From positions 3,611-67,610 of the forward strand of contig WREI01000002.1 in the NCBI GenBank assembly GCA_009779405.1: a stretch of 64,000 bases of DNA. The letters run 5' to 3'. The notes beneath the pieces are model-generated. The model searched no databases. It had not been told where the DNA came from and saw only the letters and a program-made list of their open reading frames with translations. Position 1 is the stretch's first letter. Each line of letters opens with the position of its first letter. Source of the stretch: Clostridiales bacterium (lineage in GTDB: Bacteria > Bacillota > Clostridia > Christensenellales > CAG-138). Below are positions 1 to 64,000 of the stretch, piece after piece. The translations under genes were made by a program, and so were the position numbers.

Positions 1-2
1 AT

Positions 3-605
3 CAAGGAATATCCACAAAGGTACTGACAAACGAATGCCGATTGTCCTATTCCCACCTCAATCAGCCGTATGCGCAGACCCCGACCAGTGACCCGAAATA
101 CTCCGTCACATTGCTTATCCCGAAATCCGACACCGTGACCGTGGAGAACATCCGGCAATCCATCGAAGCCGCGGCGAAAGACGGACAGGGGCGGCTTTGG
201 AATGGTGTGCGCCCGCCCGTGCTGCCCATCCCCCTGCATGACGGTGACGGTGTCCGTGAGAATGGCACACCGTTTGGGCCTGAGTGCAAAGGCCATTGGG
301 TGATGACAGCTTCCAGCAAGCAAAAGCCCGGTGTCCGCCACATCTGCGACCACAGTACCGAACTTGCGCCGCAGGACGTGTACAGCGGTATGTACGGGCG
401 TGTCACAATCAATTTCTTCCCGTACAACTCCAACGGCAAGCGCGGCGTCGGTTGTGGCCTCGGCAATGTGCTGAAAATCCGCGACGGTGAACCGCTGGGC
501 GGCGGCGCATCCCCCGAAGCGGACTTTGCTGGCATAACGCAAACCCCTGCGGCAATAGCGCAGCCTGCCATAAACCCGCTGACGGGCCTACCCTACTCCG
601 CGTAA
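3..605 (+). CDS. DUF2815-family phage protein (ssDNA-binding-like), 5' end probably truncated by window edge
   Basis: Frame is open to window start (..TKVLTNECRLSYSHLNQPY..). N-terminal pattern and the position next to a phage PolA are typical of DUF2815. Confidence 0.75.
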   Translation, partial: QGISTKVLTNECRLSYSHLNQPYAQTPTSDPKYSVTLLIPKSDTVTVENIRQSIEAAAKDGQGRLWNGVRPPVLPIPLHDGDGVRENGTPFGPECKGHWVMTASSKQKPGVRHICDHSTELAPQDVYSGMYGRVTINFFPYNSNGKRGVGCGLGNVLKIRDGEPLGGGASPEADFAGITQTPAAIAQPAINPLTGLPYSA

Positions 606-684
606 TCCCTATTTGCGTTTCTAAGCCGTTGTACGCATAAACAGCGGCATTCCACTACCCAAAAACTGAAAAGGAGCCACCATT

Positions 685-1191
685 ATGGAACTGTGGAAAG
701 ACATTCCCGGATATGAAGGAGCGTATCAAGTCAGCAGCTTAGGCAGAGTAAAAAGCTTAGAGAGAAAAGTATGTTGCCGTAACAACGGTATCAGAACCGT
801 TTCAGAGCGCATATTGCGCCCAGGAAAATATTGCAAGGCGGGGCATTTATCTGTTGCATTGGGTAGAAGCAAACCATGCGCGCCCGTACATCAACTTGTT
901 TTAGCGGCGTTCGTCCGTGATATGAAGCCCGCAGAAGAGGTGCGCCACATCAACGGAAATCCAACGGATAATCGCTTAGAAAATCTATTTTACGGTAGCA
1001 GGACTGAAAACATACTTGACGTTTTTCGGCAAGGAAAAAGGTGGCGCAAACTGAACTTGTCTGACGTCTCTGAAATACGAACAGCTTTACAAAGAGGAGA
1101 AACGGGGCGCAATTTGGCAAGACTGTATGGCGTGTCAGAGAACTGCATCTCCGCAATTAAAACGGGGAGGACATTTTCATGGGCACCGTAA
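685..1191 (+). CDS. HNH homing endonuclease (NUMOD4 + HNH_3-like)
   Basis: N-terminus WKDIPGYEGAYQVSSLGRVKS (NUMOD4-like), then HQLVLAAF..VRHINGNPTDNRLENL (HNH). SD AAAAGGAG lies upstream. Confidence 0.85.
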   Translation: MELWKDIPGYEGAYQVSSLGRVKSLERKVCCRNNGIRTVSERILRPGKYCKAGHLSVALGRSKPCAPVHQLVLAAFVRDMKPAEEVRHINGNPTDNRLENLFYGSRTENILDVFRQGKRWRKLNLSDVSEIRTALQRGETGRNLARLYGVSENCISAIKTGRTFSWAP

Positions 1192-3203
1192 TACGTCATC
1201 TTTCATTGGATTTAGAAACATATAGCCCCGAACCCATAGCAAAAGCAGGGTTGTATCGCTATGTGGAACATCCCGACTTTGAAATCCTGCTTTGTGCCTA
1301 TTCCATCGACGGGGAGCAGCCGCGTGTCATTGACGTGTGCAAGGCAAGGCAGGGCTATTCTGATTCATTGTCGGCGTGGCTGGATGTCCTGCAACTCATA
1401 GAAGACCCCGACTATATCAAGCACGCATATAACGCGCCATTCGAGGTCTGCTGCTTGTCAAAGATTGTCGGCCACCCGTTGGACGCATCGCAATGGCGAT
1501 GCACCATGCTCCACGGCCTGTATTGCGGCTTACCCGCGGGCTTAGACGCTGTGGGCAAAGCTATGGGGCTGCCGCAGGAAAAGCAAAAGCTGAATACAGG
1601 GAGAGTGCTTATCAAGTATTTTTGTGTCCCCTGTAATGCAACAATCGCCAATGGACACCGCACCCGCAACCTACCCCAGCACGACCCCGCAAAGTGGCAG
1701 CTGTTTATGGAATACTGCGCGGGGGACGTAGTAGCCGAAATGGAAATCCTACGCCGCCTATCCGCTTTCCCCGTGCCGGGATTTATTCAAAAACAATGGG
1801 AAACCGACCAACGCATAAATGGGCGTGGGGTTGCTGTGGATATGGAGCTTGTAACAAGTGCCGTGTCTATCGGACTGCATACCCGGCAGCAGCTCATGCA
1901 GGAGGCGAAAGAGCTTACAGGGCTGTCCAATCCAAACAGTACCGCGCAGCTCACAGCGTGGCTCAACGAAGCGGAAGAAGACGAGGAAATCAGCAACCTG
2001 CGCAAAGACACCGTAAGGGAACTGCTGGAAAGAGATTTAAGCAGTGTGGCAGCGCGGCGCGTACTGGAAATCAGACAGGAGTTAAGCAAAACCAGCACAA
2101 AAAAATATGATTCCATTTGTACATCCGTTTGCAAAGATGGGCGGGTGCGCGGACTGCTGCAATACTATGGCGCGGGCCGTACGGGCCGCTGGGCCGGGCG
2201 GCTGGTGCAAGTGCATAACCTCCCCCGCACCTATATAGAGCCGCTGGTGCTGGCCCGCAACGCGATAAAAACCCGCCAGTTTGATACTGTGCGCTTATTG
2301 TGGGGGTCTATCCCCGATACACTTTCCCAGCTGATACGGACGGCCTTTATCGCCCCTGAGGGGCACATCCTGCTGGATGCCGACTTCTCCGCCATAGAAA
2401 CGCGTGTTATCGCGTGGCTGGCGGGCGAGGAATGGAAGCTTGAAGTTTTTCAAACTCACGGAAAAATCTACGAAGCTTCTGCCGCGCTGATGTTCGGCGT
2501 ACCTATGGAATTAATTAAAAAGGGAAATCCAGAATATGAATTGCGTCAACGCGGAAAAATCGCAGAACTCGGATTAGGCTATGGAATGGGCGCAACAAAA
2601 TTCCGGGATACCGCAGAATCGCAATATAATGTGATCTTTACCATCGAAGAAGCGACGGAACTTGTGAATCGGTGGCGCAGTTCAAACCCGCGCATATGTG
2701 CCCTGTGGCAGGCTATCGGAGATGCTGCGAGGGCCACCGTTGAAACGGGCAAACCTATGTCAACGCATCACATAAATTTTATCCGCCAATACGACCAGCA
2801 AAGTGGGCTTAATTATCTGAACATTGTTTTGCCCAGCGGGCGGATGCTGTTTTACACGCACCCCACCCCCGCCACAGACCAATGGGGCAGGCCCTCCATT
2901 GCCTTCATGGGCGTAGACCAAACCAAGAAGACGTGGGGCCGAATCGAAACCTACGGCGGCAAACTGGTTGAGAATATCGTGCAGGCCATCGCCCGCGACT
3001 GCTTGGCGGAGGCGATAGAGCAGCTGGAAGAGATGGGCTACCGCATAACCTTCCACGTGCATGACGAGGTTGTAATTGAGGTGCCCATTGAACAAGCCAA
3101 CCTTGTAGCAGTATGTGAAATTATGTCAATGCCGCCCTTATGGGCGCTGAACCTGCCCCTTGGCGCGGATGGCTGGGTGAACGAATTTTATAAAAAGGAT
3201 TGA
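1179..3203 (+). CDS. Family A DNA polymerase with 3'-5' exonuclease domain (phage type)
   Basis: Exo motif LDLETYS; Pol motif A DFSAIETRVIAWLAGE; motif B RQRGKIAELGLGYGMG; motif C HVHDEVVIE. Confidence 0.95.
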   Translation: MGTVIRHLSLDLETYSPEPIAKAGLYRYVEHPDFEILLCAYSIDGEQPRVIDVCKARQGYSDSLSAWLDVLQLIEDPDYIKHAYNAPFEVCCLSKIVGHPLDASQWRCTMLHGLYCGLPAGLDAVGKAMGLPQEKQKLNTGRVLIKYFCVPCNATIANGHRTRNLPQHDPAKWQLFMEYCAGDVVAEMEILRRLSAFPVPGFIQKQWETDQRINGRGVAVDMELVTSAVSIGLHTRQQLMQEAKELTGLSNPNSTAQLTAWLNEAEEDEEISNLRKDTVRELLERDLSSVAARRVLEIRQELSKTSTKKYDSICTSVCKDGRVRGLLQYYGAGRTGRWAGRLVQVHNLPRTYIEPLVLARNAIKTRQFDTVRLLWGSIPDTLSQLIRTAFIAPEGHILLDADFSAIETRVIAWLAGEEWKLEVFQTHGKIYEASAALMFGVPMELIKKGNPEYELRQRGKIAELGLGYGMGATKFRDTAESQYNVIFTIEEATELVNRWRSSNPRICALWQAIGDAARATVETGKPMSTHHINFIRQYDQQSGLNYLNIVLPSGRMLFYTHPTPATDQWGRPSIAFMGVDQTKKTWGRIETYGGKLVENIVQAIARDCLAEAIEQLEEMGYRITFHVHDEVVIEVPIEQANLVAVCEIMSMPPLWALNLPLGADGWVNEFYKKD

Positions 3204-3208
3204 ACGAA

Positions 3209-3478
3209 ATGAAAGGCAATTTGAAAATAATCTATCAGTCGCATAATTATGACCCCGCCGCTATTACGAACTGGTATTTGCACATTGACCTGTCTACGGG
3301 GCTTCCAGTCGTCAACGAAACGGTGAAAACCGCAAAAACGAATAACACCTATCGCAGCTATTATTTGCCGGAAAGCGAGTGGACACGCCACGCCGGCGCG
3401 ATAGCGAAAGCCCAAAAACTCAAAGGGCATTTCCCTTATCAAATTGCAATAAAAGGAGTATTCGGAAATGAGCATTGA
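3209..3478 (+). CDS. Hypothetical phage protein
   Basis: ORF in track (3200..3478). The ATG at 3209 follows the polA stop. No recognisable motif. Confidence 0.5.
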   Translation: MKGNLKIIYQSHNYDPAAITNWYLHIDLSTGLPVVNETVKTAKTNNTYRSYYLPESEWTRHAGAIAKAQKLKGHFPYQIAIKGVFGNEH

Positions 3479-3647
3479 AAAAATCAGGCGCGAATACACG
3501 CCCATATGTGACGGCTGCGGCGAAACGCTTCCCGCAGAAGACGATTTTTATGACGCGGTCGAAGCAAAAAAGAGAGCCGGATGGAGAAGTCAAAAATATG
3601 GCTCTGACTGGTACGACTATTGCCCCGCCTGTCAACAAGAGATTTGA
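3468..3647 (+). CDS. Small (59 aa) zinc-ribbon-like protein, not in ORF track
   Basis: AAAGGAG at 3452-3458, ATG at 3468. Sequence is MSIEKIRREYTPICDGCGETLPAEDDFYDAVEAKKRAGWRSQKYGSDWYDYCPACQQEI* with two CxxC pairs. Confidence 0.6.
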   Translation: MSIEKIRREYTPICDGCGETLPAEDDFYDAVEAKKRAGWRSQKYGSDWYDYCPACQQEI

Positions 3648-3660
3648 GGAGAATGGAGAA

Positions 3661-3978
3661 ATGACCAGACTGGAAGAAATCCGTGCGCGAAGCGAAATGG
3701 CGGCATCAATATACCGCGGGCTTCCAATTCGTTATCGAACATACCTGCAAAATGAAAAGATAGAAGCAACAGCCAAAGACGTCCCCAAGCTATTGGCTGA
3801 GGTCGACCGCCTGACAGCGGAGCGGGATGCAGCGGTGGCGGATATCAAGGCCTTGTTGATGGAATGCGAATGCGAACACAGACATGATTACTGTAAGCGC
3901 GGATATGAGCCGAACGGCTGCACTTCGGATAACTGCAACGATGCGGAATGGCGCGGCCCGCAGGGCGGGGAGGGCTGA
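3661..3978 (+). CDS. Hypothetical phage protein (coiled-coil N-terminus, Cys/His-rich C-terminus)
   Basis: In-frame ATG at 3661 preceded by GAGGAG (3646-3651). The track ORF 3475..3978 overlaps the better small ORF in its first 60 codons. Confidence 0.6.
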   Translation: MTRLEEIRARSEMAASIYRGLPIRYRTYLQNEKIEATAKDVPKLLAEVDRLTAERDAAVADIKALLMECECEHRHDYCKRGYEPNGCTSDNCNDAEWRGPQGGEG

Positions 3979-3979
3979 A

Positions 3980-4216
3980 TTGCTTAAAAGGCATACTTTT
4001 GACCGCGCCCGCTATGAAAAGCAAGCAAGCCTCCTGCGTATGGACATGGAGAAAATGACGCAGCGGGAGCGCGATATGTGGATTTTGGAGTACATCATTA
4101 CAAGCATAGGCGCATATAGCCGTTGGTATCGAATGGGCTTCATAAAGTCCCTACGTCGCACCGTAGAAGTTCTGAAAAGCGTGGATAAGGCAGAAAGGGG
4201 AAAGCACAATGAATAA
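3980..4216 (+). CDS. Hypothetical phage protein
   Basis: Track ORF 3884..4216. An in-frame TTG at 3980, just after the upstream stop and preceded by GGGGAGGG, is the likelier start. Confidence 0.45.
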   Translation: MLKRHTFDRARYEKQASLLRMDMEKMTQRERDMWILEYIITSIGAYSRWYRMGFIKSLRRTVEVLKSVDKAERGKHNE

Positions 4217-4475
4217 CGCAACAAACCAAAAAGTAAAAGCTATCTGCCCGTTTTGCGGAAATGAATACGAACGAGTAATTCCATTTTATGAGATTATCGG
4301 GCATCCCGTTGAAATATACCTTAACTGCAATTGGGAAAGAGGAAATATTGTAAATGGGTATAGGACGAATGACGGGATGGTCAATGTAGACCTCGGAAAC
4401 GACCGTATAGCGTGGTGTGGAATAAAGCGCGCAAATGAATTATTGCGGGAAGTACGTGATGATAAACGACCGTAA
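4209..4475 (+). CDS. Hypothetical phage protein (N-terminal CxxC)
   Basis: ORF with ATGA-type overlap to the upstream gene; CPFCGNEYE motif. Confidence 0.5.
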   Translation: MNNATNQKVKAICPFCGNEYERVIPFYEIIGHPVEIYLNCNWERGNIVNGYRTNDGMVNVDLGNDRIAWCGIKRANELLREVRDDKRP

Positions 4476-6888
4476 AATTACAATCTCCGTAGGAGAGAAT
4501 AGAAAAAGCGTCAACTGGAAGCCGCAAACCCTGTTGCTTTCAGAGTTTTACGAACGCCTGCGCATACCCGCCCGCAGTACGGAAACGGTGTCGGCTTATC
4601 TCGCCATGAAGAAGGTGGATCAGGATAACCTAAAAGACGTGGGCGGCTTTGTAGCGGGCAGCCTCACAGGAACGCGCCGCAAGGCGTCCGCCGTGGCGGG
4701 CAGGGACGTTGTTACGCTTGACCTTGACGCTATACCGCCCGGGAGCACGGCGGACATCCTGCGCCGCGTGGAGGCCTTAGGGTGCGGGTATTGTATTTAC
4801 TCCACCCGCAAACACGCCCCGTCCGCGCCGCGCCTGCGCATCCTGCTACCCCTCGACCGCACGGCGACGGCGGATGAGTACGAACCGCTGGCGCGTAAGA
4901 TGGCGGAGTATATAGGGATGCAGCTTGCAGACCCGACCACCTTTGATGTGTCACGCCTCATGTACTGGCCCAGCGTCTGCGCGGACGGTGAGTACATTTA
5001 CACGTGGCAGGACAAGCCCCTGCTGTCTGTGGACGGCCTGCTTGCCCTATATGAGGACTGGCACAATGTAGCCTCTTGGGCGCGCCACGGCGGCGAAATA
5101 GCGCACACACGGCTTGCGGTGAAGCAGGGAGACCCCACAGCCAAAACGGGCGTTGTGGGCGCATTCTGCCGCTCTTATGGCGTCTGCACGGCAATGGATG
5201 AATTTCTGCCGGGTATCTATGACCCGATGGACAATCTGCCCGACCGCTACACCTTTTTGGGTGGCAGCACCACGGGGGGCGCGGTTGTCTACGATGATGG
5301 CAAATGGCTGTACTCCCACCATGCTACCGACCCATGCGGGGGCAAGCTGGTCAATGCCTTTGACCTTATCCGCCTGCATATGTTCGGGGACAAAGACGAG
5401 ACCGCCGACCCCAATATGGCGCACAACCGCCTGCCGTCCTATCTCGCCATGATGGAGTTTGCCCAGACCCTGCCGCCCGTGGTCGCGGAGCTGGCGCGGG
5501 AGCGGCACGAAAAAACATCAAAGGACTTTGAGGGCATTTCCCAACAGCCGGAAAGTGGACAGACGGACACCCTCGACTGGATGGGGCAATTGGAAATCAA
5601 TTCGCAAACCAACGTCCCGAAAGCGACCATCAATAACTGTCTTATCATTCTTGAAAATGACCCGTTATTGAAAGGGCGGTTTTCCTTAAACCGTTTTTCG
5701 GGGCGCGGGGAGCTGCTGGGCGCGGTGCCGTGGGTGCGGCGCGGCGCATCCGGTGCGTGGGATGATACAGACCTGCACGGGCTGTATTGGTACTTCGAGC
5801 ATCGGCACAAAATCACAGGCACGGGCAAGATTGATGCGGCCCTGTCTCTCCACGCCGCCAAACACAGCTACAACCCCGTGACAGACTTTTTGGACGCGCA
5901 GGTGTGGGACGGTGTGCCGCGGCTGGACACGCTGTTTATGGATTATTTGGGCGCGTTGGATACCCCTTATATCCGTGCCGTGACCCGAAAGGCATTCGTG
6001 GCGGCGGTGGCCCGCGCATACACGCCGGGGTGTAAGTTTGATTGCATGGTAATTCTCGCATCTGCGCAGCAGGGCATAGGCAAATCCACCTTACTGGATA
6101 AAATGTCACGCGGCTTTTTCAACGACAGCATACGCACCTTTGAGGGCAAAGAAGCATTCGAGCTTTTGCAAGGTATTTGGCTTGTCGAGGTGGCAGAATT
6201 GGACGCTTTCCGCACCACGGAGGTGTCCCGTGTGAAGCAGTTTTTAAGCCTCCGCATTGACCGTTTCCGCGCCGCCTACGGGCGCACGGTGCAGGATATG
6301 CCGCGCACCTGCGTCCTGTTTGGTACCGCAAATACATTCGATTATTTGCAAGACCGAACGGGCAACCGCCGCTTTTGGCCCGTGGATTGCGGCAAGCGGG
6401 CACCGAGTAAAAGCATATGGGAAGACCTTGACGCCGAAATCCCGCAGCTGTGGGCGGAGGCAGTCGTGCGATACCGGGCGGACGAGGCGTTGTTTTTGTC
6501 CGGGGAACTGCTGGACAGCGCGGTGGAAGAGCAGGAAGACCACCGCGACCGCGGCGCAAAAGAAGGTATTGTGCGTGAATTTTTAGCCCAACAGGTGCCA
6601 AAGGATTGGCGGGATTGGTCTATCGACCGCCGCAAAGTGTTTTGGGGCGGCGGAGCAACAGGCGATATTAAGCTTGCGGAACGCGATATGGTATGCGTAG
6701 CAGAGGTATGGACTGAGGTTTTCAACGGACGTTTGCAGGATTTGAAGACGCAGGAATCCCGCGAAATCGCCGCCATAATCGCCGTCACCGAAGGGTGGGA
6801 AAGGGCTGGAAGTATGCGATTTGGGAAAGACTACGGCATCCAAAAAGGGTTCAAGAGGCACGTAACTCAGGGCGTAACCGATACGTAA
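4435..6888 (+). CDS. Primase-polymerase / VirE-family P-loop helicase fusion (phage replicative primase-helicase)
   Basis: N-terminal AEP-like motifs (VVTLDLDAI; YSTRKH). C-terminal VirE-like P-loop AQQGIGKSTLLDK. The alternative start at 4453 is equally possible. Confidence 0.85.
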   Translation: MNYCGKYVMINDRKITISVGENRKSVNWKPQTLLLSEFYERLRIPARSTETVSAYLAMKKVDQDNLKDVGGFVAGSLTGTRRKASAVAGRDVVTLDLDAIPPGSTADILRRVEALGCGYCIYSTRKHAPSAPRLRILLPLDRTATADEYEPLARKMAEYIGMQLADPTTFDVSRLMYWPSVCADGEYIYTWQDKPLLSVDGLLALYEDWHNVASWARHGGEIAHTRLAVKQGDPTAKTGVVGAFCRSYGVCTAMDEFLPGIYDPMDNLPDRYTFLGGSTTGGAVVYDDGKWLYSHHATDPCGGKLVNAFDLIRLHMFGDKDETADPNMAHNRLPSYLAMMEFAQTLPPVVAELARERHEKTSKDFEGISQQPESGQTDTLDWMGQLEINSQTNVPKATINNCLIILENDPLLKGRFSLNRFSGRGELLGAVPWVRRGASGAWDDTDLHGLYWYFEHRHKITGTGKIDAALSLHAAKHSYNPVTDFLDAQVWDGVPRLDTLFMDYLGALDTPYIRAVTRKAFVAAVARAYTPGCKFDCMVILASAQQGIGKSTLLDKMSRGFFNDSIRTFEGKEAFELLQGIWLVEVAELDAFRTTEVSRVKQFLSLRIDRFRAAYGRTVQDMPRTCVLFGTANTFDYLQDRTGNRRFWPVDCGKRAPSKSIWEDLDAEIPQLWAEAVVRYRADEALFLSGELLDSAVEEQEDHRDRGAKEGIVREFLAQQVPKDWRDWSIDRRKVFWGGGATGDIKLAERDMVCVAEVWTEVFNGRLQDLKTQESREIAAIIAVTEGWERAGSMRFGKDYGIQKGFKRHVTQGVTDT

Positions 6889-7026
6889 CCGAAGACTGGA
6901 AAGTTACGGATGTTAAATAAAGGATGTAACCGAAGGTAAGACGGTTACGCATGGGTTACGGGGACGGTTACACCTAAAAAATGCTTTATTTATCTACTGT
7001 TTTTGAGGCTTTGTAACCTTGTAACC
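6862..7026. repeat. Iteron-like array: 10 copies of GTAAC(C)/(G)GTTAC flanking an AT-rich tract
   Basis: Direct copies at 6862, 6874, 6885, 6926, 7013 and 7021. Inverted copies at 6903, 6943, 6954 and 6966. AT-rich stretch at 6974-7008. Confidence 0.7.
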
Positions 7027-7182
7027 GAGAAAACAGAAATCAGAGAAAAAGCAGAAAGTTGACAGGTTAGACAGTACGCTGTCCTGTCTATCCGGTCTAA
7101 ATTGTCAAATTGCATAAGTTACACACACACACACCTGCGCACACGTAAACAATATATACGCCAAAAATGGAGGGAAAGCAAA

Positions 7183-7383
7183 ATGGATTGCACAAAATGG
7201 CTCAAAGAATATCCGCAAATGTCCGGCGGTGAGGCAAGATTTGACCACACTCGCATCGCGGCTTGGGATGAAGGATTTACAAATGCTGAGTTGAGGGTGG
7301 CGCGGCGAAAGTTGGGTGTTGTTACGCGGCGTGATGTGTGTGCGGATACATGGTGGTGGGCGTTGCCCGAACAGGTGGACTAA
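7183..7383 (+). CDS. Hypothetical phage protein
   Basis: The internal ATG at 7183 has an SD-like GGAGGGAAAG. The track start at 7102 lies in non-coding-looking sequence that includes the (AC)7 run. Confidence 0.5.
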   Translation: MDCTKWLKEYPQMSGGEARFDHTRIAAWDEGFTNAELRVARRKLGVVTRRDVCADTWWWALPEQVD

Positions 7384-7384
7384 A

Positions 7385-7672
7385 ATGCTGGAAAAGGAAG
7401 TGGAGCGGCGCATGGGCGAGATGGTCAAAAAGCGCGGCGGGCAGTTTTATAAATTCATGTCCCCGGGTATGCCCGGTGTGCCGGACAGGATTTTGATTGT
7501 CCCCGGCGGCAAGATTTGGTTTGTGGAATTGAAGCAAATCGTCGGCACTCTTTCGGGCATCCAAAAGTGGGTGCTTGGTGAGTTGGAGCGCATGGGGTGT
7601 AATGTGCGCGTCATTCGCGGCTGGGACGATGCAAAGACTTTTGTGGCGGAGGTGTTCAAAGATGCTGTTTAA
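7385..7672 (+). CDS. VRR-NUC domain nuclease
   Basis: PD-(D/E)xK-type motif GVPDRILI ... WFVELKQ; ~95 aa; sits next to an SNF2 helicase, as is typical in phages. Confidence 0.8.
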   Translation: MLEKEVERRMGEMVKKRGGQFYKFMSPGMPGVPDRILIVPGGKIWFVELKQIVGTLSGIQKWVLGELERMGCNVRVIRGWDDAKTFVAEVFKDAV

Positions 7673-9023
7673 TCCGTACCCCTATCAGCAATATTGCATT
7701 GACCGCATTGTGAGCGATGCGGCTGTCGGTCTCTTCGTTGAGATGGGCATGGGCAAGAGCGTCATAACCCTGTCCGCCATTTTGGAGCTGCGGTATAATC
7801 GCTGGGCAATTCAAAAGGCGTTGGTTATTGCCCCCAAGAAAGTGTCCGAGGCAACATGGAGTGTTGAAGCACAAAAGTGGGAGCACCTGCGTGGCCTGCG
7901 GGTGCAGGTGGTGGGCGGCAGCCGACAGGCCCGCATCCGGGCATTGGCCACCCCTGCCGACGTCTATGTAATTTCCCGCGACAACACCGAATGGCTGGTG
8001 GAACACTTAGGGCACTCATGGGATTTTGATATGGTGGTGCTGGATGAATCCAGCAGTTTCAAAAATAGCCAAAGCAAGCGGTTTAAGGCTCTCAAATTGG
8101 TGCGCAGTCGCATCACCCGCATGGTGCTGTTGACCGGGACGCCGTCCGCGCAAAGCCTTATGGATTTATGGGCGCAGATATATTTGCTGGATGGCGGAAA
8201 GCGGCTTGGGCGTACCCTTACGACCTACCGAGAGATTTATTTTACACGGGGATGGGATGGGTTTTCATACAAGGCGCGGCAGGGCGCGACGGAACAAATC
8301 CAAAATGCCATATCGGATATTTGCGTGTCCCTGCGGGCGGAGGATTATTTGCAAATGCCGGATTTGGTGGTGGATGACGTGCCTGTGGTGTTGGACAGCA
8401 AAGCGGTGGCGGTTTACAAAGGTTTAGAGCGCGAGCATTTACTGGCCGTGCCTGCCGGCGAGGTGGTGGCGCGCGGCGCGGCAGTGCTTGTGGGCAAGCT
8501 GTTGCAGCTTTGCAATGGCGCGGTTTACGATGACGACAAGGCAGTGCATGAGATTCACCGCGCAAAAATAGACGCGTTCATGGAAGTGGTGGAACAGCTC
8601 CACGGGAAAAGCGTGTTGGTGTTCTATGCTTTTCAGCACGACCGTGACCGCCTGCTTGCCGCGCTGGCAGGCTACCGGGTGCGGGTATATCAGACCCCCG
8701 CGGACGCTGATGCGTGGAATGCCGGGCAACTGGATGTGTTGCTGGCGCATCCGGCAAGCTGCGCCTATGGTATCAACCTGCAACAGGGCGGCCACCACAT
8801 CGTATGGTTTGGGTTGACGCACAGTGCAGAACAGTATTTACAAGGCAATGCCCGCCTTCACAGGCAAGGACAGGGCGCACCCGTGGTTGTGCATAGGCTG
8901 CTTGTGCGCGGCGGCATGGACGAGGATGTGGCGGCGGCTTTGGACGGCAAAGTGGCGATGCAGGACGCCTTACTGAACGCGCTGAAAGTGAGAATACAAA
9001 AAGCAAAGGGGGTGGCAGCTTGA
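7662..9023 (+). CDS. SNF2/DEAD-like helicase
   Basis: Motif I EMGMGKSV, motif II VLDESSSFKN, motif III LLTGTP. ATG at 7662 overlaps the VRR-NUC gene end. Confidence 0.9.
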   Translation: MLFNPYPYQQYCIDRIVSDAAVGLFVEMGMGKSVITLSAILELRYNRWAIQKALVIAPKKVSEATWSVEAQKWEHLRGLRVQVVGGSRQARIRALATPADVYVISRDNTEWLVEHLGHSWDFDMVVLDESSSFKNSQSKRFKALKLVRSRITRMVLLTGTPSAQSLMDLWAQIYLLDGGKRLGRTLTTYREIYFTRGWDGFSYKARQGATEQIQNAISDICVSLRAEDYLQMPDLVVDDVPVVLDSKAVAVYKGLEREHLLAVPAGEVVARGAAVLVGKLLQLCNGAVYDDDKAVHEIHRAKIDAFMEVVEQLHGKSVLVFYAFQHDRDRLLAALAGYRVRVYQTPADADAWNAGQLDVLLAHPASCAYGINLQQGGHHIVWFGLTHSAEQYLQGNARLHRQGQGAPVVVHRLLVRGGMDEDVAAALDGKVAMQDALLNALKVRIQKAKGVAA

Positions 9024-9445
9024 CAGTCTTAGAGAAATTCGAGGTGTTGTGGAATAGAAAAAAGCTGCGATGGGACTTGCAAAACCGTTTGGATAAGTTG
9101 CAGGAAACACTTGACGGGGGTTGCGCTCCATCGGTGCAGTCCAGCAGACTGGCAATACACGTCGGCATTGGTGTTGGATTGCAAGATAAGGTTTCATCGA
9201 CAGTAGATTTTATTTCGGAGTTGAATAGACGACTTGCCGAGATTGACCCGATATGCGATGCCTGCCGCGCCGTAATCAGCCGTATCCCTTACCCCAAAAG
9301 CAGGGAGATTCTAACCCTCAGATTTAATGATGGTTTAACTTTGGATGCAATAGCAAAGCATCTTGAAGTATGCGAAAAAACGGTGCGCAACAGGATAAAA
9401 ATTGCTTTGTCAATAGCCGAAAATCCTATTTATTGGCAATTTTGA
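9020..9445 (+). CDS. Sigma-70 region-4-like HTH protein, putative late-gene activator (RinA/ArpU-like position)
   Basis: C-terminus REILTLRFNDGLTLDAIAKHLEVCEKTVRNRIKIAL. It is the last gene before terS. Confidence 0.65.
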   Translation: MTVLEKFEVLWNRKKLRWDLQNRLDKLQETLDGGCAPSVQSSRLAIHVGIGVGLQDKVSSTVDFISELNRRLAEIDPICDACRAVISRIPYPKSREILTLRFNDGLTLDAIAKHLEVCEKTVRNRIKIALSIAENPIYWQF

Positions 9446-9508
9446 AAAAGTCGAAAATAGATATGCGCAAAACGATTGTTTAATGCTTGTCAAACGGAAA
9501 CACCGATG

Positions 9509-9537
9509 TTGACATTTTTACCACCACCCCCTAAGAT
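9509..9537 (+). promoter_or_regulatory. Sigma-70-like promoter upstream of the packaging/late operon
   Basis: TTGACA (9509-9514), 17-nt spacer, TAAGAT (9532-9537). Confidence 0.5.
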
Positions 9538-9658
9538 TGTGTTAGAGTTATTCGTGTGTCCAATAAACGGCACACGAGCTTGACAAAATCATTGGTTGGC
9601 TCCTGTGGTTTTCGGAAGTGCGCCGCCTGCCAACGGGCGGCGTTGCTTTATGCCAAAT

Positions 9659-9683
9659 GCGCATCTATCGGGTGCGCTTTTTT
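9659..9683 (+). terminator. Terminator-like hairpin plus T6 in the terS leader
   Basis: GCGCA (9659-9663) / TGCGC (9673-9677) followed by TTTTTT (9678-9683). The stem is short, so this is a weak call. Confidence 0.4.
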
Positions 9684-9710
9684 ATATCCGCACGGAAGGA
9701 GGGCGGCATT

Positions 9711-10178
9711 ATGGCTGATTTTAGGAATAGCATGACCCCGCCCACGGAGCTGCAAATGCGGTTCGCGGACTTGTTCTTGCAGCACGGCGATGCCACGCGG
9801 GCCTACATGGAAGCCTACCCGAACGTAAAGAGCAAATCGGTAGCGTCTTCGGCAGCTCATAATCTCCGGCAAAAGTCGTCCCTCAAAGCATATATCGAAA
9901 CCAAACTGGAAGAGATGGGAGAGCAGCGAGTGGCTAAAGCACAAGAGGTGCTGGAGTATCTCACCTCAGTAATGCGCGGCGAGGCAAAAGCGCATGTGGC
10001 GCTGAGCAGTACTGACGGCGCGGTGGTATTGGAGAAGCCGCCGGATGAAAAAGAAAAGTTGAGAGCTGCAGAGCTTTTGGGCAAGCGATATCGGCTATTT
10101 ACTGATCAGTTGGCGATAGGAGCCGCTGATGTTGAGGATTTGGCCCCGTTGGCGGAGTTGTTGAAATGTGATAACTAA
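9711..10178 (+). CDS. terS: Terminase small subunit
   Basis: ATG at 9711 after GGAAGGAGGG. Sequence ELQMRFADLFLQHGDATRAYMEAYPNVKSKSVASSAAHNL is typical of Terminase_2-type small subunits. Confidence 0.85.
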   Translation: MADFRNSMTPPTELQMRFADLFLQHGDATRAYMEAYPNVKSKSVASSAAHNLRQKSSLKAYIETKLEEMGEQRVAKAQEVLEYLTSVMRGEAKAHVALSSTDGAVVLEKPPDEKEKLRAAELLGKRYRLFTDQLAIGAADVEDLAPLAELLKCDN

Positions 10179-11538
10179 ATCATCTACGATCCCGTGGCAG
10201 CCGTTCAGTCACAAGCACAAGAGATACATTGCGGACGCGCTCAATAACCGCATGTGCGTTGCCGAAGGAGCGATACGTAGCGGCAAGACGATTGACCATT
10301 GCATTATTGCCGCGAATTACTTAGAGCGTTGCCCCGACCGCATCCACTTGGCAAGCGGCTCTGACGTTGGAAATGCCAAGCTGAATATTGGCGATTGCAA
10401 CGGCTTCGGGCTGGAGCATATATTTCGGGGCCGGTGCCGGTGGGGCAAATACAAGGACAACGAAGCACTGTTCATATACCCGAATCCGAAAAACAGGAGT
10501 GTCGAAAAAATACTGATATTCGTCGGCGGCGGCAAGGCTGATAGATATAAAAAAATACTCGGGAATAGCTACGGGTTGTGGATTGCCACGGAGATTAATG
10601 AGCACTACGATTGTGACGACAGCCGGACGAGTTTTGTCAAAGTGGCAAACGGTAGGCAGGCGGCGGCGGCATGGCCTTTTACCCTGTGGGACTTGAACCC
10701 CTGCCATCCATCGCACCCGATATACACGAACTATATCGACCGATACAAAGAGGGGTTTTTAGGCGGCTATTTATACGAGCATTTCACGATGGCGGATAAT
10801 CTATCAATCCCGCTTGAACGGCGGGCGCAAATTGAGAGCCAGTACGTGCCGGGTACCGTTTGGTATGCCCGCGACATTTTGGGGGAGCGTCGTGTTGCGG
10901 AGGGGCTGATTTATCAGCAGTTTGCGGATAGTCCCGAGAGATACACGGTGCCCGCGGGCAAGCTGGCCGAGCATCTGCGCGATGTGGAGTTTGTCTCCAT
11001 CGGGATCGACTTTGGCGGCTCCCGATCGCTGACCACGTTTGTAGCAACGGCGGTTCACGCAGGCTTTCAAAGGCTGACCACTATATTGGACGGGCACATA
11101 AAAGGGCGCAAGGGTGAGATCGATGCCGACAGGCTTTGTTATGAGTTTATCGGGTTCGTGCAGCGAATCAGAACGGCATTTCCGTGGCTGCACATAAAAT
11201 ACGTTTGGGCTGACAGCGAGGCGCAGTATCTGATCAACAGTCTGCGCAAAGCGGCGTGGCAGATTGGGCTTGGCGGCGCTATCCATGATAGCAAAAAACT
11301 GAAGATCAAGAATCGCATTTTTGCCACGGGTACGTTGCTGAATATTGGGCGGCTATATGTCGCGGAGGGCTGTGATCTTGTCAAGGGTGGTCTTGAGAGC
11401 GCGATATGGGACCTCAAGAAGCCGGATACGCGGCTTGATAATTTCTCGACGGACATAGACATTTTGGACGGGTTTGAATACTCATGGGAGCCGTTTCTCG
11501 GTAAGCTACTGCCGGAATTCGCGAAGAAAGGAGAGTAG
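10168..11538 (+). CDS. terL: Terminase large subunit
   Basis: Walker A-like AEGAIRSGKT; size and position match; GTG start overlaps the terS end. Confidence 0.9.
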   Translation: MITKSSTIPWQPFSHKHKRYIADALNNRMCVAEGAIRSGKTIDHCIIAANYLERCPDRIHLASGSDVGNAKLNIGDCNGFGLEHIFRGRCRWGKYKDNEALFIYPNPKNRSVEKILIFVGGGKADRYKKILGNSYGLWIATEINEHYDCDDSRTSFVKVANGRQAAAAWPFTLWDLNPCHPSHPIYTNYIDRYKEGFLGGYLYEHFTMADNLSIPLERRAQIESQYVPGTVWYARDILGERRVAEGLIYQQFADSPERYTVPAGKLAEHLRDVEFVSIGIDFGGSRSLTTFVATAVHAGFQRLTTILDGHIKGRKGEIDADRLCYEFIGFVQRIRTAFPWLHIKYVWADSEAQYLINSLRKAAWQIGLGGAIHDSKKLKIKNRIFATGTLLNIGRLYVAEGCDLVKGGLESAIWDLKKPDTRLDNFSTDIDILDGFEYSWEPFLGKLLPEFAKKGE

Positions 11539-11541
11539 GCA

Positions 11542-13014
11542 TTGGACTTAACAACACTGCTAAAGAACGATTTGGGTATTAAGGCGGACGCCTCTTATCG
11601 CGCATTGATTGATACGTGGGTCTCATGGTGGAGAGGGTTTAACGAGGATTTTCACCGGCAAAATGAAACGGGTTATGACGGGAAAACGAGGACCCGGCAG
11701 ATATATTCCCTGCGCATGGGCAAAAAGGTGCCGGAGGATTGGGCCTCCTATCTCCTTAACGACAAGACCGTGATCACTATTGACGACGCAGCCGGTTCGG
11801 TCTATTTGCTTGGCGATTCTACCAACGCAATAGGCGGCGTGTTCAAGAAACTGCGTTTTTGGAAAAAAGCCAATGAGCTGATAGAAAAAGCGTTTTCGAG
11901 TGGCACGGGGGCGTTTGTTCTCTCCGTTGATAGGTTATCAGTATCGCCCGATGGGCGGTTTGCGGCTGCCGCGCCCGAATCGGGCATGCGAATATCGTAT
12001 TTGTCCGCGCCGTGCATTTATCCGATCTCGGTTAGCGATGGGGTTATAACCGAGGCGGCATTTGTTTCGAAGTCCCTATTGAAAGGCAAAGAATATGCGC
12101 TGGTGGAAGCACACACTATGCGAAACGGGCAGTATGTCATCGAAAACCGTTACTACGCAATCAAGGACGGAAGTTATACAGAGACACCACTGCCGGATGG
12201 TATTGCAGCGCAAGTGTACACGGGAAGCCCATATCCGTGGTTTGTGCTGGTGTCTCCGAATATAGTCAATCCGCATTCCGGCAACTACGGAATGGGCTGC
12301 GCTATATTCTCGGAGGCGATTGACCAGTTGAAGGGTGTAGACCTCGCATATAACAACTTCATGCGCGACTTTTTGCTCGGCGGCAAGAAAGTGTTTTACA
12401 ACGGCACTTTGGTCAAGACGATTGGTGTAGACAGCAAGGGGAAGCCGATCGAGCGGGCGCCTGACGATGTAATGCAGCAGTTGTTTGTAGCTGTCGGGGA
12501 TGAGTTTGTCGACGCGAACAAGGTGGTGTCTGAATTCAATCCCTCCCTGCGCGTTAAGGAAAACATGGACGGGGTACAGGCGCAAGTAAATTATCTCGGT
12601 TTCAAGTGTGGCATGGGGTCGGGGCATTATGTATTTGATACTCGCGTATCCGGCGGAAGGGTAATTACAGCAACCCAATATGTCGGAGAAAAGCAAGAGT
12701 TGAAGCAGAGCGCGGCGAAGCATGGCATTGAAATCGAGCGCGCTCTCACCGAATTAACCCGCGTCATGCTGTGGATAGCCAAGAATATCTTGGGTGAGGG
12801 CGTTAATCCAGATGCAACTATCACGATAGAATTTTCCGACGGCTACATTGTGAGTGACGAGGAAAAGAGAGAAACAGATCGCAAAGATGTCATGCAGGGC
12901 ATAATGGCCCCTTGGGAATATCGCATTCGCTGGTATGGCGAAGAGGAGACCGTAGCAAAAGCGGCGTTAGCCTCCAGTGCGGATGTGTTCGGGACGCGAA
13001 GTTATGGTGAGTAA
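11542..13014 (+). CDS. Portal protein
   Basis: 490 aa, directly after terL; TTG start after AAAGGAGAG; call based on position and size. Confidence 0.8.
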   Translation: MDLTTLLKNDLGIKADASYRALIDTWVSWWRGFNEDFHRQNETGYDGKTRTRQIYSLRMGKKVPEDWASYLLNDKTVITIDDAAGSVYLLGDSTNAIGGVFKKLRFWKKANELIEKAFSSGTGAFVLSVDRLSVSPDGRFAAAAPESGMRISYLSAPCIYPISVSDGVITEAAFVSKSLLKGKEYALVEAHTMRNGQYVIENRYYAIKDGSYTETPLPDGIAAQVYTGSPYPWFVLVSPNIVNPHSGNYGMGCAIFSEAIDQLKGVDLAYNNFMRDFLLGGKKVFYNGTLVKTIGVDSKGKPIERAPDDVMQQLFVAVGDEFVDANKVVSEFNPSLRVKENMDGVQAQVNYLGFKCGMGSGHYVFDTRVSGGRVITATQYVGEKQELKQSAAKHGIEIERALTELTRVMLWIAKNILGEGVNPDATITIEFSDGYIVSDEEKRETDRKDVMQGIMAPWEYRIRWYGEEETVAKAALASSADVFGTRSYGE

Positions 13015-13016
13015 TT

Positions 13017-14141
13017 ATGTTGACGTATCAGCAGCTTTCCGATCTGCCGGAGGCAATCGTTGCGTTGATCGGTGAAACAGAGCGGGCCATCATCGCGGAT
13101 ATGGCGCGCCGCATCGCAAGCATGGGCGGCGTTACCGATACGACGCAATGGCAGGCCCTGCGGCTGGAGTTGCTGGGAACGGTGGAGAGTCGCATATTGG
13201 AAACACTCTCAGCGGCTTTGAACCGATCTCAGCAAGAATTAATCAATCTATTTGATGAAGCCGCAATGCGTTCTCTGGCCCTGGATGAGAAGATATATAA
13301 GGCCGCCGGTTATTCGCCCGTCCCGCTGAGCGAGAATGCGTATTTACAACAATTGATCCGCGCGGGGCTGGAGAAAACGAAAGGAGCATACCGCAATCTG
13401 ACCAATACGACCGCCATAACGGCAACACGGCAGTTTCAAGACGCGCTTGATCTTGCATACTCTAAGATTGCAAGCGGCGCGTTCTCATACCAAGAGGCGA
13501 TCAAGGCGGGTATTAAAACGCTGACGCAAAATGGGCTTGCTTCCATAGGTTACGGCAGCGGGCATACTGATTGGCTGGATGTCGCGTTTCGGCGAGCTAC
13601 GCTGACAGGCGTCAATCAGACCTGCGCGGAAATTCAATTGGCAAACGCGGAGCAGCTCGGTGCTGATCTGGTGGAGACCACAGCGCATCACGGAGCGCGC
13701 CCTGATCACGCCGAATGGCAGGGGCAGGTATTCAGCATCTCGGGTACACACCCGAAATACCCAAGCTTTTACGAGTATACAGGCTACGGATACGGTTGGG
13801 GCCTTTGCGGGTGGAATTGTCGGCATTCGTTCTTCCCGTTCTTTGAGGGTCTCTCAGAGCGCGCATATGACGCAGAGACGCTGCGGGGCTACAATGACAA
13901 GACGGTTGAGTTTGACGGCAAAGAAATGAGCCTGTATGACGCTACGCAGCAGCAACGCTACATCGAGCGCGGCATACGGCGATGGAAGCGGGAAGCGTCC
14001 GCTATGGAAGCGGCAGGGGTTGATTCATCATACGCGCAGGCCAAGGTGCGAGAGTGGCAAGCGCGGCAGCGCGATTTTGTTTCACAAACGGGGTTAACAC
14101 GGGATTATTTTAGGGAGCGGGCTGGGAAACAGAACGCTTAA
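13017..14141 (+). CDS. Head morphogenesis / minor capsid protein (Phage Mu F-like, SPP1 gp7 family)
   Basis: HHGARPDHAEWQGQVF and CGWNCRHSFFPF motifs; follows the portal gene. Confidence 0.85.
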   Translation: MLTYQQLSDLPEAIVALIGETERAIIADMARRIASMGGVTDTTQWQALRLELLGTVESRILETLSAALNRSQQELINLFDEAAMRSLALDEKIYKAAGYSPVPLSENAYLQQLIRAGLEKTKGAYRNLTNTTAITATRQFQDALDLAYSKIASGAFSYQEAIKAGIKTLTQNGLASIGYGSGHTDWLDVAFRRATLTGVNQTCAEIQLANAEQLGADLVETTAHHGARPDHAEWQGQVFSISGTHPKYPSFYEYTGYGYGWGLCGWNCRHSFFPFFEGLSERAYDAETLRGYNDKTVEFDGKEMSLYDATQQQRYIERGIRRWKREASAMEAAGVDSSYAQAKVREWQARQRDFVSQTGLTRDYFRERAGKQNA

Positions 14142-14154
14142 TTAAGTTCAACCA

Positions 14155-14177
14155 AGCACCCGACGGGTGCTTTTTTG
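14155..14177 (+). terminator. Intrinsic terminator after the Mu-F-like gene
   Basis: AGCACCC-GAC-GGGTGCT followed by TTTTTT. Confidence 0.75.
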
Positions 14178-14271
14178 ATACATAAAATTCGCCCAGCGCA
14201 CGGCGTAAAACGGCGCGGCCGGCACGGGGAGCCGCCCCCGACATCAAGGCGTAGCCGAATAGGAGACAGAT

Positions 14272-14802
14272 ATGAAACGTGACTTTTTGGAAGGCTTGAA
14301 GCTGGACAAGGACACCATTGACACCATTATGGCCGAACACGGGAAAACCGTGGAAGGGCATAAGACCTCGCAGACAGCTCTGCAAAAGCAACTTTCCGAT
14401 GTGCAGGACGCGCTGAAAAAATTTGACGGCGTTGAGCCTGAAAAGATGACCGGCGAAATCGCCAAATTGCAAGCGGATTTGCAGACGAAGGAAGCCGACT
14501 TTGCGCAACAGCTTGCCGCGCGCGACTTTGATTCGCTCTTGAATGAGCGTATCGCGGGGGCGCGGGGGCGGAATGCGAAGGCAATCAAGTCACTGCTTGA
14601 CGCCGAGAAGTTACGCGGAAGCCAAAACCTAAAAGAGGACATTGCGGCGGCCCTTAAGGCTCTGCAAGAAAGCGATGCGTATCTGTTTGAAGAAACCAAG
14701 CCCGGTGTGCAAGTCAGTACAGGCGGGCAGCACTCGCAGGAAAAGCCCGGGGAGATTGATCCCTTCGACGCTGCCTGCGCAATGTACGAAAAAAAGAAAT
14801 AA
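14272..14802 (+). CDS. Scaffolding protein (phage GP20 family)
   Basis: MKRDFLEGLKLDKDTIDTIMAEHGKTVE.. start; charged coiled-coil composition; sits upstream of the capsid gene. Confidence 0.85.
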   Translation: MKRDFLEGLKLDKDTIDTIMAEHGKTVEGHKTSQTALQKQLSDVQDALKKFDGVEPEKMTGEIAKLQADLQTKEADFAQQLAARDFDSLLNERIAGARGRNAKAIKSLLDAEKLRGSQNLKEDIAAALKALQESDAYLFEETKPGVQVSTGGQHSQEKPGEIDPFDAACAMYEKKK

Positions 14803-14808
14803 GGAGAA

Positions 14809-15714
14809 ATGCACATGGCAACAGAAAATCAGAATCTGCCTGTTCGGCAGTATACGAAGCAGTATATGCGTATTCTCAAAGCTGTTTTTGCGGTAAAGAA
14901 TGCGTTTCAAAGACTGCTTTCCCCCTTGCAAACGCTTGACGGCGTCGAACAAAACAAGACGGCGTTTTCCGTTAAAACGTGCAATACACCCGTCGTCGTC
15001 GGTGATTACAACACGGGCGCAAATGTCGGCTTCGGCACTGGCACCGGCAGCAGCTCGCGCTTCGGCAACAGAACAGAAATAATCTACGGGGATGTTGATG
15101 TTCCCTATGACTACACCCTTGCCATCCATGAGGGCATTGACCGCTACACGGTCAACAATAGGCTCGATGCCGCCGTGGCGGATCGTCTCCGGCTCCACAG
15201 CGAGGCGCAGACACGCAAAATGAACAATCGCATCGGCGCGTTCATTTCCGCGAACGCAGGCAAAGTTCTGGCGCTTGTCGGCATGGCCGAGGATGCGCTT
15301 ACGGCATTGTTTGATTCTGCGGCTGCGCACTTCACCAATTCTGAAGTGGACGCTTCGCTGGTGGCATATGTCACGCCGGAGTTGTACAACGCCCTTGTGA
15401 ACCACGGTCTCGCCGTCCGCGAAAAGGGCAGCGGCGTCGACATCGACAGCAACGGAATCTACAAGTTCAAGAATTTCGCGATTGAATCCACGCCCAACAA
15501 ATACTTTGCTACGGGGGAAGTTGCGTATTTCGGCGCAGACGGCATCATAATCCCGTTCGTGGGCATCGTCACAACGCGCACGATTCCGAGCGAAGACTTT
15601 GACGGCAATGCCTTGCAAGCAGCGGCCAAGGGCGGCACGTTCATGCTGGACGACAACAAGGTGGCGTTGGTCAAAGTCACCTACACCGACCCGCTTGAGC
15701 CGGAAGAACCGTAA
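14809..15714 (+). CDS. Major capsid protein
   Basis: ~300 aa directly after the scaffold gene; strong SD AAGGAG; call based on position. Confidence 0.8.
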   Translation: MHMATENQNLPVRQYTKQYMRILKAVFAVKNAFQRLLSPLQTLDGVEQNKTAFSVKTCNTPVVVGDYNTGANVGFGTGTGSSSRFGNRTEIIYGDVDVPYDYTLAIHEGIDRYTVNNRLDAAVADRLRLHSEAQTRKMNNRIGAFISANAGKVLALVGMAEDALTALFDSAAAHFTNSEVDASLVAYVTPELYNALVNHGLAVREKGSGVDIDSNGIYKFKNFAIESTPNKYFATGEVAYFGADGIIIPFVGIVTTRTIPSEDFDGNALQAAAKGGTFMLDDNKVALVKVTYTDPLEPEEP

Positions 15715-15729
15715 AGAAGGAGGGCGGCC

Positions 15730-16089
15730 ATGTTTGCAAACTACCCATTTTACAAGGCTAACGGCGGCAGGCTGCCCGAAGACCGCTACAAGGCATTCAT
15801 CAGCAAGGCATACAACGCTATTCTAAGTCAGACACGCGGCGCGGCGAAAACCGCGCCCGCGTCAATGAAAAACGCTCTTAAGTTATGTGAATGCGATCTT
15901 GTGGACCTGCTTGCGGGCTATGCGGAAAGCGCGGCGGAGTTGCCGGGGAACATCAAATCGGTCCATAACGACGGGTATATCGTTACCGCTGAGAGCGGCA
16001 GCAGTGCCGAAAGCGTTGGGAGTGATATTCATGTGATATGCGCGCGCTATCTGACCTCGCCCGTGAATCTCATGTGCAGGTGGTTGTGA
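15730..16089 (+). CDS. Putative head-tail connector / head completion protein
   Basis: 119 aa after the capsid gene; SD GAAGGAGGG; function assigned by position only. Confidence 0.5.
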   Translation: MFANYPFYKANGGRLPEDRYKAFISKAYNAILSQTRGAAKTAPASMKNALKLCECDLVDLLAGYAESAAELPGNIKSVHNDGYIVTAESGSSAESVGSDIHVICARYLTSPVNLMCRWL

Positions 16090-16676
16090 TGATTGGGTTT
16101 GATAAAACAATTACGATCTATAACCAACGTTATGATCCTGCGACACGGGAAACCACATGGCCCAAGATAGTCATAAACGGCTGTAGCTGGACAGGTCATC
16201 AGCGGGTGACTATTGGTGAGGGTCTGACCTCAAACGACGGCTACAGCGTCCGTATACCGCTTGATTCGGTCTCCATTGCGGATACATATCCGTTGTGGCA
16301 GGCTGGAGTGGAGTACAGCGTTGGCGATGTCGTCAAGTATGGGGTAAACCAGTACGGCAAGCCGCAACTGTACAAGGTTCTGCAATACCACACCAGTCAA
16401 GCGGACTGGACCCCCGCCACAACGCCGACGCTTTATGGCGCTCTGGACATAGTCGCGGGCGGCTTCTTGCCGCAGGACAAGTATAGGGAACTGGCGGATC
16501 CGACGGGCTATTGGACGGCTCAAAACGGCGATTACGTTGTGCTGGGCGAAGGCGTATCGGTTGTGAACGGGATCACGGATATTACGCGGAAATATACGGA
16601 CTGCTTCAAGGTGACGACCGTCAACACCGCGAATATACACCGCTTGCTGCCGCATCTGAGAATCGAGGGAAAGTAA
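16089..16676 (+). CDS. Head-closure / minor capsid-type connector protein carrying an internal CBM5/12-like insert
   Basis: ATGA overlap start at 16089. Residues ~66-118, YPLWQAGVEYSVGDVVKYGVNQYGKPQLYKVLQYHTSQADWTPATTPTLYGAL, fit the W..G..Y..GD.V.Y....Y......H.S...W.P pattern. Confidence 0.7.
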   Translation: MIGFDKTITIYNQRYDPATRETTWPKIVINGCSWTGHQRVTIGEGLTSNDGYSVRIPLDSVSIADTYPLWQAGVEYSVGDVVKYGVNQYGKPQLYKVLQYHTSQADWTPATTPTLYGALDIVAGGFLPQDKYRELADPTGYWTAQNGDYVVLGEGVSVVNGITDITRKYTDCFKVTTVNTANIHRLLPHLRIEGK

Positions 16677-16677
16677 C

Positions 16678-17100
16678 ATGTCAAGCGTTGTGATACGTTT
16701 TCACGTAATTAACACCCCCCGGGGGGCGGTATACCACGTACCAGCGGCGGCAGGTGGAGAGATAACGGCTAAACTTGATTTTAATCCCGAGTTTGGCCAG
16801 GTCTATACAGACAGGTTAAGCAGAGCACAAATGTATGTTGATAGCGAAGTGCTGCGATTCTGCTCCGCTCGTGTCCCATTCAAAACCGGTATGCTGCAAA
16901 AATCCGGTATCCTTGGAACTGTGATCGGCAGTGGCGAGATCCAGTATGTCGCTCCATACGCAGCGCGGCAGTATTACCGTACAGCGCAAACAAGGATATA
17001 TGATGCGAATCGCGGCGCGTTTTGGTTTGAGCGTGGGAAAGCTGCGGAAAAAGATCGTATACTGCGTGGCGCTATGAGAATCGCGGGAGGTGGGCAATGA
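16678..17100 (+). CDS. HK97 gp10-like tail/neck completion protein
   Basis: ARVPFKTGMLQKSG and YAARQYY motifs; position. Confidence 0.6.
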   Translation: MSSVVIRFHVINTPRGAVYHVPAAAGGEITAKLDFNPEFGQVYTDRLSRAQMYVDSEVLRFCSARVPFKTGMLQKSGILGTVIGSGEIQYVAPYAARQYYRTAQTRIYDANRGAFWFERGKAAEKDRILRGAMRIAGGGQ

Positions 17101-17540
17101 CCGAAACTATGCTCGGCGCTCTCTTTGAGTTCTTTGGAGTCTGCCCGCTGATTTCCGGCAATCGTTTGAACATTGATTATTTGCCAGAGGGAACCAAGCA
17201 GGCGGGCATAGAATACGCGATAGGCCTATTCCCGACAGATGAAGTGCTGCGCAGATACGTGGACGGCGGGGCGCATTGCCGCCTTCCATTTGTGCTAAGC
17301 AGCGTAAACGATTACGGCCCCGATGTTAGGCAGAATATCGAGAATTCCGGCTTCTATGATGCGTTTGCGGAATGGGTTCGCGAACAGTCTAAAAAGCGGG
17401 CGTTCCCAGCTCTCCCTAATGGGCTGACTGCACGCAGCATGCGCACGATCGGCCCGGGCTATCTATTCCAGCCGGACGCTGACGCAGGAAAATACCAAAT
17501 ACAATGCGAAATCGAATACTACAGAAAAGGGGACAGATAA
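17097..17540 (+). CDS. Hypothetical tail-completion protein (by position)
   Basis: 147-aa ORF with ATGA overlap to the upstream gene, immediately before the tail tube gene. Confidence 0.5.
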   Translation: MTETMLGALFEFFGVCPLISGNRLNIDYLPEGTKQAGIEYAIGLFPTDEVLRRYVDGGAHCRLPFVLSSVNDYGPDVRQNIENSGFYDAFAEWVREQSKKRAFPALPNGLTARSMRTIGPGYLFQPDADAGKYQIQCEIEYYRKGDR

Positions 17541-17541
17541 C

Positions 17542-18042
17542 ATGACAGTAGCCGAATTAATGACCGGCAAAACACCGAATCCGGCGTTTGAAGGGTTTGC
17601 CACTGCTGATGATATGGTGTTAGCCATTGATTTCACCGGGGAGGCAACAAATGTAAATGACTACCTTGTCGCGCAGATCGGCATCACAGAGGCATCCGGT
17701 ACGCTGAACGCGCAGACACAGACCAGTCAATACCTGCGCACGGGCGAGGTGACGACCAAAACGGGCACTTCGCGCGAGTTCACGATCAGTGGTGATCGGT
17801 ATGTGGGTGACGGTTTCCAAGACGCTCTGCTCAGCCACAAACTCAAATACGGCACCGGGCAGGCGGTTGTTAAGCCGTACGCCTATTTCAACCTGCTCAC
17901 CGGCAAAGGGGAAAAGGGCAACGGCTCCATCGTCGTGGGTGACGACCTGGGCGGCGCCGCCGGTTCCAACGCCGGTCTGACCGCGACGCTTACCTCCACG
18001 GTCAAGCCGGATGAGTACACCTACGCGCCGAAAACGCCGTAA
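17542..18042 (+). CDS. Major tail (tube) protein
   Basis: 166 aa, followed by a terminator, chaperone genes and the tape measure; composition is typical of TP901-1/phi13-type tube proteins. Confidence 0.75.
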   Translation: MTVAELMTGKTPNPAFEGFATADDMVLAIDFTGEATNVNDYLVAQIGITEASGTLNAQTQTSQYLRTGEVTTKTGTSREFTISGDRYVGDGFQDALLSHKLKYGTGQAVVKPYAYFNLLTGKGEKGNGSIVVGDDLGGAAGSNAGLTATLTSTVKPDEYTYAPKTP

Positions 18043-18061
18043 AAATTCATGAAGCAATCGC

Positions 18062-18089
18062 AGGGCGGGGTTACCCCGCCCTTGTTATT
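18062..18089 (+). terminator. Hairpin/attenuator after the tail tube gene
   Basis: AGGGCGGGG-TTA-CCCCGCCCT (9-bp stem) followed by TGTTATT. Confidence 0.65.
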
Positions 18090-18099
18090 GGAGGCCACT

Positions 18100-18477
18100 A
18101 TGCTGAAAGTTTTTGATCTTGAATTGGACTTCGACATCACATCACCGGCAGACGTTATGCGGTATAAGACCGCCGGTGAGGTGATGGAAGCGGCTGCCGA
18201 TTCTATAACTCTCCCCACGGTTCCCGAGGATGATCCCGAATTCATCAATCAGTATTACGCGATGCTCAATGATGAGCTGCGTCTGTTCGGGGATTTCATT
18301 GATGAGGTTTTCGGCGACGGCATTGCGAATAGGCTGCTCGGCAGAAATCCCAGCCTTAACCGTGTCGCCGACATTAATGATGCGCTGGGCGCGGCCATGG
18401 AGACGCAGGGGCGTGAATACGGGGCCAAGGTGCAGAAATATACACCGAATCGCGCAACGCGGCGCAAAAAGCCATGA
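18100..18477 (+). CDS. Tail assembly chaperone (gpG-like)
   Basis: ATG at 18100 after GGAGG (18090-18094). The track start at 18049 would include the hairpin. Acidic small protein upstream of the TMP. Confidence 0.65.
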   Translation: MLKVFDLELDFDITSPADVMRYKTAGEVMEAAADSITLPTVPEDDPEFINQYYAMLNDELRLFGDFIDEVFGDGIANRLLGRNPSLNRVADINDALGAAMETQGREYGAKVQKYTPNRATRRKKP

Positions 18478-19082
18478 ACATCCTCCTCTTGAACGGTCTG
18501 CCGGAGGAATATGATGGGGCCGCGCTTTCTGCTGATTTTCGCAATATGATTCAAGTCGAGCAGGTGATGCGCGATGATGATTTAACAGACACGCAGAAAA
18601 TGATCGCCTCGCTGAATCTGCTGTACCCCGAAATTCCGGCGGACGCCGAAAAGGCGGTTAAGGGCTTGATATGGTTCTTCACGCGCGGGAAAGATGACGC
18701 GGAGGAAGATTCCAAAAACGGGAATAGCGCATCAAAATCATTTGATTTTGACCAGGACGCGGAGAAAATATTTGCTGCGTTTTATGCTACTTATGGGATT
18801 AGCCTGTCGACGATAGACTATCTGCACTGGTGGGAATTCATGGCCTTGTTAGAGGGTCTGCCCGAAAAAACGCTTATCAAGCGTGTAATGTATTGGCGCA
18901 CAGCGGATTTATCAAAGCTGCACAAAGAGGAGCGAAAGCATGTGCAGGCCATGCGCAGACTGTTCGCTCTCAAGCAGGCGAGTAAGAAGCTTGGCAGCAT
19001 TGAGGAGGTCAACAAGCGGACATTGGATCGCGTGGCGGACAGATTTGCGGCTGCGCAACGGGCATTGAAGAATAAAAAGTAA
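18474..19082 (+). CDS. Phage Gp15-family protein (second tail chaperone, gpT-like position)
   Basis: MNILLLNGLPEEYDGAALSADFRNMIQVEQVM.. resembles the Gp15 family; lies in the -1 frame relative to the upstream chaperone. Confidence 0.65.
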   Translation: MNILLLNGLPEEYDGAALSADFRNMIQVEQVMRDDDLTDTQKMIASLNLLYPEIPADAEKAVKGLIWFFTRGKDDAEEDSKNGNSASKSFDFDQDAEKIFAAFYATYGISLSTIDYLHWWEFMALLEGLPEKTLIKRVMYWRTADLSKLHKEERKHVQAMRRLFALKQASKKLGSIEEVNKRTLDRVADRFAAAQRALKNKK

Positions 19083-19100
19083 TCGGGAAGGGGGCCACAG

Positions 19101-22100
19101 ATGGCGTATGACGGCACTCTAAAATTTGATACCTCTATGGACGCCTCCGGCTTCCAGAAAGGCGCGGACGGCCTCGGTGGTATCGTTAAGGGCCTTGGCG
19201 TATTTAAGATACTCGAGAAGGGATTTCAAGCCGTTGCAGCTTCAATCGGCTCTGCTGTGCAGCGGTATGACGCGCTGAATAAGTTTCCTAAAGTGCTTGA
19301 GCAAATGGGCTTCTCCGCTAATCAAGCGCAATCTGCAACGAATAAACTTTCCGATGGCATACAGGGTCTCCCCACAACACTGGACGCCGTTATAAGCACT
19401 GCGCAGCGGTTAACGGTACTGACAGGCAATCTCGAGAAATCAACTGATACAACTCTCGCTTTGAATAATGCGTTTTTGGCCAGTGGAGCAAGCGCAGGGG
19501 ACGCAGAGCGTGGGTTAGAGCAATATATTTCAATGCTCAGCAGCGGGACAGTCACGATCCAAAGGTGGAGAACGTTGCAGGAGACGATGGGCTATTCCTT
19601 GCAAAAGGTCGCGGAGGCGTTTGGATATGCCGGTGACTCCGCCCAAAACGATCTATATGCGGCGCTGCAATCTGGAAAGATCACCATTGACCAGTTCAAT
19701 TCAAAAATCATTGAACTAAATAACGCCGTCGGTGGATTTGCAGAACTTGCAAAAACTTCCACAGGAGGTATCGGGACAGCATGGGCGAATATGAACACGG
19801 CCATCGTGCGTGGTACGGCGAGTATCATTACCTCGATTGACGCAGGGCTATCTACTACAAAGTTCCAAAGCATTGAAAATGCGATAAATAAAATGCGGGA
19901 TGGAATTAATGATGCGTTAAAAATTGTCGCTGATGGGTTTGGGGTTGTCGCTAAAAATGCGGATTGGCTTGTCCCATCCTTAGCAGCTGTGGGTGTTGTT
20001 GTAGGCGCGTGGAAAATAGGCTCTATACTTAGCACGATTTCAACGGGTTTTAAAGCCGCTTCAACTGTCGCCGCTTCGTACGGCAGTATTATGCGGATGG
20101 TTGCCGCGGCAGATGGGGATGCCGCAAAAATAAAAACCTTAATGGCCGTGGCTATGCGAAATGAAACGACAGCCGAGATCATAAGGACTCAAGCAAAAGC
20201 TGCCGGAATGACGGTTGATAAGGCTGGCAATCTGATTACAAAAGAAGGTGTAGCGGCCACCGCCGCAGAAACAGCCACAGTTCTGACCAATACGGGGGCT
20301 CTAACTGCAAAGCAAGTCATCGTGGGCGTTTTAACAGGCCAGATTAGCTTCGCGACGGCCGCACAGTGGGCGTGGAATGCCGCGATGGTAGCGAATCCGA
20401 TTGGTATTATTTTAGTTGCCGTAGTGGCTTTAATCGCGGTAATCGCATTACTCGTAATTAAACTTAATGAGCAAACGGAAGAAGAAAAGAAATTAGCGGA
20501 AGAAACAGAAAAACTTGCGAAAGCGCATGATGAGTTAATTTCCTCAATCGAAGCAAGCAAGGCGGCTTACGATTCTAATGTTAAAAGCATAGAAGCTAAC
20601 GCAGGCGCGGCACAGGTGTTTGTAGATAAAATCAGAGCGTTGATCACCATTGAAAATAGAGATGAGAAGCAAAAAATTGCACTTTCGGAAGCTGTAAAAG
20701 GGCTCAATAAGCTTGTTGAGAATTCCGGTATCGCATACAACGCGTTAACGGATACGCTTACCGGAAACATTAGCGCTGTGGATGACAGGATTGCTGCCAT
20801 AAAAAGGGAAGCCCGTGCGGAAGCCGCAAGAGAAAGAATGATCGAGCTCGCGAGGGAGCAAATTCAGCTCGATATACAACGCGCAGAGGAAGCGGAAAAT
20901 TCTGCTAAAAGAATTGCGGCGGCAGAAGAAAAACTCGCGGAAGCGCGGGCGGCAAATGAGCAAAATTCCCAGACTGGCTGGGCGCTATTGGCGCACGCAG
21001 AAAATAAATTGCTAAAAGTTCAGAACGAAATAAAAAAAAGCACAAAAGAGCTGGATGATGCGTATGCCGATCTCGGAAATCAAATGGACTTCCTAACCGG
21101 CTATGTCATTGACGAAACGATTGCGCAAAAAGAATTAGGGGATGAAGTCGAAAAAACATCAGCCAAATACGAAGCAGCTGCCGAAAAACAGACCTTACTT
21201 GCAGAGGCGAAAGCCGCGGCAGAAAAGAAATACGCCGAGGAAATGCTTATCGCGGCGTCCATCGTCAATATGACGATGGACGAGTTTGAGAATGCCGTAA
21301 AGCGCAACCAGAAAACAGTCGATGAATATTATGCCGCCGCAACTAACGCGTTTTCTAAACTTGGGAAAGACGTAAAGTACAACATGAAGGGTGTAATCGA
21401 AAATATAAATGACGGCGCGAAAAGGACTGTAGAATTTGGAAGCAGAATACAAGAGCTTGAAGGCAAAGTTCCCGAGAACTTCATCAATAAGCTGAAAGAT
21501 ATGGGTATATATTCTGCGGACGCGCGCGGGATGCTTGCGATGCTGGCAAATGCCACTCCCACAGAGTTAGCGAAGTTTAACGAAGCACTTGCCGACAGTG
21601 AAACAGCAATTGATGGTTTATTCGCGATGTTTTCTGATCCGGCAAACGCAAACCTCGGGTCTGATATGATGAATGAAATAGCCGCAGGAATTACCGGAAA
21701 TCCGGCAATTGATACGGCCTTGATAGAAGCCGTCAAAACGGCCAAGGAAAGAGCGTTGCCGGAGGCCCTTAGTGTAAGTGCTGATCTTGGCGCCGCAGTT
21801 GACGAGGGCACCGCCTTTGGAATAGAAAACAATGCGCATCTGATTTCCGAAGCATATGAGAAAATTTTAGGGATATGTAATGACGCCGGGAAAAAAGGCG
21901 CGCAGAAAAATGCCGAGGGGTATTCCGCGGGCATTCCTGCCGCGGCCAAGCAGGTTAAGGCAGATTCCACAACCATAGGAAATAACGCGGCGGACGGCTT
22001 AGGCAGCGCTTTGGATAAGCGAAAGCCAGAACTGCTTGCGAAAGCCAAGTCAATCGCCTCCGGTATTGCGGGCGCAATGAGAAACGCCTTGCAGATTTCT

Positions 22101-22463
22101 TCCCCCTCTCGCGTCCTAATGCGCATATTTGAGTGGGCTATGATGGGGCCTTACGTAGCAATGCAGGATATGTCCGGCAAGCTGTACAGGAAAGCTGAGG
22201 ACATTGCAGAGGGGATTGCGGAACATCTGTCCATAACGCCGGATATTGCGAGTAATTTGACTGCGAAACTCAGAGCAGTTGTAGAAATTGATCCTTTCGG
22301 CGCGCGCGCACATGCGCCTGTCGCGGCCATGGCCGGCGCGGGCGGAGTGACCTATGTCACGAATCTATATCAGACAAACAATTCGCCTGTACCCCTGTCT
22401 CCCGCAGAACTGACCCGTGAGGGGCAGGATATGCTGGATCGCTCGCACTGGCAACTGCCATAG
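19101..22463 (+). CDS. Tape measure protein
   Basis: 1120 aa, Ala-rich and coiled-coil with hydrophobic central segments; position. Confidence 0.9.
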   Translation: MAYDGTLKFDTSMDASGFQKGADGLGGIVKGLGVFKILEKGFQAVAASIGSAVQRYDALNKFPKVLEQMGFSANQAQSATNKLSDGIQGLPTTLDAVISTAQRLTVLTGNLEKSTDTTLALNNAFLASGASAGDAERGLEQYISMLSSGTVTIQRWRTLQETMGYSLQKVAEAFGYAGDSAQNDLYAALQSGKITIDQFNSKIIELNNAVGGFAELAKTSTGGIGTAWANMNTAIVRGTASIITSIDAGLSTTKFQSIENAINKMRDGINDALKIVADGFGVVAKNADWLVPSLAAVGVVVGAWKIGSILSTISTGFKAASTVAASYGSIMRMVAAADGDAAKIKTLMAVAMRNETTAEIIRTQAKAAGMTVDKAGNLITKEGVAATAAETATVLTNTGALTAKQVIVGVLTGQISFATAAQWAWNAAMVANPIGIILVAVVALIAVIALLVIKLNEQTEEEKKLAEETEKLAKAHDELISSIEASKAAYDSNVKSIEANAGAAQVFVDKIRALITIENRDEKQKIALSEAVKGLNKLVENSGIAYNALTDTLTGNISAVDDRIAAIKREARAEAARERMIELAREQIQLDIQRAEEAENSAKRIAAAEEKLAEARAANEQNSQTGWALLAHAENKLLKVQNEIKKSTKELDDAYADLGNQMDFLTGYVIDETIAQKELGDEVEKTSAKYEAAAEKQTLLAEAKAAAEKKYAEEMLIAASIVNMTMDEFENAVKRNQKTVDEYYAAATNAFSKLGKDVKYNMKGVIENINDGAKRTVEFGSRIQELEGKVPENFINKLKDMGIYSADARGMLAMLANATPTELAKFNEALADSETAIDGLFAMFSDPANANLGSDMMNEIAAGITGNPAIDTALIEAVKTAKERALPEALSVSADLGAAVDEGTAFGIENNAHLISEAYEKILGICNDAGKKGAQKNAEGYSAGIPAAAKQVKADSTTIGNNAADGLGSALDKRKPELLAKAKSIASGIAGAMRNALQISSPSRVLMRIFEWAMMGPYVAMQDMSGKLYRKAEDIAEGIAEHLSITPDIASNLTAKLRAVVEIDPFGARAHAPVAAMAGAGGVTYVTNLYQTNNSPVPLSPAELTREGQDMLDRSHWQLP

Positions 22464-22472
22464 GAGGTCGCC

Positions 22473-23351
22473 ATGAACGAACAAACAAGATTCAGCTATG
22501 AAACCGCCTACGGTAGATTGGATTTTGCGCCGGATAGCCCGTTTTGGATTTCCGATATTGATGGGATCAGCAGTGTGGATATATCTGTTTTCGATACACA
22601 AAGCAGCGGGCAAATCGGATCAAGCATAACCGGCCAGAGCGTGAAGCCGCGGCTTATACCAATTTCCGGTTCCATATTTGATCCCGTGATTGAAAATCGC
22701 GAAATACTGATCTCCGCGATTCCTCCAGAAATACCCGCTATTTTCACGGTATACCAAAACGGGAAAGCATGGTATTTGGACGTTGTACCGGAGAAAACAC
22801 CGGACATCCTTCCCGGAAACGGCGTACAGTTTTTCCAGTGCAGGCTGAAAGCCGCTTATCCTTATTTTCGATCTGTTGAGAAAAGTCATCAGCTTCTTTT
22901 CGGTCTCAAGGCTCTGTTTGAGTTTCCGTTCTATACGGGCGGCGAATGGTATATAAGTCAGCTTATCAGCGGATTCGCTTATGTGCAGAATGATAACAAC
23001 GTCGAGATACCGTTCAGAGTGGAGTTTACGGCCCGCGGTGAAACATCGAATCCGCAACTGTATAACGTTGATACCGGAAAAAGGCTGGCCATTCGGAAAT
23101 CAGCTATAGAACCATATGTTATGGTTGCAGGCGAGAGGATCATCATCTCCACAATATTCGGCGAGCGTGGCGTTATGATCATATCGCCGGAAGGAATCAT
23201 TACTAACGGGTTTAAGTATTTGGCGCTTGACAGTAATCTGACTATGCAAGTAAAGCCGGGTATAAACACATTTCAGGTCAGTGCTTCTGAGAATGATTTC
23301 AATCTCGACGCGCGCATCGATATACCGGTGGGGGTGCGATCCGGTGTTTGA
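22473..23351 (+). CDS. Distal tail protein (Dit, phage tail family)
   Basis: 292 aa directly after the TMP. Confidence 0.75.
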   Translation: MNEQTRFSYETAYGRLDFAPDSPFWISDIDGISSVDISVFDTQSSGQIGSSITGQSVKPRLIPISGSIFDPVIENREILISAIPPEIPAIFTVYQNGKAWYLDVVPEKTPDILPGNGVQFFQCRLKAAYPYFRSVEKSHQLLFGLKALFEFPFYTGGEWYISQLISGFAYVQNDNNVEIPFRVEFTARGETSNPQLYNVDTGKRLAIRKSAIEPYVMVAGERIIISTIFGERGVMIISPEGIITNGFKYLALDSNLTMQVKPGINTFQVSASENDFNLDARIDIPVGVRSGV

Positions 23352-24444
23352 TATTTACGTATTCGATATTGCCCGTGAACCACTCGGCTTGCTGGAACAC
23401 ATAGATTCCATCCAATGGCTGGAAAATTATCAGAGCGCCGGTGAAGTGAAAATAGTCGCGCGACCAACGGGAAAGAACCTCGTTATGTTAGCGGATGGAC
23501 ATCGACTGTTTAAAACTACCGGAGACACAGCAGCACGCGTTTGCGAAACAGAAACGAATAGAACAAAAGAAGGGCCACGCATAACCGCGCGGGCGCAAAT
23601 CACATCTATCCTACTCTCGGATCGCGTAGTTATGGCCACAGAAAACATAACGGACGCCGAGCAGGGTATGTATACGGCCTATGAGAACAATCGCAGGGGC
23701 TTGCCGGTGGAAATAGCCCCCGTCGATGGATACGGGCGCGCCGCGGTCATGGAGCGAACATGGGGCGATGTGCTCGGGTTGTGGGAAACTGTTGCTGGCG
23801 CGTCCGGCTTAGGTTTTAAGGTGCTATTCGACCCCGAAACGGGAATCGAAACGTCAAAGGTGTATTGCGGCATTGACCGATCCATTCACGGCAGCAATGA
23901 CTATATCGGTTACTTCGGGACGGATATTGGGAATGTGGAGAATCCCGAAATCGTGTCCGGCTCGTCCAATTACAAGAATGTAGCTGTCGTTGCGGGCGGC
24001 GGCGATGGCGCGGATAGATATGTTCGCGTTGTTTCGCTCGGACCCGTCACGGGAGAAAACCGCAGGGAGCTCTTTGTTGACGCGCGCGATTTGCAGCGCA
24101 CATATCAAGTAGCAACCGACACGGGTACGGTTGACGAAAATGGGAACCCGATCATCGACTACGAAACAAAGACCTATACGAATCAAGAATACGATGATCT
24201 GTTGGATGGCCGCGGATTTGCGAAGCTGGCGGAGCATATGCAAAATCTGTCTATAAAATGTAACATTCTGCAAAATGAAATTCGGTATGGCGTGGATTAC
24301 TTTTTAGGTGACAGGATGCCCGTTCGACTTGTGGAGTTCGGAATTACCGTATCCGCTGTCGTGTCATCCGCTCTGCATATACAGGAGAAAAGCGGCGAGA
24401 CAATAAAAATTACCCTAAGCGATTTTAAGATAATGGAGGTTTGA
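23344..24444 (+). CDS. Tail-associated (Tal-like / ReqiPepy6 Gp37-like) baseplate protein
   Basis: GTG at 23344 overlaps the Dit stop. ~366 aa following Dit. Family name is from memory of similar Clostridia prophage proteins. Confidence 0.55.
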   Translation: MFDIYVFDIAREPLGLLEHIDSIQWLENYQSAGEVKIVARPTGKNLVMLADGHRLFKTTGDTAARVCETETNRTKEGPRITARAQITSILLSDRVVMATENITDAEQGMYTAYENNRRGLPVEIAPVDGYGRAAVMERTWGDVLGLWETVAGASGLGFKVLFDPETGIETSKVYCGIDRSIHGSNDYIGYFGTDIGNVENPEIVSGSSNYKNVAVVAGGGDGADRYVRVVSLGPVTGENRRELFVDARDLQRTYQVATDTGTVDENGNPIIDYETKTYTNQEYDDLLDGRGFAKLAEHMQNLSIKCNILQNEIRYGVDYFLGDRMPVRLVEFGITVSAVVSSALHIQEKSGETIKITLSDFKIMEV

Positions 24445-24446
24445 AA

Positions 24447-25277
24447 ATGGCAGGTATTTGTTTTCCTCTCGATCTCACAAAATATGACGCAAAAGCGCTT
24501 GGCGCTTGGCTTTGTACGCGAACGCGGGGCGTATTCAGTGCAGATACTGATTTCAAAATTACGGCGGCTGGCGGCATGACAATCACGGTTGACGCTGGAA
24601 TTGCGTGGATGATGAAAGAACAGTTTTGGGGTACGGTTGTATGCGAACCCAACCTGCAATCGTTTGTCCTCGATGTTGCGGATGGCACGTTGAACCGCTT
24701 TGATGCTGTGTGCCTGCGCATTGATAAATATACGAACGACTATGAAACAATTATTAAGAGCGGCGGCCTAAGCAATAGCCCTGAAATACCGATGCCGATA
24801 CAAGATGACCCGTATTTTGAAGAAATTATCGTTGGCGCTGTACTCATTGAAGCGGGAACGATGACGGTTACGCAGGATAAGGTATTCGATACGCGGTTAG
24901 ATGAAACGCGGTGCGGCGTAATGCGGGATGGCGTTACGGGGATTCCTACACAAGGGCTACACGATTCTTGGAATGCGTGGTTTACAAGCATCAAAGAGAT
25001 AGTAGATGACGCTATCAATGCGGCATATGACGCCGCAGACGCGGCAAACAGCAACGACCTGGTTGTGCACAACGCAGACCCGACCGCACATCCCGACATA
25101 CGGCTGCAGATTGCGTATTTGGAGGGCATGAACAGTTATCTAAGTGCGCGAATAGCACTGCTTGAAGCAACCATTTCAAGCGGCGGCAATGCGTTTGTTG
25201 CAGACCTAATAGGCCTTACAAACGTAAATATTGATGACGGAACATGGATAATTGGCGCATTAAGCGCGCAGGGATAG
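24447..25277 (+). CDS. Tail fibre / baseplate protein
   Basis: ATG at 24447 after GGAGG; HNADPTAHPDI motif common in phage fibre proteins. Confidence 0.55.
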   Translation: MAGICFPLDLTKYDAKALGAWLCTRTRGVFSADTDFKITAAGGMTITVDAGIAWMMKEQFWGTVVCEPNLQSFVLDVADGTLNRFDAVCLRIDKYTNDYETIIKSGGLSNSPEIPMPIQDDPYFEEIIVGAVLIEAGTMTVTQDKVFDTRLDETRCGVMRDGVTGIPTQGLHDSWNAWFTSIKEIVDDAINAAYDAADAANSNDLVVHNADPTAHPDIRLQIAYLEGMNSYLSARIALLEATISSGGNAFVADLIGLTNVNIDDGTWIIGALSAQG

Positions 25278-25286
25278 GAGGAAAAA

Positions 25287-27458
25287 ATGGCACAATCAAT
25301 CGGTAATCTGCCTATTGGCGCAAAAGTTAAAGACACAAATACGAAATTCCTTGGCGCGACTATCGAGTGGAGTATAGCGGCTAAAAACCACGCCGGATAT
25401 CCGAACAACTCCGTCACTCTCTTGGCGGAGAAAGGGCTACGGGCGCAGGCGTATGACGCCGCCGAGCCGACAAACCCCGTATCGGCCTACCAAACGGACG
25501 GCAACGCTATCTATTCGCTATCGAATATACACCAGTGGTTGAATAAAAACGGAAGCCCTTGGTTTGTCAATCAACACACCTTTGACGCGCCTCCCAACAA
25601 AACAAACCCGTATGACAATATCGCAGGGTTCCCGTCGAATTTCTCCCCGCAGTTGCGCGCGGCGTTAATGCCCACAACGCTCAATGTATACGTTGCCGGT
25701 TCCACGCTGGGAAACATAATCGCGAGCGTGTTTTTGCCGAGCATCATTGAAGTTGGCGTCCCAATCAGCGCCAATCAAGAAACGGGCGCACAATACCCTA
25801 TATTCGCCAATGACGTCTCACGGCTGTGTTATCCTACCGCGCAAGCCGTAAGTGCAAATCAGCACACCTCCGGTCCTACCTCCACATCAGTCGCGCACCA
25901 ATGGATGCTGCGATCGATTCGCGGCACCGCATCTACATACGTTATATCAAAAAACGGCACACGCGACCAATACACGGGCAGCCAGGCGAACCAAATGTTT
26001 CGGCCCGGTATCAATATTCCGCTGACAACACTTGTGAGCGACACGCCCGACACTAACGGCTATTACACCATCGTTTGGAACTCCGCACCCACCACGCCGC
26101 CAAGCATAAACGTGCCGACAAACCTAATATCGGGGCAAAGCGTGCTAATTAGCTGGGGCGAGAGCACCGACCCGGACGGGGACACGCCAATAAGCTATTG
26201 GCTTGAATATTCTATCAACGGCGGTAGCTTTGCGAGTTTATTCAACGGTATGGACACATCTTACACTCACTTAATAGGTGCATGGAGTACCGTTCAATAC
26301 CGTGTTATGGCGGTGGATTCGTTTGGCAATCAAAGCAGTTGGCTGGCGAGCCCCGTGCGCACGGTATCGAACAATAACCCGCCAACGATAAGTGGGAGTG
26401 ATTCCGATTTGGGCGTGAAAACAGCGCCATTCTCGCAGACGTTTTCGGTTAATGATGTGAACGCAGGCGATACATTGACGGTTACAACGCAGCTAAACAG
26501 TATGATATTGCAGACGATACCGAACGCGATACGAAATAATGTATACAGCATAGACTTGACACCGATACAGTTTTATTCCCTTGCGAGCGGCGAACACACG
26601 CTAAAAATCACAGTATCAGACGGCGCAGCGACTGCAACACGCACATACACATTCACGCGCAATGTTCAATCTATACGGTTCAGCATATCCGAAGATACCG
26701 GCCTAAACAGAGCCGAAACGGTCCAGATAATGCTGGATACAACCGCTTCTAATGTCCTTATTGAAGCACGTAACAACGGCGCAGACCCCGCAGCCGTTTG
26801 GGAAACGGTAACAAACGGAGTTGCACACACGTTTGTCAACACGGAAAACGCCGCTATGAACTGGCGGCTTGACGTTCGAGTGACGGTAACGCCGCCAATC
26901 GGGCAGACAGTAACCGTAACAGGCATGAGCGGAATATACACCTTTGAATATACGGCGAACATTCCGACAAATACGCAGTATGTCACGGCCTATACGAACC
27001 TAACCCCCTCGGACGGATACTCCATCGAACCGGACAGCGCAATCGAGCTTGCCGTATCGAACTTCGGACGCGAATCTATAAACGCCGCCGCATATAGTTC
27101 CAGACACGCTATATTCTTGTACAGTTGGGCGATAAAATGCCCTCCGTGGTTGCAGATTCGGTCATTAAGCGGCTACGATACTTACACGCTTGGCGTTTTG
27201 TTTGGGGAATTCACGCAAACTGAACTTGACAATATGGAAAGCGAAGCCGACGCCTCGCAGAATTGGGAGCACTTTACCATCACATTTGACGGCGAGACTG
27301 TACGATTGACGGGCCGGAATAGCCTATCGTTTGTTCTGTTAGGCATGCACGGCGGTGGAAACGGGATAGATGCTGCATGCTATCTGTACAACCCAAAGAC
27401 CTTTACGACGCCCGCCGAAATCGACTTTATGGAACTGGTAAAAATTTATGTCGGATAA
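25287..27458 (+). CDS. Receptor-binding / tail fibre protein with fibronectin type III-like domain
   Basis: The segment PPSINVPTNLISGQSVLISWGESTDPDGDTPISYWLEYSINGGSF..VQYRVMAVDSFGNQSSW is FN3-like. Confidence 0.7.
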   Translation: MAQSIGNLPIGAKVKDTNTKFLGATIEWSIAAKNHAGYPNNSVTLLAEKGLRAQAYDAAEPTNPVSAYQTDGNAIYSLSNIHQWLNKNGSPWFVNQHTFDAPPNKTNPYDNIAGFPSNFSPQLRAALMPTTLNVYVAGSTLGNIIASVFLPSIIEVGVPISANQETGAQYPIFANDVSRLCYPTAQAVSANQHTSGPTSTSVAHQWMLRSIRGTASTYVISKNGTRDQYTGSQANQMFRPGINIPLTTLVSDTPDTNGYYTIVWNSAPTTPPSINVPTNLISGQSVLISWGESTDPDGDTPISYWLEYSINGGSFASLFNGMDTSYTHLIGAWSTVQYRVMAVDSFGNQSSWLASPVRTVSNNNPPTISGSDSDLGVKTAPFSQTFSVNDVNAGDTLTVTTQLNSMILQTIPNAIRNNVYSIDLTPIQFYSLASGEHTLKITVSDGAATATRTYTFTRNVQSIRFSISEDTGLNRAETVQIMLDTTASNVLIEARNNGADPAAVWETVTNGVAHTFVNTENAAMNWRLDVRVTVTPPIGQTVTVTGMSGIYTFEYTANIPTNTQYVTAYTNLTPSDGYSIEPDSAIELAVSNFGRESINAAAYSSRHAIFLYSWAIKCPPWLQIRSLSGYDTYTLGVLFGEFTQTELDNMESEADASQNWEHFTITFDGETVRLTGRNSLSFVLLGMHGGGNGIDAACYLYNPKTFTTPAEIDFMELVKIYVG

Positions 27459-27954
27459 GATATTGACGGGGAGCGCGGAGTTTTGGCCCGAACACGCAAA
27501 GGATACGGACTATATCATTTTCCGTGAACAGGACGAGGTTTTTCGCCACGAACGAGATCATACCGCAAGAGTATGCAATTTCTGCTATCGGGCAGGTCTA
27601 ACGAAAGAGGAGTATTTCGACTGGCACACCCGCTCGAACAACTGGTACCTGAATTTCGCGCCGCTCATAACGGCAGGATTCCTGGAGCGCATGGGGATAG
27701 ATATATTCGGAGAGGACAAGGACGCCGTCTATGCGATATTCCGCAAGGTTTTCGACTTCGTATACCGAAACCTCCCGCCCGAGCGCTGGAACAAATATGT
27801 GTACAGGGTGTATATCTACACTTGCTTTATGCGAAACGGCAAGCTGACTCTCACAAAGAAGCAGTTTGCCGCCGCGTTGGGGTTCAAGCAGCGGAAGATG
27901 ACGGATGCGGAAATCATCAAGGGAATGTATTCGTTCTTTGGTGCAGTATCATAA
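27448..27954 (+). CDS. Hypothetical protein with a Pol-beta-type nucleotidyltransferase-like N-terminal signature
   Basis: ILTGSAEFWPEHAKDTDYIIF (GS-x9-DxD); 11-nt overlap with the RBP gene. Confidence 0.4.
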   Translation: MSDKILTGSAEFWPEHAKDTDYIIFREQDEVFRHERDHTARVCNFCYRAGLTKEEYFDWHTRSNNWYLNFAPLITAGFLERMGIDIFGEDKDAVYAIFRKVFDFVYRNLPPERWNKYVYRVYIYTCFMRNGKLTLTKKQFAAALGFKQRKMTDAEIIKGMYSFFGAVS

Positions 27955-27964
27955 GGAGGACAAC

Positions 27965-28765
27965 ATGGCTAAAATCGGACACGCCGTTTGTGACGAAAAC
28001 GGACTGGCGCAGGGCGGGAAGCCCGGCAACCAAACGGGCCGGGAACTGCGCATTGCTGACTATTACACGAACACTAAGGGCTGGAACCTGATACGCGCAA
28101 AATCAGATGCGGTTGCTGTGCTATTGGCAAACGCCATGAAAGCCGCTTGTGGAAACTTGAATATCGGCTATTCGCAGTCCGATAGGGGCAGCTTGCAGGT
28201 CGAGGCAAAGAAGGTCAATTACGATCTTGCAGCTATTAAAACGCCGTGCAACTGCGACTGCTCGTCGTTGGTGCGTTGCTGCTGCTTTGCGGCCGGTCTT
28301 GCGCCGGGGTTGTTCAGCACGGCCAATCAAGTTAAGGTGCTGCTCGATACTGGCGCATTTGACTTGATAGCCGAACCGTGGGGCGAGAAGGATTTGCGCG
28401 TGGGCGATATCCTTGTCACTAAGACTAAGGGCCATACCGCCATCGTTGTAAGCGGCTCTGCGCCCACCGCGCCGCCACCGCCCACACCGGTAACACCACC
28501 CGCGCCCGGCACGATCGTCCTTACCAGACTGCTCAAATACGGCGTAAGCGGCGCAGACGTCATCGCGGTTAAGCGTCTGCTTATGGCAAAAGGCTTCGGT
28601 CTTAACCTTGCGACAGACGCGTACGGCAACCCGACCAACCCCAACTACGCAGGCGACACCCGCGACGCCGTGTGTCAGTTCCAAGCGCGTGTCCATCTCA
28701 AGCAGGACGGCATAGTCGGGCGAGATACCATAACCGCCCTGGGCGGGGATTGGGGGGGAAAATGA
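27965..28765 (+). CDS. Endolysin: NlpC/P60-like cysteine peptidase plus PG_binding_1 domain
   Basis: ATG at 27965 after AAGGAGGA. Has CNCDCSSLV ... KGHTAIVV (Cys/His). C-terminal LKYGVSGADVIAVKRLLMAKGF...DAVCQFQARVHLKQDGIVGRDT is a peptidoglycan-binding repeat. Confidence 0.8.
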   Translation: MAKIGHAVCDENGLAQGGKPGNQTGRELRIADYYTNTKGWNLIRAKSDAVAVLLANAMKAACGNLNIGYSQSDRGSLQVEAKKVNYDLAAIKTPCNCDCSSLVRCCCFAAGLAPGLFSTANQVKVLLDTGAFDLIAEPWGEKDLRVGDILVTKTKGHTAIVVSGSAPTAPPPPTPVTPPAPGTIVLTRLLKYGVSGADVIAVKRLLMAKGFGLNLATDAYGNPTNPNYAGDTRDAVCQFQARVHLKQDGIVGRDTITALGGDWGGK

Positions 28766-29061
28766 GTATGCTTATAACAGGCGAAATCATTGCACTTACC
28801 CTTTCGGCGCTGGCTGTTCTGTTTTCTATCATTACATTTGTGCGGACGAATAAAAAGGACACGAAATCCGACGGTGCTCATAGCGCGACTATCATAGCTA
28901 AGATAGATTTTGTCAGCACGAAGATTGGCGAAATGCAGGACACTCTCAAAGAGATAGAGGGGCGGGAAAGAAGGGACGCCGACCGCTTGACTGCGGCTGA
29001 AACAAAAATCCGCTCGATATTTTTCCGGCTAAACGCGCTTGACAAAAAGGGAGAAGCATAG
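28762..29061 (+). CDS. Membrane-anchored coiled-coil protein (lysis accessory, XhlA-like composition)
   Basis: ATGA overlap with the endolysin stop; N-terminal TM ITGEIIALTLSALAVLFSIITFV followed by a charged helix. Confidence 0.55.
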   Translation: MSMLITGEIIALTLSALAVLFSIITFVRTNKKDTKSDGAHSATIIAKIDFVSTKIGEMQDTLKEIEGRERRDADRLTAAETKIRSIFFRLNALDKKGEA

Positions 29062-29063
29062 TC

Positions 29064-29393
29064 ATGCTCGTCATCGTCGCCATACTCGGCGCCCTGTTCG
29101 GCGTGGCATTAGCGCTGACGATCTGGGCTATCACCCGCAAGCGCGGCAAGCCCGAGTTCTCCAAGATTCTGGCGACTTGGGCTGTGGTTATCGCCACGCT
29201 GTCCGTAGTCGCGTCATATGTGTTGGCAGCGTTCGGGCTTGACCCAATACAGGACTTAACGCTCGGCATCTTCTCGGTCTGCGTTGGCGACCTTGTAGGA
29301 TATTCGGCCAAGTCACTCATGGAGAAAATGAGCCGCAACAAGCACGGCCTGGACGCCGGCGGGCGGCCATACGGGGACGATAACGGCGAGTAG
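29064..29393 (+). CDS. Three-TM small membrane protein (holin candidate)
   Basis: Three hydrophobic segments in 109 aa with a charged C-terminus. Confidence 0.55.
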   Translation: MLVIVAILGALFGVALALTIWAITRKRGKPEFSKILATWAVVIATLSVVASYVLAAFGLDPIQDLTLGIFSVCVGDLVGYSAKSLMEKMSRNKHGLDAGGRPYGDDNGE

Positions 29394-29480
29394 AGATATA
29401 TATACGTCACCCTGCCCGCGCAACGAAAATTTGACCTGTTGCAACACGCGACAGGTACTAAAACAAAAGGAGAAGCACAA

Positions 29481-29738
29481 ATGAAAATCAACTGGAAGTC
29501 CAAATTGGCAAGCCGCAAGTTCTGGGCCGCGGTGGCCGCATGGATCACGTCCGTCCTAACCGCGTTTGGCGTGACGGACAACATCATCGCCCGCGTATCG
29601 CTTATCGTGGCAGGCATCGGCGCGCTGGCCATCTACATGCTTGCCGAAGCGCTTACGGATAAGGCGCGTACGAATGGCACACAAACATCTTTCGGTGTTT
29701 GGAATGCGCAGGTTGGAGAGCAACCGTCCGAAGAATAA
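29481..29738 (+). CDS. Holin (phi LC3-like family)
   Basis: ATG at 29481 after AAAGGAGAAG. MKINWKSKLASRKFWAAVAAWITSVL.. is the typical N-terminus of this holin family. Two TMs. Confidence 0.75.
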   Translation: MKINWKSKLASRKFWAAVAAWITSVLTAFGVTDNIIARVSLIVAGIGALAIYMLAEALTDKARTNGTQTSFGVWNAQVGEQPSEE

Positions 29739-29750
29739 ATAATACCCCTT

Positions 29751-29785
29751 ATGCCCCCGGCGCAAAAACGCCGGGGGCATTTATC
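29751..29785 (+). terminator. Strong terminator closing the prophage late operon
   Basis: ATGCCCCCGGCG-CAAAAA-CGCCGGGGGCAT (12-bp stem) followed by TTAT. Confidence 0.8.
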
Positions 29786-29964
29786 TATATAAATGGCTTT
29801 TTATTTGACATCGTTATGAAATTTTCAAGGTGCTACCATGAATGATAGCAAAAGGTATCTGCTTTATCAATATGGTTTGCCAATTTATATTCACTACGTT
29901 TTTGGATGCGGGAAATCAAGATAACGGGTTTGTATAGTGGGTTGCTAATCTATGCGATAATAGC

Positions 29965-29990
29965 AAAAAATGCAGTATTTACTGCATTTT
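29965..29990 (-). terminator. Small intrinsic terminator downstream of tRNA-Pro
   Basis: On the minus strand: TGCAGT-AAAT-ACTGCA followed by TTTTTT, 8 nt after the tRNA CCA end. Confidence 0.55.
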
Positions 29991-29994
29991 TCGT

Positions 29995-30071
29995 TGGTCT
30001 GGGTGACAGGAATTGAACCTGCGACCTCTTGAACCCCATTCAAGCACGCTACCAAACTGCGCTACACCCAG
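29995..30071 (-). tRNA. tRNA-Pro (anticodon GGG), CCA encoded
   Basis: The reverse complement folds as acceptor CTGGGTG/CACCCAG, D arm GCGC-AGTTTGGTA-GCGT, anticodon arm CTTGA-ATGGGGT-TCAAG and T arm GCAGG-TTCAATT-CCTGT, ending A73-CCA. C1:G72 and G37 fit tRNA-Pro. Confidence 0.9.
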
Positions 30072-30089
30072 ATTCTTTTGACCACGCAC

Positions 30090-30118
30090 AGTTTAGCACT
30101 TGGGAGCGCGATTGTCAA
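30090..30118 (-). promoter_or_regulatory. Promoter of tRNA-Pro
   Basis: Minus strand: TTGACA, 17-nt spacer (ending in TGC), TAAACT, ~18 nt upstream of the tRNA 5' end. Confidence 0.6.
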
Positions 30119-30152
30119 ATGAATATTTGGTAAAACGCGCGGGTTCTTACTC

Positions 30153-30181
30153 TTGAAAAAATTTGCGGTATGCATTATAAT
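30153..30181 (+). promoter_or_regulatory. Promoter of the M50 protease gene
   Basis: TTGAAA (30153-30158), 17-nt spacer, TATAAT (30176-30181). The in-frame ATG at 30188 lies 6 nt after the -10. Confidence 0.6.
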
Positions 30182-30187
30182 ATATGT

Positions 30188-30859
30188 ATGTTTGATAATT
30201 TGATTTATTTTTTCAATAACCCGATAGAACTCCTGTACTATCTCCCCGTGCTGCTCTTTTCGTTCGCATTGCACGAGTGGGGGCATGCCTTTGCTGCCCA
30301 CAAGAACGGGGACGACACCGCGAAGATGCTGGGGCGGCTCACGCTCAATCCCTTCGCACACGTCGATATCGTTGGGTTGATCTTTCTGCTGGTCTGCGGT
30401 TTTGGCTGGGGTAAACCCGTGCCTATCAATCCGCGCAATTTCAAGAATTATAAAAAGGGTATGCTCTGGGTGTCCTTTGCGGGTGTGCTCTGCAATTTGG
30501 CGCTGATGGTCGCTGCCGTTCTACTGTTTGCAGGCGTCTTGCTTTTCGCGCCGAACCTCATCCATAACGAACCGCTAAAGAGCATCTTTGGCTATTTGGT
30601 CGGTATCAACCTTGCGCTCTTTATTTTCAATCTGCTCCCCATCCCGCCCTTGGATGGCTCTAAAATTGTTGAAACCCTCTTTGCGAGATGGTTGCCCCAA
30701 GGTTACCGCAATTTTATGAATCGCTATGGGCGTTTTGTCATGTTTGGTGTACTCTTTCTCTTAATCCAACTTGGTGTATTTACTTTCATTTTCGATTTTG
30801 CAAGCGATGTCGTTTTCGGCAGCATAGAGCTTCTTTTAAAAGCAATGCTGGGCATCTGA
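30188..30859 (+). CDS. Site-2 protease family (peptidase M50) membrane metalloprotease
   Basis: HEWGHAFAAH (HExxH) inside a TM segment; multiple TMs. The track start at 30170 falls inside the promoter spacer. Confidence 0.85.
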   Translation: MFDNLIYFFNNPIELLYYLPVLLFSFALHEWGHAFAAHKNGDDTAKMLGRLTLNPFAHVDIVGLIFLLVCGFGWGKPVPINPRNFKNYKKGMLWVSFAGVLCNLALMVAAVLLFAGVLLFAPNLIHNEPLKSIFGYLVGINLALFIFNLLPIPPLDGSKIVETLFARWLPQGYRNFMNRYGRFVMFGVLFLLIQLGVFTFIFDFASDVVFGSIELLLKAMLGI

Positions 30860-30863
30860 CCCC

Positions 30864-31646
30864 GTGACCGACGCGCTGCATATCACTATAGAGCAATTCG
30901 ACGGGCCGCTGGATCTGCTTTTGCATTTGATTACACGCGCGGAACTACGCATTGAGGAGATCGCCCTTTGCGAGATCACCGGGCAATATTTGGAGTTGAT
31001 GCGGCAGACCGATGCCATGGATATGGAGCAGGCGAGCGCTTTTCTCTCTGTCGCGGCGCAGTTGCTGCTGATTAAATCGCGCGCGCTGCTGCCCCGTCCG
31101 CCCGCCTTGACCGAACAGGAGGAGGATCCCGCGCAGGCGTTGCTGCGCCAATTGCGGGAATATCAGGTGATTAAGGAAGCGGCGGCGGCTTTGCAGACGG
31201 CGTGGGAAGACGCGGCGCGCGCCTATACCCGCCTGCCCGAAGACATCGCCCTGCCCCCGCAGAAATTGGAATTGGAAGACACCACTTTGCAAGCCCTGTT
31301 CGCGGCCTATCAATCCCTGCTCGGCAAACGGCAGGCGCAGGAGGAGACGGTGCAAAACATCGTCCGCCGCGTGAAGCCCGACGCGTTTACGATACGGAAC
31401 CGCGCCGCGCATATCCTGCGCTGCCTGGCGGATAAGAAGAGCGTCCGATTTGAGACCCTCTTTTCCGAGGACGCGCCGCGCATGGAGATCGTCGTCACCT
31501 TCCTCGCCATACTTGAAATGCTCAGCCGCAACGAACTGCGTCTCACGCAGGCGGCCCCCTTTGCGCCCATCTTCCTGCGGCGCAGCGCCAATGCACAGAC
31601 CACCGACCACGCCTATATGGATGAAACGGATGATGCCTATGATTGA
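30864..31646 (+). CDS. scpA: Segregation and condensation protein A
   Basis: N-terminus IEQFDGPLDLLLHLI; ~260 aa; followed by scpB. Confidence 0.9.
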   Translation: MTDALHITIEQFDGPLDLLLHLITRAELRIEEIALCEITGQYLELMRQTDAMDMEQASAFLSVAAQLLLIKSRALLPRPPALTEQEEDPAQALLRQLREYQVIKEAAAALQTAWEDAARAYTRLPEDIALPPQKLELEDTTLQALFAAYQSLLGKRQAQEETVQNIVRRVKPDAFTIRNRAAHILRCLADKKSVRFETLFSEDAPRMEIVVTFLAILEMLSRNELRLTQAAPFAPIFLRRSANAQTTDHAYMDETDDAYD

Positions 31647-32193
31647 GAACAGACCCGAATATGCCGTGATTGAATGCCTGCTCTTTGTGGCGGGCGATCC
31701 CGTGCCGCTCATTGAGCTGGCGCGGGTGCTTGCGCTTTCCCTGCCGCAGACCCAGGAGCTGCTGGCCGAAATGGAGACCGCCTATCGCGCCGATGGGCGG
31801 GGCATACTGCCGCTGGTGACGGACGCGACCGCCCAACTGATTTCCAACCGCGATTTCGCGGCGCAGGTGGAGGAATTATTGCAGCCGAACCGGGAGAAGA
31901 CGGCCAGCCAGTCGCTGATGGAGACCCTCAGCATCGTCGCCTACCGCCAGCCCGTGACGCGGCTCGAGGTGGAGAGCATACGCGGCGTGCGCTCGGAATA
32001 TGCCATCGCCCAACTGCAGAAGATGGGGCTTATTGACGAGGTGGGGCGTAAGGAAGCCCTGGGCCGCCCCATCCTGTATGGAACCACGGAATCGTTCCTC
32101 CGCAAGTTCCGCCTGCACAATCTCAGTGAACTGCCGGATTATGCACGTTTTGCTGTACCGTTGGCGGCGGAGGAAGAGTTTTCGGTGGTTTGA
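31633..32193 (+). CDS. scpB: Segregation and condensation protein B
   Basis: ATG at 31633 overlaps the scpA end; IECLLFVAGDPV.. and SIVAYRQPVTRLEVESIRGV motifs. Confidence 0.9.
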   Translation: MPMIENRPEYAVIECLLFVAGDPVPLIELARVLALSLPQTQELLAEMETAYRADGRGILPLVTDATAQLISNRDFAAQVEELLQPNREKTASQSLMETLSIVAYRQPVTRLEVESIRGVRSEYAIAQLQKMGLIDEVGRKEALGRPILYGTTESFLRKFRLHNLSELPDYARFAVPLAAEEEFSVV

Positions 32194-32249
32194 TGGGTAT
32201 GGGCAATGGGCAGCGCGCAGCGCGCAATGTTCAATGATGAGAAGGACTG

Positions 32250-33068
32250 GTGAATCATATGTCAAAATGCAAATTTATATTATTTTCAACATTTTGGGTA
32301 GTAATACTATTCTGTGCATGCCGGAGCAATCCTCCTTCAACCAATGATTTGACTATTCATGGTGATGCAACACATACCCCCACGCCAAGCGCCACACCCA
32401 TATCAACGCCCAAGCCCACCCCAACGGCAACACCCATTCCAACGCCCGAACCAACGCCCACGCCCCAAGAAGAAACAGAGCCAATGGATATTGCGCTACA
32501 GGTCGATACAGCGCCTGTTGAATCGCTGCAAGAAAGCTATCCTTTAAGCGAGTTGGAGGAATTCTTCATCTCAGTCTATTCCTACGATGCAGGTATGTTG
32601 CGGTATGATGATGAAAAAACTATACGATATCCAGGTGCAAAGCAAAGATTCCCCGCGTCATTATTGCGCTGCTATGATTCCGAAAATGAGAGGTGTTATT
32701 CCATATATCGCGTTGCGGAAGGCGGATACTTCTATGTATTTTGGAGTTGGTGGGGCGATATTTTTGAAACAAGATATAACTTATATATCCCACGGTTGTA
32801 CGCTCCGGAAGAGTTTGCGGAAATCAAGATAGGTGATTCCTTTGCCGATGTGCAGAAAATCGCTCCGGAACTCAGGGAAGGTGTAAGTTCGTCATACTCC
32901 AGCCTATATGTGCTTCTCTCTTCTGAAAAAGTGCTGGAGTTTGTGAGTCGGGAATATGACAAAACGAAAGAAGGAAGCTACAGAGATATTATCACAGAAA
33001 TCAATGAAGTGCCCATACCCCGTGGCATTGATTTGTTCGACATTGCAAAAGAAGACTTTCCGAGCTGA
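32250..33068 (+). CDS. Lipoprotein of unknown function with Pro/Thr-rich linker
   Basis: Signal/lipobox ..VVILFCAC; TPTPSATPISTPKPTPTATPIPTPEPTPTP linker; lower GC than its neighbours. Confidence 0.7.
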   Translation: MNHMSKCKFILFSTFWVVILFCACRSNPPSTNDLTIHGDATHTPTPSATPISTPKPTPTATPIPTPEPTPTPQEETEPMDIALQVDTAPVESLQESYPLSELEEFFISVYSYDAGMLRYDDEKTIRYPGAKQRFPASLLRCYDSENERCYSIYRVAEGGYFYVFWSWWGDIFETRYNLYIPRLYAPEEFAEIKIGDSFADVQKIAPELREGVSSSYSSLYVLLSSEKVLEFVSREYDKTKEGSYRDIITEINEVPIPRGIDLFDIAKEDFPS

Positions 33069-33213
33069 AGACGGGACATATCACGACAGCAGGCATCTCT
33101 ACATACATTGCGCACTGCACATTGCACTTGTAATATGAATATTTCAATATAATATTTGCGGAATTTATGTGAATAGTATAGAATGCGTCTATAAACCTTA
33201 GAGGAGTAGACAA

Positions 33214-34263
33214 ATGAACTTTGAAAATATTTGGATCGATTGGGAGGACGCCGGAGATTTTTCCGGCGTGTTTTCGGTGAGCGATGCGCGAGGTGTGCTG
33301 TTTGAAAAATGTGGCGGGTTCCGTAACCGGAGCGAACAGCTTTTGAACAATCGGGATACCGCGTTTGGCATCGCTTCGGGTACCAAGCTCTTTACTGGTT
33401 TGGCAGTCTGTAAACTGATAGACGAAGGCAAGCTCTCGCTCAACGCCAAGCTCTGCGACATATTGCCGCATGATTTGGGACAGATAGACCCGCGCGTTAC
33501 GGTCTTTCATCTCTTGACGCACAGCTCGGGCGTCGGGGATTATATTGATGAAGAAGGCGAGGACAGTTTGGAGCAATTGGAGGAACTGTATCGTAAATAT
33601 CCCGTATATCTGTGGGACAGGCTCGATTACTATCTGCCGATGATCACGCCGCTGGCGCCGAAATTTCAGCCGGGCGAGCGCTTCGGGTATTCCAACGCGG
33701 GCTTTGTTTTGCTGGGTTTGGTGGTTGAAGCGGTCAGCGGGCTTTCGTATCAGCAATACGTAACGGACGCCATTATCACGCCCTGCAAGCTGAAGCATAC
33801 GGGCTATTATCGCATGGACGCGCTGCCCTATAACACGGCGTTGGGGTATATGGACGATGGAGATACAGGCGAATGGCGCGCGAATATATTCAGCATGCCG
33901 ATTATCGGCGGCGCGGACGGCGGTATCTTTACCTGTGCGGAAGATTTGGACAAGTTATGGCGCGCCGTGTTCCGCGGCGAAATTCTCGGCGAGGGGATGC
34001 TGCAGGCGTTTCTGCAAGCGCAGATTATCAGAGACGACTGCGAGAGCTATGGGTTGGGCGTATACCGTTTTCAGCGCGAAGGGCAATTGGCCTATTACGC
34101 CGTGGGCGGCGACTTCGGCGTGGAATTCTTCACGGTCTACTTCCTGGAGCAGGGTATTGTGGCTTCCGCGCTCGGCAACTCCGAGGTCAATGCGTATTCG
34201 CTATTGGAAGGACTGCTTTACAGTAAGAGAGAGGAACTGAATGAATCTAAACAAATCGATTGA
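33214..34263 (+). CDS. Serine hydrolase, beta-lactamase (class C / PBP4*-like) family
   Basis: SxxK motif ASGTKLFT; YSNAG motif; ~350 aa. Confidence 0.8.
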   Translation: MNFENIWIDWEDAGDFSGVFSVSDARGVLFEKCGGFRNRSEQLLNNRDTAFGIASGTKLFTGLAVCKLIDEGKLSLNAKLCDILPHDLGQIDPRVTVFHLLTHSSGVGDYIDEEGEDSLEQLEELYRKYPVYLWDRLDYYLPMITPLAPKFQPGERFGYSNAGFVLLGLVVEAVSGLSYQQYVTDAIITPCKLKHTGYYRMDALPYNTALGYMDDGDTGEWRANIFSMPIIGGADGGIFTCAEDLDKLWRAVFRGEILGEGMLQAFLQAQIIRDDCESYGLGVYRFQREGQLAYYAVGGDFGVEFFTVYFLEQGIVASALGNSEVNAYSLLEGLLYSKREELNESKQID

Positions 34264-35356
34264 ATTTCTGTTGGAAAACGCCGGGGCGGTTATACAATAC
34301 CGCCTGCGCAAAGAAATTTTGCATAACCTTTCCAAAACAGAGGAAGAAAATCTGCTGGAACAGATCTATCAAACACCGTATTTCCGGCTCGTGCAAAGCT
34401 ATGTTAAGCCGAATGGCTATATCGGCAGCGGGATGCATAGCTTTAATAATTGGCGCGGTGTGCGCTTGCATGAAACTCCATTACAGGATGGAGAAACTGC
34501 GGCGCGACTGCTGTCGTATTACGCTATACCGAAAGTCAATCCGATTGTAGCGAATTTTATTGCGGCGATGCGAAATGAAGAAACGTTGCGCCATGAATTT
34601 TCCTATATTCCGCCGGAGATCGTGCGATATGAAGACAGATTATTAGGCATGAGCAGCGGCTTCTGTTTGATGATACTGCTGTGCGCGATGCAAGCCATGC
34701 TCAGTTATGGCGACGACCGGGAAATGGACGAGGTTTGCAAAGTTTCGTTTGAAGCGTTCAAGAGCATTTTACAGCTTCATTCATTTTCGGATATAACGAA
34801 AACCCCGAAAGGCAAATCGAAATATGACTATCCATATGTTGAAGAAGACACGTATTGCCCTTCTATATATCACTTAGCCATTCTCGCTTATACAAATAAT
34901 TGGCGAACAGCCGAAAGCGTGCAATTATTGGCGGATGCACTCAACCACCGCAACGCCATACTTCCTGAAAACAATGATATGCGTGTTAAAATCAGGAGCA
35001 ATTATTATTCGGTAGGTTTGTTGCACAGACCGATTCACCCGTTCCGTGCAGATACAATTCACTCAATATTATACCGCCGTGCTCTAACCGAAATCGCTAT
35101 GCTTGGTGTCGGCGAGCGTGTCGAGGTGATCCGCGAATCTGTAGCCAATTTGCGGGAGGCCATCGGTAGTGATGGCATTTTGCGAATGCGTTTTGACTTG
35201 TCCCACAATAAGCGATATTCGCCAAAGGCCATCGACTATCCGACGCCATACGTTGACGTGCGCTTGGAACCCGATTATTCGCGCAAATATGCGCTCGAAT
35301 GTGATTTGACATTTTGGGCGGTGCAATTTCTGTATCTTGTGCAAGGAAAAATCTGA
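34241..35356 (+). CDS. Hypothetical protein (371 aa, no motif recognised)
   Basis: Long ORF with SD GAGGAA, overlapping the upstream gene by 23 nt; low GC. Confidence 0.6.
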   Translation: MNLNKSIEFLLENAGAVIQYRLRKEILHNLSKTEEENLLEQIYQTPYFRLVQSYVKPNGYIGSGMHSFNNWRGVRLHETPLQDGETAARLLSYYAIPKVNPIVANFIAAMRNEETLRHEFSYIPPEIVRYEDRLLGMSSGFCLMILLCAMQAMLSYGDDREMDEVCKVSFEAFKSILQLHSFSDITKTPKGKSKYDYPYVEEDTYCPSIYHLAILAYTNNWRTAESVQLLADALNHRNAILPENNDMRVKIRSNYYSVGLLHRPIHPFRADTIHSILYRRALTEIAMLGVGERVEVIRESVANLREAIGSDGILRMRFDLSHNKRYSPKAIDYPTPYVDVRLEPDYSRKYALECDLTFWAVQFLYLVQGKI

Positions 35357-35357
35357 T

Positions 35358-36128
35358 TCACACATAACGGCCCAACTGCTTCAAAACCCCCTTCTCCAGA
35401 CGCGATACCTGGGCCTGCGAAATGCCTATCTCCTCGCTGACCTCCATCTGCGTCTTGCCGAGGAAATAGCGCATACGCAGGATTTTCTGTTCGCGCTCGG
35501 TCAATTTGGAGATGCCCTCCTTGAGCGAGAGCGCGTCCACCCAATTGTCTTCCGAGATGCGCGCGTCCTTCACCTGATCGATGATATACACCGCGTCCCC
35601 GTCCTCGTGGAAGACCGGCTCATAGAGGGATACGGGGTCGCTGATGGCGTCCAATGCGAAGACGACCTCCTCCTCCCGAATCTGCAGTTCCCGCGCAATG
35701 TCGCCGATCGTCGGCTCCGCGCCGCGCTCGTCTAACAGGCGGTTCTTCACCTGCATGGCCTTATAGGCCGTGTCACGCAGGGAGCGGGAGACGCGCACCG
35801 CCGTATAGTCGCGCAGGTGACGCCGTATCTCGCCGATGATCATGGGGACGGCATAGGTGGAGAATTTGACTTCGTGCTTCATATCGAAGTTTTCCATCGC
35901 CTTGATGAGCCCGATGCAACCGACCTGAAAGAGATCGTCCGCGCTCTCGCCGCGCCCGGCGAAGCGCTGCACTACGGAGAGCACCAAGCGCAGGTTGCAG
36001 CGCAGGAATTCCTCCCGCGCCGATTCGTTGCCCGTCTTGACCTCTTTCAGCAATTCCAGCATCTCGCGGCTGTTTTTGGTGGGCAGTTTGCCCGTGTCCA
36101 CGCCGCAAATCTCTACTTTGTGTATCAT
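35358..36128 (-). CDS. sigG: Sporulation sigma factor SigG
   Basis: Near-colinear with B. subtilis SigG: KVEICGVDTGKLP, GNLRLVLSVVQRF, DLFQVGCIGLIKA, KFSTYAVPMIIGEIRR, GKTQMEVSEEIGISQAQVSRLEK. Confidence 0.9.
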   Translation of the reverse strand: MIHKVEICGVDTGKLPTKNSREMLELLKEVKTGNESAREEFLRCNLRLVLSVVQRFAGRGESADDLFQVGCIGLIKAMENFDMKHEVKFSTYAVPMIIGEIRRHLRDYTAVRVSRSLRDTAYKAMQVKNRLLDERGAEPTIGDIARELQIREEEVVFALDAISDPVSLYEPVFHEDGDAVYIIDQVKDARISEDNWVDALSLKEGISKLTEREQKILRMRYFLGKTQMEVSEEIGISQAQVSRLEKGVLKQLGRYV

Positions 36129-36252
36129 ATGGCTTAGCTTTGCCGCGGGAGGGGTGCTTTAATCGGGTTCGACAATAGGCGTGCGAAAAGACGGATTTTC
36201 TTTCCCGTATTGCCTGAAGGAGAAAACGTTTAATCAATCTCATGCAAAGCTA

Positions 36253-36281
36253 TTGACAGGCAAGTAAAAGCGTGGTATATC
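36253..36281 (+). promoter_or_regulatory. Promoter of the arabinose operon
   Basis: TTGACA (36253-36258), 17-nt spacer ending in TGG, TATATC (36276-36281). Confidence 0.55.
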
Positions 36282-36309
36282 CTTTGTAAAGTGTAATTTA
36301 CGGGGTGAT

Positions 36310-37809
36310 ATGCGTATGGCTTTTATCGGCGTGGAATTTGGCAGTACCAGAATCAAGGCGCTGCGCGTGGACGCGGGGGGGCGGGTTTTGGCCTCTGGGA
36401 CACACGACTGGGAGAACCGCTTGGAGGACGGGGTTTGGACCTATGGTTTGGACACCGTTTGGGCGGGGCTCAGGAATGTGTTTGCACAGCTCGGGGCCGC
36501 CCTGCCCTTCGATGGGGTGGAGGGCGTGGGCGTTTCGGCGATGATGCACGGCTATCTTGCGTTTGACGCGGAGGGCGAGCTGCTCGTGCCGTTTCGAACC
36601 TGGCGCAATACGACAACGGGAGCGGCGGCGGCGGCGCTGACCGAACTGTTCGATTTCAATATTCCACAGCGCTGGAGCGTGGCGCATCTGTATCAGGCCA
36701 TTCTGAACGGCGAAGAACATGTGGACAGGATTGCATTTATCACAACTTTGGCCGGTTATGTGCACTGGAAGCTGACGGGCGAAAAAGTGTTGGGGGTTGG
36801 CGACGCTTCGGGTATGTTCCCCGTGCGCGATGGGGCTTATGATCCTGTGATGGTCGAGAAATTCCGCGCGCTGACCGGGCTTGACTGGAATGCGATTGCA
36901 CCCGCGATATTGCCTGCGGGGGCGCGCGCGGGGGTGTTGCGGGAACCGTTCTGCGGGCTGCCCGCAGGTACGCCGTTCTGCCCGCCCGAGGGAGATGCGG
37001 GGACGGGGATGGTGGCCACCAATTCCATTGCGGCGCGGACGGGCAATATTTCGGCGGGCACCTCCATTTTCGCGATGTCCGTGTTGGAAAAGCCGCTGTC
37101 CAAGCTATACCCTGAGATCGATATGGTGACGACGCCCGACGGACTGCCCGTGGCGATGGTGCACTGCAACAGCTGCACGGGCGATTTGGACGCGTGGGTG
37201 GGGCTGTTTGGCGAAGCCTGCGCGGCGTTGGGTTTGGACGTGCCGAAGTCTGCGCTCTATGGCGTACTCTATGGGCAAGCCCTTCAAAGCGACGCGGACG
37301 GCGGCGGACTTTTGGCCTACAATCTCTTCGCGGGGGAGCCCGTGGTGGGCTTGGAGGAAGGGCGGCTGCTGTTCGCGCGCAGGCCCGACAGCACTTTTAC
37401 GTTGGCGAATTTTATGCGCACGCTGCTGTTTTCCGCCCTCGGGACGCTGGCCATCGGCATGGAACTGCTGGACGCCGAGGGCGTGTTTCCCGACAGCATG
37501 CTCGGGCATGGGGGGCTGTTCAAGACGCCCGTTGTGGGGCAGCGCCTGATGGCCGCGGCGCTGGGCATACCCGTTTCGGTGATGGAGACTGCGGGCGAGG
37601 GCGGCCCTTGGGGCATGGCCCTGCTGGCGGCCTATATGCTGCGCGCAGAAGGGCGGAGCCTTGCGTCGCATCTGAACGAAACGGTGTTTGCCGATGCGCA
37701 GACTGTTTCTGTTTCGCCCGATGCGGCGGACAGGGCGGGATTTTTGCGGTTTTTGGAACGCTATAAAAAGGGGCTGGCCGTGGAACGGGCGGCCATCGAA
37801 AATTTCTGA
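36310..37809 (+). CDS. FGGY-family sugar kinase, probable L-ribulokinase (AraK-type)
   Basis: FGGY N-terminus [13 protein letters not shown]. It is the first gene of an araA-araD operon, and the function is inferred from that context. Confidence 0.75.
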
Positions 37810-37825
37810 GAGAAGGAGCATCCAT

Positions 37826-39286
37826 ATGAAGTATCAATTTTGGTTTGTCGCCGGGAGCCAGTTCCTCTACGGCGAGGAGACACTGCGGCAGGTGGAGAAG
37901 AACTGCGCCGAGATCGTCGCCGCGCTGAACGCGGCGGAGGGCATCCCCTGCGAGATTCTGTTTAAGACGATCGTCGTGACGCACGAGAGCGCGGGGCGCG
38001 TCGTGAAGGAGGCGAACTATGACGACAGCTGCGCGGGGATTATCACCTTCTGCCATACTTTCTCGCCGTCCAAGATGTGGATCAACGCGCTGGCGAATTT
38101 GCAGAAGCCCTATCTGCATTTTCATACGCAGTTCAATGCTTCGATCCCGAACGAGGGCATCGATATGGACTATATGAATCTGCACCAGTCTGCGCACGGC
38201 GACCGGGAGCACGGCTTTATCGGCACGCGGCTGCGCTTGGCGCGCAAGATTGTGGTGGGCGATTGGCGCAGTGCCGAGGTACAGGCACGCATTGGCAAGT
38301 GGCAGCGCGCGGCGATCGGCGCGGCGTTTTCGCGCTCGCTGAAAGTCGTGCGCTTTGGCGACAATATGCGGGAGGTGGCCGTCACCGAGGGCGACAAGGT
38401 GGAGGCCCAGCTGCAATTTGGCTGGCAGGTCAATACCTTCCCCGTGGGCGAACTTGCGGCGCTGATGGAAGCGGTGACGGACGCCGAGATGGCCGGGATG
38501 CTGGCAGTTTACGGGCAGCGATATGATTTGGAGACGGATGACGCCGAATCGGTATGCTATCAGGCGCGGGAGGAGATTGCGATCCGCAAGATACTCGCGC
38601 GGGAGTGGGCTTGGGCTTTCAGCAACACTTTTGAGGATTTATACGGGATGCGCCAATTGCCCGGGCTCGCCACGCAGAATATCATGGCGGACGGGTTCGG
38701 CTACGGCGGCGAGGGGGACTGGAAGGTGGCCGCGCTGACCGCGATTGTGAAGGCGATGACTTTCGATATGGGCGGCGGCACTTCGTTTATGGAGGACTAT
38801 ACCTATGATTTGGCGGCGGGGCTGAGCCTGGGCGCGCATATGCTGGAGGTTTGCCCGAGTTTGGCGGTCGATCGGCCCCGCATTGAGGTGCATCCCTTGG
38901 GCATAGGCGGCAAGGATGCCCCGGCGCGGCTGGTGTTTGACGGGAAAGCCGGGTCGGCGACGGTCGCGAGTTTGGTCGATATGGGCGGGCGCATGCGCCT
39001 GATCGTGAACGACGTCGTGTGCGTGGAGCCGGTTGCGCCCTATCCCAACCTGCCCGTGGCACGCGTGATGTGGCGCAGCGAGCCGAGCTTGGAGCTTGGC
39101 GCCGAATGCTGGCTGCTGGCGGGCGGGGCGCACCATACCGTGCTCTCCTATGACGCCGACGCGGAACTGCTGCGGGACTGGGCGCGCATTATGGGCATCG
39201 AATTTGTGCATATCCACAAAGGCACGGAGCCCGCGCAGTTTGAGTTCGCGCTTTGGCAGGCGGACAGGTTGTGGAGCCATGTATAG
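37826..39286 (+). CDS. araA: L-arabinose isomerase
   Basis: ATG at 37826 after GAAGGAG; MKYQFWFVAGSQFLYGEETL.. is the classic AraA N-terminus; ~486 aa. Confidence 0.92.
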   Translation: MKYQFWFVAGSQFLYGEETLRQVEKNCAEIVAALNAAEGIPCEILFKTIVVTHESAGRVVKEANYDDSCAGIITFCHTFSPSKMWINALANLQKPYLHFHTQFNASIPNEGIDMDYMNLHQSAHGDREHGFIGTRLRLARKIVVGDWRSAEVQARIGKWQRAAIGAAFSRSLKVVRFGDNMREVAVTEGDKVEAQLQFGWQVNTFPVGELAALMEAVTDAEMAGMLAVYGQRYDLETDDAESVCYQAREEIAIRKILAREWAWAFSNTFEDLYGMRQLPGLATQNIMADGFGYGGEGDWKVAALTAIVKAMTFDMGGGTSFMEDYTYDLAAGLSLGAHMLEVCPSLAVDRPRIEVHPLGIGGKDAPARLVFDGKAGSATVASLVDMGGRMRLIVNDVVCVEPVAPYPNLPVARVMWRSEPSLELGAECWLLAGGAHHTVLSYDADAELLRDWARIMGIEFVHIHKGTEPAQFEFALWQADRLWSHV

Positions 39287-39956
39287 CGCGTTGAAAGAGC
39301 GGGTTTGCGCGGCGAATCTGCTGCTGCCCGAATATAAACTGATTACCTTCACCTGGGGCAATGTCAGTGAGATTGACCGGGCGCGGGGCGTGGTCGCGAT
39401 TAAACCGAGCGGGGTTTCGTATGACGCGCTTTGTCCCGAGGATATTGTTATTCTGGACTTGGACGGAAATGTTTTGGATGGGAAGTTAAGGCCCAGCAGC
39501 GACGCGGCTACGCATTTGGAGCTGTATAAGACTTTCCCGAACATAGGCGGCGTGGTGCATACGCACAGCCGCTGGGCGACGATTTTTGCGCAGTGCAAGC
39601 GGGGCATACCCGCGCTGGGGACCACGCATGCGGATTATTTCTATGGCGAGGTGCCGATCACGCGGGATATGCGGGTGGAGGAGATTGCCGAGGAGTATGA
39701 GCGGAATACGGGCAGGGTGATTGCCGAGACTTGCGCGCGACCCGACGAGGTGCCTGCCGTGCTGGTGGCCGGCCACGGGCCGTTCACCTGGGGCAAGGAC
39801 GCGCCGGAGGCCGTGCACAACGCGGTTGTGCTGGAAGAGGTCGCGTTTATGGCTTGGCATTGCGGGGAGACGGATTCTATAGGGCAGGGGCTTTTGGACA
39901 AGCATTATCTGCGCAAGCATGGGACGGACGCGTATTATGGGCAAGCCGGAAATTGA
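39279..39956 (+). CDS. araD: L-ribulose-5-phosphate 4-epimerase
   Basis: ATG at 39279 overlaps the araA end; ITFTWGNVSEIDR, IKPSGV and VVHTHS motifs. Confidence 0.92.
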   Translation: MYSALKERVCAANLLLPEYKLITFTWGNVSEIDRARGVVAIKPSGVSYDALCPEDIVILDLDGNVLDGKLRPSSDAATHLELYKTFPNIGGVVHTHSRWATIFAQCKRGIPALGTTHADYFYGEVPITRDMRVEEIAEEYERNTGRVIAETCARPDEVPAVLVAGHGPFTWGKDAPEAVHNAVVLEEVAFMAWHCGETDSIGQGLLDKHYLRKHGTDAYYGQAGN

Positions 39957-40926
39957 CGCGTTTGGCGCGGGGCGGCTGTTTACGCTGACGAATCGGAATG
40001 ATATGCGGCTGGTGCTGACCGATATTGGGGCGGCCATTGTCGGTATCGTTGTGCGCGGGATTGACGTTGCCTTAGGCTATGATAGTGCCGAGGGCTATTT
40101 GCATAGCCCGGACGCGCACGGGGCGATTGTGGGGCGCATTGCCAACCGCATCGGCGGGGCGCGGATTACGATTGACGGCGTCTTCTATCAACTGGACAAG
40201 AATGACGGGGCGAATTCGCTGCACGGAGGCAACAGCAAGTATTTTCATCGGATTTGGGGCGCGGAAGTGTTGGATGATTCCAGCGTGAAGTTTACGCTGC
40301 ATAGCCCGGACGGGGATCAGGGACTGTCGGGGAACGCCGAGATTGCGGTGACCTATACGCTGACGGATGCCAATGAGATTGTGATTGATTATCGGGCGCT
40401 GGCCGACCGGGCGACGGCGTTGAATTTGACGAATCATGTATATTTCAATCTGAACGGGCATAATGCGGGGGCGGTTGGGGGCCATTTTCTGCGCCTGGCC
40501 TGTTCCCGGTTTTCGGAGATTGACGGGGGTCTGATTCCCACGGGTGCGTGGCTGCCCGTGGCGGGGACGCCTATGGATTTTACGCGCGGCAAGAGCTTGG
40601 GCGCGGATGCGGATGATGATTTTGAACAGCTGCGCCTTGTAGGCGGCTATGACCATAATTATTTGATGGATACGCCGTCCTTGGATACGCCGTTTGCGGT
40701 GGTTGTCGGGGATATGAGCGGGATTCGATTGGAGGTTTATACCGATTTGCCGGGGGTGCAGTTGTATGGCGGCAATTTTTTGCGCGGATCGCACGGCGGG
40801 AAGGGCGGCGCGCGCTATGGATATCGCGAGGGGTTTTGTTTGGAAACGCAGTTTTTCCCAAACGCGCCGCGGATTTTGCGCGCGGGGGAGCTTTTTGACA
40901 GTCGGACGGTGTATCGGGTTTTGTAG
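39937..40926 (+). CDS. Aldose 1-epimerase (mutarotase)
   Basis: VGRIANRI, NSLHGG and TNHVYFNL motifs. The start could be 39919 or 39937. Confidence 0.88.
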   Translation: MGKPEIDAFGAGRLFTLTNRNDMRLVLTDIGAAIVGIVVRGIDVALGYDSAEGYLHSPDAHGAIVGRIANRIGGARITIDGVFYQLDKNDGANSLHGGNSKYFHRIWGAEVLDDSSVKFTLHSPDGDQGLSGNAEIAVTYTLTDANEIVIDYRALADRATALNLTNHVYFNLNGHNAGAVGGHFLRLACSRFSEIDGGLIPTGAWLPVAGTPMDFTRGKSLGADADDDFEQLRLVGGYDHNYLMDTPSLDTPFAVVVGDMSGIRLEVYTDLPGVQLYGGNFLRGSHGGKGGARYGYREGFCLETQFFPNAPRILRAGELFDSRTVYRVL

Positions 40927-40930
40927 CGAT

Positions 40931-41416
40931 TTACGGATGCTCCCTTGTTTCGGCGTATTCATCCAGAATCCAGTTGGCGTAGCAGGTCGCTTGACGTTCC
41001 TCTCCTATTTCTGTCAGCTGAATGCCATTGATCCATTGGAAGTAATGGGTTAATTCATGCGCCAGTGAAAACAGATACGATGCCACGGCATTATCTTTTC
41101 CGCGTTTCTTTAGCTCCTTTTCGTAATCCCCCGTTGCAATTCGTATATACGGTTCATCTGTAAGGCTATACGGTTAAAAAAAAGTCCCAAATACCCTGTC
41201 GCCATCCATTGCTTTTATCCGTTCCTGTGCCTTAATGTAGACGGGAACTCTGACAGGGAAAAAGTATTCGCTTCTGAGCCATTTACAAAACTCTTGAATT
41301 GCCCGCTTTACCTCGGGATTGACATCTTTATCAAAGCGCAGGCGCAGACCCTTCCTGTATGGAACCGTATCATAGTGCAAATGCTTGATCCATTTTTCTA
41401 TAGTCCAAAGATGCAT
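40931..41416 (-). pseudogene. HExxH (zinc-metallopeptidase-like) gene interrupted by an in-frame TAA
   Basis: Minus strand: ATG at 41416, then 80 codons, then TAA (41176-41174) at the end of a T8 run. The same frame continues for 80 more codons (PYSLTDEPYIRIA...SLAHELTHYFQW...ETREHP*) to the stop at 40933-40931. Confidence 0.75.
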
Positions 41417-41418
41417 AC

Positions 41419-42909
41419 TTACCCCGGAATCGGCATGGCAAAGCGTATCATATTCCACGACGCTTTCGGGAGGGTGAAGGATATGGTTTCGCCGAGGGTT
41501 ACAGGGGCGTTGTGGGTGCGGGGTTGCACGGGGGCGCTGTTGGCTGTGTTGGTGGCGTAGAGGGGGTGGCCGTTTAGGGTGATCCATTCTATGAGGGTTT
41601 TGCACGGGAGGCCGCTTAATTCGCAGGGGAGGGTCTCGTCGAGGTTTTTGTTTACCATGAACAGGGTGAGTTCGTCGTTTGAGAGCACGGCGGCGCAGTC
41701 TATATATGGTATTTCGGCGCCTGTTTTGCAGTTGTAGGTGGGTGCGTTTAGTTCAGCTTTCAGCGCCCTCCCCCGCCCCCTTTGCGAGGTGTAGAGGAAG
41801 GGATAGTAGGTGGTTTGCGCCCAGGCTTTACCGTTTGGCTCTGTCATAATGGGGGCCAGGGTGTTGACGAGCTGGGCGAGACAGGCGATTTTTACGAAGT
41901 CGGCGTTGTTGATGAGCGTGATTAACATGCTGCCGACGAGCAGGGCGTCGGCGAAGTCGTAGGCTTCCTCCTCTATCGGGCGGGCGACCGTCCATTTCGG
42001 CGGTTGCTTGCCGTCCTTTTGGAAGTGATACCATACATTCCATTCGTCGAACGAGAGGTAGATGTCCTTTTCTGAACCCTTTTCCGCTTTAATCTCTTCG
42101 CAGATGGCGCGGACTTCCTTTATGAAGCTGTCCATGCGGACATTGCTTGCGAGGAAGGAGGGGATGTCGCCTGTGAGGTTTTGATAGTAGGTATGCAGGG
42201 AGAGGTAGTCCACGTCGTCATAGGTATGGCGGAGGACCGTGCGTTCCCAGTCGCCGAAAGTGGGCATCTCGCGGAAGGAACTGCCGCAGACGACCAGCTC
42301 TATTTCGGGGTCCAAGAGTCGCATCATTTTGGCCGTTTCGTGCGCGAGACGCCCGTATTCCTCTGCGGTTTTGGCGCAGATTTGCCAGGGGCCGTCCATT
42401 TCGTTGCCCAAGCACCAGAGCTTGATATTGTGGGGCTGCGGATAGCCGTGCGCGATACGCAGGTCGCTGAGATAGGTGCCGCTCGGGAAGTTGCAGTATT
42501 CCAATAGATCCGCCGCTTCCTGCGCGCCGCGGGTGCCGAGGTTCACGGCGAACATGGGGCGCGCGCCGACCTGCGACAGGAAATCCATAAATTCATTGGT
42601 GCCGACTTGGTTGGGTTCTATGGCCTGCCAAGCCAGATCCGGGCGGACGGGGCGCGAAGACCCGACGCCATCCTCCCAGCGATAGCCCGAGACGAAGTTG
42701 CCGCCGGGATAGCGTATGACGGGGATTTTCAGGGGGCGGATCAGGTCTGTCACGTCTTGGCGGAAGCCGTTGGCATCAGCTGTCGGGTGCGTCGGTTCGT
42801 AGATGCCCGTATAGACGGCGCGGCCCATGTGCTCGATGAAGGAGCCATAGATGCGCTCGTCGATGGCGGCGATGGCGCTGTTTGCGTTTAAGGTGATTTT
42901 GGCTGTCAT
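41419..42909 (-). CDS. abfA: Alpha-L-arabinofuranosidase, GH51
   Basis: IDERIYGSFIEHMGRAVYTGIYEP, IRYPGGNFVSGYRWEDGVG and WCLGNEMDGPWQ motifs. Confidence 0.92.
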   Translation of the reverse strand: MTAKITLNANSAIAAIDERIYGSFIEHMGRAVYTGIYEPTHPTADANGFRQDVTDLIRPLKIPVIRYPGGNFVSGYRWEDGVGSSRPVRPDLAWQAIEPNQVGTNEFMDFLSQVGARPMFAVNLGTRGAQEAADLLEYCNFPSGTYLSDLRIAHGYPQPHNIKLWCLGNEMDGPWQICAKTAEEYGRLAHETAKMMRLLDPEIELVVCGSSFREMPTFGDWERTVLRHTYDDVDYLSLHTYYQNLTGDIPSFLASNVRMDSFIKEVRAICEEIKAEKGSEKDIYLSFDEWNVWYHFQKDGKQPPKWTVARPIEEEAYDFADALLVGSMLITLINNADFVKIACLAQLVNTLAPIMTEPNGKAWAQTTYYPFLYTSQRGRGRALKAELNAPTYNCKTGAEIPYIDCAAVLSNDELTLFMVNKNLDETLPCELSGLPCKTLIEWITLNGHPLYATNTANSAPVQPRTHNAPVTLGETISFTLPKASWNMIRFAMPIPG

Positions 42910-43943
42910 AACGCTCCCTTGCAGGCGGACGATGCCCGCTCAATGATATGGCAGTTCACCATGATTTTTTGCGCGGGCGGGGTTTGGCCGGACAGTATGT
43001 CCAACATAAGCTGCGCGGCCTTCTTGCCGATTTCGTAGAGGGGCAGTGCGACGGTGGACAATTTCGGGCGGCTGGTTTCGCTGACCCGTCGGTTGTCGAA
43101 GCCGATCAGGGCCAGATCCTGTCCGACGGCGATGCCGTTCTCGCTGCAATAATCCAATATGCCCGTCGCGATGATATCGTTGTGCGCGAAGATGGCCGTC
43201 ACCTTGTTTGCCAGGAATCCGGCGCTGCAGTTGTATCCGGTCTCCCAAACCCAGTCGCCGCTCGTGACGATATCGGGGTTGAAGGCGATGCCATTGTCCC
43301 GCAGTGCGCTCAAATACCCTTGGCGGCGGTGGGCCGAGGCCTCGCTGTCCTTGTGGCCGCAGATCATGCCGATGTTCCGATGCCCCTGCGCAATCAGGCG
43401 GCTTACGGCGTCATAGGCGGCCCGCGTATCGTCATAGACGACGGACGCGATGCCCGGGAGATTGCTGTAGCAATAGGCGCAGACGAAGGGGATGCGGCTG
43501 TTTTGCGAGAAATAGGGGATCGCGTTCGTGTTGCAGCCGACATAGATGATGCCCTCCACCTGGCGGGACAGCATCGCGCTGATCATATCGTCGACCAGCT
43601 TGTGATAGGCGATGTTATAGGAAAAATCGTGGCCGAAGCGCTTGTTGATGCGCAGATTGCCCAGGATATAGTGATAGTTGTTCCGCTCGCAGATCTCGTC
43701 TATGCTGTCGACGATTTCGGGCGTGTTGAAGACGGTCAGATCCTCGGTGATAACGCCGAGGGTGCGCGACTCGCCGCTGACGAGGTTCTTCGCGTAGATA
43801 TTGGGCGTATAGTTGAGCTCGCTGGCCAGCGCGAGTATATTGTCCACCGTCTTTTGACTGGCACCGCCCTTGCCGTTCAGAGCCTTGGAGACGGTTGCGG
43901 TGGACACATTGGCCCGTCTCGCGATTTCTTTGATGGTTGCCAC
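42906..43943 (-). CDS. LacI-family transcriptional regulator
   Basis: N-terminal HTH ATIKEIARRANVSTATVSKALNG plus a periplasmic-binding-fold body. GTG start. 4-nt overlap with abfA. Confidence 0.9.
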   Translation of the reverse strand: MATIKEIARRANVSTATVSKALNGKGGASQKTVDNILALASELNYTPNIYAKNLVSGESRTLGVITEDLTVFNTPEIVDSIDEICERNNYHYILGNLRINKRFGHDFSYNIAYHKLVDDMISAMLSRQVEGIIYVGCNTNAIPYFSQNSRIPFVCAYCYSNLPGIASVVYDDTRAAYDAVSRLIAQGHRNIGMICGHKDSEASAHRRQGYLSALRDNGIAFNPDIVTSGDWVWETGYNCSAGFLANKVTAIFAHNDIIATGILDYCSENGIAVGQDLALIGFDNRRVSETSRPKLSTVALPLYEIGKKAAQLMLDILSGQTPPAQKIMVNCHIIERASSACKGAL

Positions 43944-43974
43944 GGGTTGGCCCCTTTCTTAGCAGTTAAGAGTT

Positions 43975-44083
43975 AATAGTGAATAGTGAAGAGTTATGGT
44001 AAGAATTGCAAGCGATTCTAATTTTAATTGGAAATTCCGAAGGAATTTCTACCGCAACTCTTAACTCTTCACTATTCACTATT
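43975..44083. repeat. AT-rich 109-bp palindromic element: perfect 21-bp inverted arms with a nested 8-bp hairpin
   Basis: AATAGTGAATAGTGAAGAGTT (43975-43995) versus AACTCTTCACTATTCACTATT (44063-44083). Inner hairpin GAAATTCC-GAA-GGAATTTC (44031-44049). Confidence 0.8.
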
Positions 44084-44185
44084 CATTCTTCCCCTTAAAG
44101 CACTCCCGATTTTCTCGATTATACCACAAAACGCGGAAAAGTAAAGTTCTTATAAAAAAAACATAAAATACCTGCAAAATGAATC

Positions 44186-44214
44186 TTGACACGCGCAAAA
44201 TAAAGTGATATTGT
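44186..44214 (+). promoter_or_regulatory. Candidate promoter for the ABC transporter operon
   Basis: TTGACA (44186-44191), 17-nt spacer, TATTGT (44209-44214). Confidence 0.45.
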
Positions 44215-44241
44215 ATGTATGCTGAGTGGTACATAAAGGAT

Positions 44242-44255
44242 GTTAAACGTTTAAC
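44242..44255. promoter_or_regulatory. LacI-type operator (perfect 14-bp palindrome)
   Basis: GTTAAACGTTTAAC is its own reverse complement and has a central CG, like LacI/CcpA-family sites. Confidence 0.6.
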
Positions 44256-44330
44256 CAATCGCTTTACGCGGCACCCGGCGTTATGCATCTATGGTACAAG
44301 CAAGGTCCGGGATGTATAATTTTTAACCAA

Positions 44331-44344
44331 GTTAAACGTTTAGC
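44331..44344. promoter_or_regulatory. Second LacI-type operator (near-palindrome)
   Basis: GTTAAACGTTTAGC, 10 nt downstream of a TATAAT box (44315-44320). Confidence 0.5.
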
Positions 44345-44404
44345 TTGACGGAGGTTTCAATACAACGGGGGTTGTATAAAAATAAAAAAGGAAGGGTACT
44401 TATC

Positions 44405-45730
44405 ATGAAACTCAGAAAAATCATTGCGATCCTGTTCGCGGCCATTATGGTCTTTGGCCTTGCCGCCTGCACAGCAGGATCCAAGGGACCGGTCGAAATC
44501 ACCTTCTCGTTCTGGGGCTCCGAGGAAGAGAGGGCATCCACCGAAGCCGTGCTCGAACAGTACAACGCCTTGCAGGACAAGGTTGTTGTGAAACCCATGT
44601 ATATCGGGCGCGATCAGTATGTTGAAAAGCTCAACACCATGGCCACGGGCGGCGGCATGCCGGACTGCGGCATGATCGCGGAAGACTCCGCCATCGGTAT
44701 GGCGAGGAACGGCCTGATGAGCAATATCGATCTCTATGAGGGCCAGGAGAGCAAGCCGTTGGATTGCATCATATTCAAAGATGCGGGCAATCCTGTCGCG
44801 TACTCCACCGCGAACGAAATTCTCGCGCTGTGGTACAACAAGGAGCTGTTTGACAAGGCCGGCGTCGCGTATCCTCCCGCAACGCTGGACAAAGCATGGA
44901 GCTGGGATGAGTTCATCGAGGTTTCCAAACAGCTGACTTTTGACGCCAACGGCTTGCATCCCGGCGAAGAGGGCTTTGACAAGAACAATATCGTCCAGTA
45001 TGGCTGCTATGTGAACCAGTATACCTGGCAGCTCGAAGTTTGGGCGCTGTCCAACGGCGGCAGGTGGTTCTCCGAGGACGGCACATCGATCGTATTTGAC
45101 AATGCCGCCGTCGAAGCCATGCAGAAGGTCTTTGACCTCCACCTCGTGCACAACGTCGCGCCCTTCATCAACGGCACCGTGGACGCGGGCTTCTCCCTCT
45201 CGCTCGGCACGGGCAATGTCGCCATGTGCACGGAAGGCCAGTGGGCCACGGGCTTTGGCGGAGACATTGACTACGGCGTAGGCGTGCTGCCCTACATGAA
45301 GGAGAAGGCAAATATCTGCACGGGCGGCGCGATCGGCATGTTCGCCCAGACCAAGCATCCGACGGAGACCGCGGAGTTCCTGCGCTGGTATGGCAGTGAA
45401 GACTTCAACTTCGGCGCCATCGAAGCCGGCTGGTGGATGCCCACCAAGCTGAACTGGTATACGGATCCCGCTCTCCTGAATAAGTGGATCTTTGAAAACG
45501 AGCGCCGCACAACCATCGGTGCCGACAACTATAAGACCGCGTTCGTCGATGTCTGCCTGGCAGACGGCGTTGTACGGTCCACCGGTTGGTACTACACGCC
45601 GAACACCACCGAAGTCCTGTATCAGACCCTGCAGCCCGCACTGGTCGAGGCCATCAATGGCAGTAAGACAGCGGCACAGGTCATCGGTGAAATCCGGGCC
45701 GCCTTGGAAGCCGCGCTCGCGGGCGGTTAA
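44405..45730 (+). CDS. Sugar ABC transporter substrate-binding lipoprotein
   Basis: ATG at 44405; signal/lipobox MKLRKIIAILFAAIMVFGLAAC; size and context of the family-1 solute-binding proteins. Confidence 0.88.
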   Translation: MKLRKIIAILFAAIMVFGLAACTAGSKGPVEITFSFWGSEEERASTEAVLEQYNALQDKVVVKPMYIGRDQYVEKLNTMATGGGMPDCGMIAEDSAIGMARNGLMSNIDLYEGQESKPLDCIIFKDAGNPVAYSTANEILALWYNKELFDKAGVAYPPATLDKAWSWDEFIEVSKQLTFDANGLHPGEEGFDKNNIVQYGCYVNQYTWQLEVWALSNGGRWFSEDGTSIVFDNAAVEAMQKVFDLHLVHNVAPFINGTVDAGFSLSLGTGNVAMCTEGQWATGFGGDIDYGVGVLPYMKEKANICTGGAIGMFAQTKHPTETAEFLRWYGSEDFNFGAIEAGWWMPTKLNWYTDPALLNKWIFENERRTTIGADNYKTAFVDVCLADGVVRSTGWYYTPNTTEVLYQTLQPALVEAINGSKTAAQVIGEIRAALEAALAGG

Positions 45731-45824
45731 AACGCGCGGTTTGCGGGTGCACGCCTGTGTTTCCGTGTAAAATAAGAGAGGGGCGTCCAAGTATTGGCGC
45801 CCCTTTCATTGAAGGAGGGCATAG

Positions 45825-46775
45825 ATGGAGTCGAATAAGAAATTGCGGCTACACGCGGTCGCAAGGCGGGAACAGCGCGCGGCGTATCTGTTCCTGATCC
45901 CCGCCCTGCTCGGCCTGTCGCTCATCACCTACCTGCCCTTATTGGCCGCGTTCGGCATAGGCTTTACAGACTTGCGCGTCGCGCATTTCATGCCGAACAA
46001 CCCGCCGCCGCTGCAGTTTGTCGGGTTCAAAAATTTTATCGATATATTTACAAACCCGAGCATCAACATACTCAACTCGATTAAAGTGACCATCTATTTC
46101 GCGCTGCTTGCCGTGGTGGGAAGCATCGTGTACTCGATGTTTATCGCAGTACTCCTGAACCGTAAAGTGCCGGGACGCGCGTTCTTCCGCGCCATCTTCT
46201 ATGTGCCGCATATCCTGCCCGCCGCCTCGGTGATGATCAGCTGGTACTTCCTCTTGCTGGATAACGGCGTCATCAACTACATCATCTCTCAGTTCGGCTT
46301 TGAAAGGGTAAAGTTTCTGGACAATATCTATACGGTTATGCCGACCCTGGCTCTCATCTCCGTTTGGACCTGCGGGAACCTGATTGTCATCTTTTTGGCG
46401 GGACTGCAAAACGTGCCGCGGGTCTACCATGAGGCAGCCGAGATAGACGGCGCGAACAGCTGGCAGCGCTTTTGGCGCATCACCATACCCTGCATGACCC
46501 CCATCATCTTCTATAATCTGCTGATGAGCCTTGTCATCAATTTGCAGGTGGTCGTCCCCGCGCTGGCCATCACAAAGGGCGGGCCGGGCGGGCCGGGACA
46601 GGGCGCCACAAGGTTTATGTCCTATTCCATGTACCAGATCGCCTTTATCAACGGAGAATTCGGGCGGGCCGGGGCTGTCGCGTTTGTCTTCTTTGTCGTC
46701 GCCGCAGTTTTCGCATTCATACTGTTCGCCACGAGTAAGCGATGGATATTTTATCAGGGGGACGAGAAGAAGTGA
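45825..46775 (+). CDS. Sugar ABC transporter permease (MalF-like)
   Basis: Multi-TM; EAA-loop region EAAEIDGANSWQRFWRITIP. Confidence 0.9.
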   Translation: MESNKKLRLHAVARREQRAAYLFLIPALLGLSLITYLPLLAAFGIGFTDLRVAHFMPNNPPPLQFVGFKNFIDIFTNPSINILNSIKVTIYFALLAVVGSIVYSMFIAVLLNRKVPGRAFFRAIFYVPHILPAASVMISWYFLLLDNGVINYIISQFGFERVKFLDNIYTVMPTLALISVWTCGNLIVIFLAGLQNVPRVYHEAAEIDGANSWQRFWRITIPCMTPIIFYNLLMSLVINLQVVVPALAITKGGPGGPGQGATRFMSYSMYQIAFINGEFGRAGAVAFVFFVVAAVFAFILFATSKRWIFYQGDEKK

Positions 46776-47659
46776 TGCAGGAAAATACAAGGAAGGGCGC
46801 ACCACGCGTACAATATATCAAGAACAAGCGGCGCGGCGCGGCAGCGGCGAACGTCATTGCGTTTATTGTCATACTGTTCCTGGCTGCGGGCGCCGTCTTC
46901 CCGCTGTGGTGGATGTTGCGCTCCGCACTGATGGCGAATACGGATATCTTCTTAGCGCCGCCGCCCTTTTTCCCGAAAGACTGGCTCTGGACGAATTTCA
47001 TTTTAGAGCCGCGCACCTTTGATTTTTGGTTGTACTTGGGGAATACCCTGACCATCGTCGTCCCCTGCGTGGTTTTCGGAACGATTACGGCGGTGTTTTG
47101 CGGCTATGCCTTCGCGCGGCTGCGCTTTCGCGGCAAGCAATTTCTGTTCGCGCTCTGCGTGGGCTCCATGCTGCTGCCGACCATGGTGACGCTGATCCCG
47201 CTCTATATCGTATGGTCGCGGTTGGGGTTGGTGGACACCTATTGGCCACTGATACTCCCCTATCTCTGCGGGGGCGGCGCGTTCAATATCTTCCTCGTAC
47301 GCCAGTTTATGCTGACCATACCGAAGGAGTTGGACGAAGTGGCCAGTATCGACGGCGCGGGTTATTTCCGCACATTGGTGAGTATACTCGTACCCAATAT
47401 CCTGCCCGCCATTATCGTTGTGGCTCTGCTGATCTTCATTACGACCTGGAACGATCTGCTGCAACAGACGATCTATATCAATTCACCGCACAAACTCACG
47501 ATGGCGACCGGCCTGACCCAGTTTATGGGCTCATACAAGAACGACTATTCGGGGATGTTCGCCGCCACCTGCTTATCGTTTTTGCCGGGAGTGATCGTGT
47601 ACCTCATAGGACAGCGGTACTTTGTCGAGGGTATTGTTATGACGGGGATGAAGAACTGA
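46775..47659 (+). CDS. Sugar ABC transporter permease (MalG-like)
   Basis: ATG at 46775 overlaps the upstream stop; EAA loop LDEVASIDGAGYFRTLVSILVP. Confidence 0.9.
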   Translation: MQENTRKGAPRVQYIKNKRRGAAAANVIAFIVILFLAAGAVFPLWWMLRSALMANTDIFLAPPPFFPKDWLWTNFILEPRTFDFWLYLGNTLTIVVPCVVFGTITAVFCGYAFARLRFRGKQFLFALCVGSMLLPTMVTLIPLYIVWSRLGLVDTYWPLILPYLCGGGAFNIFLVRQFMLTIPKELDEVASIDGAGYFRTLVSILVPNILPAIIVVALLIFITTWNDLLQQTIYINSPHKLTMATGLTQFMGSYKNDYSGMFAATCLSFLPGVIVYLIGQRYFVEGIVMTGMKN

Positions 47660-47864
47660 TGTTCATGTCGACAAGCTATCGCTTGCCGACAGGGTTTCAC
47701 CGGGTTTTCTTGTGTTTACCGATTCCCGCCTATGGCGGGAACCGATAAACACGGCCAGAAAATCCTCCAAGGAGTGCGCTGGCGGGCGCCCAGGTCGCCC
47801 TTGCGCACGAATTGAAAACTATTGTCCGCTCACGCGGGGATTTTACCAATAGGAGTAATTGTTG

Positions 47865-48590
47865 ATGCGCTTTTCGGAATTTTTAAGAGAGAAACGCTTT
47901 GGGCCGGGGCGGGGCGTGACGGGGCCGCCGCCGGAAAAGGGGATTAAACGCTTCTTCTTTATACTCTGGAATCATTTTTGGAAGCTGATACTGCTGAACC
48001 TGCTGTTTCTGGCGTTCTGCATTCCGATTCTGACGATCCCCGCGGCGTTCTGCGGCATGAACCGGGTCTTGATTAAGCTGGTGCACGAGGGGCATTGCGA
48101 TCTGTGGCAGGATTTCATCCGCGAGTTTAAGAGCAGCTTCTTCAAAAGCCTGCCCTTTGGGGTTCTTTATGCCTTTTTGCTGCTGGATATTCAGTATGCT
48201 GTCAGACTGAGCGCTGCCGGGGAGAGCTTGAACGTTTGGATCGCCGCGCTGGCCTTCTGCCTGCTGGGGGCCACCATCGTCTTCTTCAGCTATGCCTTTG
48301 TCTTTATCCCCGCGCTGCCGCTCAAGGGTTGGCCCGTGGCCAAGAACGCGTTTATCTTTATGCTGACCGAGTGGAAGACGAATATAATACTGCTGGTCTG
48401 CGCGGCCGTTTTGACGGGGGGATTGGCGGCCATCGCGTACTATGTCCCCGTGCCGGCCATGGCCCTGCTGCTTGTGATTTACTTTGCGTTCTGCCAGCTG
48501 CTCGTTTGCACGGCGATTATGGAACCCATGCGCAGGCGCATCATAGAGCCGTATGAGAAAACGCAGAATGAAACAGAGGTGTCTGTATGA
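47865..48590 (+). CDS. YesL/DUF624-family membrane protein
   Basis: ATG at 47865 after AGGAG; FFFILWNHFWKLILLNLLFLAFCIPILTIPAAFCGM pattern; usual partner of sugar ABC loci. Confidence 0.75.
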   Translation: MRFSEFLREKRFGPGRGVTGPPPEKGIKRFFFILWNHFWKLILLNLLFLAFCIPILTIPAAFCGMNRVLIKLVHEGHCDLWQDFIREFKSSFFKSLPFGVLYAFLLLDIQYAVRLSAAGESLNVWIAALAFCLLGATIVFFSYAFVFIPALPLKGWPVAKNAFIFMLTEWKTNIILLVCAAVLTGGLAAIAYYVPVPAMALLLVIYFAFCQLLVCTAIMEPMRRRIIEPYEKTQNETEVSV

Positions 48591-49471
48591 ACCGTTATGA
48601 TATCACCTTTATCGGCCATATGTGCTACGATGAGGTTCTTCCCTTCGGGGGGGAGCCGATCATTGCGCCGGGCTCCGCCGTGCTCTGTGGCGCGATGGTC
48701 ACCGCGCGCGTGGGGAAGAAGACGGCCGCCATCGTCCGCATGTCTTTGGATGAGGCGCGCATCAACCAACCCATGCGGGATTTGGGCGTGGATGTGCACG
48801 TGATACCCGCCCCCTGCACGACCTATTCGCGCGTGATTCACGAGTCGGAGAATGTGGACGAGCGGAAGATTACGCTGATTCGGACGGCCGGGCTGATTCG
48901 GATAGAGGATATCCCCGATTTTCAGTCGCACATGGTGCACCTCTGCGGCATTTCGGATTCCGAGTTCGATATAGCGCTGATCGACGGGCTGCGCGCGCGC
49001 GGCTACAGCCTGTCCACGGATATGCAGAGTTTTGTGCGCCAGATTACACCCATTACCCATGAAATCAACTTCGGGGATGTAGCCGATAAGGTTGAGATCA
49101 TATCCAAAATGGACAGGGTGAAGCTCGACGTCGTCGAAGCGAGGGTGCTGACAGGCACGGACGATCTGGAGAAGGCCGCATTGATTGTGGAAAGCTGGGG
49201 TTGCCCCGAAGTGGTGATCACGCATTCCCGGGGCGTGCTGGCCAGGGTGGACGGGCAGACCTATTACGAGAAATTTTCGAACAGGAGCGTGGTTGGGCGC
49301 ACGGGCAGGGGCGATACGACCTTCGCCGCCTACCTCGCCTGGCGCTTGGAACACAGTGTGGCCGAGTCCCTGCGATTCGCGGCGGCCCTCGTCTCCATCA
49401 AAATGGAGACCTATGGACCATTTCAGGGGAGCTTGGAGGATGTGCGCGAAAGAATACGGGAGAGCCATTAG
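48587..49471 (+). CDS. PfkB-family carbohydrate kinase
   Basis: C-terminal GRTGRGDTTFAAYLA (GxGD) motif; ~294 aa. Confidence 0.85.
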   Translation: MNRYDITFIGHMCYDEVLPFGGEPIIAPGSAVLCGAMVTARVGKKTAAIVRMSLDEARINQPMRDLGVDVHVIPAPCTTYSRVIHESENVDERKITLIRTAGLIRIEDIPDFQSHMVHLCGISDSEFDIALIDGLRARGYSLSTDMQSFVRQITPITHEINFGDVADKVEIISKMDRVKLDVVEARVLTGTDDLEKAALIVESWGCPEVVITHSRGVLARVDGQTYYEKFSNRSVVGRTGRGDTTFAAYLAWRLEHSVAESLRFAAALVSIKMETYGPFQGSLEDVRERIRESH

Positions 49472-49482
49472 GGAGTACCCAT

Positions 49483-51819
49483 ATGTATATTGACAATTTT
49501 CATATCGATCCCAACTGGTGCGTGGTTGAGGATGCCTTTGATATAGGCCGCGTGCGGCATATCGAGTCCGTAATGGCCTTGGGGACGGGCTATATGACGA
49601 CGCGCGCGAGCTTTGACGAGGGTTTTGCCGACGATGCGCAGAATGCCGAGTATGACCGCATCCCGGGCAACGTCTCGCTCGAGGTCGTCCCCTGCAAAAA
49701 GAGCCGCTGGGGCAGTTATATCCAGCTCGTGCAGGGCAGGCATCCGTTTTGGCGGACGGGGATCGTCAATCTCCCCTATTATCTCGGGCTGGAAGTATGG
49801 GCGGACGGTGAGCGTTTGGATATGGAGAGTTCGCAGATTTCGGGTTACAGGATGTGGCTGAACCTGCGCAAAGCGACTCTCTATCGAACCTTTGTCTGGA
49901 CGACAAGTTCGGGCAAGGTCTTGAATCTGCTCTTCAAGCGTTATATGGATCCCAAACTGAGATTTGTCTGCGTGCAGAAGCTCTGCGTGCGGGCGCTTTC
50001 GGGCGACGCGTCGCTTCTTGTGCAGAGTTATATTGACAACGACGTCCGCACGAACGGTTTTGATAAATACAGCGCCCGCGCCACCGGCGTCGCCGACGGC
50101 GGGGTCATCTGTTCCGATATAACGACCAATTTGGGCGACCGCGTGGTGACGGCAAGCAAGTTGGTCTGCGATGTACCCGCCGAATATTCGATCCTCCCCT
50201 TGGAGCGGCGCATTGTGTCAGGGGCCGCGTTCTCGCTTGCCGCGGGCAATGAAGCCGATATTTTCAAGGTTTCCGCGACGACCTGCAGCCTGTATTCGGA
50301 AAAGAATCCTCTGGACGAGGGCTTAAAACTGATACGCGACTGCATGCAAGCGGGCGAAGAGGAACTGCATCGCCGCCACACAGAGCAGTGGGCGAAATAT
50401 TGGGCGGACTGTGACATTGCCGTTGCGGCGCGGGACGACGCGGGCTACAACAGTCAGCGCGCGATACGACAGGCCATCTATCATCTACTGCGCGCCCGCT
50501 CGAGCGACCCGCGCGCGCTCAACTGCGCCAAGGGTACGACCAGTGAGATGTATTTGGGTTCCGTCTGCTGGGATATGGAGCTGTTCTTCCAGCCCTTCTA
50601 TATATATACGCGGCCCGAGCTCGCCAAAATGACGCATCTCTACCGCTACGGCATGTTGGACGGGGCGCGGCGGAGCGCGCAAAGCATGCACTATCTCGGC
50701 GCGCGCTACCCCTGGCAGACCGACCGCAACGGCGACGAGGTATGCCCGATGTTCGAGTATGCGGACCATGAGATCCATATCACAGCCGACGTCGTTATCG
50801 GGCTCTGGCATTATTATTGCAATACGCTCGATAAAGAGTATCTGTATAACTGCGGCTTGGAGATTATCATCGAGACCGCGCGCTACTGGACGAGCCGCGT
50901 CAACCGCATTCCGGGGCGGCCCGGCTACCAGCTGCTCGGCGTGATGGGGCCGGATGAATATAAGCCCTTCTCCAACAACAACGCGTATACGAATTTTGTG
51001 GTGCGGGAGAATTTGCGTTTGGCCGCAACCGTGGTGCGCATGTGTAAGGCGGACGCGCCCGAGCTGTATAAGCAGCTTTGTAAAAAGATTGCATTTCGCG
51101 AAAGCGAGTTGGCACTGTTTAATGAAATTGCGGACGGAATGTCCATCCCGCAAGACAGCGAACGCAATATCATCTGGCAGTGCGACGATTTTGAGACGGC
51201 CTACGCCGAGATCGATATCAAGGGGCTGTGGGCGGACAGGGACAAGCTGTTCGGGTTTTATACGACGCAGGAGCTCAGATACCGCAGTAAATGCCTGAAG
51301 CAGTCCGACGTGATCGCGCTGATGGGCGTATACACCGAGGCCTTCACGAAGGAGCAGATGGCCGCGTCCTTCGACTATTACAACCCCTATACGATACACG
51401 ATTCCTCCAATTCCCTCTGTCACAATGCGATCGTCGCCGCGCTGATCGGGCGGCCCGAGACAGCGTACGCGAACTGGAAGAAGTCGATGGACATCGATTT
51501 CGGGGCGCGCCCGCGCGCGGCGGAGGGCATCCACTTTGCCAATGTGGGCGGCATGTGGCAGGAGCTTATCATGGGCTTTGCCGGGTTGGTCAGCGCGCTC
51601 AATAGCGACACCTTGACTTTCAAGCCCTGTATGCCGGAACAGATTGCGTCGATTGCTTTCCAAATGATATGGAAAGGGCAACGGGTGAAAGTCACCGTTG
51701 CCCGGCATGAGCTTGTATTGCAGAATCTGTCTGATAGCGAGCTTGTCTTTATGGTGTATGAGCGCGCGGTTAAGGTGATAGCCGGGTCTGAAATTACTGC
51801 GCAGCTTGGGGGGGAATGA
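49483..51819 (+). CDS. Glycoside hydrolase family 65 protein (phosphorylase or hydrolase)
   Basis: ATG at 49483. GARYPWQTDRNGDEVCP and HITADVVIGLWHYY regions are typical of the GH65 catalytic domain. The track start at 49201 overlaps the kinase gene. Confidence 0.85.
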   Translation: MYIDNFHIDPNWCVVEDAFDIGRVRHIESVMALGTGYMTTRASFDEGFADDAQNAEYDRIPGNVSLEVVPCKKSRWGSYIQLVQGRHPFWRTGIVNLPYYLGLEVWADGERLDMESSQISGYRMWLNLRKATLYRTFVWTTSSGKVLNLLFKRYMDPKLRFVCVQKLCVRALSGDASLLVQSYIDNDVRTNGFDKYSARATGVADGGVICSDITTNLGDRVVTASKLVCDVPAEYSILPLERRIVSGAAFSLAAGNEADIFKVSATTCSLYSEKNPLDEGLKLIRDCMQAGEEELHRRHTEQWAKYWADCDIAVAARDDAGYNSQRAIRQAIYHLLRARSSDPRALNCAKGTTSEMYLGSVCWDMELFFQPFYIYTRPELAKMTHLYRYGMLDGARRSAQSMHYLGARYPWQTDRNGDEVCPMFEYADHEIHITADVVIGLWHYYCNTLDKEYLYNCGLEIIIETARYWTSRVNRIPGRPGYQLLGVMGPDEYKPFSNNNAYTNFVVRENLRLAATVVRMCKADAPELYKQLCKKIAFRESELALFNEIADGMSIPQDSERNIIWQCDDFETAYAEIDIKGLWADRDKLFGFYTTQELRYRSKCLKQSDVIALMGVYTEAFTKEQMAASFDYYNPYTIHDSSNSLCHNAIVAALIGRPETAYANWKKSMDIDFGARPRAAEGIHFANVGGMWQELIMGFAGLVSALNSDTLTFKPCMPEQIASIAFQMIWKGQRVKVTVARHELVLQNLSDSELVFMVYERAVKVIAGSEITAQLGGE

Positions 51820-51845
51820 GCAGCCCTTCCCATATGCGCTTCGTC

Positions 51846-51877
51846 AAAAGGAAGGGGCAAAGTGCCCCTCCCTTTTG
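51846..51877. terminator. Bidirectional terminator between convergent genes
   Basis: CAAAAGGA-AGGGGCA-AAG-TGCCCCT-CCCTTTTG, flanked by an A-run and a T-run. Confidence 0.75.
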
Positions 51878-51890
51878 AGTTGTTTCGATT

Positions 51891-53063
51891 TTAGTATTGA
51901 ATATACTCGATTTGCTCTGGGGTAAACCAAACCATTGTGCCATCCATGTATTCAATATTCAAGCTAATGAGCTTAACAGAACTTATATCCCAATTGTAGA
52001 ATTTGCCCCAGTACCATTTGGTTCCGCTTATTCCTTTCCCCTTTTCATACGGGCCTGTATCGGAGCAATAATTGACTGTATCTCGCTTGTATTTACAAGT
52101 CGCAACATCGCCTACGGCATTATAGAATGTGGCACCAAACGTTACATATTTTATGGCTTTTTCAGAGTTGTTGACAAAGTTGAAATAGAGCTTCACGCCG
52201 CCAGCTGAATCGGGACGGGAAACCCATATCCGCGTAACCCGAATAATAGAACGAGCTTCTGCTATTGCTAACTTCATGGCTTCTTCGGCAGCAAGTGCAT
52301 CATATGTGTTCCGGCTGTCTGTCAATATTGAACGATTGGAAACCCTTTTCGCTTCATCAGCGGATAGTGCGCTGTATGCTTTCTCCGCAGAGACGATGGC
52401 ACTCTCGCTTGATAGAGTGACACTGCCAATTGCGCTTATCAAAACCTCAGCGTTGCTCACTTTTAGTTGAGATAAGGTCTCCCTTGCCGACCCCAGCACA
52501 GGATAGTTATTGACCTGTTCTTTCAAACTTGCATCAAGACTGTTGTAAGCGCTTTCCGCTTCATGAATTTGCTTTTCACTGGTTATTGTTACTGCTCCGA
52601 TCCTCTCGATAAGACCTATAACTGTTTCGATTTGCAGCTCGGGATACTCCTCCTCTGCTGTAGTCAGAATGGCATAGTTGCCGACCATTTCTTTTTGCGC
52701 TGTACTCAGCGCATCGTATGCGCTGCGCGCTTTCGTGATAGCTCCGAGACTCTCCAAGGCCACTTGTCCAATTTGACTGATTAATCCGTCTACCTCGTCT
52801 GCTTTTTCTTTATCCGCTTTCCATAAGTCAAAGGATGCTCTGGCTTCTGTCAGAATGGAATAACCCTCCACCTGCTCCTTTTCCTCATCACTTAGAGCGC
52901 CATATGCATTCTCTGCTTCCAAAATGGGCGCTTCATTACCCATAGAAATAGCAGGCAAGACCGCAATCAATTGCTCGACATTTTGCACTACTTGACTTTT
53001 TCCACATGCAGCTAAAATGAGTGCGAATCCAAGCAGCAACACTGATACTAAAACCTTCCTCAT
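51891..53063 (-). CDS. Lipoprotein with four internal ~60-aa repeats and a distinct C-terminal domain
   Basis: Start at the internal Met: MRKVLVSVLLLGFALILAAC (lipobox). Repeated A(E/R)xAYxALSxxxKxxVxNYxxL units. Low GC. Confidence 0.75.
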   Translation of the reverse strand: MRKVLVSVLLLGFALILAACGKSQVVQNVEQLIAVLPAISMGNEAPILEAENAYGALSDEEKEQVEGYSILTEARASFDLWKADKEKADEVDGLISQIGQVALESLGAITKARSAYDALSTAQKEMVGNYAILTTAEEEYPELQIETVIGLIERIGAVTITSEKQIHEAESAYNSLDASLKEQVNNYPVLGSARETLSQLKVSNAEVLISAIGSVTLSSESAIVSAEKAYSALSADEAKRVSNRSILTDSRNTYDALAAEEAMKLAIAEARSIIRVTRIWVSRPDSAGGVKLYFNFVNNSEKAIKYVTFGATFYNAVGDVATCKYKRDTVNYCSDTGPYEKGKGISGTKWYWGKFYNWDISSVKLISLNIEYMDGTMVWFTPEQIEYIQY

Positions 53064-53212
53064 TCGGTTTACCCTCCGATATTTTTTGCGCAATGAGTAT
53101 ACCATGCGTGCTAAGAAAATGCAATGCGATTTGCATAACTTTTGTAATGCTGACTGCTTTGATCTATCGTTATATGATTTTTGCATAACATATGATATGC
53201 GAGGTGCAATAT

Positions 53213-53389
53213 ATGACGAAATTCAAAATACCCGTTATTCCATCCACTACAAACAAGTGTATACGGTTTCCCAGTAATTTGATTGAGGATATTGAAAAGG
53301 CTATTGAGGGGACAAACTGTACGTTTTCGGCATTCGTGCTTGAAGCTGTACGTGTTGCGTTAAGGGAGTTGGAAGAACCCGAAGAATAA
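53213..53389 (+). CDS. Small ribbon-helix-helix (CopG/Arc-like) protein
   Basis: ATG at 53213 after GAGGTG; KCIRFPSNLIEDIEKAIEG..FSAFVLEAVRVAL fits a beta-strand/helix/helix layout. Confidence 0.55.
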   Translation: MTKFKIPVIPSTTNKCIRFPSNLIEDIEKAIEGTNCTFSAFVLEAVRVALRELEEPEE

Positions 53390-53548
53390 TTTTTGCGATT
53401 TTTTAAGGGTAAGACAGGGAATATTCTTGCGAAAACGGACGGCCAATGGCTGCCCCTACTGCTTCGCGACAAAAACGAGAAAGCGCGAAATATCCGTAGG
53501 GGCGATTGAATCGCGGGTTTCGGGCGGATACTATCCGCCCCTACTGCT

Positions 53549-55138
53549 TTACTCTTGGTAATACCCGTACCCGCGCCGCGCCATCTCCTCGCGGCGTTTT
53601 ATTTCGGCTTGCTTGCGGCGGCGGCGCTGTTCCGCTTCCTCGCGGCGGCGCTTCATAATTATGGCGCGGCGCACCATGAGCAAGGCAAGCAACAGCAGGA
53701 AGACGCCGACTATGATGATAAGGGCGATCACCAAACGTCGGCCAACGTTAATGGGTTCATCGGCTCCGGGCGTTGGTAAGGGGGAATCGAAGATGTTGAT
53801 GGGTGTTGCGCCCGGCTCGTCCGTTGCCATATTATTGATAACGGCCTCCTGAACCTCGCGCGTTGCGATGAGGTCCGCCGTGAGTATGACCACGCCGCCC
53901 GCGATATAGTCCACCCTGCCGATGATATTGCCCTTGTTGATGGGGGCCTTTTGCCCTTCCTCGTAATGCACGACGTTCGCGCTGGCCGCATAATCCACTT
54001 CCAAGGCCTCGCGCACGCTGCGCATCATCTGCACGTTCTTGCCGCTTGCATAGACGGCATCCACCACAAGCAGGCCCCGGGCCTCATCCTGCTCGGAAGC
54101 GTTCGCTATCTGCACGGTAAATTGGACGGGCAGACCGCGCTCGATCAATTGTTCGACCGTATAGGTCTCCATCAGCACGGAGTACACATGGTCGAAGAGC
54201 AACGCCGCGTCCTGGAAGCGGCGGGCATTGTATTTCTCCTTGGCGGGCGGCTTCATATTGTTTTGATTATTTGTATAATAGGAATCAAACAGGGTGCCGC
54301 CCATGAGCACCGCCACGAGACGCACGCCGCCGCGCTCCGCCGCCGCGACCAAACATTTGCCCGCGGGATTCGTATCGCCCGTCTTGACGCCGATGGCGGA
54401 TTCATAGAGACAGGAGATCGGGTTGGGGTTATCATCCGTGGGCTCAACATCGGCGATCAGGCGATTGCTGTTGACCAGCCGGATGGGACGGTCGTTGCCG
54501 AGCTCCGTGGCAACATGCTCCGCCGCGCTGACGATTTGACAAAAATCCGGGTTTTGCAGGGCATAGGCCGTCAAAATACCCATATCGCGGGCCGTGCTGT
54601 AATGGTCGCTCTTATGCTTGCCGTGGACGGTGAGAAAACGTGAATTCTGCATGCCGATTGCGGCCGCCTTCTCGTTCATCAGCTTGGCAAATTCGTTCTC
54701 CGACCCGGCGATATGCTCCGCAATCGCGACGGCGGCATCGTTGCCCGAGACGAGCATCAGCCCGTACAGCATATCGCGCAGGGAAAAGGTCTCGCCCCGG
54801 AATACGCCCATCAGGGAATTACCCTGGCCCCAATCGGTCGCGGCTTCGCTGATTGTAATGACATCATCCAAACTATGACCGGCGCTGTAGGCATATTCCA
54901 GCGCGACAATGCAGGTCAGAATCTTGGTGGTACTGGCGGGATATATCTTGGCGTCCGCATTGCGCTCCAAGCCCAGGATGGACTGATGCGGGTTGCTCGC
55001 ATCGAAGACATAGACATAGGGCTCCTCGATCATAGCCATATCAAAGCCCTCCGCGCGGGTAGGCGGCGCTATAAACGGGCAGAGCAAGAGTAGGGCAAAC
55101 AGGAGGGAGAGGACTTTGCAGATATATTTGTGTTTCAT
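53549..55138 (-). CDS. D-alanyl-D-alanine carboxypeptidase (peptidase S11) with C-terminal TM and a highly charged tail
   Basis: SxxK PASTTKILT, SxN LVSGNDAA, KTG GVKTGDT. The C-terminus has a TM then RRREEAEQRRRRKQAEIKRREEMARRGYGYYQE. Confidence 0.88.
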   Translation of the reverse strand: MKHKYICKVLSLLFALLLLCPFIAPPTRAEGFDMAMIEEPYVYVFDASNPHQSILGLERNADAKIYPASTTKILTCIVALEYAYSAGHSLDDVITISEAATDWGQGNSLMGVFRGETFSLRDMLYGLMLVSGNDAAVAIAEHIAGSENEFAKLMNEKAAAIGMQNSRFLTVHGKHKSDHYSTARDMGILTAYALQNPDFCQIVSAAEHVATELGNDRPIRLVNSNRLIADVEPTDDNPNPISCLYESAIGVKTGDTNPAGKCLVAAAERGGVRLVAVLMGGTLFDSYYTNNQNNMKPPAKEKYNARRFQDAALLFDHVYSVLMETYTVEQLIERGLPVQFTVQIANASEQDEARGLLVVDAVYASGKNVQMMRSVREALEVDYAASANVVHYEEGQKAPINKGNIIGRVDYIAGGVVILTADLIATREVQEAVINNMATDEPGATPINIFDSPLPTPGADEPINVGRRLVIALIIIVGVFLLLLALLMVRRAIIMKRRREEAEQRRRRKQAEIKRREEMARRGYGYYQE

Positions 55139-55193
55139 GAAATGTATAAAACCCTTTCGTTATGCAACAAATATTCGAGGGTGAACGGTCTTT

Positions 55194-55222
55194 AGTCTAT
55201 CGCTCCCCTCCCCCATTGTCAA
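55194..55222 (-). promoter_or_regulatory. Candidate promoter of the DD-carboxypeptidase gene
   Basis: Minus strand: TTGACA, 17-nt spacer, TAGACT. Confidence 0.45.
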
Positions 55223-55292
55223 CCGGAAAAGTCTGCTTTTTGCACCCGATTTGCGTCGGTCACGGAAAATTTACAAAAACAGTTTCGGGGCT

Positions 55293-56627
55293 TTACGGGG
55301 TTAGCCGTTTCGGGCTGCGGAACAAAAACTCGGTCTCGTTGATATGCGTGCCGAGGAGCAGCATGGTGAGACGGTCTACGCCCAGGCCGAAGCCGCCGTG
55401 GGGCGGGCAGCCGTATTTGAAGAATTCCAAATAGAATTTGACGTCTTCGGCCAGACCGCGCTCCGCCGCCTGCGCTTTCAGGATGTCGTGGCGGTGTTCG
55501 CGCTGGGCGCCCGTTGTGATCTCGACGCCGCGCCAGATGAGGTCATAGCCCTGCGGGACGCCGTGCTCGTCCCGCATATGGTAGAATGCGCGCTTTTCTG
55601 CGCCAAAATCGGTGATGAAGAGGAACTCATGGCTGTATTTCTGCTGCACCCACTGATAGCTCAGGCGCTCGGCTTCGGTCGTCATATCGCCGCACTCGCC
55701 CTCCTCGGGGGTATAGTTGAACTCCTTTTTCAGCTCGGCATATAACTCTTGCAGGGTGATGACCGGGAAAGGCAGCGTGGGGATGATAACGGGCAAGCCG
55801 AAGCGCTTTTCTATCTCCTCGCCATACTGCGCTTGCAGCTTTTGGAGTGCATGGGTCAATAGCTCGGCCTGTAATTGCATCACGTCGCGATAGCTTTGGA
55901 TATAGCTCAATTCCAGATCGAAGCCCGTGAACTCGGTGGCGTGCTTGCTGGTGAAGGATTTTTCGGCGCGGAAGACGGGGCCGACCTCAAAGACGCGCTC
56001 GAATCCGCCCGCCATCGCCATCTGCTTATAGAACTGCGGGCTTTGGGCGAGATAGGCCTTGCGCTCGAAATAGTCCACCGAGAAGACGTCTGCGCCGCTC
56101 TCGCTCGCCGCGCCGATCAGCTTGGGGGAATGGATTTCCAGGAAATTATTTTGCAACAGAAATTCGCGCATGGCGGCGACGACACAGCTCTGCACCTTGA
56201 ACATCAACTGGTTGCGATCCGTGCGCAGGTCGACCCAGCGATAGTCGATGCGGAGGTCTATGCCGCTCTTCTCCACGGCGGCCTTCCTCTTTGTGGCGGG
56301 GATATCCTCGCGCGCGATGGGCAGGGCGGCGGCCAAGGACTCCACCGCAATGGCGGAGGGGATCATTTCGATGCCGTGCAGTTTGACAAACTCGTTGGCA
56401 ACGGCTTTGCCTGTGACGGAAATGACGGAGTCGGGGGTCAGGCCCTCGAGCGCGGGCAGGAGTTGGGGCAGTTTTTCCTTTTCGATGGTGATCTGCACCT
56501 TGCCCGTGATATCTTTCAGCACGATAAAGGCCATGGATTTCCCGTCGCGGAAATTCTCCACAAAGCCCTGCAAGAGCAACTCGCTGCCCAAGTGCCGCGG
56601 TATGTCGCGGATATAGGTTCTGTTCAT
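55293..56627 (-). CDS. aspS: Aspartyl-tRNA synthetase, archaeal/eukaryal-like type 2 (short form)
   Basis: ~444 aa with no GAD insertion; FRAEKSFTSKHATEFTGFDLE; GCPPHGGFGLGVDRLTMLLLG; C-terminal ..SPKRLTP. ATG at 56627 preferred over the TTG at 56633. Confidence 0.85.
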   Translation of the reverse strand: MNRTYIRDIPRHLGSELLLQGFVENFRDGKSMAFIVLKDITGKVQITIEKEKLPQLLPALEGLTPDSVISVTGKAVANEFVKLHGIEMIPSAIAVESLAAALPIAREDIPATKRKAAVEKSGIDLRIDYRWVDLRTDRNQLMFKVQSCVVAAMREFLLQNNFLEIHSPKLIGAASESGADVFSVDYFERKAYLAQSPQFYKQMAMAGGFERVFEVGPVFRAEKSFTSKHATEFTGFDLELSYIQSYRDVMQLQAELLTHALQKLQAQYGEEIEKRFGLPVIIPTLPFPVITLQELYAELKKEFNYTPEEGECGDMTTEAERLSYQWVQQKYSHEFLFITDFGAEKRAFYHMRDEHGVPQGYDLIWRGVEITTGAQREHRHDILKAQAAERGLAEDVKFYLEFFKYGCPPHGGFGLGVDRLTMLLLGTHINETEFLFRSPKRLTP

Positions 56628-56636
56628 GTGCAATCC

Positions 56637-58424
56637 CTATTCCTTGACCACGGCGATATGCAGTTCTTTGAGCTGCTTTGCATCCACCTTGTCGGGCGCG
56701 TTGGTCAGGGGGCATGACGCGTTCTGCACTTTGGGGAAGGCAATCACGTCGCGTATGCTGCCCGCGCCGCAGATAAGCATGGCGATGCGGTCCAGCCCAT
56801 AGGCCAGCCCGCCGTGGGGCGGGGTGCCATAGCGGAAGGCATCCAAGAGGAAGCCGAAGCGAAGCTGCGCCTCCTCCTGCGTAAAGCCCAGCAGGCGGAA
56901 CATGGTCTCCTGCAGGGGGCGGGAGTGGATACGGATGGAACCGCCGCCCAGCTCGACGCCGTTCAGGATGATATCATAGGCCTTGGCGCGCACCCGGCCC
57001 GGGTCGCTCTCCAAGAAGGGCAAGTCCTCGTCCATGGGGCTGGTGAAGGGGTGGTGCTTGGCCACAAAGCGGTTCGCTTCGTCATTCCATTCCAAGAGCG
57101 GGAACTCCGTCACCCAGAGCAGGTTGTAGCTATTCTCGGGGATCAACTTTAACTTTTCCGCCAATTTCAGGCGCAGAGCCCCCAAGGCTGCCCAGACAAC
57201 CTCGTTGCAGTCGGCGACGATAAAGAGGAGGTCTCCAGTCTCGGCGTTGGCTATGCGTTTGATTTCCTCGATCTCCATCTCGGATAGAAATTTGGCGATG
57301 GGGGATTGCAGACCCTCCGCCTTGAAATTCATCCAGGCCAAGCCCTTGGCGTGATAGGTCTTGGCCACCTCGCCCAATGCGTCAATCTCCTTGCGGGAGA
57401 AGGCGGCGGAATAGCCCTTGGCGTTGATGCAGCGCACGCTGCCGCCCGCGGCCAGCGCGCCCGCGAATACAGAGAAGGCGCTGTCCTTAACTGCTTCCGA
57501 AATATCGCAGAGCGTAAGGCCGAAGCGCGTGTCGGGCTTGTCGGAACCGTAGCTGTCCATCGCGTCCTGCCAGGTGATACGCGGCAGGGGGCGTTTTACC
57601 TCATAATTCAACGTTTCGGCGAAGAGCTCTTTCAAGAAACCCTCGTTGACGGCGATCACATCGTCGACATCGACAAAGGACAGCTCCAAGTCGATCTGGG
57701 TGAAATCCGGCTGGCGGTCGGCGCGCAGGTCCTCGTCGCGGAAGCAGCGCGCCAGTTGGATATAACGGTCATAGCCCGAGACCATCAGCAACTGTTTGAA
57801 CAATTGCGGGCTCTGGGGCAGGGCGAAGAACTCGCCCGGGTGTACGCGGCTGGGTACCAAGTAGTCCCGCGCGCCCTCCGGCGTGCTCTTGGTGAGCATG
57901 GGGGTCTCTATCTCCAAAAAGCCCTGCTCGGCAAAGTAGCGGCGCGTGCAGAAGGCGATCTTATGGCGCATCAGCAGGTTGCGCTGCATAGCGGGGCGGC
58001 GCAGATCCAGATAGCGGTATTTCAGACGCAGGAGCTCGCCCGCGTTGCAGTTGTCGTCGACCTCGATGGGCGGCGTCTCGCTTCGGCTCAAAATCTTGAA
58101 CGAAGAGACCCGCACCTCGACCTCGCCCGTCGCCATGTTCGGGTTGACCATACCCGGCGTACGCAAAATGAGCGTGCCGCGCACGGCAAGTACGAATTCG
58201 GCGCGTATCCCGCCCGCCAAAGCGAAGTCCGTCTCGGGCATATCGGCGGAATCGAAAACGATCTGCATCAGCCCCGTGCGATCCCGCAGCTGTACAAAGA
58301 TGAGCGCGCCCAAGTCGCGGTGCGCATTGGTCCAGCCCATAAGCGTAACCTCGCGGCCTGCGTCCGCCGCGGTCAGTTCGGCGCAGTAAGAACTGCGTTT
58401 CCAGCCCCCCAATAGATCTTGCAT
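56637..58424 (-). CDS. aspS: Aspartyl-tRNA synthetase, bacterial type (long form with insertion domain)
   Basis: 595 aa; QSPQLFKQLLMVSGYDRYIQLARCFRDEDLRADRQPDFTQIDLE; GTPPHGGLAYGLDRIAMLICG; SD GGAGG upstream. Confidence 0.93.
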   Translation of the reverse strand: MQDLLGGWKRSSYCAELTAADAGREVTLMGWTNAHRDLGALIFVQLRDRTGLMQIVFDSADMPETDFALAGGIRAEFVLAVRGTLILRTPGMVNPNMATGEVEVRVSSFKILSRSETPPIEVDDNCNAGELLRLKYRYLDLRRPAMQRNLLMRHKIAFCTRRYFAEQGFLEIETPMLTKSTPEGARDYLVPSRVHPGEFFALPQSPQLFKQLLMVSGYDRYIQLARCFRDEDLRADRQPDFTQIDLELSFVDVDDVIAVNEGFLKELFAETLNYEVKRPLPRITWQDAMDSYGSDKPDTRFGLTLCDISEAVKDSAFSVFAGALAAGGSVRCINAKGYSAAFSRKEIDALGEVAKTYHAKGLAWMNFKAEGLQSPIAKFLSEMEIEEIKRIANAETGDLLFIVADCNEVVWAALGALRLKLAEKLKLIPENSYNLLWVTEFPLLEWNDEANRFVAKHHPFTSPMDEDLPFLESDPGRVRAKAYDIILNGVELGGGSIRIHSRPLQETMFRLLGFTQEEAQLRFGFLLDAFRYGTPPHGGLAYGLDRIAMLICGAGSIRDVIAFPKVQNASCPLTNAPDKVDAKQLKELHIAVVKE

Positions 58425-58442
58425 GTGTAACCTCCGGTTTAT

Positions 58443-59105
58443 TTATACAACAAACAGTTGTTTTACGCCGCCCGCCAGCCTGTGTATCATATCCTGCATT
58501 TCGCGGGTGACGGGTGTGTCGGTTTCGATGGTCATATAGGCGTCCTCGCCGCGCCCATGGCGGAAGACCTTCATAAAAGCGATGTTGACATCCATGACCG
58601 CCAATATGTTGCTGACCTCGGCGATGACGCCCGGCTGATCCGTATGGCGGATGATGAGGGTGGGGTATTCGCCCGTCAGCTCCACGCTCAGACCGTTGAT
58701 TTCGGTGATCAATATAGCCGCGCCACCCACGCTCTGCCCCACCACCTCGGTTTCCGTGCCGCTTGCGGATGTGACGCGTATGCGCGCGGTGTTCGGGTGG
58801 GGCATGGGCTCATCGGAATACTCGAACTGCACATACATATCCGCCTGCGCGGCCAACGCCGCCGCGTCCTTGATGCGCGGATCGTCGGCCAATAAGCCCA
58901 GCAACCCTGCGATCAACGCTTTATCCGTCCCGTGGCCCGGCCCCGTCTCGGCAAAGGAGCCATACAGCGTGATATACGCATCCGTCACGGAACCGCCCGC
59001 GATATGCCGCGCCGTATGCGCAAGCCGCACAGCCCCCGCTGTATGGGAGCTGGATGGCCCCGTCATGCGCGGGCCTATGATGTCGAAAACGGAGAAGGTT
59101 TCCAC
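58443..59105 (-). CDS. sdaAB: L-serine dehydratase, iron-sulfur type, beta subunit
   Basis: FSVFDIIGPRMTGPSSSHTAGAVRLA and YGSFAETGPGHGTDKALIAGLL are colinear with B. subtilis SdaAB, including the ACT-like C-terminus. GTG start. Confidence 0.9.
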   Translation of the reverse strand: METFSVFDIIGPRMTGPSSSHTAGAVRLAHTARHIAGGSVTDAYITLYGSFAETGPGHGTDKALIAGLLGLLADDPRIKDAAALAAQADMYVQFEYSDEPMPHPNTARIRVTSASGTETEVVGQSVGGAAILITEINGLSVELTGEYPTLIIRHTDQPGVIAEVSNILAVMDVNIAFMKVFRHGRGEDAYMTIETDTPVTREMQDMIHRLAGGVKQLFVV

Positions 59106-59321
59106 GTATTTATATCAATCCCAACAAACTTTCCTTTTGTTTCCCTGCATTGCAGTAGGCAGACTTGATTTATGGGGATTCCTAACCACCCAACCAAACT
59201 GCGTTTGGTCGGGACCCGGCTCCCCATAAATCATAAAAGAAACGGGAGTGCCGCCCAACGGGAGACGCAGTTCGTTTCTACATTGTGAACTGCTTTTGCG
59301 CCCCGCGCAAAAGTAAATCGA

Positions 59322-59591
59322 AGTGCCGTACACCCGTCCTTCGACGGCGGCGTACAAGCGGTATGCGCAGCGGTGGCTCCGGACAAACGTTCCCGCGGCA
59401 CACATGAAAATCCGCTTAGTGCTGCTTCCGTCAGGACCTGACACGGTTCACGGCATCATGTTGCACGGGGCTCGCCCATCAACGCTCCGTCTGCGCGCCT
59501 GCCTTATACGCAGACGTCTCGGGACGGGGATTACACCTTGCTATGGCGGATTGCAAGTTCAGGGCACCGCCAGCTCCCCGCTTAGTACGGC
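59322..59591 (-). ncRNA. ffs: Signal recognition particle RNA, long (Bacillus/Clostridia-type, ~270 nt)
   Basis: The minus strand contains the domain IV core GUGUCAGGUCCUGACGGAAGCAGCACUAAGC. 5' GCCGUAC pairs with 3' GUACGGC. A strong promoter sits 7 nt upstream. Ends are approximate. Confidence 0.8.
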
Positions 59592-59597
59592 ATTGTT

Positions 59598-59647
59598 ATT
59601 ATATCACGAAATAGAAAACTTGCAAAGCCATGTTTCTGTGATATAAT
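59598..59647. promoter_or_regulatory. Back-to-back divergent promoters sharing one palindromic -35 hexamer
   Basis: TTGCAA (59620-59625) is its own reverse complement. On each strand it is followed by a 16-nt spacer ending in TGA and then TATAAT (plus 59642-59647; minus 59603-59598). Confidence 0.7.
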
Positions 59648-59653
59648 CGGTTT

Positions 59654-60496
59654 ATGAAACGACGTTTTTTGATTTTGTTCGCCATAGGCGCCGCACTCCT
59701 CCTCTTTGCGGGCTGCGGGGTGGCGGAGGTTCCCGAAGCAACGGATACGCCCGAGCCGACGGGCACGCCCTTTGCGGTGGAAATTGCGCAAGTGACGCTC
59801 CCTCCGACCGCTACGCCTGCGCCGACCGATACGCCCGAGCCGACGCCAAGCCCGACGCCCACGCCGAAGCCCTTGGAGGGGAAGATTATTGGCATTGATC
59901 CGGGGCATCAGAGGAAGGGCAACCATGATACCGAGCCGCAAAGTCCCGATTCTCCCATTATGAAGGCCAAATGCAGCAGCGGAACGCGGGCGCTGGGCGG
60001 CGCGCATGAATATGAAGTCAATTTGGAAGTGGCACTGCGCCTGCGGGCGCTTTTGGAGGAATTGGGCGCGACGGTTATTATGACCCGAGAGAGCCACGCT
60101 GTGGATATTTCCAATATAGAACGCGCGCTGATATTCAATGCGGCGGGGACAGATTACGCGCTCAGATTGCACTGCAACGGCGTAGACAATACGAGCAGGG
60201 CAGGCGCCTTTATGCTGGTGCCGCAGACAAACCCGTTTCTGGAGGATTGTCAGCGGGCGGCGCGACTGCTGATTGACGCTTTTTGTGCAAAAACGGGCGC
60301 AAATAATCTCGGCATAGTCGCGCGCGATGACCAAACGGGCTTCAACTGGTGCGAACGCATGATTATCAATATTGAGATGGGGCATATGACCAATCCCGAA
60401 GAAGGCAAGCTGCTCTCAGACCTCGCCTATTGGGATTTGATGGCGGTGGGGCTTTGCGAGGGGATCTTGGCGTATTTTGAAGGAGCGGGATTGTAA
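59654..60496 (+). CDS. N-acetylmuramoyl-L-alanine amidase (Amidase_3) lipoprotein
   Basis: Signal/lipobox MKRRFLILFAIGAALLLFAGC; Pro/Thr linker; IGIDPGHQ .. HEYEVNLEVALRLRALLEELGATVIMTRE. Confidence 0.88.
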   Translation: MKRRFLILFAIGAALLLFAGCGVAEVPEATDTPEPTGTPFAVEIAQVTLPPTATPAPTDTPEPTPSPTPTPKPLEGKIIGIDPGHQRKGNHDTEPQSPDSPIMKAKCSSGTRALGGAHEYEVNLEVALRLRALLEELGATVIMTRESHAVDISNIERALIFNAAGTDYALRLHCNGVDNTSRAGAFMLVPQTNPFLEDCQRAARLLIDAFCAKTGANNLGIVARDDQTGFNWCERMIINIEMGHMTNPEEGKLLSDLAYWDLMAVGLCEGILAYFEGAGL

Positions 60497-60515
60497 GTAA
60501 TAGGTAATAATGCAG

Positions 60516-60557
60516 AATGCAGAGAGCTTGGGTTCGGCTCTCTGCATTTTCTTTTTG
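60516..60557 (+). terminator. Intrinsic terminator of the amidase gene
   Basis: AATGCAGAGAGC-TTGGGTTCG-GCTCTCTGCATT (12-bp stem) followed by TTCTTTTT. Confidence 0.85.
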
Positions 60558-60689
60558 TTCCATGGGGTTTATGTATTGTGGGGGGAGGGCGCGATTTTGG
60601 CGGCTCCCGCAGGAGACGCGGCGCCCCTACGGTTGCGTTTACGGATCCTCGGGGTGTTCTGGGTGGGACGGGCGCGGCATGTTTCGCCC

Positions 60690-61808
60690 CTACACCAAAT
60701 TCTCCGGGTTCAGGTCGAACAGCTCGGGAAGGACGAAGCGGCCGTCTTTGCGAATGAGGATGCCGTCAAAATAGATCTCGCCGCCGCCATATTCGGGGGT
60801 TTGGATGAGCACGAGATCCCAATGCTTGGCGGAGCGGTTGCCGTTGTCCGCTTCGTCATAGGCGCGACCGGGCGTGAAGTGGATGCTGCCTGCGATTTTT
60901 TCATCGAAGAGGGTGTCCTTCATCGGCACATTGATATAGGGGTTGACGCCGATGGCGAACTCACCCACATAGCGCGCGCCCTCGTCGATGTCGAGCATCT
61001 CGTTGATGCGCGCCGTGTCGTTGGCAGTCGCGTGGATAATCTTGCCATCTTTGAATTCAAAGCGTATATCCTCATAAGTGAAGCCGCTTTCCAAGGAGGG
61101 TGTGTTGTAGTGGATGACGCCGTTTACGCTGTCGCGCACGGGCGCGGTGTAAATTTCGCCGTCGGGGATATTCTTCTGACCCGCGCATTTCTCGCTGGGT
61201 ATGCCCTTGATGGAGAAACTCAGATCGGTGTCCGCAGGCCCGACGATACGCACGCGGTCGGTGTTCGCGAGGAGTGCGGCCATCGCGTCCATGGCGCGAT
61301 CCATTTTGGAGTAATCTAAGTTGCAGACCTTGAAGTAGAAGTCCTCGAAGGCCTCTGTACTCTGTCCCGCCTGCTGCGCCATGCCGGGCGAAGGATAGCG
61401 CAATACGCACCAGCGGGTCTTCTTGACGCGGATATCCCCGTGCACCGGGTTCCAATAGTGGGTCATGTAGTCGTTCATGCGGTCGCTGGGCACGTCACTC
61501 GTCTCGCTGGAATTGGCGCCGCCGCGCACGCCGATATAGGCCTGCATCTGACCCATCAGCGCGGCATCGACCCCAGCACGGATTTGCAGCTGCTCGGGCG
61601 TGCAATGCATCCACAGCTCGCGGTCCATGGCCTTATCCCCTATCCATAAGAAGGGCTTGCCGCCGACGCGATAGACTTCCTTGATGATGGCGCGGGTGAG
61701 GTCGTCACAACCGCCTATGTTTTCGATGAGGATATTCTCGCCCGGTTGCAGAGCGACGGAAAAGTTGACGAGCCCGCAGGCGAGCTCTATGATGCGCGGA
61801 TCGAACAT
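60690..61808 (-). CDS. Aminopeptidase, M29 (AmpS/PepS) family
   Basis: MFDPRIIELACGLVNFSVALQPGENILIE.. and HFTPGRAY..NRSAKHWDLV are typical of M29. Confidence 0.85.
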   Translation of the reverse strand: MFDPRIIELACGLVNFSVALQPGENILIENIGGCDDLTRAIIKEVYRVGGKPFLWIGDKAMDRELWMHCTPEQLQIRAGVDAALMGQMQAYIGVRGGANSSETSDVPSDRMNDYMTHYWNPVHGDIRVKKTRWCVLRYPSPGMAQQAGQSTEAFEDFYFKVCNLDYSKMDRAMDAMAALLANTDRVRIVGPADTDLSFSIKGIPSEKCAGQKNIPDGEIYTAPVRDSVNGVIHYNTPSLESGFTYEDIRFEFKDGKIIHATANDTARINEMLDIDEGARYVGEFAIGVNPYINVPMKDTLFDEKIAGSIHFTPGRAYDEADNGNRSAKHWDLVLIQTPEYGGGEIYFDGILIRKDGRFVLPELFDLNPENLV

Positions 61809-61923
61809 GTGATTTGCTCCTTTTATTTGGTATGATGCTGTATTATAACAGATTGCGCGGGAAATGGGGGAATAAAATGCGATTTTCGCGAAATCTTAAT
61901 TTGCCGCGAAAGAAGAAATTGGT

Positions 61924-61952
61924 TTGTCTTTTGCGCAGGATCGTGCTACAAT
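61924..61952 (+). promoter_or_regulatory. Candidate promoter of the Cys-rich lipoprotein gene
   Basis: TTGTCT, 17-nt spacer ending in TGC, TACAAT. Confidence 0.5.
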
Positions 61953-61980
61953 ATTCGAACATCCATCAGGAGGAATCGAA

Positions 61981-62742
61981 ATGAAAAAGTTTTTAGCGCT
62001 CGCGCTGGTGCTGATGCTGGCGTTCTCACTCGCCGCCTGTACGGGTGATGGCGGCGATAGCCCCGGCGAAACAAGCACGCCAAACGGCGAAGACCCCTGC
62101 GCTTGCTGCCCGGATTGCAACCAGGAGGACTGCGTCTGCGCGGAATGCGGCGGCAGCGAAGCTTGTAAATGCGCCGCGCCCGACAGCGAAGCCAACTGGA
62201 CGATAACGTTCGAGAATGCCATGGCGTCCTCGCCAAACAAAAACTTACCGGACTATTTCATTGAGAACTATACACTCAATTTTACAGCCACAAAACAGGG
62301 CGGCTACACGATGCTCGGGGCGTATACGGGCACAGGCTATCTGACAAATGAAATGGACCCCTCCGGCGCGTATGAAGTAAGCGGAGGCCGCCTGCTATAC
62401 GATGAAATGGGCTGGGAAGGTCCGCTTGCAGATACCTCTTTTGAACTTTACAAACCCGAAGACATCGCGGCGCCGGCGGATGATCTCGGTGACCTAACGC
62501 TGTTGGCAGTCCCGTTCGGCGCATCAGCGAAAGAGCCGATGTCATGGAGTGTCACCGGAAGACACTATGTAGTGAGCACAGACGGCAGCGGCGTGAAGGA
62601 TATGGAGGCAATCTATGAACCCACCTATCGCATCGTGGTATATTCGGACGGCACGGCGGAACTCTACCTGTACGATACGACTGCGTCGAGCGTTCTCTGC
62701 TTCCGGGGTACTATAAGCAAAAAACCAATCGGAAGCAGTTAA
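61981..62742 (+). CDS. Lipoprotein with an N-terminal Cys-rich segment, unknown function
   Basis: ATG at 61981 after AGGAGG; MKKFLALALVLMLAFSLAAC lipobox; CACCPDCNQEDCVCAECGGSEACKC. Confidence 0.75.
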   Translation: MKKFLALALVLMLAFSLAACTGDGGDSPGETSTPNGEDPCACCPDCNQEDCVCAECGGSEACKCAAPDSEANWTITFENAMASSPNKNLPDYFIENYTLNFTATKQGGYTMLGAYTGTGYLTNEMDPSGAYEVSGGRLLYDEMGWEGPLADTSFELYKPEDIAAPADDLGDLTLLAVPFGASAKEPMSWSVTGRHYVVSTDGSGVKDMEAIYEPTYRIVVYSDGTAELYLYDTTASSVLCFRGTISKKPIGSS

Positions 62743-62769
62743 AACAGTTTTGACTGGTGAAAAAATAGC

Positions 62770-62798
62770 TTGCAATCGCGGGATATAAGTGCTATACT
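62770..62798 (+). promoter_or_regulatory. rpsT promoter
   Basis: TTGCAA (62770-62775), 17-nt spacer ending in TGC, TATACT (62793-62798). Confidence 0.6.
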
Positions 62799-62842
62799 GC
62801 TATTTGTTCAAATATGCAATAAAATTTTTGGGGGTATATCCT

Positions 62843-63106
62843 TTGGCAAACATCAAATCCGCTATCAAGCGCGCGCAACTGACCGACGAGCAGAACCTGC
62901 GCAACCGTATGGATCGTTCCGAACTGAAAACCGCGATACGCCGCTTAGACGAAGCGCTGCGCGGGGACGATAAAGACGCCGTGCAGGCCACATATCTGCA
63001 TGCCGTGAAGACCGTGGATCAGGCCGCCGCAAAAGGCGTCATCCACAAGAACAATGCCGCGCGCAAAAAGGCGCAGCTGGCAAAGAAGCTGAACGCCGGG
63101 GCGTAA
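62843..63106 (+). CDS. rpsT: 30S ribosomal protein S20
   Basis: TTG start giving (M)ANIKSAIKRAQLTDEQNLRNR..; the C-terminus KNNAARKKAQLAKKLNA is typical of S20. Confidence 0.9.
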   Translation: MANIKSAIKRAQLTDEQNLRNRMDRSELKTAIRRLDEALRGDDKDAVQATYLHAVKTVDQAAAKGVIHKNNAARKKAQLAKKLNAGA

Positions 63107-63132
63107 TTGCACCGCAGTTTGTGATTTTGAGA

Positions 63133-63158
63133 GCCCGCGCTATTGGTGCGGGTTTTTC
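63133..63158 (+). terminator. rpsT terminator
   Basis: CCCGC-GCTATTGGT-GCGGG followed by TTTTT. Confidence 0.6.
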
Positions 63159-63247
63159 GTTGGTGTGGGGTGCATTTGTAGGGATGAGGCATGCCTCGCC
63201 CGCGCGAGTGTGGAGTTGCGGTAAGAATTTATAAGGAGGTAAGCATC

Positions 63248-64000
63248 ATGCAAAAAAGAAGATTAATCGTTTTGCTCGTATTTTTCGGAATTGGGTTTGT
63301 CCTCGCGATGGCCTGTGCCGATTCGGTACCGTGTGCTGTCACAACACCGCTTCCAACTGTTTCCATGCAACCCATACAGAGCGCAGAAACAGAAACGCCC
63401 AAACCTACACCCGAAGTTGAAATAACACCGGTTCCCATGCTGTGCGTAAATATAGAGAATGACGAGGAACTTACCGCATGGCTGGAATCGGATGAATCAA
63501 AGTATCCCGGTGCTATACAGCTTGTTTTGGGGGCGAATGTTTTGGATTGGGAAAGCATTGACATCCGCTTGTTTCCGAACTTAGAGTTATGGCTACCTGA
63601 GGGGTTGACTGAATTTGGTGGTCTTGGGAACACCATCGATTATTTGGCAGTCGGATTGCCTTCTACGGTGAAATCCATTGAACAAGGAGCGTTTTTCGAT
63701 TGTTCGGCAGTCTTGCTTCACCCGGACAATAAATGGTTCGTTAAGAAAGACGGTGTGCTGTATGATGCAGAAATGCGAACGGTGTATCATTGTGACGTGG
63801 ACGTTGAGCAGGTAACCTTACCCGATTCTGTGCGGGAGATAGGATATTCTGCATTTAGGGGATGCTCTGAGTTGCGTGAGATTATCCTCTCACCTAATTT
63901 GGAGTATGTACGTGATTTAGCCTTTGAGTTTTGCAGTTCATTGGAAGAACTGAATTTTCCTGTCAGCTTGAAAAGAGTGGGCTATTGCGCTTTTATAGAC
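63248..64000 (+). CDS. BspA-type leucine-rich-repeat lipoprotein, 3' end beyond the window (not in ORF track)
   Basis: AAGGAGG then ATG at 63248, with 251 codons open to the window end. Has MQKRRLIVLLVFFGIGFVLAMAC and LPDSVREIGYSAFRGCSELREIILSPNLEYVRDLAFEFCSSLEELNFP. Confidence 0.8.
   Translation, partial: MQKRRLIVLLVFFGIGFVLAMACADSVPCAVTTPLPTVSMQPIQSAETETPKPTPEVEITPVPMLCVNIENDEELTAWLESDESKYPGAIQLVLGANVLDWESIDIRLFPNLELWLPEGLTEFGGLGNTIDYLAVGLPSTVKSIEQGAFFDCSAVLLHPDNKWFVKKDGVLYDAEMRTVYHCDVDVEQVTLPDSVREIGYSAFRGCSELREIILSPNLEYVRDLAFEFCSSLEELNFPVSLKRVGYCAFID

Follow-up and report, generated by a model that had tools for sequence, protein, structure and literature searches.

A CBM5/12 module inserted in the predicted head-to-tail stopper of a putative termite-gut siphovirus prophage

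The question raised by this locus is why a small protein, predicted to sit in the neck of a phage particle, should carry within its chain a domain from a chitin-binding family. Its gene lies in a window of 64,000 nt, which is the whole stretch of DNA that was analysed, and the gene start overlaps the stop of the preceding adaptor gene (ATGA). The match of the 195-aa product to DUF6751 (PF20536) scores 78 bits (cut-off 27) and falls into two stretches, one on either side of the carbohydrate-binding module (CBM); phrog_3366 is matched with an E-value of 4.3e-24. The same 195-aa protein recurs unchanged in three assemblies independent of one another, as well as in an NCBI MAG (MCL2670522.1), which rules out an assembly chimera. 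The gene and its parts are as follows:

16089-16676, plus strand: gene of the predicted head-to-tail stopper (DUF6751) with CBM insertion, 195 aa (ORF, translation, Pfam and phrog_3366)
16089-16274, plus strand: N-terminal half of the stopper core, residues 1-62 (DUF6751 stretch 5-62, AlphaFold models)
16275-16457, plus strand: inserted segment, residues ~63-123 (alignments with insert-less homologues)
16296-16436, plus strand: CBM5/12 (chitin-binding type 3) module proper, residues 70-116 (Pfam, PDB sequence matches)
16458-16673, plus strand: C-terminal half of the stopper core, residues 124-195 (second DUF6751 stretch)

The initial annotation had recognised a CBM5/12-like module at residues ~66-118. 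Read in the gene frame, window positions 16284-16442 give TYPLWQAGVEYSVGDVVKYGVNQYGKPQLYKVLQYHTSQADWTPATTPTLYGA, residues 66-118 of the 195-aa ORF, and the profile search on which the CBM reading depended returned a match above the gathering score. For the whole protein, the Pfam CBM_5_12 profile (PF02839) gave an E-value of 2.2e-8 (34.4 bits), and for the segment taken alone 9e-10 (38.9 bits). The curated cut-off is 26.2 bits, and residues 70-116 span positions 2-43 of the 44 in the profile. Among PDB sequences, Vibrio chitin oligosaccharide deacetylases were matched in their CBM12 domains (E ~3e-8), and ChiA1 in its chitin-binding domain, 1ed7 (E 9.5e-4). As a sequence relationship, the similarity of the insert to CBM5/12 is well above, and indeed far beyond, chance.

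The conserved positions are those typical of the family. W70, Y76, W107 and P109 are invariant in a 10-sequence CBM alignment, and W70, Y76, H101-T102-S103, W107 and P109 align with W656, Y662, H681-T-S, W687 and P689 of ChiA1. P113 and Y116 align with ChiA1 P693 and W696, the terminal Trp of ChiA1 being a Tyr in the stopper module. The ChiA1 sequence and numbering used for this alignment agree with the 45-aa 1ed7 match. ChiA1 W687 and its neighbours we take to be the chitin-binding face, and the residues aligned with that face are kept in both inserts found at this site of the protein family. The W...Y...H-T-S...W-x-P...P...aromatic pattern is common to the stopper module and to the CBM5/12 of chitinases and deacetylases (ChiA1 ChBD 1ED7, Vibrio COD 4NZ1/8YFP, Serratia ChiB), which belong to the same Pfam family and are of similar size. 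However, those modules sit on enzymes and have a shorter hairpin, whereas the present one sits on a predicted virion protein and has a hairpin 6 residues longer (YGVNQYGKPQLYKV), a feature common only to phage proteins such as P0094, P0097 and P0087.

Residues 63-123 are a true insertion of ~61 aa and are not integral to the stopper fold. About 120 of the 123 homologue clusters are ~134 aa long and without the segment. Its boundaries are clean in multiple and pairwise alignments with insert-less homologues, and the insert-less protein is modelled confidently alone (pLDDT 93). A natural insert-less homologue, P0013, indicates that the junction left when the segment is absent is viable. The stopper core shares 62-73% identity with ~134-aa DUF6751 members, and its C-terminal half 66-72% with insert-less homologues. 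Insertion into a connector protein had been proposed from the letters alone, and these alignments uphold it, the segment being no conserved part of the connector fold; the proposed location stood as well, although the limits did not, since the real insertion is slightly wider (residues ~63-123, window 16275-16457). It is laid out as a short linker, the CBM5/12 module and a low-confidence linker. In the AlphaFold models, the N-terminal half of the core consists of short strands and a long beta-hairpin (26-43, 46-57) at pLDDT 88-95, and the C-terminal half reaches pLDDT 91-96. The receiving loop comes just after the long hairpin. The same stretch is deleted in homologues of 118-123 aa and is extended by 8 aa in P0056 and by 51 aa in P0058, and the loop would thus be a peripheral, indel-tolerant surface site. 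Because the loop tolerates indels, the module may be displayed outward.

Many phage proteins in an exhaustive search seemed to align past the CBM into stopper residues 124-156. A degenerate second CBM in that loop was considered and rejected, since the C-terminal core, compared directly with P0094 by BLASTP, reached E-values of 0.17-4, and the apparent CBM alignments into these residues are therefore regarded as run-on. A tblastn search for a second copy of the module, as a possible donor, found none elsewhere in the 64,000-nt window.

A tolerant loop invites one further account of the insert, namely that illegitimate recombination brought in a module with no role in the virion. The loop does accept deletions and other insertions, such an arrangement is seen in only 3 of 123 clusters, and fragments are reportedly shuffled widely among phage proteins. 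Nevertheless, we hold a neutral passenger to be very improbable. The same kind of module has been gained in three non-sister lineages, and the frame is intact, with family-defining residues conserved between two same-site inserts that share 42% identity. Base composition gave no signal of foreign origin either: with a GC3 of 0.67, the insert resembles the gene on its two sides (0.52 and 0.72), which speaks against its having arrived very recently.

The nature of the receiving protein was judged from gene order and predicted fold. The position of the neck module is fixed by the major capsid gene, and the genes that matter here are:

14809-15714, plus strand: major capsid protein gene, 301 aa (phrog_840, E 8e-125)
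15730-16089, plus strand: head-tail adaptor gene, 119 aa, directly upstream of the stopper gene (phrog_541, E 6.6e-10)
16678-17100, plus strand: next neck gene downstream, 140 aa (Minor_capsid_2 / phrog_556 N-terminal half)
17097-17540, plus strand: tail completion protein gene, 147 aa (phrog_3266, E 1.6e-34)
17542-18042, plus strand: major tail protein (tail tube) gene, 166 aa (phrog_820, E 3.4e-18)
22473-23351: Dit gene of the prophage (phrog_33), separate from the CBM carrier

The order adaptor, stopper, Minor_capsid_2, tail completion, tail tube is kept in five other contigs and is matched by phiCD508 gp49-gp53. Between adaptor and tail completion protein, the slot is the one held by SPP1 gp16, lambda gpFII, RcGTA g7, phiCD508 gp51 and phage 812 gp97. 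Elsewhere in the window, a minus-strand ORF beside a tRNA (28946-29632) was considered as an integrase and dropped; it has no Pfam or PHROG match, overlaps plus-strand membrane-protein ORFs and is probably spurious.

Because the full two-domain model gave weak and mixed Foldseek matches, an insert-less homologue was modelled instead. Its top four matches in the PDB were all phage neck chains (Mycofy1 9lwa_A, SaPI1 9mu3_C, phiCD508 9gb5_G and XM1 7kjk_A4; probabilities 1.00, 0.93, 0.82 and 0.82), and GTA 6tba_3A was also listed. The best of them, Mycofy1 9lwa_A, had a probability of 1.00 and an E-value of 1.1e-3 at a modest TM-score of 0.51-0.53. The identity of the chains was checked by length for phiCD508 gp51 only, chain 9gb5_G having 124 aa, which fits the 125-aa gp51 "neck valve". 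[quoted passage not shown] Matches in BFVD carried names such as head-to-tail stopper, closure knob, head-tail joining protein and SPP1 family, and structural relatives of 174-247 aa were among them. The DUF6751 core (~134 aa) has the small size, the beta-rich make-up and the long hairpin of known stoppers, and neck chains are its best structural matches, but known stoppers have no detectable sequence homology to DUF6751, an uncharacterised Pfam family. The DUF6751 profile found nothing relevant among PDB sequences apart from one spurious aminotransferase match, hhalign against phiCD508 gp51 gave no signal (probability 0.2%), and beside DUF6751 in the core no Pfam family, for example PF05521 / gp16, was matched in the stopper. 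The assignment therefore relies on fold and gene position, which together support the DUF6751 core being a head-to-tail stopper, that is, a head-closure protein. This agrees with the first reading of the flanks as a ~130-aa head-closure or connector protein.

The inserted part was modelled with less certainty. It shows two strands (81-86 and 92-96), where solved CBM5/12 modules have a small three-stranded beta fold, with pLDDT 71-79, a moderate value because just two sequences cover the region; pLDDT is 50-55 at about residues 101-120, where the CBM ends and the following linker runs. Foldseek returned a weak match of the CBM part to the CBM5 of Serratia ChiB (probability 0.7-0.82, E > 0.5), with an rmsd of 3.3-3.5 A over 57-59 columns (at probability 0.82, 3.4 A over 57 columns). 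One could suppose that such a module binds no sugar and packs on the adaptor, the floor of the capsid or the next stopper subunit, reinforcing the neck. Short linkers would hold it near the ring, and where the ChiA1 motif ends in Trp, this module has Tyr. In addition, the stopper of phage 812 carries an extra external domain, there a beta-sandwich rather than a loop-inserted CBM5/12, and a stabilising role at junctions has been proposed for neck decorations (PMC12886913). However, the full set of residues aligned with the ChiA1 sugar-binding face is kept in both same-site variants, and two CBM subtypes at two positions would fit one specific protein contact poorly. Most relatives assemble without such a domain, and the low model confidence of the linkers points to a module that is mobile on its tether. 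A purely structural brace is thus quite unlikely in our opinion.

The CBM was found in three lineages only. In two of them it occupies the same loop site, and in the third (P0058, run ERR12350121) it lies ~15 residues downstream and is of another CBM subtype. In a tree built on the ~130-aa stopper core (200 bootstraps), the three CBM-bearing lineages were never sisters, each being nearest to insert-less proteins, which suggests independent acquisitions. The two same-site inserts differ by 6 aa in the hairpin and are 42% identical, and their cores are non-sister, so a single recent event was rejected for them; they may still descend from an ancient event followed by many losses.

The initial annotation was right about the module family and noted that such modules normally sit in glycosidases, but the closest relatives of this module are small uncharacterised phage proteins and not chitinases. 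The nearest is a phage-type protein, P0094, whose first CBM shows 56% identity (E 1e-20), and the closest CBMs fall in the phage families phrog_27545, 30034 and 18593. One related CBM protein adjoins the holin in Acutalibacter phage Fontainebleau, and in another relative, P0099, the CBM is fused to a SpoIID peptidoglycan-acting domain; we read these two contexts as hints of a link to the cell wall. The closest relatives of the module come from phages of mammalian-gut Clostridia (an Acutalibacter phage, mouse faeces; human faecal phage contigs).

Both same-site variants, on the other hand, were found in P4 hindgut metagenomes of higher termites, the window protein in that of Labiotermes labralis (IMG 3300010882) and variant P0002 in that of Embiratermes neotenicus (IMG 3300009784). 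Insect hindguts are lined with cuticle, and soil and humus feeders ingest fungal biomass. It is therefore conceivable that the module binds true chitin, either of the termite hindgut cuticle or of ingested fungal and arthropod debris, and retains virions near their hosts, as an insect-gut counterpart of the adherence to mucus proposed for Hoc-type Ig domains. The family is a chitin-binding one, and the residues aligned with the ChiA1 chitin-binding face are conserved, both of which favour such anchoring. Two observations weigh against it. Chitin is no obvious substrate in the mammalian gut where the closest module relatives occur, and sister phages without the insert occur in the gut of the same termite species, one of them in the same assembly, so the module is not required in the termite gut. 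We regard anchoring to environmental chitin as possible but rather unlikely.

The explanation that we favour, and to which we give about an even chance, is that the CBM-bearing stopper ring acts as an auxiliary adhesin, most likely for a glycan of the host cell wall. The carrier would be a siphovirus prophage, and its host a Clostridia-type bacterium of the termite gut. The stopper loop of the prophage would have received a cassette of ~61 aa, holding one complete CBM5/12 on short flexible linkers, from a pool of such modules circulating among phages of gut Clostridia. Stoppers form a ring below the adaptor, which is hexameric, or dodecameric in SPP1. From such a ring it would follow that the virion neck bears a collar of 6-12 glycan-binding modules. 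Their binding to beta-1,4-GlcNAc-type glycans would be multivalent, of low affinity and reversible, the most likely target being the wall glycan of the host itself (peptidoglycan backbone or wall polysaccharide). A particle held in this way at the cell surface would make its tail tip likelier to find the receptor. Steric reach to the wall is questionable, because a ~45-aa module extends only a few nanometres and is situated under the capsid. Moreover, CBM5/12 modules have, to our knowledge, been characterised mainly as binders of chitin and cellulose, and we know of no established peptidoglycan binding in the family.

By analogy, the proposed action would resemble that of the CBMs of NPS, "evolved Dit" and tail-tube extensions in lactococcal and Oenococcus phages. 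A literature search returned no description of a CBM in a stopper and none of DUF6751, and a search on CBM5 or chitin-binding domains in virions and on CBMs of termite-gut prophages returned nothing on point. In architecture, the closest analogy appears to be the evolved Dit of lactococcal and Oenococcus siphophages such as OE33PA, in which a CBM is also placed, on flexible linkers, in a loop of a small ring protein. In OE33PA, the CBM in the Dit insertion mediates host-specific binding (PMC13232314). However, an evolved Dit lies downstream of the tape measure and at the tail tip, which meets the cell first, whereas the present carrier is a stopper in the neck module; its module is a CBM5/12, and those of evolved Dit have a BppA-type or galectin-context fold.

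In its location, the stopper module can be likened to NPS of the lactococcal 936/P335 collar-whisker, in which multicopy CBMs at the head-tail junction are non-essential, ancillary adhesins. A protein in its own right, of 500-900 aa, NPS begins with a BppU-like collar domain, continues as a long trimeric coiled coil and ends in CBMs; weak binding to host cells was shown for one NPS CBM (PMC6669499). It presents 18 CBM copies on fibres of ~36 nm. The present protein is 195 aa long, has no coiled coil and contains its CBM internally, in frame with the stopper and with almost no stalk.

The resemblance to T4 Hoc may be called conceptual only. Hoc, the model of mucus adherence, is a separate decoration protein whose non-essential, Ig-like surface domain sticks weakly to glycans. 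It occupies capsid hexamers in 155 copies, while the module described here is a CBM5/12 insertion expected on a neck ring in 6-12 copies.

We see the CBM-bearing stopper as a rare variant of a known practice of phages, the decoration of their particles with sugar-binding domains. If the module proved to be only a brace or a passenger, the locus would be a minor case of domain shuffling. If it binds glycans, the stopper would join Dit, the tail-tube extension, NPS and capsid decorations among the ring-protein scaffolds for adhesins. DUF6751, so far an uncharacterised family, gains a probable role as neck stopper. One of its loops would be a natural display site that tolerates 6-12 copies of a foreign domain of ~50 aa and may be usable in phage engineering. 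Given the termite-gut origin and the chitin-binding family of the module, its binding to chitin or to cell walls would bear on the persistence of phages on insect-gut surfaces. It might even be, although we think it unlikely, that phages of arthropod-gut Clostridia have repeatedly and independently grafted different CBM5/12 modules into this permissive loop and so made an "evolved stopper" whose collar tethers virions to chitinous cuticle or particles. If so, this would be a chitin-based counterpart of mucus adherence and a new way for a phage to stay in the insect gut.

The window protein is very probably a head-to-tail stopper that displays a CBM5/12 carbohydrate-binding module. The gene and its inserted segment are as follows:

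16089-16676, + strand: CBM-carrying ORF of 195 aa; likely start ATG 16089, overlapping the upstream stop codon (ATGA)
16275-16457, + strand: inserted segment, residues ~63-123, delimited by alignments with insert-less proteins

Residues 66-118 (16284-16442) translate exactly as in the initial annotation, and the CBM5/12-like module proposed there was borne out by database matches. In Pfam, the 195-aa protein matches CBM_5_12 (PF02839) at residues 70-116 with 34.4 bits (cut-off 26.2) and DUF6751 (PF20536) in two stretches with 78 bits (cut-off 27), while the segment scanned alone against CBM_5_12 reaches 38.9 bits (E 9e-10). Independent sequence matches in the PDB were to Vibrio chitin oligosaccharide deacetylases, in their tandem CBM12 modules (E about 3e-8), and to 1ed7, the chitin-binding domain (45 residues) of chitinase A1 (ChiA1) from Bacillus circulans (E 9.5e-4). 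Identical copies of the protein, present in one JGI and two ENA assemblies as well as in an NCBI MAG that labels it a hypothetical protein from a Clostridiales bacterium, show that it is not an assembly artefact.

The flanks had been read as a head-closure or connector protein, and both gene order and fold agree. Four small genes separate the capsid gene from the tail-tube gene, in the order adaptor (phrog_541), CBM carrier, Minor_capsid_2/phrog_556 and tail completion (phrog_3266); the carrier, as the second of them, occupies the head-closure/stopper slot of Virfam type-1 necks. The order is conserved in five related contigs and recurs in phiCD508, a phage with a solved neck structure (PMC11948020). 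When a model without the insert was compared with the PDB by Foldseek, the best four matches were all phage neck chains: Mycofy1 9lwa_A (probability 1.00, E 1.1e-3, TM 0.51-0.53), SaPI1 9mu3_C, phiCD508 9gb5_G and XM1 7kjk_A4, with the gene transfer agent chain 6tba_3A ranked lower. Chain 9gb5_G has 124 residues and, among phiCD508 neck proteins, fits only the 125-aa gp51 "neck valve", whose reported structural relatives are the XM1 head completion protein and the GTA and SPP1 stoppers (PMC11948020). In BFVD, matches outside the family's uncharacterised members bear the names head-to-tail stopper, closure knob, head-tail joining protein and SPP1 head-tail adaptor family. Neither a PDB profile search nor profile alignment with phiCD508 gp51 linked the DUF6751 core to characterised stopper families at the sequence level. 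We therefore limit the claim to position and fold, in which the window protein is like a stopper, and do not extend it to membership of a characterised stopper sequence family. DUF6751, of which we found no mention in the literature, is assigned here to the stopper position and fold.

BFVD also holds distant stopper-fold members from human-gut viromes: A0A8S5PHG5 (247 aa), A0A8S5P2Q6 (205 aa), A0A8S5PQ22 (174 aa), A0A8S5M0Q3 (226 aa) and A0A8S5QEU5 (189 aa). These five exceed the core by 40-110 residues, with TM scores of 0.73-0.80 normalised to the query and 0.43-0.63 normalised to the target. Given this greater length and asymmetry, the stopper scaffold probably carries other grafted domains in these proteins.

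The module is an insertion and not an integral part of the connector fold, since nearly all homologues lack it and one of them, P0006, folds confidently alone (pLDDT 93, pTM 0.87). In the model of the window protein the core is as in P0006 (pLDDT 88-96), the CBM module is moderately confident (71-79), and the tail and linker are low (50-55). According to the alignments the insert takes the place of 0-2 loop residues, and on both sides of it the core keeps 62-73% identity to proteins without the insert. Of 77 relatives retrieved by a word-indexed search of 5.8 billion proteins, 72 are CBM-free and 118-151 aa long; a profile search found extra sequence in the insert region in only 3 of 123 clusters, and exhaustive HMMER scanning of 1.84 billion cluster representatives agreed with it. 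The receiving loop is where the DUF6751 family is most plastic: it is deleted in members of 118-123 aa, has 8 extra residues in P0056 and carries a 51-aa insert in P0058.

Two other stopper lineages, P0002 and P0058, bear CBMs. The P0058 insert (residues ~75-135; L005, its locus, 2526-3083) lies ~15 residues further downstream in the loop and matches CBM_5_12 weakly (19 bits, E 1.4e-3). It starts at "PTG", a motif present in the stopper core (DPTGHW) and in a second type of CBM (QPTGA); this could be a microhomology junction. In a neighbour-joining analysis of the core (130 columns), each of these three CBM-bearing proteins is nearest to insert-less ones. The window protein and P0002 were sisters in 0 of 200 bootstraps and shared a clade of at most five taxa in only 3%; their inserts, at the same site, are 42% identical, with hairpins of different length and different linkers. 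The simplest reading of these sequences is that three separate acquisitions entered one permissive region. A single old gain, with many later losses or with recombination, may also account for the pattern, as a core tree of only 130 aa is too short to decide against it. Structural genes around the stopper are 44-78% identical in these phages, which points to an old phage group and to an insert that is not very recent.

The CBM5/12 family identity stands, whereas the glycosidase setting usual for such modules does not describe the closest relatives, which are phage-type proteins. The best matches to the insert alone were small proteins of 90-320 aa, not glycosidases, falling in PHROG families 27545, 30034, 18593 and 35850, all of function unknown. 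The closest comparison, with the small phage protein P0094, gave 56% identity over 59 ungapped residues (E 1e-20), and the two share a hairpin 6 residues longer (YGVNxxGxPQLYKV) than in enzyme-borne modules. Such similarity points to a phage origin of the module. In Acutalibacter phage Fontainebleau a gene for such a protein (L001 8911-9348) lies directly upstream of the holin, and in Enterocloster phage PMBT24 a related protein, annotated ChiA1-BD, is encoded near the lysin. Many of the matching phage proteins combine two different CBM5/12-like modules in tandem, type 1 corresponding to the window insert and type 2 (WxQPTGAxDAY...WxP) to that of P0058. These small tandem proteins (P0094, P0100, P0106, P0087) form a widespread phage family, candidates for a virion adhesin or a lysis or cell-wall accessory.

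The SPP1 stopper is dodecameric. Those solved from phage 812 (PMC12886913), phiCD508 (PMC11948020), R4C and OE33PA (PMC13232314) are hexameric rings below a dodecameric adaptor. Because stoppers form such rings, a module tethered to the indel-tolerant loop would be present in 6-12 copies around the neck. We propose that this collar would bind beta-1,4-GlcNAc-type glycans weakly and multivalently and could serve as an ancillary adhesin; the glycan adherence first suggested for the domain is a reasonable hypothesis. The main weakness is geometry, as there is no stalk and the module would sit near the ring beneath the capsid. In both the window protein and P0002, W70, Y76, H101-T-S, W107, P109, P113 and Y116 are kept, aligning with the sugar-binding face of ChiA1, in which W687 is functionally important. 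One insert relative is a fusion with a SpoIID peptidoglycan-acting domain. A host cell-wall glycan has about an even chance of being the ligand, and environmental chitin is a considerably less likely one. That the module plays a purely structural role is improbable, and that it has no role at all more improbable still.

Well-documented virion-decorating CBMs with demonstrated host-cell binding include NPS collars, tail-tube extensions and evolved Dit of lactococcal and Oenococcus phages (PMC6669499, PMC13232314), and the phage 812 stopper bears an external extra domain (PMC12886913). We found no literature description of a stopper into which a CBM, whatever its family, is inserted. The arrangement thus appears new as a variation on known decoration, and "evolved stopper" is a possible name by analogy with "evolved Dit".

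The first ~30 kb of the window (1-29800) is the late part of a siphovirus prophage with replication, packaging, structural and lysis genes, all on the + strand; its left end and integrase lie outside the window. Besides the neck genes, it encodes both terminase subunits (small and large), portal, a minor head protein like SPP1 gp7, scaffold, major capsid protein, tail tube, chaperones, tape measure and Dit, together with a Tal-like protein, tail-tip proteins, endolysin and membrane proteins that resemble holins. The prophage end adjoins a tRNA-Pro gene, beyond which are host genes (M50 peptidase, ScpA). Features of this region and of the host part are:

24441-25277 and 25287-27458, + strand: two ORFs following the Dit and Tal-like genes, at the tail-tip position
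27905-28765, + strand: endolysin (ELLD + PG_binding_1)
28672-29738, + strand: run of three short ORFs (129, 109 and 99 aa) containing hydrophobic stretches, after the endolysin
29995-30071, - strand: tRNA-Pro(GGG)
59326-59590, - strand: bacterial large SRP RNA (Rfam RF01854, 203 bits)

Of the tail-tip ORFs, 25287-27458 matches phrog_10993, named "Hoc-like head decoration" (E 1e-116), and Pfam DUF6273, and 24441-25277 matches phrog_9534, named "head protein". These names clash with gene position, so a tail fibre or receptor-binding role is more likely for both ORFs; phage Fontainebleau has a "head protein" label at the matching place. The three small ORFs look like holin/lysis-accessory genes located 3' of the endolysin instead of 5'. 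A 228-aa minus-strand ORF over them had no family match and is probably spurious.

The host is a Bacillota-type bacterium, given the large SRP RNA and the MAG named Clostridiales. The window protein occurs in IMG 3300010882 (sample Lab288P4), taken from hindgut compartment P4 of Labiotermes labralis, a soil-feeding higher termite; P0002 occurs in IMG 3300009784 (sample Emb289P4), from hindgut compartment P4 of Embiratermes neotenicus, a humus feeder. The closest relative without the insert, P0013, comes from the P3 compartment of L. labralis; its core is 73% identical to that of the window stopper, and the structural genes of the two phages are 43-78% identical. Its contig (L011, ERZ27257304 k141_103439) and the window contig (ERZ27257304 k141_1677546) belong to one ENA assembly. 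The P0013 phage and the window prophage are thus a natural pair, insert-less and CBM-bearing, from one termite gut.

Follow-up and report, generated by a model that had tools for sequence, protein, structure and literature searches.

Tandem genes for two different aspartyl-tRNA synthetases follow a serine dehydratase beta-subunit gene in an uncultured gut Clostridiales bacterium

Bacteria that carry two aspartyl-tRNA synthetases (AspRS) are already documented, Clostridia included. In Thermus and Deinococcus the two AspRS genes are not known to be linked, and Thermus thermophilus and Deinococcus radiodurans each combine a GAD-containing bacterial AspRS with a shorter, archaeal-type AspRS that ends in RLTP. 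Their division of labour has been established experimentally, the bacterial enzyme being discriminating and the archaeal-type enzyme non-discriminating (ND) and used with GatCAB, a precedent that the first-pass annotation of the present locus had invoked and that the literature bears out (PMC4206432, PMC2330236). An extra AspRS was reported in 20 of 547 surveyed genera, four of them Clostridiaceae (PMC4206432), and Clostridium acetobutylicum has three AspRS and two GatCAB sets, together with a T-box-controlled operon of ND-AspRS and gatCAB (Saad et al. 2012, cited in PMC4206432).

The DNA analysed here (the window) is a 64-kb stretch from an uncultured gut Clostridiales bacterium, whose minus strand carries, in this order, an SRP RNA gene, sdaAB, a bacterial-type aspS and an archaeal-type aspS2. 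The features of the locus are as follows:

59598..59626, minus strand: sigma-70-like promoter of the SRP RNA gene (10 of 12 matches, extended -10)
59326..59590, minus strand: large (Bacillus-type) SRP RNA gene (RF01854)
59106..59325, minus strand: structured spacer of 220 nt between SRP RNA and sdaAB (folding, Rfam search)
58443..59105, minus strand: sdaAB, 220 aa, GTG start (open reading frame and family profiles)
56637..58424, minus strand: aspS, 595 aa, ATG start with GGAGG before it (open reading frame and family profiles)
55293..56627, minus strand: aspS2, 444 aa from ATG (open reading frame and family profiles)
55139..55292, minus strand: spacer 3' of aspS2 (terminator and promoter scan, comparison with contig L091)
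53549..55138, minus strand: dac, S11 D-Ala-D-Ala carboxypeptidase gene (family profiles and synteny)

Like T. thermophilus and D. radiodurans, this organism pairs a GAD-containing bacterial AspRS with a shorter archaeal-type enzyme (AspRS2) ending in RLTP, but here the two genes are adjacent and probably co-transcribed, and AspRS2 differs at both determinants, with Lys replacing Pro at the L1-loop position and Glu replacing His at the other. With C. acetobutylicum it shares an extra AspRS gene in a clostridial genome, but the operon has no T-box leader, gatCAB is found in neither the operon nor the window, and the partner gene is sdaAB. Compared with the canonical Firmicutes hisS-aspS operon, in which the slot after hisS is taken by the archaeal-type gene in other Clostridia, aspS is separated from hisS and placed after sdaAB. 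Compared with the two-subunit iron-sulfur L-serine dehydratase operon sdaAB-sdaAA, SdaAB is still a full-length equivalog, 71-72% identical to sdaAA-linked copies, but aspS fills the slot after sdaAB and sdaAA is gone from the locus. The layout is one of reshuffled known genes and not a new system. The cluster is real, and on balance we lean towards reading it as lineage-specific, with roles split between the synthetases, and as arising from recent changes in gene order rather than from an old functional coupling.

Family profiles confirmed the identities first given to the three genes. SdaAB scored 209.5 bits against TIGR00719 (cutoff 161.2), with an N-terminal SDH_beta domain (PF03315) and a C-terminal ACT domain (PF01842), and belongs to the beta subunits of iron-sulfur L-serine dehydratases. 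The aspS product scored 834 bits against NF001750 (cutoff 443) and 771 bits against TIGR00459 (cutoff 374), gave 622 bits to T. thermophilus AspRS1, and contains an OB fold (PF01336, E 6e-12), a class II core (PF00152, E 4e-117) and a GAD insertion at residues 320-414 (PF02938, E 6e-26), the domain described as the marker that separates bacterial from archaeal-type AspRS (PMC4206432). AspRS2 consists of an OB fold and a class II core with no GAD domain, ends in SPKRLTP, scored 425 bits against NF003483 (cutoff 353), and matched Thermococcus kodakarensis AspRS with 275 bits and T. thermophilus AspRS2 with 263.

The tight spacing that had been noted holds in the coordinates of the open reading frames: 18 nt separate sdaAB from aspS (58425-58442) and 9 nt separate aspS from aspS2 (56628-56636), with a ribosome-binding site at both junctions; an alternative start for aspS2, an upstream TTG at 56633, would give a protein of 446 aa. 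No terminator above chance level was found within the cluster. Such spacing and the absence of above-chance terminators make co-transcription of sdaAB, aspS and aspS2 plausible, and we infer that the two synthetases are made together and that both are required.

That sdaAB stands at this locus without sdaAA was upheld, as sdaAA was absent from the 64-kb window by tblastn, by called-gene annotation and by Pfam searches of its open reading frames (those of about 140 aa and above outside 45825-51819; the frames of that interval were annotated separately). It was absent from the sister contig L091 as well. The closest comparisons are ordinary, with homologues of SdaAB at 71-72% identity having sdaAA 14-15 nt downstream (L089, L090, L095, L096). 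The arrangement also proved as unusual as first supposed: adjacency of sdaAB and aspS was seen only in the contig of the window, adjacency of sdaAB and aspS2 in one further contig only (L091), and none of 80 GTDB reference loci carrying the aspS2 clade had sdaAB within 10 kb of aspS2.

The first-pass annotation had gone further and suggested that the coupling to SdaAB may connect the charging of Asp and Asn with the sensing of amino acids. In a fuller form of this idea, the orphan SdaAB would sense amino acids through its ACT domain and regulate the two AspRS enzymes or their expression, independently of serine dehydratase. The 18-nt spacing fits translational coupling, two lineages that lack an adjacent sdaAA have kept an intact sdaAB under purifying selection (dN/dS 0.066 against L091), and both orphan copies, in the window and in L091, share a change of the conserved motif SVGGGN to SVGGAA. 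Nevertheless, the protein retains a full equivalog score and 70-72% identity to ordinary sdaAA-linked SdaAB, the adjacency is limited to a very small clade and is seen at none of the 80 other aspS2 loci, sdaAB of L091 adjoins aspS2 and not aspS, at a gap of 54 nt, and the purifying selection is accounted for equally well if sdaAA lies at another place in the genome; no precedent was found. A sensor role appears very improbable, and the proposed link is not supported. Most likely, SdaAB is still a serine dehydratase beta subunit, partnered by an sdaAA product encoded elsewhere, and its place beside aspS would most likely be an accident of rearrangement.

The history of the cluster was traced through three related contigs. 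L091 has the order SRP RNA, sdaAB, (54 nt), aspS2, terminator and dac, with no aspS in between; L094, an independent JGI contig from another sample, has, at 86% nucleotide identity, aspS, (4 nt), aspS2 and tgt, and ends before the gene upstream of aspS; L097 has an ABC-like gene followed by aspS2 and the dac promoter. Identities of aspS2 give the tree (L097,(L091,(window,L094))), on which parsimony favours a single gain of aspS by insertion over its loss in two branches, a direction based on four short contigs. The window and L094 have diverged to an unsaturated dS of ~0.65, and sdaAB, aspS and aspS2 are all under purifying selection (dN/dS 0.07-0.12; against L094, 0.07-0.09 for aspS and 0.10-0.12 for aspS2).

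The same contigs bear on whether the three genes are contiguous at all, or whether they were joined by a chimeric metagenome assembly. The sdaAB-aspS junction is indeed confined to the window contig, recorded at 87,479 bp (NCBI and ENA; for two of the proteins JGI is also listed as a source) and 87,348 bp (JGI). Yet the aspS-aspS2 junction recurs in the independent L094 from a different sample, L091 has both outer flanks (SRP RNA-sdaAB and aspS2-dac) in the same order, and a chimera would have to join the genes exactly on two occasions, leaving the ribosome-binding site undamaged each time. An artefact is exceedingly unlikely.

Under the reading we favour, that of recent gene-order changes, aspS2-dac would be the older pair, and an SRP RNA-sdaAB block already parted from sdaAA would have arrived upstream of it. 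The bacterial aspS would then have moved directly upstream of aspS2 in the ancestor that the window organism shares with L094. In close relatives this gene stands in the canonical hisS-aspS-trx operon, and the orthologues encoded in such hisS-aspS(-trx) operons have 78-87% identity.

Alternatively, aspS2 may be in the course of displacing the bacterial aspS, a replacement already completed in many Clostridia, in which case the tandem would be a transient, redundant stage with no split of roles. The archaeal-type gene occupies the bacterial slot, as hisS-aspS2, in L002-L004, L074 and L076; L023 retains both genes as aspS2-hisS-aspS, the only one of the 80 loci with a bacterial aspS near aspS2; and in L091 no aspS adjoins aspS2. 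However, strong purifying selection on both genes (dN/dS 0.07-0.12) has lasted over the whole distance that separates the window from L094, a long span for an unneeded copy, and parsimony across the window, L091, L094 and L097 has aspS moving in rather than being lost, so that we regard displacement under way as quite unlikely.

We then considered tRNA specificity, for which the earlier reading had been that the roles at this locus are those of Thermus, with a discriminating bacterial AspRS and an ND AspRS2 whose Asp-tRNA-Asn feeds the GatCAB route to Asn-tRNA or asparagine. The best NCBIfam model of AspRS2 is named 'aspartate--tRNA(Asn) ligase', as is the NCBI label of MCL2670559.1, but this name derives from an HMM and not from an assay. 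The curated profiles of the ND family are split on AspRS2, which exceeds the cutoff of NF003483 (425 against 353) and falls below that of TIGR00458 ('aspS_nondisc'; 340.9 against 368.4). The anticodon-reading residues F33, Q44 and E76 of T. thermophilus AspRS2 are all present (F and Q in every one of the 201 clostridial clade members, E in 200), and the two determinants differ. In the L1-loop column of T. thermophilus Pro72 and T. kodakarensis Lys85, AspRS2 and 200 of the 201 members have Lys, which matches the discriminating T. kodakarensis enzyme and not the T. thermophilus ND-AspRS, although the Lys/Pro rule derives from archaeal enzymes and Thermus AspRS2 and not from the clostridial clade. 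At the second column (T. thermophilus His23, T. kodakarensis Trp26), 200 of 201 have Glu or Asp; the Glu of AspRS2 matches neither His, which marks ND enzymes, nor Trp, the residue of the discriminating type. Work by Tumbula-Hansen et al. in 2002 reportedly identified His at the T. kodakarensis Trp26 position as an ND determinant. For the L1 loop, bioRxiv 10.64898/2026.05.03.722492 cites Pro72 as allowing U36 to be tolerated, and it cites by title a study in which a proline is required for recognition of tRNA-Asn (Feng et al. 2005).

Gene order points the same way as the L1 loop. Members of the clade stand in hisS-aspS2 operons or, in L017, in an aspS2-asnA-asnS operon, whose asparagine genes serve the direct route, and genomes with AsnA are described as using AsnRS and not GatCAB (PMC2330236). 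In the window and ~2.6 kb beyond it (locus L001), no gatCAB, asnS, asnA/B or sdaAA was found and the only tRNA is tRNA-Pro, while an Rfam search of 55000-59700 (T-box at E <= 10) found no T-box or other known leader. In favour of Thermus-like roles, aspS and aspS2 are both under selection and therefore not redundant, and the bacterial AspRS has Leu at the position of Pseudomonas aeruginosa His31, as in the discriminating AspRS of Escherichia coli and Thermus AspRS1. At the Gly83 position of the P. aeruginosa enzyme it has the ND-like Gly, and the two positions point opposite ways; markers of the His31/Gly83 type are unreliable in Firmicutes. Weighing the L1-loop Lys and the operons of the clade, we depart from the earlier assignment, find it doubtful that AspRS2 is ND and consider a Thermus-like pair unlikely here.

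AspRS2 would most likely be an ordinary, tRNA-Asp-specific housekeeping enzyme, a role modelled on the many Clostridia in which the clade occupies the hisS-aspS slot or lies beside asnA-asnS. The retained bacterial AspRS would then supply a non-redundant activity, the likeliest candidate being the charging of tRNA-Asn for GatCAB, which would be the reverse of the Thermus/Deinococcus split. More specifically, though with low probability, a horizontally acquired AspRS2 of the Lys type may be the discriminating enzyme, with the native AspRS kept for tRNA-Asn and GatCAB and moved beside aspS2 for synthesis at a fixed ratio from one transcript. If true, such reversed roles would mirror those of Thermus and Deinococcus, and would catch a stage in the replacement of bacterial by archaeal-type AspRS across gut Clostridia.

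Upstream of the cluster, the SRP RNA is full length (202.9 bits against RF01854, gathering score 60) and also precedes sdaAB in L091. Its promoter (TTGCAA/TTTGCA, a spacer of 16-17 nt, TG-TATAAT) lies 8 nt upstream of the RNA 5' end and may also be the main feed of the downstream genes. The 220-nt spacer between SRP RNA and sdaAB contains a perfect 8-bp hairpin right after the RNA, has a terminator-like hairpin at 59256-59240, and folds with an MFE of -78.8 kcal/mol (z = -4.2); it had no Rfam match at E <= 10, and a search for a second copy found none. The corresponding spacer of L091 is short, 53 nt by the blastn boundary or ~63 nt from the Rfam end of the SRP RNA. Downstream, the spacer 3' of aspS2 has no intrinsic terminator, whereas the equivalent place in L091 has one, and it carries a promoter-like TTGACA-17-TAGACT at 55222-55194 that faces dac and is conserved in L091 and L097. 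Judged by this synteny, dac appears as the older partner of aspS2 and as a gene outside the Asp system.

The first-pass annotation had placed three tightly spaced genes on the minus strand, and this reading was reproduced exactly, in positions and gaps alike, by ORF prediction and by Pfam and NCBIfam searches of the window, which is part of a metagenome contig of 87 kb from a MAG named 'Clostridiales bacterium'. The genes and their immediate surroundings are listed here.

The aspS-aspS2 cluster and its flanks
59590-59326, minus: large SRP RNA gene (203 bits), directly upstream on the sdaAB side, with a strong promoter-like site
59106-59325, minus: 220-nt spacer between the SRP RNA gene and sdaAB, with an unusually stable fold (z = -4.2 relative to shuffled sequence)
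59105-58443, minus: sdaAB, serine dehydratase beta subunit, 220 aa, GTG start
58424-56637, minus: aspS, bacterial-type aspartyl-tRNA synthetase (AspRS), 595 aa, GGAGG 7 nt upstream
56627-55293, minus: aspS2, archaeal-type aspartyl-tRNA synthetase (AspRS2), 444 aa, C-terminal end SPKRLTP
Downstream of aspS2: S11 DD-carboxypeptidase gene (dac), whose own TTGACA-17-TAGACT site is conserved

The gaps are 18 nt (sdaAB/aspS) and 9 nt (aspS/aspS2). By Pfam and NCBIfam, SdaAB scored 209.5 bits to TIGR00719 (cutoff 161.2) and carries SDH_beta and ACT domains, AspRS scored 834 bits to NF001750 and contains a GAD domain, and AspRS2, which has no GAD domain, scored 425 bits to NF003483 (cutoff 353) and stayed under the TIGR00458 cutoff (340.9 vs 368.4). 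The NCBI annotation of the three proteins (MCL2670559-61) agrees; they are encoded on contig ERZ27257304 k141_1677546.

Each gene has many close homologues in contexts other than this cluster. The SdaAB relatives (71-72% identity; loci L089, L090, L095 and L096) have sdaAA 14-15 nt downstream, and the AspRS relatives (78-87% identity; L086, L087, L088 and L092) lie within a classical hisS-aspS(-trx) operon. The AspRS2 clade is very large and clostridial, including Faecalibacterium, Lachnospiraceae, Congzhengia and Limiplasma. The arrangement had been called unusual, which held for the gene order: sdaAB lay within 10 kb of aspS2 at 0/80 reference-genome loci of this clade, and a bacterial aspS was found near aspS2 at only one of the 80, the rumen Clostridiales MAG locus L023 (10001-14860), where aspS2-hisS-aspS run on one strand and form a second, independently arranged cluster holding both AspRS types. 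At five further loci (L002-L004, 6643-9335; L074; L076) an archaeal-type aspS directly follows hisS, the hisS stop codon overlapping the aspS start codon in L002. There it takes the place that the bacterial aspS has in the classical operon, as though one had been exchanged for the other in situ. Most clostridial clade members also carry a lysine-rich insertion of ~13 residues (IPATKRKAAVEKS) at about residues 105-120 of AspRS2, where a hinge joins the anticodon-binding domain to the catalytic one; this insertion is missing in the archaeal and Thermus enzymes and in L074. A 543-aa archaeal-type AspRS homologue at another locus (L093 P0002, 10001-11632) scored 900 bits to the query with a best local identity of just 69%; it has a Faecalibacterium-like N-terminus and an unrelated gene context, and may contain an internal duplication or be a chimera.

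The history of the locus was drawn from four short contigs, namely the window and its nearest relatives L097, L091 and L094. In L097 (AspRS2 78% identical) the order is an ABC-like gene, aspS2 and the dac promoter, while the sister contig L091 (SdaAB 86-88% and AspRS2 87% identical) reads SRP RNA-sdaAB-(54 nt)-aspS2-terminator-dac, with no aspS. L094, from a different sample and with 86% DNA identity, has aspS-(4 nt)-aspS2; the next gene (2395-2480) overlaps the aspS2 stop codon (ATGA), starts MSQGRFTLLKTEGLARRAEFETPHG and, judging by motif, presumably encodes a relative of tRNA-guanine transglycosylase (tgt). An assembly chimera as the source of the tandem was ruled out by L094 and L091. The sdaAB neighbourhood of aspS/aspS2 is common to two lineages only. 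Since the aspS2 identities imply the tree (L097,(L091,(window,L094))), a single insertion of aspS upstream of aspS2 would be the simplest account, the direction of the move being one that we infer from few contigs.

All three genes are under constraint, with dN/dS values of 0.066 for sdaAB (window vs L091) and, for the window vs L094 (dS about 0.65, unsaturated), of 0.07-0.09 for aspS and 0.10-0.12 for aspS2. The two synthetases have thus been maintained side by side, which argues against a short-lived redundancy.

A search for a T-box or another leader RNA, upstream of sdaAB, aspS and aspS2 and at seven related loci, turned up none close to an aspS, and terminator-like matches inside the cluster stood at chance level (7 observed vs 7.0 expected). 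The 220-nt spacer, which is lacking in L091, includes an 8-bp hairpin without mismatches as well as a long, imperfect palindrome (TTTATGGGGA...TCCCCATAAA). It matched no Rfam family, and its reading as a repeated element was rejected, as no second copy was found. On the other side of the cluster, the promoter-like site of the DD-carboxypeptidase gene is kept in the window, L091 and L097. After aspS2, L091 (2464-2725) has a clear intrinsic terminator (GGGAGGGAAGACCTCCCTTTTTT), and because this segment is missing from the window (55139-55292), transcripts there may run on from aspS2 into the DD-carboxypeptidase gene.

The archaeal-type enzyme had been expected to be non-discriminating, as in Thermus and Deinococcus. 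In archaeal enzymes and Thermus AspRS2, a proline in the L1 loop is a determinant of tRNA-Asn recognition. When AspRS2 and 200 clade members were aligned with the non-discriminating T. thermophilus AspRS2 and the discriminating T. kodakarensis AspRS, the anticodon-reading core (F33, Q44, E76) proved conserved in the clade, and the L1-loop position held Lys in 200/201 sequences, where T. thermophilus AspRS2 has Pro72 and T. kodakarensis has Lys85; the loop of the window's AspRS2 reads VKLHG. At a second position, where Thermus has His23 and T. kodakarensis has Trp26, the clade carries Glu or Asp. The loop proline is tied to U36 tolerance in a passage of a 2026 preprint (bioRxiv 10.64898/2026.05.03.722492, referencing Charron 2003 and Feng 2005). 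Furthermore, the Congzhengia locus L017 (10001-13785) is an aspS2-asnA-asnS operon, encoding AspRS2, aspartate-ammonia ligase and AsnRS, so that the whole direct asparagine route lies beside a member of the clade, and genomes containing AsnA use AsnRS, not GatCAB (PMC2330236). Taken together, the Lys-type loop, this operon and the AsnA/AsnRS observation favor a discriminating AspRS2 as the better guess, and they lend no support to the expectation drawn from Thermus and Deinococcus. For this clostridial clade, the label 'aspartate--tRNA(Asn) ligase', widespread in databases, is probably an over-annotation, because its members uniformly lack the proline tied to tRNA-Asn recognition.

The specificity of the bacterial AspRS is not readable from sequence. 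It has Leu at the position of P. aeruginosa His31 and Gly at that of Gly83, a mixed reading, and it shows no difference from the hisS-linked orthologues in the anticodon domain. The His31/Gly83 markers tend to fail in Firmicutes, and for both reasons a reading based on them was dropped.

As for SdaAB, it had been proposed to link Asp/Asn charging to amino-acid sensing, and we found nothing in support of this: the protein behaves as an ordinary equivalog and shares 70-72% identity with copies linked to sdaAA, its gene's adjacency to aspS/aspS2 is confined to a tiny clade, and its neighbour in L091 is aspS2, not aspS. Searches of the 64-kb window by tblastn, Pfam and annotation returned no sdaAA, gatCAB, asnS, asnA or asnB. 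The lone sdaAB is a working gene, for which a partner sdaAA elsewhere in the genome would be the simplest account. At about residues 125-130, both orphan copies (window and L091) read SVGGAA, compared to SVGGG(N/S) in the six other homologues of the alignment, a departure, specific to this clade, from a conserved glycine-rich motif.

Overall, the observational part of the first-pass annotation stood, with all three genes confirmed, and its interpretation was supported in part. The gene order of the cluster is unusual and recent; bacteria with two AspRS are already documented. One survey counted an extra AspRS in 20/547 genera, among them Deinococcus-Thermus, Actinomycetales and four Clostridiaceae (PMC4206432), and the same paper cites C. 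acetobutylicum as carrying three AspRS genes together with a transamidation operon under T-box control. The window locus shares with these bacteria the presence of both enzyme types, but differs in its tandem genes, its lack of a T-box and gatCAB, its Lys-type loop and the sdaAB upstream. The interest of the locus is modest unless the roles of the two enzymes turn out to be reversed; should their tRNA specificities differ, the clade, small as it is, would offer a natural test of how the charging of tRNA-Asp and tRNA-Asn is shared out between the native synthetase and the acquired one, and also of how the archaeal-type AspRS displaced its bacterial counterpart in many Clostridia of the gut. Apart from this, gene-order change of an ordinary kind accounts for the locus.

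The remainder of the window holds sugar-utilisation genes and a siphovirus prophage (about 1-29.7 kb). A 431-aa predicted lipoprotein (51891-53186, minus), with no Pfam match, contains several internal repeats of ~35 residues ('A..AY..LS..EK..V.NY..L'). Genes of the prophage (1-29700) include those for an Enc34-type ssDNA-binding protein, a family A DNA polymerase, a VapE-like primase/helicase and an SNF2 helicase, and also for a small terminase, a portal, a minor capsid protein, a 1120-aa tape measure protein, a Gp37-like tail protein and an endolysin. Its end adjoins tRNA-Pro(GGG) (29995-30071), which is likely its integration site.

Follow-up and report, generated by a model that had tools for sequence, protein, structure and literature searches.

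Two predicted tail-to-tail promoters sharing a palindromic −35 hexamer between the SRP RNA gene and an amidase gene of a Clostridiales bacterium

Introduction

The promoters pRM and pR of phage lambda lie back to back, with separate −35 boxes and starts about 82 bp apart, and interference between polymerases is known for this pair. Both are under the control of the CI and Cro operators, and pRM makes a leaderless mRNA, cI (PMC10491246). Divergent promoters are classed as overlapping when the partner start falls between −80 and +20, which holds for about 14% of Escherichia coli promoters (Bendtsen et al. 2011, PMC3167631). The strength of interference depends on the dwell time of polymerase at each promoter and can be negligible at low occupancy (PMC3167631, PMC4207663, PMC12825309). 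In the Pc/Pr pair of pLS20 from Bacillus subtilis, the −10 of one promoter coincides with the −35 of its partner, and switching is under the control of a regulator (PMC4207663). Bidirectional promoters of the type described by Warman and colleagues contain a symmetric element that is read on both strands; the −10 is shared, polymerase binds in one orientation at a time, and the distance between starts is 18 (or 10 or 23) bp (PMC12825309, PMC13644379). Few explicit cases of a shared −35 were found in the literature. A relevant one is ddrR–umuDAb of Acinetobacter, where both divergent −35s are reported over the same inverted repeat, of TTGAA(A/T) type, which is part of the binding region of the repressor UmuDAb (PMC7273328).

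The stretch of DNA analyzed here, termed the window, spans 64,000 nucleotides of a MAG from an uncultured Clostridiales bacterium. In it, a 63-bp spacer separates ffs, the gene for the SRP RNA, from a gene for an N-acetylmuramoyl-L-alanine amidase, and two near-consensus promoters face outwards from a palindromic TTGCAA. The spacer probably holds two real tail-to-tail σA promoters that share their −35, one for SRP RNA starting at G59591 and one for a leaderless amidase mRNA, with the juxtaposition a by-product and the interference modest. Such a unit is a new case of the already known overlapping divergent (tail-to-tail) promoters, competition between polymerases is likewise an established concept, and no new kind of mechanism is opened.

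Each predicted start lies at −63 of its partner promoter, inside the range of about −80 to +20 that defines the overlapping class (PMC3167631). As in that class and in pLS20 Pc/Pr, starts on opposite strands fall inside each other's polymerase footprint, and exclusion of one polymerase by another would be expected. Unlike those systems, the overlap here is exactly one complete palindromic −35, with equal 16-bp spacers, near-consensus elements, and no evident regulator. The likeness to the Warman type is the symmetric element, but the shared element here is the −35; the −10 boxes are separate, 38 bp from edge to edge, and the predicted starts are 63 bp apart where 10–23 bp are required. By the definition of those authors, the locus therefore consists of two separate divergent promoters, and sharing of the −35 only is a geometry outside the recent work on −10-sharing promoters. 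The lambda pair resembles the locus in being back to back and in yielding a leaderless mRNA on one side, but no operators are seen in the ffs–amidase spacer. Likewise, no repressor is implicated here as it is in Acinetobacter, and one of the two products is a stable RNA. What stands out is the exact palindromic sharing, the equal spacers, the lack of visible regulator sites, and a stable RNA paired with a probable leaderless mRNA.

Sequence and Geometry of the Spacer

On the plus strand, the spacer and its borders read ...gtacgg c attgtt ATTATA TCA cgaaatagaaaac TTGCAA agccatgtttctg TGA TATAAT cggttt ATG aaa cga... The palindromic −35 hexamer (TTGCAA, 59620–59625, both strands) is separated by 16 bp from the −10 box of each strand. 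The extended −10 of the ffs promoter, TGA-TATAAT, occupies 59606 to 59598 of the minus strand (TGA 59606 to 59604, TATAAT 59603 to 59598) and is followed after 6 nt by G59591. That of the amidase promoter, also TGA-TATAAT, occupies 59639–59647 of the plus strand (TGA 59639–59641, TATAAT 59642–59647), 6 nt before A59654. An earlier sequence-only reading had placed the hexamer and both extended −10s at these coordinates, and re-reading of the sequence and a consensus scan confirm them. It had also described 16 nt followed by TGA on each strand; the 16-nt spacer stands when counted to TATAAT, while the TGA falls inside it and is preceded by 13 nt.

Both sites score 10/12 with TG and a 16-bp spacer in the consensus scan. 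On each strand, TATAAT carries TG at −15/−14 (TGaTATAAT), and a TTG-type hexamer (TTGCAA) lies 16 bp upstream, within the 16–18 bp allowed for a −35. The plus-strand element has a further TG in front, giving TGTG, the full TRTG motif of the Gram-positive “−16 region”, and the minus strand reads CGTG. TTGCAA reads identically on both strands, and the two −35 hexamers therefore coincide completely. The predicted starts, 59591 and 59654, are separated by 63 bp, and the −10 boxes by 44 bp from centre to centre.

Sites of this quality are rare in the window. Exact TATAAT occurs 17 times, four of these with TG, and the two sites of the spacer are the only ones that also have a TTG-type −35 at 16–18 bp. 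The pattern TTGCAA-N13-TGNTATAAT, with one mismatch allowed, is found twice in the 64 kb, compared with 0.07 expected from shuffles. From base composition, both sites flanking one TTGCAA would be expected about 2e-8 times per window. The rarity of the double site, by shuffles and by the composition estimate, rules out chance. TTGCAA itself is a recurrent −35 variant of this genome, as it precedes rpsT (S20; TTGCAA-17-TGcTATACT upstream, window 62770–62800) and is the −35 of 4 of the 23 TTG-type promoter-like sites in the window.

The inverted arms of the unit, ATTATATCAC and GTGATATAAT, form a perfect 10-bp repeat with 30 bp between them according to a repeat finder, one base pair longer than the 9-bp ends first described. 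A perfect repeat of this length could suggest an operator for a protein, or a cruciform or hairpin element, in place of two promoters. Its arms are 30 bp apart, their sequence is simply TRTGnTATAAT, and all symmetric positions but four belong to promoter consensus elements. The unit had been called a near-perfect dyad, which is too strong: 30 of 50 positions are symmetric, of which the promoter elements account for 10 + 6 + 10 and the 24 positions of the inner spacers for four. In addition, the repeat would be part of neither transcript, since both start sites lie outside it. With the symmetry confined to promoter elements, the unit is best read as two promoters, and an operator, hairpin, or cruciform, rejected on these grounds, is hardly credible. 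The symmetry would instead simply add up from the elements of two consensus promoters, namely two copies of TRTGnTATAAT and a palindromic −35.

The Predicted Promoter of the SRP RNA Gene

The gene ffs lies on the minus strand (59326–59591) and encodes a large, Bacillus-type SRP RNA. The Rfam family RF01854 matches from 59590 to 59326 over its full length (model positions 1–256) with 202.9 bits, compared with a gathering score of 60. The +1 predicted from the promoter, G59591, is one base ahead of the Rfam start and is able to pair with C59325, which would add one pair to the terminal helix. A terminator-like hairpin with a T-run follows on the minus strand about 70 nt past the 3′ end of the RNA (59240–59256). 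Transcription from the leftward promoter would thus begin at the mature 5′ end of SRP RNA or beside it, so that no 5′ processing would be needed. In B. subtilis, by contrast, ffs is made as a precursor that needs 5′ processing, and the primary transcript here probably begins at the mature end.

The design of this promoter was compared with that of other ffs genes in a broad survey, in which a pattern for SRP domain IV was scanned against species-representative genomes and gave at least 120 loci from Firmicutes and beyond. The 5′ end was placed by alignment in 62 of the loci listed, 59 of them distinct. None of the matches listed is from a close relative of the window, the best SRP identity being 75%. 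Among these matches, 21 of the 59 distinct loci have a −10 box 5–8 nt before the SRP RNA 5′ end, and in 9 of those 21 the −35 is TTGCAA, with rumen Clostridia MAGs and two Staphylococcus species included. A predicted promoter that abuts the SRP RNA and uses TTGCAA as −35 is, by this comparison, a common design in these bacteria. Its recurrence at other ffs loci makes it very probable that the minus-strand site is the ffs promoter, and the original proposal that a minus-strand promoter with a G start near 59591 drives SRP RNA is supported by this comparison. Two details are confined to the window's clade among the matches listed. The spacers of ffs promoters outside it are all 17–18 bp, 16 bp being found only in the window and its close relative, which counts against the proposed reading, and no −10 lies on the other side of the ffs −35 outside the clade.

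Many of the remaining ffs loci listed sit straight behind a tRNA gene. In a number of these (L088, L095, L097, L105, and others, many of them Peptococcaceae, Pelotomaculum, or Desulfotomaculum-type), ffs begins about 10–50 nt behind the tRNA and lacks a separate promoter. Such a layout implies that the RNA is co-transcribed and processed, unlike that of the self-promoted ffs of the window.

A separate 9-nt perfect inverted repeat, TTGCAAGTT/AACTTGCAA, connects a stem of the SRP RNA 5′ domain (59551–59559) with the −35 region (59617–59625). It is probably due to chance.

The Amidase Gene and Its Predicted Leaderless mRNA

The gene on the other side of the spacer (59654–60496, plus strand) encodes a lipoprotein-type N-acetylmuramoyl-L-alanine amidase. 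The protein starts MKRRFLILFAIGAALLLFAGC, a signal peptide with a lipobox, and continues with a Pro/Thr linker and an Amidase_3 domain (PF01520, 3.8e-28, 99.1 bits compared with a Pfam cut-off of 27). A CwlD-type sporulation amidase, which would predict σE or σG promoters, was considered and rejected, as the match reaches 51.8 bits with an equivalog cut-off of 221.55. Directly past the stop codon is a terminator-like hairpin of 15 pairs (60514–60550, plus strand), which indicates that the amidase is a monocistronic unit.

The start of this gene is unusual for the window. A strong GGAGG-type Shine–Dalgarno (SD) sequence precedes about 40 other genes, which is most of them. Reading of the sequence at the amidase start found no SD and no in-frame start upstream, ATG 59654 being the first possible start in the open reading frame. 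The sequence from the −10 onwards is TATAAT-cggttt-ATG, which puts the predicted +1 on the A of the start codon, at the 6–7 nt expected of a leaderless layout. Together, the missing SD, the lack of an upstream in-frame start, and the +1 on the ATG make a leaderless amidase mRNA likely. In that case the first nucleotide of the mRNA made from the rightward promoter would be the A of the AUG, and translation would proceed without an SD. The consensus scan found no further promoter-like site on the plus strand upstream of the amidase, and the plus-strand site of the spacer appears to be its only plausible promoter. If this holds, the locus adds a likely leaderless mRNA to a Clostridia lineage that otherwise uses strong SD sites.

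A second gene in the window also looks leaderless. At 30090–30190, TTGAAA (30153), 17 nt, TATAAT (30176–30181), and 6 nt lead to the ATG at 30188 of a membrane protein. This gene is back to back with a tRNA promoter (TTGACA, from 30118 on the opposite strand, 17 nt, TGcTAAACT), and the −35 boxes of the two are unshared and 34 bp apart.

Distribution among Relatives

Homologues of the amidase were sought in a metagenome scan that gave nine loci, and the loci of P0002, P0003, P0016, P0011, P0009, and P0004 were looked up. The closest homologue, P0002 (70% amino acid identity), lies on two contigs, L001 and L002, and both carry ffs in the same divergent position. Identity to the window is 94.7% for the SRP RNA there and, at the nucleotide level, 75.6% for the amidase coding sequence. 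To the left of ffs lies the gene for the beta subunit of a serine dehydratase in the window, whereas L001 has another gene there, its product read as methylase-like; this indicates that the ffs–amidase junction outlived a nearby rearrangement. From G59591 to the end of the plus-strand −10, 52 of 57 positions (91%) are identical. The −35 hexamer and both extended −10s are unchanged: all 24 element positions (two TGnTATAAT and TTGCAA) are kept, and the five substitutions all fall in spacers. This difference (0/24 versus 5/33 positions changed) is not significant (Fisher p = 0.067) and comes from one independent comparison. The discriminator of the amidase promoter has also changed, from cggttt in the window to attgttt in L001/L002 (TATAAT-attgttt-ATG), and the only suitably placed purine is still the A of the ATG.

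P0003 (66%, L003), the second closest homologue, is in a different context and not beside ffs, and it has TGgTATACT 7 nt before its start codon (TATACT-cttatcc-ATG). On L003, a palindromic TTGCAA (2933–2938, within 2900–3003) serves a divergent radical-SAM/DUF512 gene on the minus strand, with the layout TTGCAA-17-TATACT-6-ATG. Both the amidase and the radical-SAM/DUF512 gene of L003 look leaderless, and the −35 is unshared; this arrangement suggests that leaderless layouts may recur in the group. In both the 70% and the 66% homologue, the ATG is thus preceded at 6–7 nt by a −10, which supports the original placement of the plus-strand start on the A of ATG 59654, without an SD. Both start sites of the spacer are predictions that comparison supports well.

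The layout is not a general trait of the amidase family, an idea rejected because homologues of 46–63% identity (L006–L012) have no −10 at 6–7 nt before the ATG. In L006–L010, SD-like or long regions precede the amidase, L011 has no −10 adjoining the ATG, and L012 is borderline with GATAAT 9 nt before it. Among the homologue loci examined with Rfam and blastn, ffs is beside the amidase only in L001/L002 and is absent from loci with 66% identity or less. In L134 and L135, large gaps precede the amidase; neither matched SRP RNA in blastn, and that of L134 encodes an S21-like (rpsU) protein.

These data bear on whether the plus-strand site is used at all. It could be that only the ffs promoter is functional and that its plus-strand mirror is silent or very weak; the amidase would then be expressed from a start within ffs, through a different σ factor, or scarcely. 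Abutting ffs promoters are widespread while the opposite −10 is unique to the window's clade among the ffs matches listed, and leaderless candidates are rare in the window, two among about 55 genes; both points agree with a silent mirror. Against this, TGTGaTATAAT is a perfect extended −10 where the window has only four TGnTATAAT, it is kept exactly in L001/L002, and an extended −10 is found equally far from the ATG in the 66% homologue, whose context is unrelated. A longer mRNA would also have no SD to use, and the plus strand offers no other promoter-like site upstream. A silent plus-strand site is therefore unlikely, and two functional promoters remain the preferred reading.

None of the other 58 distinct ffs loci among the matches listed has the dyad. 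Conservation at orthologous ffs loci had been named at the outset as one of the points on which the proposal should be judged; the dyad is kept in the single close relative, L001/L002, and absent elsewhere among the loci surveyed. As it is kept only in that relative and is absent from other ffs and from more distant amidase loci surveyed, the predicted arrangement is young and restricted to two species-level lineages, and is not a conserved feature of ffs. Its presence in only two related lineages points to a by-product of juxtaposition and compaction and not to a conserved regulatory device. Most likely, a leaderless amidase gene in one lineage came to lie against a pre-existing TTGCAA-type ffs promoter, with compaction of the spacer.

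Possible Interplay of the Two Promoters

The proposed working of the unit is that two housekeeping (σA-type) promoters lie tail to tail in the 63-bp spacer with coincident −35 hexamers. Region 4 of σ from two holoenzymes would be unable to share one major groove. Canonical complexes at the two promoters would for this reason exclude each other, and polymerase would be partitioned between them, in line with the earlier proposal of mutually exclusive or competitive initiation. Such a steric clash at the shared −35 would follow soundly from the known structure of RNA polymerase, and its importance in the cell is doubtful. Extended −10 promoters depend least on the −35 and tolerate the loss of its contacts. 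The practical effect of exclusion would probably be modest, because both extended −10s are perfect and neither gene needs extreme rates of initiation. Both promoters are strong on paper, which favors interference, and their perfect extended −10s weaken the notion that the shared hexamer decides the outcome.

The shared −35 might also have been selected as a competitive switch, making initiation of SRP RNA and amidase mRNA anticorrelated or reducing noise. With both promoters near consensus, occupancy could be high, and promoters that share a −10 do compete once activity is high (PMC12825309; model PMC3167631). The unit is moreover intact between the window and L001/L002 despite an amidase that has diverged to 75.6% and a rearranged left flank. 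However, it is absent from the other ffs loci listed and from amidase loci at 66% identity or below, a narrow distribution that speaks against a conserved role in regulation. The spacer shows no apparent site for a regulator, no functional link between SRP RNA and the amidase is obvious, extended −10 promoters tolerate lost −35 contacts (a textbook property), and complete sharing of the −35 shows no enrichment relative to other offsets across the 1 Mb of loci fetched. A switch has no positive support beyond the geometry and is a doubtful explanation; the arrangement was probably not selected as one.

Mutual help would be the opposite outcome. Each −10 occupies −56 to −51 of the partner promoter, the position of a distal UP element, and the spacer has 29% G+C in a window of roughly 54%. 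Each A+T-rich −10 might then act as the distal UP element of its partner and, together with negative supercoiling from divergent transcription, each promoter would stimulate the other. Reciprocal stimulation at symmetric bidirectional promoters is reported in a preprint (bioRxiv 10.1101/2020.01.31.928960). The sites for the αCTD would, however, be taken by σ region 2 of the other polymerase. The arm ATTATATCAC is also a poor fit to the UP consensus. Reciprocal stimulation of this kind is improbable, although an influence of either sign between the promoters is conceivable from the position of their −10s.

If both promoters fire as the preferred reading predicts, the 50-bp unit would be about the most compact tail-to-tail pair of full −35/−10 promoters possible. 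It would then offer a clean natural template for the study of interference in which only the −35 contact is shared, with near-consensus promoters and no regulator sites.

Candidate Sharing of the −35 at Other Loci

A broader proposal is that a palindromic −35 with two extended −10s forms a distinct and recurrent class of compact bidirectional promoters in Firmicutes, with starts about 63–65 bp apart. If so, the orientation of polymerase at one binding site for σ region 4 would partition initiation between two genes. At the present locus, such a class would mean that the supply of SRP RNA is coupled to a secreted cell-wall hydrolase and that expression noise is lowered. A strict search of about 1 Mb of fetched Firmicutes loci gave two more independent candidates for −35 sharing, compared with none in 20 shuffles. 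One is at L076 (534–591), with TTGCAA and 17/17 spacers; its plus side leads to glyA, and its minus side has no clear target. The other, at L008 (2040–2110, the same in L009 and L010), has TTGTCAA and 16/17 spacers and lies between an amidase homologue and an open reading frame for a small secreted protein. Within the same 1 Mb or so, back-to-back −35 boxes show no significant preference for zero offset (two independent cases versus a mean of 0.42 per offset). The existence of the class has a slim chance of being right, and −35 sharing as a class is a lead and not a finding.

Other Features of the Window

Positions 1–28800 hold a co-directional block of genes with matches in PHROGs to a phage-type DNA polymerase, a primase-helicase, a large terminase, a portal, a minor head protein, a tape measure protein, and a Hoc-like decoration protein. 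A minus-strand tRNA gene (29998–30071) lies about 1.2 kb beyond the end of the block, which probably represents a prophage inserted beside this tRNA. At 45790–45825, two divergent genes start 34 bp apart with the SD sites of both inside the gap. As these 34 bp hold both SDs, the promoters of the two genes must lie in each other's coding regions.
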